Shown here: positions 1-381 of the stretch, piece after piece | How positions within the stretch are numbered: the stretch's first letter is position 1 | How the letters are laid out: every line of letters begins with the position of its first letter | Origin: Escherichia coli | GTDB taxonomy: Bacteria; Pseudomonadota; Gammaproteobacteria; Enterobacterales; Enterobacteriaceae | Assembly: GCF_003334255.1 (NCBI RefSeq) | Contig: NZ_QOWU01000251.1 | DNA: 381 nt | Reading direction: 5' to 3' (one strand) | Program-made: the position numbers and the translations under genes | Notes under the pieces: model-generated | The model's input: the letters and a program-made list of their open reading frames with translations, nothing else | What the model was told of the DNA's origin: nothing | Database searches by the model: none

Positions 1-381
1 CGATTTTTTGAAGCAATATGGTGATTTTGAAAATGGTATTCCTGTTCACGATACCATTGCCAGAGTTGTATCCTGTATCAGTCCTGCAAAATTTCACGAG
101 TGCTTTATTAACTGGATGCGTGACTGCCATTCTTCAGATGATAAAGACGTCATTGCAATTGATGGAAAAACGCTCCGGCACTCTTATGACAAGAGTCGCC
201 GCAGGGGAGCGATTCATGTCATTAGTGCGTTCTCAACAATGCACAGTCTGGTCATCGGACAGATCAAGACGGATGAGAAATCTAATGAGATTACAGCTAT
301 CCCAGAACTTCTTAACATGCTGGATATTAAAGGAAAAATCATCACAACTGATGCGATGGGTTGCCAGAAAGATATTGCAGA
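1..381 (+). CDS. ISAs1-family DDE transposase (H-repeat-associated protein, YhhI/YdcC/YbfL-like), internal fragment truncated at both ends; codon phase begins at nt 2
   Basis: Frame starting at nt 2 is open for 126 codons through nt 379, while frame 1 has stops at 22-24, 28-30 and 109-111. The translation ([22 protein letters not shown]...[76 protein letters not shown]) matches my recollection of the E. coli H-repeat-associated / ISAs1-family transposase, roughly residues 55-180 of a ~378-aa protein. All three minus-strand frames contain stops (reverse-complement stops at + positions 46-48, 78-80 and 134-136). Paralog cannot be determined from the fragment, so no gene symbol is given. Not verified by database search. 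Confidence 0.9.
1..381 (+). mobile_element. Internal part of an ISAs1-family insertion sequence (H-repeat / ISEc1-like); element boundaries and terminal inverted repeats lie outside the window
   Basis: The only gene content is the ISAs1-family transposase ORF. From established knowledge, such elements are about 1.3 kb with a single transposase gene, so the element should extend a few hundred bp upstream and about 0.7 kb downstream. GC of about 41.7% is below the typical enterobacterial backbone, consistent with a mobile element. Confidence 0.8.

What the first reader, a model, noticed from the sequence alone, without database searches (positions are those of the whole stretch)
1..381. Window sits inside an ISAs1-family (H-repeat) transposase gene, marking an accessory or rearrangement-prone locus
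The sequence shows one uninterrupted transposase reading frame. From established knowledge, H-repeat/ISAs1 elements in E. coli, Shigella, Salmonella and Vibrio are often embedded in or next to Rhs elements (polymorphic toxin loci) and O-antigen/LPS gene clusters. Any interesting biology is therefore more likely in the flanking DNA than in this window, and nothing in the window itself is novel.
Basis: partly seen in the sequence, partly recalled or inferred. Interest (0 to 1): 0.35.

Follow-up and report, generated by a model that had tools for sequence, protein, structure and literature searches.

The report
Piece of ISEc1 (H-repeat) transposase gene
The window is an internal piece of the transposase gene of ISEc1, the long-known "H-repeat" insertion sequence found next to Rhs toxin genes in almost every E. 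coli genome, so it is ordinary and already explained.

Summary
Frame +2 is open across all 381 nt (126 codons); this happens in 0.2-0.8% of composition-matched random sequences. The translation scores 183.7 bits on NCBIfam's ISAs1 transposase model (cut-off 70). The DNA is 100% identical to yhhI of E. coli K-12, the H-repeat of RhsB, and to copies at other loci in other strains. It matches 5,311 of 5,426 complete E. coli genomes, median 5 places each.

Nine of ten sampled loci have rhs or vgrG genes within 12 kb. The tenth is an Rhs site that has lost them. Nine of ten full-length copies lack a target duplication, and several element ends abut truncated genes. Nothing here is novel.

The parts
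2..379 (+). Open reading frame: codons 56-181 of the 378-codon ISEc1 (H-repeat) transposase. The window corresponds to nt 309-689 of the 1,291-bp element.
   Evidence: No stop in frame +2. NF033564 183.7 bits. Position within the yhhI CDS and within the element.
2..118 (+). C-terminal part of the N-terminal DDE_Tnp_1-associated domain (protein residues 56-94). I infer it takes part in DNA or end recognition; this was not tested.
   Evidence: Pfam PF13808 on window residues 1-39 and on residues 8-94 of the full protein. Coordinates.
140..379 (+). First third of the RNase-H-like DDE catalytic domain (protein residues 102-181): strands beta1-beta4 and helix alpha1 of the predicted core.
161..163 (+). 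GAT codon for D109, the inferred first catalytic aspartate (motif AIDGKT, on predicted strand beta1).
   Evidence: Conserved in 18 of 19 aligned family members. Coordinates. Strand 105-112 in the model.
350..352 (+). GAT codon for D172, the inferred second catalytic aspartate (motif TTDAMG, just after predicted strand beta4). The third residue, E306, lies outside the window.
   Evidence: Invariant in 19 of 19 aligned family members. Coordinates. Strand 168-171 in the model.

Best explanation
The window is an internal segment of the single gene of ISEc1, the 'H-repeat' (H-rpt) insertion sequence of the ISAs1 family. It is identical to yhhI of E. coli K-12. The element is 1,291 bp long, has imperfect 13-bp terminal inverted repeats (CAGGGAAAGATCA and CAGGGCAAGATTA) and carries one unframeshifted 378-codon ORF.

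The window encodes residues 56-181. These comprise the end of the N-terminal DDE_Tnp_1-associated domain and the start of the RNase-H-like catalytic core, including D109 and D172 of the D-D-E triad. E306 lies downstream of the window.

Shown by comparison of genomes: the element inserts as a precise 1,291-bp unit and duplicates 10 bp of target, and its ends serve as exact endpoints of adjacent deletions.

Inferred: the transposase binds the terminal repeats and uses the Mg-binding D-D-E site to cleave the ends and join them to staggered cuts 10 bp apart. The fold is closest to Tn5 transposase, so a cut-and-paste route is the most likely chemistry. This has not been shown for any ISAs1 member as far as I could find, and the IS4/Tn5 YREK signature is missing.

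In E. coli most copies are old, vertically inherited residents at the downstream edge of Rhs/VgrG toxin loci. Their main present-day effect is probably to supply dispersed homology and deletion endpoints.
For: Family identity: NF033564 at 183.7 bits for the window and 412.4 bits for the full protein, cut-off 70. Pfam PF13808 plus PF01609. All 120 listed homologues that carry a name are called ISAs1-family transposase.

DNA identity: 100% to yhhI and ydcC-type genes; 5,311 of 5,426 genomes match. Within K-12 the paralogues are yhhI 100%, ydcC 99.2%, ybfL 97.4% and ybfD 95.0%.

Element limits: homology between independent copies runs exactly from locus position 11693 to 12983, i.e. 1,291 bp. The ends form an 11-of-13 inverted repeat.

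Mobility: ATCC 8739 has the element flanked by GCCCGACATG on both sides, and strain C has the same site uninterrupted with one GCCCGACATG. The O157 strain Xuzhou21 lacks exactly the 315 bp adjacent to the left end that strain Br_167 retains, with the same element and the same right flank.

Intactness: 8 of 10 full-length copies keep the 378-codon ORF.
Against: Transposition of H-rpt has not been observed experimentally according to the E. coli W genome paper (PMC3032704). A mobilome study of MG1655 saw no circular DNA signal for ISAs1 (bioRxiv 10.1101/2024.07.17.603846).

Only 1 of 10 full-length copies has a target duplication, so most copies give no direct sign of their own insertion.

The structure model is mediocre: mean pLDDT 58.5, with both termini below 50. 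The alignment behind the D-D-E assignment is shallow, with all members at least 66% identical, so invariance is weak evidence taken alone.

The window cannot show whether its own copy is full-length. Strain C carries a copy with a 100% window match that is truncated at element nt 917.
Confidence: 0.93

Rival explanations
1. The copy is an immobile relic. On this view the H-repeat is now only a fixed structural component of Rhs elements, its transposase is no longer used, and it matters only as repeated DNA for homologous recombination.
For: No experimental transposition has been reported (PMC3032704), and there is no eccDNA signal in MG1655. Nine of ten full-length copies have no target duplication. 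Both K-12 yhhI junctions are conserved in 1,812-1,840 of 5,426 genomes, which indicates long vertical inheritance. Very few plasmids (25 of 72,556) and essentially no phages carry it.
Against: There is a precise insertion with a 10-bp duplication and a matching empty site. There is a deletion ending exactly at the left repeat. Intact 378-codon ORFs remain in 8 of 10 copies. Differences from the closest paralogous copies are mostly synonymous. Copies at different chromosomal sites are 100% identical over the window. RhsC carries a nested insertion of one copy into another.
Confidence: 0.25
2. The window comes from a truncated or otherwise defective copy (a pseudogene), not from an intact transposase gene.
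For: Defective copies that contain all or part of the window exist. The strain C copy is cut at element nt 917 yet is 100% identical over the window. K-12 ybfL is frameshifted, ybfD lacks its N-terminus, and ybfQ holds only window nt 1-73.
Against: Most sampled 100%-identical copies are full-length with an intact ORF, and the window itself has no stop or frameshift.
Confidence: 0.15
3. The element belongs to the IS4 family proper (Tn5/IS50, IS10 type) rather than to a distinct ISAs1 family.
For: The closest solved fold is Tn5 transposase. The element also has a Pfam DDE_Tnp_1 domain, a single ORF without frameshift, 5'-CA ends and a 10-bp duplication. All of these are IS4-like according to PMC2266710.
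Against: The defining Y-(2)-R-(3)-E-(6)-K signature is absent; the positions read I299, H302, E306, L313. The NCBIfam hit is to the ISAs1 equivalog at 412 bits. The only other transposase models that appear, IS1380 and IS1634, score far below their cut-offs, and no IS4-family model is listed.
Confidence: 0.03
4. The open frame is a chance feature of non-coding DNA.
For: None beyond the fact that 381 nt is short.
Against: Chance expectation is 0.2-0.8%. The HMM E-value is 4.8e-54. More than 7,000 homologous proteins were found.
Confidence: 0.001

Closest known systems
ISEc1 / H-repeat (H-rpt) of E. coli Rhs elements: K-12 genes yhhI (RhsB), ydcC (RhsE), ybfL/ybfD/ybfQ (RhsC)
   Same: It is the same element. 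The window is 100% identical to yhhI and 95-99% identical to the other K-12 copies. RefSeq names the gene 'ISAs1-like element ISEc1 family transposase'.
   Different: Nothing differs in sequence. The only addition here is comparative evidence that the element has really transposed (a 10-bp duplication with an empty site). The literature I could read says transposition has not been observed (PMC3032704).
ISAs1 of Aeromonas salmonicida (family founder) and the ISAs1 family as defined by NCBIfam NF033564 and ISfinder
   Same: Shares the curated family HMM at far above cut-off, a single ORF, short terminal inverted repeats, a size of about 1.3 kb and an 8-10-bp class duplication. The family ranges are from my own knowledge of ISfinder and were not checked here.
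   Different: It is a different member with a different host range (Escherichia and close enterobacteria). I made no direct sequence comparison with ISAs1 itself.
H-repeat remnants and IS1358 in O-antigen gene clusters (Salmonella group D2; Vibrio cholerae O1/O139)
   Same: Same IS family. The Salmonella D2 junction remnant is compared directly with yhhI in PMC3715488. Full-length Salmonella homologues are about 86% identical in protein.
   Different: None of the ten E. coli loci sampled here was an O-antigen cluster; all were Rhs/VgrG sites. The Vibrio link comes from my own knowledge and was not tested.
Tn5 (IS50) transposase, IS4 family

Membership tests
ISAs1 family of insertion sequences | The transposase matches the curated ISAs1 family model above its trusted cut-off. 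| tested here: met
   NF033564 equivalog: 183.7 bits for the 126-aa window and 412.4 bits for the full protein, cut-off 70.
ISAs1 family of insertion sequences | A single transposase ORF without programmed frameshift, in an element of about 1.2-1.5 kb. | tested here: met
   One 378-codon ORF at element nt 145-1281 of 1,291 bp. It is intact in 8 of 10 full-length copies.
ISAs1 family of insertion sequences | Short terminal inverted repeats at the limits of inter-copy homology. | tested here: met
   CAGGGAAAGATCA and the reverse complement of TAATCTTGCCCTG match at 11 of 13 positions, exactly where homology between independent copies stops. This is slightly shorter than the 14-22 bp I recall for the family.
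ISAs1 family of insertion sequences | A target-site duplication of about 8-10 bp on insertion. | tested here: met
   An exact 10-bp GCCCGACATG duplication in ATCC 8739 with the empty site in strain C. It is absent from the other 9 full-length copies.
ISAs1 family of insertion sequences | A D-D-E catalytic triad on an RNase-H-like fold. | tested here: met
ISAs1 family of insertion sequences | Experimentally demonstrated transposition. | not testable with these tools
   Only comparative evidence is available. The literature reports no observed activity for H-rpt (PMC3032704).
ISEc1 (the specific element) | Near-identity to the ISfinder reference sequence of ISEc1. | not testable with these tools
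   ISfinder is not available here. As a proxy, RefSeq/PGAP names the 100%-identical genes 'ISAs1-like element ISEc1 family transposase'.
H-repeat component of Rhs elements | Located within or at the edge of an Rhs element. | tested here: met
   rhs or vgrG lies within 12 kb in 9 of 10 sampled loci. The tenth is the RhsE site with the rhs genes missing. The sample is the best hit per record and is not random. The window's own flanks are unknown.
IS4 family (Tn5/IS10 type) | A Y-(2)-R-(3)-E-(6)-K signature around the catalytic glutamate (PMC2266710). | tested here: not met
   The positions read I299, H302, E306, L313, so I do not file it under IS4 despite the fold similarity.
Anti-phage defence systems (PADLOC) | A match to any defence-system protein model. 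| tested here: not met
   0 families at E of 0.01 or better.

The most novel reading that the evidence does not exclude
ISEc1 may be more than a passive passenger of Rhs loci. Its transposase could be retained because it actively prunes and reshuffles the arrays of orphan toxin tips and immunity genes downstream of rhs. Several features would fit a working partnership between this IS and Rhs polymorphic-toxin loci: the near-universal presence in E. coli; the consistent position and co-orientation downstream of rhs; the intact ORFs; the deletions that end exactly at the left repeat; and the shared right junctions paired with variable left junctions.
Probability: 0.07. Interest if true: 0.55.

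Novelty: already known. Interest (0 to 1): 0.08.

Why it matters
It matters little as a discovery. The H-repeat/ISEc1 element has been known since the early 1990s, and genome pipelines annotate it automatically. Its practical value is as a signpost: in E. coli, a read or contig that contains this sequence very probably lies at the downstream edge of an Rhs/VgrG toxin locus, where gene content varies between strains and assemblies tend to break.

One minor point may be worth keeping. Comparison of genomes gives clean evidence of real transposition by this element (an exact 10-bp duplication with a matching empty site) and of a deletion that ends exactly at one of its ends. This qualifies the published remark that no transposition activity has been observed.

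Tried and rejected
1. A mechanical inverted-repeat scan of the yhhI region did not pick out the terminal repeats, which are too short and imperfect. Comparing independent copies found them instead.

2. Rfam scan of the region on both strands at E up to 1: no match. Promoter and terminator scan: counts at chance level, including a terminator-like hairpin on the minus strand at window nt 340-358. The two short minus-strand ORFs (27 and 43 aa) have no support and were dropped.

A 120-nt exact pattern found nothing among species representatives. A 36-nt conserved core found only five contigs, so this route says little about host range. The protein search was more informative.

4. PDB sequence search: only chance CheY hits at E about 1.

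5. PADLOC: nothing.

6. Phage collection: one 1,547-bp record that is essentially just the IS, so I do not read the element as phage-borne.

7. The T6SS-loss paper (PMC10711316) does not contain the whole word 'ISEc1'. The Rhs C-terminal-displacement paper never mentions the H-repeat.

8. IS4-family membership was considered because of the Tn5 fold match and rejected on the YREK test.

Full report
OBSERVATION. The window has one reading frame, +2 (nt 2-379), that is free of stop codons over all 126 codons. The other five frames have 1 to 15 stops. A fully open frame in any of the six frames arose in 38 of 20,000 mononucleotide shuffles and in 159 of 20,000 first-order Markov simulations, which is 0.2-0.8%.

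IDENTITY. The translation matches NCBIfam NF033564, 'ISAs1 family transposase', an equivalog model. The score is E 4.8e-54 and 183.7 bits against a curated cut-off of 70, covering profile positions 28-153 of 314. Pfam places the end of a DDE_Tnp_1-associated domain on window residues 1-39 and the start of a DDE_Tnp_1 domain on residues 47-124.

A megablast against 5,426 complete E. coli genomes finds the window in 5,311 of them, with a median of 5 places per genome and almost all on chromosomes. In 3,107 records the best place is at least 99% identical. The 100% hits are annotated 'ISAs1-like element ISEc1 family transposase', with gene names yhhI or ydcC.

In K-12 MG1655 the 100% copy is yhhI, directly downstream of rhsB, yhhH and a truncated 'lyase' pseudogene. 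The other K-12 copies are ydcC at 99.2% in RhsE, ybfL at 97.4% and ybfD at 95.0% in RhsC, and ybfQ, which holds only window nt 1-73. The yafF fragment lacks the window, and yncI is a distant ISAs1 relative at 68%. The window is therefore codons 56-181 of the 378-codon transposase.

The source strain and locus cannot be told from the window. Identical copies sit at the RhsB site, the RhsE site, the nrfB-adjacent site and a dkgB-adjacent site in different strains.

ANATOMY OF THE ELEMENT. A mechanical repeat scan did not reveal terminal repeats. Position-by-position comparison of independent copies showed that homology starts and stops sharply, giving an element of 1,291 bp. Its ends are CAGGGAAAGATCA and TAATCTTGCCCTG, an 11-of-13 inverted repeat with 5'-CA termini. 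The window is element nt 309-689.

The full protein has PF13808 on residues 8-94 and PF01609 on residues 102-343, and it scores 412.4 bits on NF033564.

In an alignment of 19 full-length family members (66-96% identical), D172 and E306 are invariant and D109 is present in 18 of 19. D109 is window nt 161-163 and D172 is window nt 350-352; E306 is outside the window.

An AlphaFold2 model built on that alignment is only moderately confident. Mean pLDDT is 58.5, the core at residues 100-310 mostly scores 70-89, and both termini are below 50. Its secondary-structure order is beta-beta-beta-alpha-beta-alpha-beta, then a beta-rich insertion and a long helix. D109 lies on beta1, D172 just after beta4 and E306 on the long helix.

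The signature that defines the IS4 family, Y-(2)-R-(3)-E-(6)-K (PMC2266710), is absent; the positions read I, H, E, L. So the protein works on a Tn5-like scaffold but is not an IS4-family member, which agrees with its classification in ISAs1.

EVIDENCE OF MOBILITY. In E. coli ATCC 8739 a full-length copy lies 49 bp upstream of a vgrG start codon and is flanked on both sides by GCCCGACATG. Strain C has the same site uninterrupted, with a single GCCCGACATG and identical flanks. This is a precise insertion with a 10-bp target duplication.

At the site next to nrfB, strains 600468, Br_167 and O157 Xuzhou21 share the same right junction but have three different left junctions. Xuzhou21 lacks exactly the 315 bp that lie next to the left inverted repeat in Br_167, while the element and the right flank are unchanged. 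That is the pattern expected of an IS-mediated adjacent deletion. An insertion in the other lineage cannot be strictly excluded.

Only 1 of 10 full-length copies has a duplication, and 8 of 10 keep an intact ORF. Element ends directly abut truncated genes in several loci: a yibA-like 'lyase' pseudogene at yhhI, an RHS fragment in strain 600468 and dkgB in strain VTB96777v. In K-12 RhsC one copy is inserted into another.

The literature I could read says H-rpt transposition has not been observed (PMC3032704). A mobilome study of MG1655 found no circular DNA signal for ISAs1 (bioRxiv 10.1101/2024.07.17.603846). So activity is probably rare. Both K-12 yhhI junctions are conserved in 1,812-1,840 of 5,426 genomes, which marks that copy as an old, vertically inherited insertion.

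CONTEXT. Ten loci holding the window were examined. Nine have rhs or vgrG genes within 12 kb. In eight of those nine the element is downstream of the rhs genes and on the same strand; in ATCC 8739 it is upstream of vgrG. The tenth, strain R7, has the element alone between ansP and yddH. That is the RhsE site with yncG, yncH, vgrG, rhs and pptA missing.

None of the ten loci is an O-antigen cluster. The O-antigen association is documented for Salmonella group D2, with yhhI used as the reference H-repeat (PMC3715488). The sample is small and consists of the best hit per record, so the proportions are only indicative.

RANGE. The element is rare on plasmids (25 of 72,556 records, several of them megabase-sized records). 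It is effectively absent from phages (one 1,547-bp record). Close copies occur in Pseudocitrobacter vendiensis (96% over 1,291 bp) and in an Escherichia cryptic-clade species. Protein homologues at 75-88% identity are named from Salmonella, Citrobacter, Serratia, Dickeya and Raoultella.

MECHANISM. Shown: the family identity, the element limits, the 10-bp duplication on insertion, and the deletion endpoint at the left repeat. Inferred from conservation and fold: D109, D172 and E306 form the metal-binding active site. Inferred by analogy only: end binding by the N-terminal domain and a Tn5-like cut-and-paste chemistry. The missing YREK motif leaves the hairpin step open.

VERDICT. The two corrections are that the element is near-universal in E. 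coli rather than accessory in itself, and that the O-antigen link did not appear in this sample. Novelty: already known. Interest: low.

Noticed in passing
L002 11683-12993 (E. coli ATCC 8739) compared with L004 3444-3543 (E. coli C): A precise 1,291-bp ISEc1 insertion with an exact 10-bp target duplication (GCCCGACATG) lies 49 bp upstream of a vgrG start codon, and the other strain has the matching empty site. This is clean comparative evidence of transposition for an element that the literature describes as never seen to move.
   Followed up: yes
L014 8378-8692 compared with L015 8690/8691; right flanks L003 12984+, L014 9984+, L015 9982+: Three strains share the same ISEc1 right junction next to nrfB but have three different left junctions. 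O157 Xuzhou21 lacks exactly the 315 bp adjacent to the left inverted repeat that strain Br_167 keeps. This is the signature of a one-sided, IS-adjacent deletion that removes Rhs tip remnants.
   Followed up: yes
L006 14303-16926 (K-12 RhsC: ybfQ, ybfL, ybfD): A nested or tandem arrangement of H-repeats. Element nt 1-381 comes first, then a full 1,290-bp copy with a 1-nt deletion (ybfL pseudogene), then element nt 25-913, then nt 1225-1291. So one copy inserted into another, with further internal deletions.
   Followed up: partly
L016 8693-9983 (E. coli R7): This is the genome's only place matching the window. It sits alone between ansP and yddH, so the whole RhsE region (yncG, yncH, vgrG, rhs, pptA) is gone and the IS is the only thing left at the scar.
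   Followed up: partly
L013 9984-10154 (E. coli VTB96777v): dkgB is truncated (N-terminus missing) starting 1 nt after the right end of ISEc1, with a VgrG/PAAR-Rhs island on the other side. The IS marks the boundary of an island whose insertion or an adjacent deletion removed part of a core gene.
   Followed up: no
L005 15587-16640 (K-12 yncI) and L004 10607-11733: A second, distant ISAs1-family element (about 68% nucleotide identity to ISEc1, a pseudogene in both strains) lies immediately upstream of the ydcC-type ISEc1 copy in the RhsE locus. Two different ISAs1 members are stacked at the same Rhs edge.
   Followed up: no
L002 22129-23451: A group II intron reverse transcriptase/maturase (ltrA) sits between the orphan Rhs tips and a second ISEc1 copy in the ATCC 8739 Rhs locus.
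   Followed up: no
L001 11346-11696; one search hits H78-H81: The 'lyase' pseudogene cut off by the left end of the yhhI copy is homologous to yibA, the HEAT-repeat gene downstream of RhsA. So the IS truncates a yibA-like gene in RhsB.
   Followed up: no
L008, L009, L012 (genome-contig hits): ISEc1 sequence at 94-99% identity appears on short contigs of MAGs labelled 'Proteobacteria bacterium' and 'Bacillota bacterium', and on a 225-bp contig of Terasakiella sp. These are most likely E. coli contamination or mis-binning rather than real host range. Neither of my two exact patterns (120 nt and 36 nt) hit a contig labelled E. coli among the species-representative genomes.
   Followed up: no
P0008, P0093 (Shigella sonnei 'receptor'), P0090, P0098, P0072: Some database proteins fuse the ISEc1 transposase to other domains: VgrG-type PF05954, RHS PF05593 plus IS1 PF03811, or PF20148. 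Others carry the odd name 'receptor'. They look like read-through or mis-called ORFs across IS junctions at Rhs/VgrG loci.
   Followed up: no

What the first reader, a model, noticed from the sequence alone, without database searches (positions are those of the whole stretch)
155..169. Candidate first catalytic Asp of the DDE triad (AIDGK, Asp codon GAT at 161-163) is intact
The motif A-I-D-G-K is read directly from nt 155-169. In IS4-like/ISAs1-like DDE transposases the first catalytic aspartate typically lies in a hydrophobic-x-D-G/S-T/K context at the start of the catalytic core. Assigning this Asp as catalytic is my inference from family knowledge, not an alignment.
Basis: partly seen in the sequence, partly recalled or inferred. 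Interest (0 to 1): 0.25.

Follow-up and report, generated by a model that had tools for sequence, protein, structure and literature searches.

The report
First catalytic aspartate of ISEc1 transposase
The window is an internal piece of a well-known E. coli insertion-sequence transposase gene (ISEc1, also called the H-repeat or yhhI/ydcC), and the flagged aspartate is almost certainly the first of its three catalytic acidic residues, which is correct but ordinary.

Summary
Nucleotides 155-169 read A-I-D-G-K in the only open frame, and GAT 161-163 encodes Asp.

The window is 100% identical to E. coli yhhI/ydcC, the ISAs1-family ISEc1 transposase. It covers residues 56-181 of 378, so the flagged Asp is D109.

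- **Conservation.** D109 is Asp in 124 of 125 diverse ISAs1-family homologues (35-54% identity); the exception is Glu.
- **Position in the fold.** In a confident AlphaFold model (pLDDT 95), D109 is the only acidic residue on strand β1 of an RNase H-like core.
- **Pfam offset.** PF01609 places D109 at the same offset as IS10 D97.
- **Joint alignment.** MAFFT put D109 in the IS10 D97 column in all 10 runs.

The partners are D172 (GAT 350-352, also in the window) and E306 (outside it).

What is not shown: 3-D clustering of the triad (no coordinates available), any residue-level structural superposition, and any biochemistry. hhalign comparisons with IS10 and Tn5 were non-significant.

Already known and low interest. 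Side finding: a ydcC copy has a 10-bp target duplication with matching empty sites in other strains.

The parts
2..379 (+). Internal part (residues 56-181 of 378) of the ISEc1 (ISAs1-family, H-repeat) transposase gene yhhI/ydcC. The frame is open across the whole window.
   Evidence: Translation. 100% DNA identity to annotated yhhI/ydcC. NF033564 at 183.7 bits.
2..118 (+). C-terminal part of the N-terminal helical DDE_Tnp_1_assoc domain (PF13808), window residues 1-39.
   Evidence: Pfam: window residues 1-39 match model 50-88/88, E 1.8e-10. In the full protein, residues 8-94 match with E 1.9e-33.
140..373 (+). N-terminal half of the DDE catalytic core (PF01609 match, window residues 47-124). 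It covers β1-β2-β3-α1-β4 of the RNase H-like fold.
   Evidence: Pfam: window residues 47-124 match model 3-90/200, E 1.1e-10. DSSP of the AlphaFold model: strand 105-113, strand 126-133, strand 138-145, helix 148-161, strand 168-171.
149..175 (+). Strand β1 of the catalytic core (YhhI 105-113, VIAIDGKTL).
   Evidence: AlphaFold model, pLDDT 95.2. D109 is the only acidic residue in this strand.
155..169 (+). AIDGK motif. GAT 161-163 = YhhI D109, the inferred first catalytic Asp (N2 region) of the DDE triad.
   Evidence: Sequence. D in 124/125 homologues, with G and K in 125/125. Same Pfam offset as IS10 D97. Same MAFFT column as IS10 D97.
287..289 (+). GAG = YhhI E151, invariant Glu of the KSNE motif at the N-terminus of helix α1. 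Role unknown.
   Evidence: E151 is invariant in 125/125; K148, S149 and N150 are at least 90% conserved. The helix starts at residue 148.
344..361 (+). TTDAMG motif. GAT 350-352 = YhhI D172, the inferred second catalytic Asp (N3 region), immediately after strand β4.
   Evidence: D in 124/125 and A173 in 124/125. β4 is 168-171. IS10 D161 likewise follows β4 (157-160). MAFFT places D172 one column from D161.

Best explanation
The window is an internal segment of the transposase gene of ISEc1, the 1291-bp 'H-repeat' element of the ISAs1 family. The GAT at 161-163 encodes YhhI D109, the first carboxylate of a D109-D172-E306 catalytic triad. By analogy with Tn5 and IS10 transposases, D109 on strand β1, D172 just after strand β4 and E306 on a later helix would together hold the two divalent metal ions. 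Those ions activate water for cleavage at the element ends, then activate the 3'-OH for strand transfer into a staggered target. Staggered insertion produces the roughly 10-bp target duplication. Shown here: gene identity, conservation of the three residues, the RNase H-like / Tn5-like fold, and the position of each residue in that fold. Inferred: metal binding and catalysis.
For: Identity: the window is 100% identical to yhhI/ydcC. The full protein scores 412 bits against NF033564, whose cutoff is 70. It also matches PF01609 (E 1.7e-29) and PF13808.

Conservation among 125 homologues of 35-54% identity: D109 124 D + 1 E, D172 124 D + 1 E, E306 125/125. The neighbouring acidic residues D102 and D104 are variable.

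Structure: the AlphaFold model has pLDDT 95.2 and pTM 0.92. Its element order is β1(105-113)-β2-β3-α1-β4(168-171)-α2-β5, then a β insertion, then helix 304-316.

Same slots in IS10: a model of IS10 transposase (pLDDT 87.9) has D97 in β1 (92-102), D161 right after β4 (157-160) and E292 in helix 289-299.

Profile and alignment: the Pfam offset is identical for D109 and IS10 D97. MAFFT co-aligned D109 with D97 in 10 of 10 runs.

Reference triad: the Tn5 triad D97/D188/E326 is stated in PMC1847836.

Element behaviour: a ydcC copy is flanked by a 10-bp direct repeat, and many strains carry the uninterrupted empty site. This is the expected footprint of DDE-type insertion.
Against: No experiment on any ISAs1-family transposase active site was found in the searchable literature. 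One genome paper states that transposition of H-rpt has not been observed (PMC3032704).

No model coordinates were available, so the distances between D109, D172 and E306 were not measured. The fold searches return no residue-level alignment.

Profile-profile comparisons of the ISAs1 alignment with Tn5 or IS10 were non-significant (probability below 1%). When forced, they paired AIDGK with IS10's β2 (VALHGRS).

Pfam itself aligns Tn5 from residue 125, after its true D97. Profile placement at this N-terminal edge can therefore slip.

The catalytic role of IS10 D97/D161/E292 rests on my own knowledge of the literature, not on a paper read here (one search found none).
Confidence: 0.9

Rival explanations
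1. D109 is conserved for structural or DNA-binding reasons, and another carboxylate supplies the first catalytic ligand. Candidates are the invariant E151 at the start of helix α1, or D314/E319/D320 near E306.
For: E151 and D314 are invariant in 125/125; E319 and D320 are at least 90% conserved. So more than three conserved acidic residues exist. 3-D proximity could not be measured. The forced hhalign alignments did not pair D109 with IS10 D97.
Against: In every solved DDE transposase or integrase that the model matches, the first catalytic Asp sits on β1 (fold matches; the rule itself is established knowledge). D109 is the only acidic residue on β1. It shares a Pfam offset and a MAFFT column with IS10 D97. 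The hhalign alignments that disagree have probability below 1% and break strand order, pairing β1 with β2.
Confidence: 0.05
2. The triad is intact in sequence but the protein is a domesticated or inactive relic. On this view the H-repeat is a passive component of Rhs regions, so the Asp has no present catalytic function.
For: [quoted passage not shown] The yhhI copy next to rhsB has no flanking direct repeat. The element is nearly ubiquitous and mostly chromosomal in E. coli: 5311 of 5426 genomes, median 5 places per genome.
Against: The D/D/E columns are almost perfectly conserved over homologues down to 35% identity, which argues for selection on catalysis. The ydcC copy has a clean 10-bp target duplication. 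The exact empty site is contiguous at 99.7% identity in other genomes, so the element has inserted within E. coli. Copy number varies from 1 to 11 places per genome. Another ISAs1-family element, ISPmar4, was captured in a trap-plasmid transposition assay (PMC3281130).
Confidence: 0.05

Closest known systems
ISAs1-family transposases (ISAs1 of Aeromonas salmonicida, IS1358, ISPmar4; E. coli H-repeat proteins YhhI/YdcC/YbfD = ISEc1)
   Same: The window is 100% identical to yhhI/ydcC. NF033564 is an equivalog model and the match is far above its cutoff. Domain pair is PF13808 + PF01609. The element is 1291 bp with a single ORF, imperfect terminal inverted repeats and a 10-bp target duplication.
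   Different: Nothing differs; this is a member.
IS10/Tn10 transposase (IS4 family; DDE = D97, D161, E292)
   Same: Same Pfam family with the same model start. Nearly the same spacing: D-63-D-133-E in YhhI against D-63-D-130-E in IS10 (residues between the triad positions). Same order of secondary-structure elements, with the three acidic residues in the same slots. D109 and D97 share a MAFFT column.
   Different: No significant direct sequence or profile similarity. IS10 has the Y-(2)-R-(3)-E-(6)-K signature (Y285, R288, E292, K299). YhhI has I299, H302, E306, L313 within the motif R-x-H-W-x-[IV]-E-N-x-L-H-W-x-L-D. The N-terminal domains differ, since PF13808 is absent from IS10.
Tn5 transposase (IS50; PDB 1MUH/1MM8; DDE = D97, D188, E326)
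   Different: About 10% sequence identity. Tn5 has a longer β1-β2 loop and wider D-D spacing (91 against 63). Tn5 has its own DNA-binding (PF14706) and C-terminal dimerisation domains. YhhI lacks the YREK signature.

Membership tests
ISAs1 family of insertion sequences (ISEc1 / H-repeat) | Transposase matches the curated ISAs1 equivalog model above its cutoff. | tested here: met
   NF033564: the window fragment scores 183.7 bits and the full YhhI 412.4 bits, against a cutoff of 70.
ISAs1 family of insertion sequences (ISEc1 / H-repeat) | Element of about 1.2-1.3 kb with one long ORF, short imperfect terminal inverted repeats and 8-10 bp target duplication. This family description is from my own knowledge of ISfinder. 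| tested here: met
   A 1291-bp block is shared by the yhhI and ydcC loci. The ends are CAGGGAAAGAT... and ...ATCTTGCCCTG. The ydcC copy is flanked by a 10-bp direct repeat GCCCGACATG, and empty sites exist in other genomes. The element ends lie outside the 381-nt window.
DDE transposases, Pfam DDE_Tnp_1 (PF01609) | Significant match to the PF01609 profile. | tested here: met
   E 1.1e-10 for the window and 1.7e-29 for full YhhI, residues 102-343 against model 3-200.
DDE transposases, Pfam DDE_Tnp_1 (PF01609) | RNase H-like catalytic fold (β1-β2-β3-α1-β4-α2-β5 ... α). | tested here: met
DDE transposases, Pfam DDE_Tnp_1 (PF01609) | Three conserved carboxylates: on β1, after β4, and on a C-terminal helix. 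| tested here: met
   D109 124/125 (+1 E), D172 124/125 (+1 E), E306 125/125. Positions relative to strands and helices are, and the same slots hold in the IS10 model.
DDE transposases, Pfam DDE_Tnp_1 (PF01609) | The three carboxylates cluster in space and bind two divalent metal ions; mutating them abolishes catalysis. | not testable with these tools
   The structure tool returns no coordinates, and no biochemistry is possible. No published mutagenesis of an ISAs1-family enzyme was found.
IS4 family in the strict sense (De Palmenaer et al. 2008, PMC2266710) | Y-(2)-R-(3)-E-(6)-K signature in the C1 region around the catalytic Glu. | tested here: not met
   The definition is from PMC2266710. 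In YhhI, E306-7 is I299, E306-4 is H302 (invariant) and E306+7 is L313. IS10 has Y285, R288, E292 and K299. YhhI is therefore IS4-like in fold but not an IS4-family member, in line with its separate ISAs1 classification.

The most novel reading that the evidence does not exclude
Two modest possibilities remain open. (a) ISEc1, the H-repeat, is described as never having been seen to transpose, yet it is or recently was an active IS in E. coli. One ydcC copy has a clean 10-bp target duplication upstream of a vgrG gene, and the exact empty site exists in other strains. (b) ISAs1-family transposases carry an invariant Glu (E151, KSNE motif) at the N-terminus of helix α1. RNase H enzymes place a catalytic Glu in that same slot, so E151 might act as a fourth active-site carboxylate or as a DNA-end contact.
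Probability: 0.25. Interest if true: 0.3.

Novelty: already known. Interest (0 to 1): 0.08.

Why it matters
It matters little beyond annotation. The result confirms that this ISEc1 copy keeps the first two of its three catalytic residues in an unbroken frame. The encoded transposase is therefore plausibly functional rather than a decayed relic. It also gives a residue-level assignment (D109/D172/E306) for a family with no solved structure and, as far as I could find, no published active-site mutagenesis. That assignment would be the starting point for anyone testing whether H-repeat elements still move. Such movement would affect Rhs, T6SS and O-antigen loci.

Tried and rejected
- **PDB sequence searches.** Neither YhhI alone nor the 125-sequence profile found a transposase; only chance hits with E around 1 appeared.
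- **hhalign via the comparison tool.** The ISAs1 alignment against a single Tn5 sequence, a single IS10 sequence and a 51-sequence IS10-family alignment all gave probability below 1%.
- **Local hhalign.** I tried core-only sub-alignments, low mact, global mode, and added secondary-structure strings. All runs were non-significant. Forced alignments paired D172 with D161 and E306 with E292, but paired AIDGK with IS10's β2 (VALHGRS). I rejected that pairing because it has no statistical support and breaks strand order.
- **Pfam coordinates of Tn5 as a yardstick.** Pfam starts its Tn5 match at residue 125, after the true catalytic D97. I rejected Tn5 as a ruler and used IS10 instead.
- **NCBIfam cross-family hits as a bridge.** No shared model covered the N2 region.
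- **Literature.** No residue-level ISAs1 DDE assignment was found in the held library. Mahillon & Chandler 1998 is not held, and no paper on Tn10 D97/D161/E292 was found.
- **Inverted-repeat scan.** It did not by itself pick out the element's terminal repeats. The ends were found by comparing two loci.

Full report
**Observation**

The window sequence reads GCA ATT GAT GGA AAA at nt 155-169, which is A-I-D-G-K, with GAT at 161-163. This is frame 2 (nt 2-379), which is open for all 126 codons. The other two forward frames are full of stops. The reverse strand holds only 27- and 43-aa ORFs.

**What the window is**

- Megablast against 5,426 complete E. coli genomes finds the window in 5,311 of them, with a median of 5 places per genome. 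Many matches are 100% identical and annotated 'yhhI' or 'ydcC: ISAs1-like element ISEc1 family transposase'.
- In strain 503025 the gene lies just downstream of rhsB and yhhH. This is the classical H-repeat of the RhsB element.
- The window starts at codon 56 of the 378-codon gene, so the flagged Asp is YhhI D109.
- The fragment scores 183.7 bits and the full protein 412.4 bits against the NCBIfam equivalog NF033564 'ISAs1 family transposase', whose cutoff is 70.
- Pfam finds DDE_Tnp_1_assoc (PF13808, residues 8-94) followed by DDE_Tnp_1 (PF01609, residues 102-343 against model 3-200).
- Comparing the yhhI locus with a ydcC locus from another strain delimits a shared block of exactly 1291 bp at 98.2% identity. 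Its ends are imperfect inverted repeats, CAGGGAAAGAT... and ...ATCTTGCCCTG.

**Is D109 conserved?**

A search of 1.84 billion cluster representatives gave 29,902 hits with E up to 0.001. I aligned YhhI with 124 full-length representatives of 35-54% identity. Column counts:

| Position | Count |
|---|---|
| D109 | 124 D, 1 E |
| G110 | 125/125 |
| K111 | 125/125 |
| D172 | 124 D, 1 E |
| E306 | 125/125 |

- The acidic residues just upstream, D102 and D104, are freely variable.

**Is D109 in the catalytic position?**

- *YhhI model.* An AlphaFold model built from this alignment is highly confident (pLDDT 95.2, pTM 0.92). After an all-helical N-terminal domain, the element order is:
  - strand 105-113
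  - strand 126-133
  - strand 138-145
  - helix 148-161
  - strand 168-171
  - helix 178-186
  - strand 190-195
  - a β-rich insertion (221-286)
  - helices 292-302 and 304-316
- *Fold type.* This is the RNase H-like order β1-β2-β3-α1-β4-α2-β5 ... α.
- *Where the triad sits.* D109 is mid-β1 and is the only acidic residue of that strand. D172 immediately follows β4. E306 is near the start of the late helix.
- *Reference triad.* The Tn5 triad is D97, D188, E326 (PMC1847836).

**Residue-level equivalence with IS10**

The fold tools give no residue alignments, so I used IS10 transposase as a ruler. From my own knowledge of the literature, its triad is D97/D161/E292.

- I wrote the IS10 sequence from memory and verified it as 100% identical to the Tn10-bearing plasmid R100.
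- D97, D161 and E292 are invariant in 51 relatives.
- Pfam aligns IS10 90-327 to model 3-199 and YhhI 102-343 to model 3-200. D97 and D109 are therefore both 7 residues after model position 3.
- An AlphaFold model of IS10 (pLDDT 87.9) has the same element order. D97 is in β1 (92-102), D161 is right after β4 (157-160), and E292 is in helix 289-299.
- Joint MAFFT alignments of ISAs1 and IS10-like sequences put D109 and D97 in one column in 6 of 6 core-region runs and in 4 of 4 full-length runs. D172 falls one column from D161.

**What did not work**

- Direct sequence and profile searches of the PDB found nothing.
- hhalign between the ISAs1 profile and Tn5 or IS10, as single sequences or as a profile, was never significant.
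- When forced, hhalign aligned the second Asp and the Glu correctly but slid AIDGK onto IS10's β2. That pairing has no statistical support and breaks strand order.
- Pfam makes a comparable slip for Tn5, starting its match at residue 125, after the real D97. Profile placement at this edge is therefore not infallible. The case for D109 rests on the combination of conservation, fold position, the IS10 offset and MAFFT.
- I could not obtain model coordinates, so spatial clustering of D109, D172 and E306 is inferred from the fold and not measured.
- No mutagenesis or structure of an ISAs1-family enzyme was found in the literature available here.

**Family placement**

- The protein is an ISAs1-family member (equivalog model met).
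- It is a DDE_Tnp_1 / Tn5-like enzyme by fold.
- It is not IS4 in the strict sense. The IS4 hallmark Y-(2)-R-(3)-E-(6)-K (PMC2266710) is absent. YhhI has I299, H302, E306 and L313 inside a family-specific motif R-x-H-W-x-[IV]-E-N-x-L-H-W-x-L-D, in which H302, W303, E306, H310 and D314 are invariant.

**Mechanism**

By analogy with Tn5 and IS10, the three carboxylates would bind two divalent metal ions. These catalyse hydrolysis at the element ends and then transesterification into a staggered target.

A footprint consistent with this is present:
- The ydcC copy in strain 214-4 is flanked by a perfect 10-bp direct repeat, GCCCGACATG.
- A reconstructed empty site, made of the flanks plus one repeat copy, is found contiguous at 99.7% identity over 300 nt in other genomes. 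3,384 genomes have a place covering at least 80% of it.
- The element has therefore inserted by a duplication-generating mechanism within E. coli, even though one genome paper notes that H-rpt transposition has not been observed (PMC3032704).
- The yhhI copy beside rhsB shows no such repeat.

**Verdict**

The finding is an ordinary feature of a very common, already annotated insertion-sequence gene. Novelty: already known. Interest: low.

Noticed in passing
window 350-352 (motif 344-361): The window also contains the second Asp of the triad. GAT 350-352 = YhhI D172 in TTDAMG, directly after strand β4. It is D in 124/125 homologues. The Glu (E306) lies downstream of the window.
   Followed up: yes
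window 287-289 (motif KSNE, 278-289): E151 is invariant, and K148, S149 and N150 are at least 90% conserved, at the N-terminus of helix α1. RNase H enzymes carry a catalytic Glu in this slot (my own knowledge). It could be a fourth active-site carboxylate or a DNA contact. Proximity to the triad could not be measured.
   Followed up: partly
L002 1683-1692 and 2984-2993 (flanks of the ydcC ISEc1 copy, NZ_CP025840.1): A perfect 10-bp direct repeat GCCCGACATG flanks the 1291-bp element, just upstream of a vgrG gene. The reconstructed empty site is contiguous at 99.7% identity in other E. coli genomes, for example NZ_CP019558.1. This is evidence of real ISEc1 insertion, although the literature says transposition has not been observed.
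   Followed up: yes
L001 2193-3483: The yhhI copy next to rhsB has the same 1291-bp extent and the same ends, but no flanking direct repeat. Its left end (2193) coincides with the 3' end (2196) of a truncated 'HEAT repeat domain-containing protein' pseudogene annotated as missing its C-terminus. The insertion may have truncated that ORF.
   Followed up: no
YhhI residues 299-320 (outside the window; L001 about 3231-3296): The region around the catalytic Glu has a family-specific signature R-x-H-W-x-[IV]-E-N-x-L-H-W-x-L-D-V-x-F-x-E-D. H302, W303, E306, H310 and D314 are invariant, and this signature replaces the IS4 YREK motif.
   Followed up: partly
Tn5 transposase residues 125-358 (external sequence): Pfam PF01609 aligns Tn5 transposase only from residue 125, after its true catalytic D97. 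It apparently matches the model's first-Asp strand to Tn5's β2, VLLLEATT. This is a caution for anyone reading catalytic residues off Pfam coordinates in this family.
   Followed up: partly
one search hit list (P0008, P0090, P0093, P0098): Some database proteins fuse ISEc1 transposase sequence to Rhs/VgrG-type domains (PF05954, PF05593) or are named 'receptor [Shigella sonnei]'. These are probably gene-calling read-through at Rhs/T6SS loci and not real fusions.
   Followed up: no

Follow-up and report, generated by a model that had tools for sequence, protein, structure and literature searches.

The candidate second catalytic aspartate of the ISEc1 (H-repeat) transposase YhhI, encoded beside rhsB in Escherichia coli

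The ISEc1 transposase gene in the window

The stretch of DNA analyzed here (the window, 381 nt) was 100% identical to the yhhI gene of E. coli K-12, which is annotated as an ISAs1-like element ISEc1 family transposase (H-repeat). In K-12 MG1655, the window was located at positions 3001-3381 of the yhhI region (L001), within the yhhI CDS (L001 2837-3973). The genes rhsB and yhhH were located upstream of yhhI and yhhJ was located downstream. Matches to the window occurred in 5,311 of the 5,426 complete E. coli genomes, at a median of 5 places in each. BLAST against the K-12 copies gave identities of 381/381 for yhhI, 378/381 for ydcC, 371/381 for ybfL and 362/381 for ybfD.

The sole open frame in the window was frame 2 of the + strand (nt 2-379, 126 codons), and the remaining two + frames had stops throughout. 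Window residue 1 corresponded to YhhI residue 56, so that this frame, assigned by its identity to yhhI and its match to NF033564, encodes an internal fragment of the ISEc1 (H-rpt, ISAs1 family) transposase, residues 56-181 of 378. The minus-strand ORFs comprised only 27 and 43 aa, were without any support and were dismissed as by-products of the coding strand.

The 126-aa window peptide matched the NCBIfam model NF033564 (ISAs1 family transposase) with 183.7 bits (E = 4.8e-54), the curated equivalog cut-off being 70 bits. Two Pfam domains were also detected on the + strand. The first was the C-terminal part of the N-terminal helical domain DDE_Tnp_1_assoc (PF13808; nt 2-118, window residues 1-39, model positions 50-88 of 88, E = 1.8e-10), and the second was the N-terminal part of the RNase H-like catalytic domain DDE_Tnp_1 (PF01609; nt 140-373, window residues 47-124, model positions 3-90 of 200, E = 1.1e-10). 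Within the latter, the segment ACAACTGATGCGATGGGT (nt 344-361) is translated in the + strand open frame as T-T-D-A-M-G (YhhI 170-175). Its Asp codon, GAT at nt 350-352, encodes D172, and the Asp of an upstream A-I-D-G-K motif, GAT at nt 161-163, is D109. As the matches of the window peptide to transposase models show, T-T-D-A-M-G is not a chance motif.

An earlier note, made from the letters of the window, had placed this motif and its Asp codon at these positions, and both were correct to the base. The second Asp had been put about 63 residues after the first, and the distance is exactly 63. A full ORF of about 378 aa had been expected, with the Glu of the triad beyond the window; yhhI encodes an uninterrupted protein of exactly 378 aa, without frameshift or premature stop, and the Glu (E306) lies outside the window. 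The reasoning from the raw sequence was right, including the length of the protein.

The full-length YhhI contained PF13808 at residues 8-94 (1.9e-33) followed by PF01609 at residues 102-343 (1.7e-29), which is the ISAs1 architecture of both domains in this order in a single ORF without a frameshift. BLAST between the K-12 copies set the ISEc1 unit at exactly 1,291 bp (L001 2693-3983), common to yhhI, ydcC and ybfL. Its termini were the imperfect inverted repeats CAGGGAAAGATCA and CAGGGCAAGATTA (reverse complement), matching at 11 of 13 positions and preserved in all three full-length K-12 copies. Scans for inverted repeats did not report these IS termini, which were evident only once the copy-to-copy BLAST had set the 1,291-bp unit. 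The ISAs1 elements in ISfinder are ~1.2-1.5 kb in length and have short terminal inverted repeats, and ISEc1 is within this family description in both respects. The window differed in nothing from ISEc1, the H-repeat of the E. coli Rhs loci (yhhI, ydcC, ybfD and ybfL), and the gene that it belongs to agreed with ISEc1 in its 378-aa ORF, in the 1,291-bp unit with its terminal inverted repeats and in its site downstream of rhsB and yhhH. PMC7482066 was considered as a source for ISEc1 and set aside, since it concerns ISEc10 instead.

Conservation and predicted fold around D172

A search of 1.84 billion cluster representatives identified 29,902 relatives of YhhI at E <= 1e-3. YhhI and 122 full-length representatives with 35-54% identity to it were aligned (alignment A1, n = 123). 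In A1, D109 and D172 were each Asp in 122 sequences and Glu in one, while E306, located in the motif H-W-x-[IV]-E-N, was Glu in all 123. The three acidic residues are near-invariant across the ISAs1 family, and the exceptions are solely Asp-to-Glu changes. G110 and K111, which follow the first Asp, were invariant (123/123). Around D172, conservation was 107/123 for T170, 122/123 for A173, 98/123 for M174 and 110/123 for G175, with a family consensus of T-I-D-A-M-G-C-Q. The position taken up by the second Thr of T-T-D-A-M-G is a hydrophobic one in a β-strand, and Thr is in the minority there. The D-D spacing of 63 residues, which the earlier note took to fit the usual distance between the first two Asps of DDE transposases, was found in 95/123 sequences and is the family mode (range 58-69). 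The D-E spacing ranged from 125 to 141 and was about 132. ISAs1, IS1358 and ISPmar4 (NF033564) share with YhhI the domains PF13808 and PF01609, the arrangement D-(63)-D-(about 132)-E and the motif HWxIEN..LHW.LD. A search of the literature yielded neither mutagenesis of any ISAs1-family triad nor triad positions for ISAs1.

An AlphaFold2 model of YhhI based on A1 was of high confidence, with a pLDDT of 94.9 and a pTM of 0.92. According to DSSP, the predicted order begins with strand β1 (residues 105-113, nt 149-175), which carries D109 in AIDGK, and continues with β2 (126-133), β3 (138-145), helix α1 (148-161) and β4 (168-171, I-I-T-T, nt 338-349). These are followed by α2 (178-186), β5 (190-195), helices at 197-216, a β-rich insertion at 221-286 and the long helix α4 (292-316), which holds E306. 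D172 is the residue directly after β4. The predicted model therefore displays the RNase H-like DDE topology, with an Asp on β1, an Asp just after β4 and a Glu on α4. D172 was mapped to position 83 of the PF01609 model from both directions, using full-length and truncated queries.

Conservation and the modelled topology together point to a catalytic role for D172 as the probable second carboxylate of D109/D172/E306. They agree with the proposal that the flagged Asp occupies a conserved catalytic position and is followed by a conserved downstream Glu. D172 could alternatively be conserved for folding or DNA binding, the catalytic carboxylates being other acidic residues such as E151, D314 or E319/D320. 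These residues are conserved to a comparable or greater degree in A1 (D314 123/123, E319 120/123, D320 122/123; E151 is given below). However, the site directly after β4 is where RNase H-like transposases and integrases canonically carry their second Asp, and it matches that of D188 in a parallel model of the Tn5 transposase, and the sole substitution observed at D172, Glu, retains the carboxylate. The "hydrophobic strand-D-A-x-G" pattern at D172, which we take to resemble the second-Asp (N3) region motifs of PF01609 transposases, also speaks against a non-catalytic function, and we regard such a function as very unlikely.

In DDE enzymes such as Tn5, IS10 and the retroviral integrases, three carboxylates hold two Mg2+ ions. 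By analogy, D109, D172 and E306 of YhhI would bind two Mg2+ ions, which would activate water for hydrolysis and cleavage at the transposon ends. The same ions would then activate the transposon 3'-OH for strand transfer into the target by transesterification.

A further conserved motif, K-S-N-E, opens the family signature K-S-N-E-I-T-A-I-P (nt 278-304, + strand) at the start of helix α1, with conservation of 117/123 for K148, 111/123 for S149, 122/123 for N150 and 123/123 for E151. E151 (GAG, nt 287-289) is located at the N-terminus of α1. RNase H has an extra catalytic Glu, E48, and E151 is presumably at roughly the same position. E151 could on this basis be a candidate fourth residue bordering the active site. 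In the Tn5 family, an invariant E161-S162 pair shortly precedes the family's own α1.

Comparison with Tn5 and the IS4 family

The Tn5 transposase was the best structural match to the RNase H-like fold of YhhI. The Tn5 sequence used was identical to the PDB chains save for engineered substitutions, and it was modelled likewise (pLDDT 91.9). In this model, D97 is in β1 (92-103), D188 is one residue past β4 (183-187) and E326 is in the helix 309-335 after the β insertion domain. These residues, the experimentally established triad of Tn5, were invariant in an alignment of 64 Tn5-family sequences (A2). As far as the models go, D109, D172 and E306 occupy the same places as D97, D188 and E326; we infer the equivalence of D172 and D188 from topology and conservation rather than from an explicit overlay. 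In PF01609 coordinates, E306 was at about position 163 and Tn5 E326 at about 164. The β-rich insertion domain of YhhI is positioned as in Tn5, which makes a Tn5-like cut-and-paste chemistry plausible for YhhI.

The likeness did not extend to the sequences. The Tn5 (IS50) transposase of the IS4 family (PDB 1MUH/1MM8) and YhhI were 9-11% identical, and the D-D spacing was 91 in Tn5 versus 63 in YhhI. The N-terminal DNA-binding domain (PF14706) and the C-terminal dimerisation domain (PF02281) of Tn5 were absent from YhhI. The PF01609 match on full-length Tn5 started at residue 125, past D97. The Tn5 fragment 1-195 gave no PF01609 match, and with the fragment 181-401 the match started at C187, corresponding to model position 56. 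Comparison of A1 with A2 by hhalign returned a spurious match of 63 columns with a probability of 0.3%, and no profile-profile similarity to Tn5 was detected, so that this comparison provided no sequence-based residue equivalence between YhhI and Tn5. Searches of all PDB chains with YhhI (phmmer) and with A1 (hmmsearch) returned only noise, CheY and YenC2 at E >= 0.6.

The IS4 family (Tn5/IS10/IS231) is characterized by the signature Y-(2)-R-(3)-E-(6)-K around the catalytic Glu (PMC2266710), which is formed by Y319/R322/E326/K333 in Tn5. The corresponding sequence of YhhI, A-I-R300-N-H-W-H-V-E306-N-K-L-H-W-R-L-D, does not contain this signature: its Arg occupies E-6 instead of E-4, E-7 is not a Tyr and E+7 is a Leu. 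YhhI therefore falls outside the IS4 family despite its Tn5-like fold, which is consistent with its classification in ISAs1.

We consider it very probable that the window is an internal piece of the ISEc1 transposase gene, identical to the yhhI copy beside rhsB in K-12, and that D172 supplies the second acidic residue of the triad D109/D172/E306 within an RNase H-like, Tn5-like catalytic domain. Since the window is the well-known ISEc1 yhhI and the Asp is the conserved second DDE residue, the flagged Asp is a correct but ordinary finding, an already known, textbook trait of an insertion sequence long described in E. coli. It has little importance beyond correct annotation, yhhI being among the most often sequenced genes in biology.

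State and mobility of the yhhI copy

From the open frame and the intact Asp, the earlier note had suggested a potentially functional copy rather than a decayed pseudogene. The full-length ORF, with all three residues of the triad, and the low dN/dS between copies bear out this suggestion, but the open frame and the Asp within the window were a weak argument for it. Two K-12 pseudogene copies, ybfL, in which codon 18 is a stop, and ybfD, which breaks off at residue 254, keep an open frame, AIDGK and DAMG throughout the segment equivalent to the window. The window alone therefore cannot prove a functional copy, and an intact motif within a window this short does not discriminate between live and dead IS copies. 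An intact copy can be concluded only from the identity of the window to the intact yhhI at all 381 positions. The same pseudogenes illustrate how the window could have come from a decayed ISEc1 copy with lesions beyond the 381 bases. Such an origin is very improbable, since among the K-12 copies the identity was highest to yhhI, and all 20 of the 20 matches listed at 100% were under intact transposase CDS features (yhhI, ydcC or unnamed).

Outside the window, YhhI differs from its ISAs1-family relatives at residue 198. This position is Thr in YhhI alone and Asn in 122/123 sequences of A1, as well as in YdcC, YbfD and YbfL (codon AAC). The Thr198 codon ACC is located at L001 3428-3430, 47 nt past the 3' end of the window, and the residue belongs to the sequence K-G-T-Q (family K-x-N-Q) directly after β5. 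R210 of Tn5, which contacts a DNA phosphate, would lie near the place equivalent to YhhI 198. Thr198 may attenuate a transposase that is otherwise intact. The exact 63-nt stretch with the ACC codon was the best match in 1,374 E. coli records and, among the matches listed, all were in yhhI, pointing to a fixed copy that is passed on by vertical inheritance. As an allele specific to yhhI, Thr198 offers a small lead on the long-standing question whether H-repeats still transpose.

No direct target-site duplication was found within 20 nt on either side of the yhhI, ydcC and ybfL copies in K-12. The flanks inspected were L001 2673-2692 and 3984-4003 for yhhI, 7653-7672 and 8964-8983 in the ydcC region (L002), and those around 8682 and 9972 in the rhsC region (L003). 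Old insertions or a later rearrangement could account for this result, which leaves the family membership of the protein unaffected.

These observations bear on whether D172, although correctly identified, belongs to an immobile or domesticated relic, in which the ORF and the triad were kept by selection for a host function or by gene conversion among copies. Such a relic state concerns activity and is compatible with D172 as the second Asp of the triad. It is in line with a change at a position otherwise conserved as Asn and located just after β5, with the restriction of the Thr198 stretch to yhhI among the matches listed and with the lack of target-site duplications around the ISEc1 copies. 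The dN/dS between ISEc1 copies was 0.06-0.19, which is low despite the apparent immobility. Transposition of H-rpt/ISEc1 was reported as not observed (PMC3032704), and in the K-12 mobilome the ISAs1 elements were without elevated coverage, the authors only suggesting rarer circular DNA (bioRxiv 10.1101/2024.07.17.603846). On the other hand, YdcC has the consensus Asn198 and is otherwise intact. In complete E. coli genomes the number of places with an ISEc1 window copy varied between 1 and 11 per genome, and 23 of the places were on plasmids; the variable copy number together with the plasmid places implies movement at some time. One study found abundant ISAs1-family reads on plasmids in stressed W3110 cultures (PMC9841684). 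Other members of the family were captured as active elements, for example ISPmar4 in trap plasmids (PMC3281130), whereas H-rpt has never been seen moving (PMC3032704). Weighing these points, we see a relic as a serious possibility that falls somewhat short of being probable. It seems unlikely that the yhhI ISEc1 encodes a catalytically intact but immobilised and possibly host-co-opted transposase, fixed beside rhsB in a large E. coli lineage, carrying the unique Asn198-to-Thr change and under purifying selection.

Other ISEc1-related sequences were detected near the K-12 copies. In the rhsC region (L003 8303-10926), three ISEc1-derived segments were arranged head to tail: ybfQ, a 380-bp 5' fragment; ybfL, the full-length copy with the stop at codon 18; and ybfD, consisting of an 889-bp 5' portion and a 67-bp 3' end. 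This arrangement points to nested or tandem insertion and a later internal deletion. Upstream of ydcC, the yncI pseudogene (L002 6761-7218) was a second and far more diverged ISAs1-like remnant, with 74-84% identity to ISEc1 over short stretches, and its presence beside ydcC indicates at least two lineages of the ISAs1 family at the E. coli rhsE locus. At yhhI itself, an incomplete "lyase" pseudogene with an internal stop (L001 2346-2696) overlapped the left end of ISEc1 (2693) by a few bases. This pseudogene may represent the insertion target of ISEc1, or an orphan Rhs C-terminal tip.

What the first reader, a model, noticed from the sequence alone, without database searches (positions are those of the whole stretch)
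12..380. Second completely stop-free reading frame (+1 relative to the transposase frame) across almost the whole window
Codons phased from nt 3 show a TGA at 9-11 and then no stop for 123 codons (nt 12-380), with in-frame ATGs at 18-20, 33-35, 138-140, 162-164, 186-188, 216-218, 273-275, 285-287 and 351-353. The conceptual product starts hydrophobic ([25 protein letters not shown]...). For AT-rich DNA a stop-free alternate frame this long is unusual; frame 1 has several stops over the same span. I think this is most likely an artefact of the codon choice in the real frame, because the alternate frame is full of codons rare in E. coli (AGA x6, TTA x6, ATA x4, CTA x2) and no overlapping gene is known in ISAs1 elements to my knowledge.
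Basis: seen in the sequence. Interest (0 to 1): 0.3.

Follow-up and report, generated by a model that had tools for sequence, protein, structure and literature searches.

The report
Chance open frame inside transposase gene
The long stop-free second reading frame is really there, but it is a by-product of codon choice in an E. coli insertion-sequence transposase gene (yhhI, ISEc1) and not a hidden overlapping gene, so it is ordinary.

Summary
The window is nt 165-545 of yhhI, the ISEc1 (ISAs1-family) transposase gene, read in frame 2. Frame 3 has TGA at 9-11 and is then open for 123 codons to the window end. In the full gene it is open for 136 codons.

This is uncommon. It has P about 0.001-0.003 under synonymous-codon shuffles of this gene. 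About 1.4% of long E. coli genes show a +1 open stretch this long.

It is not a gene:
- The frame is closed in every relative outside the near-identical E. coli copies. There is 1 stop in E. albertii, 6-10 in six enterobacterial homologs, and 2-18 in 57 more distant ones (483 observed against 487 expected overall).
- Synonymous sites are no more constrained inside the stretch than outside.
- New +1 stops arise among E. coli copies at the neutral rate.
- No ribosome-binding site precedes the first ATGs.
- The conceptual product matches no Pfam or NCBIfam family.
- Database "proteins" that match it are frameshifted transposase pseudogene products.

The stretch is open because it is rich in isoleucine and poor in leucine, and ISEc1 uses ATT/ATC and GTT/GTC where relatives use ATA and GTA.

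The parts
2..379 (+). Real coding frame: codons 56-181 of the ISEc1 (ISAs1-family) transposase YhhI
   Evidence: No stops in frame 2. NCBIfam NF033564 scores 183.7 bits against a cut-off of 70. The window is 100% identical to annotated yhhI in many E. coli genomes.
9..11 (+). TGA stop that bounds the alternate (+1) frame on its 5' side
12..380 (+). Stop-free stretch of the +1 frame. It is 123 codons in the window and 136 in the full gene, ending at a TAA that would be window coordinate 420-422. Judged non-coding.
   Evidence: Extent. Not conserved. No synonymous constraint. No family match.
18..20 (+). First in-frame ATG of the alternate frame, with no Shine-Dalgarno motif upstream. Used as the start by some automatic gene calls (P0123, P0124, P0131).
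33..35 (+). Second in-frame ATG, with no Shine-Dalgarno motif upstream. Start of gene call P0126.
206..218 (+). The only in-frame ATG (216-218) preceded by a GGAG (206-209) at suitable spacing. It would give a 68-codon product. There is no evidence of use.
   Evidence: coordinates read

Best explanation
The +1 frame is a non-coding 'shadow' open frame inside the ISEc1 transposase gene yhhI. It is open because of the transposase's own sequence.

A +1-frame stop can form only where a transposase codon ending in TA is followed by a codon starting with A or G, or a codon ending in TG is followed by a codon starting with A. This part of the protein is rich in isoleucine and poor in leucine. ISEc1 encodes its Ile and Val here almost entirely with ATT/ATC and GTT/GTC, so no such junction occurs over 136 codons.

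This state arose once, in the ancestor of the near-identical E. coli copies, and they all inherited it. It is a statistical outlier of a kind expected somewhere in any genome.

Shown here: the frame's extent, its absence in relatives, the lack of constraint, and the codon differences. Inferred: that the product is not made or used.
For: 1. Not conserved.
- The E. albertii copy (94% aa identity) has a +1 stop at window 210 (CGA to TGA).
- Six enterobacterial homologs at 72-81% nt identity carry 6-10 stops in the homologous stretch (Salmonella, Citrobacter, Entomohabitans, E. fergusonii, Enterobacter, Serratia).
- All 57 more distant, non-redundant homologs carry 2-18 stops.
- Over the 58 relatives the total is 483 observed against 487 expected from each gene's own synonymous shuffles, a ratio of 0.99.

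2. No synonymous constraint.
- Within E. coli copies, variable third positions number 19/136 inside and 38/242 outside (odds ratio 0.87, p = 0.76).
- pS is saturated at about 0.7-0.8 both inside and outside against the 72-81% nt-identity relatives.

3. Neutral behaviour of the alternate frame.
- Of 57 distinct substitutions among close copies, 4 create +1 stops, against about 3.2 expected.
- Only 9 of 57 are synonymous in the alternate frame, against 22% of all possible changes.

4. Mechanism is visible.
- At most sites where relatives have stops they encode the same residues with ATA or GTA where ISEc1 has ATT/ATC or GTT/GTC.
- The stretch has 6 Leu and 17 Ile. The rest of the gene has 24 Leu and 20 Ile.
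- Codons ending in TA inside the stretch number 3 in ISEc1 and 6-9 in those six relatives.

5. No gene signals.
- No Shine-Dalgarno motif precedes ATG 18 or 33.
- Promoter-like sites are at the chance level.
- The product matches no NCBIfam or Pfam family. No Rfam family matches.

6. Database matches are frameshift products.
- The 158 matches to the product are E. coli or Shigella frameshift fusions. They have the transposase N-terminus and switch frame at five different junctions.
- Most are 194 aa, which equals 58 + 136. A few are stand-alone automatic calls.

7. Base rate. In the same genome, 1.4% of long genes have a +1 open stretch at least this long.
Against: - The stretch is a real outlier for this gene. 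P is about 0.001 with the gene's own codon usage and 0.003 with E. coli usage. None of 11 low-GC genes in the sample reached 123 codons.
- All intact E. coli copies sampled keep the frame open. The three E. coli copies with +1 stops are themselves transposase pseudogenes.
- Against the E. albertii copy, synonymous divergence is lower inside the stretch than outside (pS 0.095 against 0.283). This is not repeated in other pairs and looks like mosaic divergence.
- Only 11 of about 23,500 E. coli copies were examined.
- Translation was not tested directly.
Confidence: 0.93

Rival explanations
1. A young overlapping gene specific to ISEc1. A 129-134-aa protein with a hydrophobic N-terminus would be translated from ATG 18 or 33 in the +1 frame of the transposase mRNA, in E. 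coli copies only.
For: - Stop-free length has P about 0.001-0.003.
- The frame is open in all intact E. coli copies sampled.
- Some gene callers predict it as a stand-alone protein (P0123 with 30 member sequences, P0124, P0126).
Against: - No Shine-Dalgarno motif before these ATGs.
- It is interrupted in the E. albertii copy, which is annotated as an intact ISAs1 transposase, and in all other relatives.
- No reduction in third-position variability within E. coli. Strong constraint would predict roughly a five-fold reduction, my estimate.
- Substitutions are mostly non-synonymous in this frame, and stops arise at the neutral rate.
- It is rich in codons rare in E. coli.
- No family match.
- The 74 out-of-frame internal starts reported in E. 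coli BW25113 and BL21 give products of 2-84 aa, so a product of about 130 aa is not among them (10.1101/520783).
Confidence: 0.03
2. The open frame is a landing frame for programmed ribosomal frameshifting. A fraction of ribosomes would shift by +1 and make a truncated protein: the N-terminal DNA-binding domain plus an out-of-frame tail. That protein would regulate transposition, as truncated products do in IS1 and IS3 elements.
For: - Frameshift-type proteins of 194 aa (N-terminal PF13808 domain plus the alternate-frame tail) are common in databases.
- IS1 and IS3 elements in the same genome do use programmed frameshifting (annotations).
Against: - The fusion proteins switch frame at five different positions (after residues 64, about 83-84, about 120 and about 123). 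They stem from indels in the DNA, not from one recoding site.
- The transposase is one uninterrupted ORF and needs no frameshift.
- The only slippery-looking run (T TTT TTG, window 4-10) lies upstream of the TGA at 9-11, so a +1 shift there stops at once. A -1 shift there stops after 5 codons.
- The landing frame is closed in all relatives.
Confidence: 0.01
3. The stop-free state reflects selection on the nucleotide sequence for another reason. Examples are directional adaptation of the transposase's codon usage to E. coli (loss of ATA, GTA and TTA codons) or a structured or regulatory RNA segment. Pure drift would then not be the cause.
For: - ISEc1 has fewer codons ending in TA inside the stretch (3) than relatives (6-9), and it uses host-preferred ATT/ATC where they use ATA.
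- With E. coli codon usage the probability rises from 0.001 to 0.003.
Against: - Outside the stretch ISEc1 still has 16 codons ending in TA, similar to relatives (14-22). Any adaptation is therefore not gene-wide.
- No Rfam match.
- No local drop in synonymous variability.
- The gene remains at 42% GC, far from the host mean of 52%.
Confidence: 0.03

Closest known systems
Shadow (spurious) long ORFs in alternate frames of bacterial genes
   Same: A long stop-free stretch overlaps a real gene. It is explained by the amino-acid and codon composition of the real frame, lacks conservation and start signals, and is occasionally mis-called by gene finders. In the same genome 3 of 207 long genes, including topA, hcaE and yacH, show +1 stretches of at least 136 codons.
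   Different: It occurs in a 42% GC gene, where such stretches are rarer than in genes of typical GC content. None of 11 low-GC genes in the sample reached 123 codons.
Documented same-strand out-of-frame nested genes (gndA within gnd in E. coli, comS within srfAB, rpmH within rnpA), as reviewed in 10.1101/520783
   Same: Same geometry: an ORF in another frame of the same strand, wholly inside a larger gene.
   Different: Those have start-site, peptide or genetic evidence, and an SD-like sequence is described for gndA. Here there is no SD motif, no conservation, no constraint and no reported initiation signal.
Programmed -1 frameshifting in IS1 and IS3 family transposase genes
   Same: An insertion sequence with sequence readable in two frames, and database proteins that join the two frames.
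   Different: IS1 and IS3 need the shift to make the full transposase from two ORFs at a fixed slippery site. ISEc1 has one complete 378-codon ORF, and the joined proteins come from indels at varying positions.

Membership tests
ISAs1-family transposase gene (host gene of the window) | Protein matches the curated family model above its cut-off | tested here: met
   NF033564 transpos_ISAs1: 183.7 bits against a cut-off of 70 for the 126 residues in the window. Full-length relatives carry PF13808 and PF01609.
ISAs1-family transposase gene (host gene of the window) | A single uninterrupted transposase ORF of about 370-380 codons | tested here: met
   yhhI is 378 codons with no interruption.
ISAs1-family transposase gene (host gene of the window) | Terminal inverted repeats and target duplications of the element | not tested
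   They lie outside the window and have no bearing on the finding.
Functional same-strand overlapping protein-coding gene | ORF stays open in homologous elements | tested here: not met
   1 stop in E. albertii, 6-10 in six enterobacterial homologs, and 2-18 in 57 distant ones. Observed-to-expected ratio is 0.99.
Functional same-strand overlapping protein-coding gene | Excess constraint at synonymous sites of the host frame within the overlap | tested here: not met
   Variable third positions are 19/136 inside and 38/242 outside (p = 0.76) within E. coli. pS is saturated inside and outside against the 72-81% nt-identity relatives. One pair (E. albertii) shows lower divergence inside, but this is not reproduced in other pairs.
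Functional same-strand overlapping protein-coding gene | Purifying selection on the alternate-frame product | tested here: not met
   9 of 57 substitutions are synonymous in the alternate frame against 22% possible. 4 stop-creating changes against about 3.2 expected.
Functional same-strand overlapping protein-coding gene | Start codon with a ribosome-binding site | tested here: not met
   No SD-like motif before ATG 18 or 33. Only the internal ATG 216 has a GGAG.
Functional same-strand overlapping protein-coding gene | Direct evidence of translation (ribosome profiling, peptides) | not testable with these tools
   yhhI, ybfD and ydcC are not mentioned in the main text of the Ribo-RET study, and its reported out-of-frame products are at most 84 aa. 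Its supplementary tables are not held. Reads from ybfD/yhhI were excluded as multi-mapping in another profiling study.
Programmed ribosomal frameshift site | A fixed slippery sequence at which the two frames are joined | tested here: not met
   Fusion proteins join the frames at five different positions. The T TTT TTG run at 4-10 lies before the TGA at 9-11.

The most novel reading that the evidence does not exclude
The ISEc1 lineage in E. coli has recently gained a de novo overlapping gene in the +1 frame of its transposase. It would encode a protein of about 130 aa with a hydrophobic N-terminus, too young to show conservation or measurable constraint.
Probability: 0.03. Interest if true: 0.5.

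Novelty: not a real feature. Interest (0 to 1): 0.06.

Why it matters
It matters mainly as a negative result. It shows that a 123-136-codon stop-free alternate frame, even in AT-rich DNA, is not enough to suggest an overlapping gene. It also explains why databases hold about 158 "proteins" matching this frame: they are frameshifted transposase pseudogene products and a few spurious gene calls. If the ORF were real, it would be the first accessory or overlapping gene in an ISAs1-family element and an example of de novo gene birth inside a transposase. The evidence points against this.

Tried and rejected
- Protein search with the alternate-frame product. I expected either nothing or an independent family. 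I found 158 hits, which turned out to be frameshift fusions and a few stand-alone calls restricted to E. coli and Shigella. This is not evidence for a gene.
- NCBIfam and Pfam on the product: no match.
- Rfam on the gene region: no match at E up to 1.
- Promoter and terminator scan: 3 promoter-like sites against 3.7 expected, and 2 terminator-like sites against 0.9 expected. Uninformative.
- The lower synonymous divergence inside the stretch against E. albertii was considered as a possible constraint signal. I rejected it because it is not seen in other pairs, and within E. coli p = 0.76.
- Literature. No paper in the library links ISAs1 to an overlapping gene. yhhI papers are incidental mentions. 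The Ribo-RET main text does not mention the gene, and its supplementary tables are not held. The PIRT-Seq paper does not mention it.
- A programmed-frameshift reading was considered and rejected because the fusion junctions vary.

Full report
**What the window is**

The 381-base window is 100% identical to part of yhhI in many E. coli chromosomes. Related copies are present in 5,311 of 5,426 complete genomes, with a median of 5 per genome. They are annotated ISAs1-like element ISEc1 family transposase and carry the gene names yhhI, ydcC and ybfD.

In strain C41(DE3) the gene lies just downstream of rhsB and yhhH, and the window is nt 165-545 of the 1,137-nt gene. Frame 2 of the window has no stop and matches the curated ISAs1 transposase model NF033564 at 183.7 bits, against a cut-off of 70. 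The window encodes residues 56-181 of the 378-residue protein.

**The observation**

- Frame 3 has TGA at 9-11 and then 123 open codons to nt 380.
- The nine in-frame ATGs lie where stated.
- The rare-codon counts are AGA 6, TTA 6, ATA 4 and CTA 2.
- Frame 1 has 15 stops.

In the full gene the open stretch is 136 codons and ends at a TAA 40 nt beyond the window. The rest of the gene's +1 frame has 18 stops in 242 codons.

**Is it more than chance?**

I permuted synonymous codons within the gene, which keeps the protein and the gene's codon usage. A +1 open stretch of at least 136 codons appears in 0.1% of 20,000 shuffles. With E. coli genome codon usage the figure is 0.34%. The expected number of stops in the stretch is 5.7 and 0 are observed.

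For an empirical base rate I took eight 50-kb pieces of the same genome. I used ORFs of at least 250 aa as gene proxies.
- 3 of 207 (1.4%) have a +1 open stretch of at least 136 codons.
- 7 of 207 have at least 123 codons open in the +1 or +2 frame. All seven are ordinary genes, for example topA, hcaE, yacH and yqjG.
- About 0.15% of 381-nt coding windows show a +1 stretch of at least 123 codons.
- None of the 11 genes below 46% GC reached 123 codons.

The stretch is therefore a real outlier for a 42% GC gene, but of a kind that a genome contains in the tens.

**Comparative test 1: does the frame stay open?**

I gathered 80 loci from one genome per species. I added six enterobacterial or E. 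coli relatives by exact protein look-up and eight E. coli paralogs or variants.

| Group | +1 stops in the homologous stretch |
|---|---|
| 11 near-identical copies (10 E. coli plus one 97%-identical metagenome contig; 95-99.5% nt identity) | 3 of 11 carry one stop, at window 354, 357 and 375 |
| E. albertii copy (94% aa identity) | 1 stop at window 210 (CGA to TGA) |
| Salmonella, Citrobacter, Entomohabitans, E. fergusonii, Enterobacter, Serratia (72-81% nt identity) | 6-10 stops |
| 57 non-redundant homologs at 41-59% aa identity | 2-18 stops |

The three E. coli copies with stops are transposase pseudogenes. The E. albertii species copy is annotated as an ISAs1 transposase of 372 aa. Two partial or frameshifted copies, from Pseudocitrobacter and Erwinia, have 5 stops each.

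Summed over the 58 relatives, 483 stops are observed against 487.2 expected from each gene's own synonymous shuffles. There is therefore no family-wide avoidance of +1 stops. The stop-free state is confined to one clade of near-identical copies and amounts to a single evolutionary event.

**Comparative test 2: synonymous constraint**

Against the six enterobacterial relatives at 72-81% nt identity, the proportion of synonymous differences is saturated at about 0.67-0.84 both inside and outside the stretch.

Among E. coli copies, variable third positions are 19/136 inside and 38/242 outside (odds ratio 0.87, p = 0.76).

One pair is different. Against E. albertii, pS is 0.095 inside and 0.283 outside. 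Binned differences show this is not reproduced in other close pairs, some of which are more divergent inside. I read it as mosaic divergence among repeated copies.

In this overlap geometry the transposase's third codon position is the second position of the alternate codon. Every transposase-synonymous change therefore alters the alternate product. Strong selection on that product should visibly reduce third-position variation, and it does not.

**Comparative test 3: behaviour of the alternate frame**

There are 57 distinct substitutions in the stretch among close copies. Four create +1 stops. Weighting by class (synonymous or not, transition or transversion), about 3.2 would be expected. Only 9 of the 57 are synonymous in the alternate frame, against 22% of all possible changes. 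The alternate frame evolves as unconstrained sequence.

**Signals and product**

No Shine-Dalgarno-like motif precedes ATG 18 or 33. Only the internal ATG 216 has a GGAG at suitable spacing, and it would give 68 codons. Promoter-like sites are at the chance level. No Rfam family matches. The 136-aa conceptual product matches no NCBIfam or Pfam family.

A search of 5.8 billion predicted proteins returned 158 matches, nearly all from E. coli or Shigella. Most are 194 aa and carry only the N-terminal PF13808 domain. Since 58 + 136 = 194, this is what a 1-nt deletion anywhere in the open stretch produces.

The sequences confirm it. They begin MELKKLMEH... and switch to the alternate frame at five different points. 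Two more switch back and forth between frames. Four stand-alone calls start at ATG 18 or 33, and one of them returns to the transposase frame at its end. These are pseudogene or assembly-error products and spurious gene calls, not a protein family.

**Translation evidence**

This could not be tested directly.
- The retapamulin start-site study of E. coli BW25113 and BL21 reports 74 out-of-frame internal starts, whose products are 2-84 aa. It does not mention yhhI, ybfD or ydcC in the main text (10.1101/520783). Its supplementary tables are not held.
- Another profiling study excluded ybfD/yhhI reads as multi-mapping (10.1101/109264). Absence of a report is therefore weak evidence.
- No paper in the library describes an overlapping gene in an ISAs1 element.

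**How the open frame arises**

A +1 stop needs a transposase codon ending in TA followed by a codon starting with A or G, or a codon ending in TG followed by a codon starting with A.

The stretch has 6 Leu and 17 Ile, against 24 Leu and 20 Ile in the rest of the gene. Only 3 of its codons end in TA, against 16 outside. The six enterobacterial relatives have 6-9 such codons in the same stretch.

At most sites where relatives have +1 stops they encode the same residues differently:

| Window position | Relatives | ISEc1 |
|---|---|---|
| 264 | ATA-AAA | ATC-AAG |
| 222 | ATA-AGT | ATT-AGT |
| 219 | GTA-ATA | GTC-ATT |
| 66 | GTA-GTT | GTT-GTA |

A few sites involve amino-acid replacements, for example Met-Asn in relatives against Met-His in ISEc1 at 240.

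**Verdict**

The pattern is real and moderately unusual. All the comparative tests that could have supported an overlapping gene came out negative, and the mechanism producing the pattern is visible in the codons. I put about 93% on a non-coding shadow frame and about 3% on a very young ISEc1-specific overlapping gene. Small remainders go to a frameshift landing frame or to selection at the nucleotide level. Interest is low.

Noticed in passing
window 4-10: T TTT TTG, read in the transposase frame as GAT TTT TTG, has the form of a -1 slippery heptamer. A -1 shift there would stop after 5 codons (frame 1: ...EAIW*). A +1 shift would hit the TGA at 9-11 at once. No evidence that the site is used.
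   Followed up: partly
L002 (E. albertii copy) against L001 1837-2973: Divergence from yhhI is uneven along the gene. Synonymous differences are 0.095 in codons 59-194 and 0.283 elsewhere. This suggests mosaic structure or gene conversion among H-repeat/ISEc1 copies.
   Followed up: partly
L086 56-1279 (E. coli, protein P0004, 407 aa): This transposase variant carries an in-frame tandem duplication of 87 nt. Gene nt 644-730 are present twice, which adds 29 residues.
   Followed up: no
proteins P0008, P0093, P0142, P0180, P0189: Several Shigella sonnei ISAs1 transposase fragments or frameshift products are named 'receptor' in NCBI records. This looks like an annotation error that has spread.
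   Followed up: no
L082 1477-1735 (Salmonella) and L083 1462-1727 (Citrobacter): A second, partial ISAs1 transposase segment (77-81% identical to yhhI) lies about 25-40 nt downstream of the intact copy. This suggests tandem or nested insertions.
   Followed up: no
L001 1346-1696, upstream of yhhI: Between yhhH and yhhI there is a pseudogene annotated 'HEAT repeat domain-containing protein' with an internal stop. It is probably a displaced Rhs-associated ORF remnant at the H-repeat junction.
   Followed up: no
window 340-358, minus strand (L001 2358-2340): A terminator-like hairpin with a T-rich tail lies on the antisense strand inside the gene. Two such sites were found in the region against 0.9 expected, so it is probably chance.
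   Followed up: no
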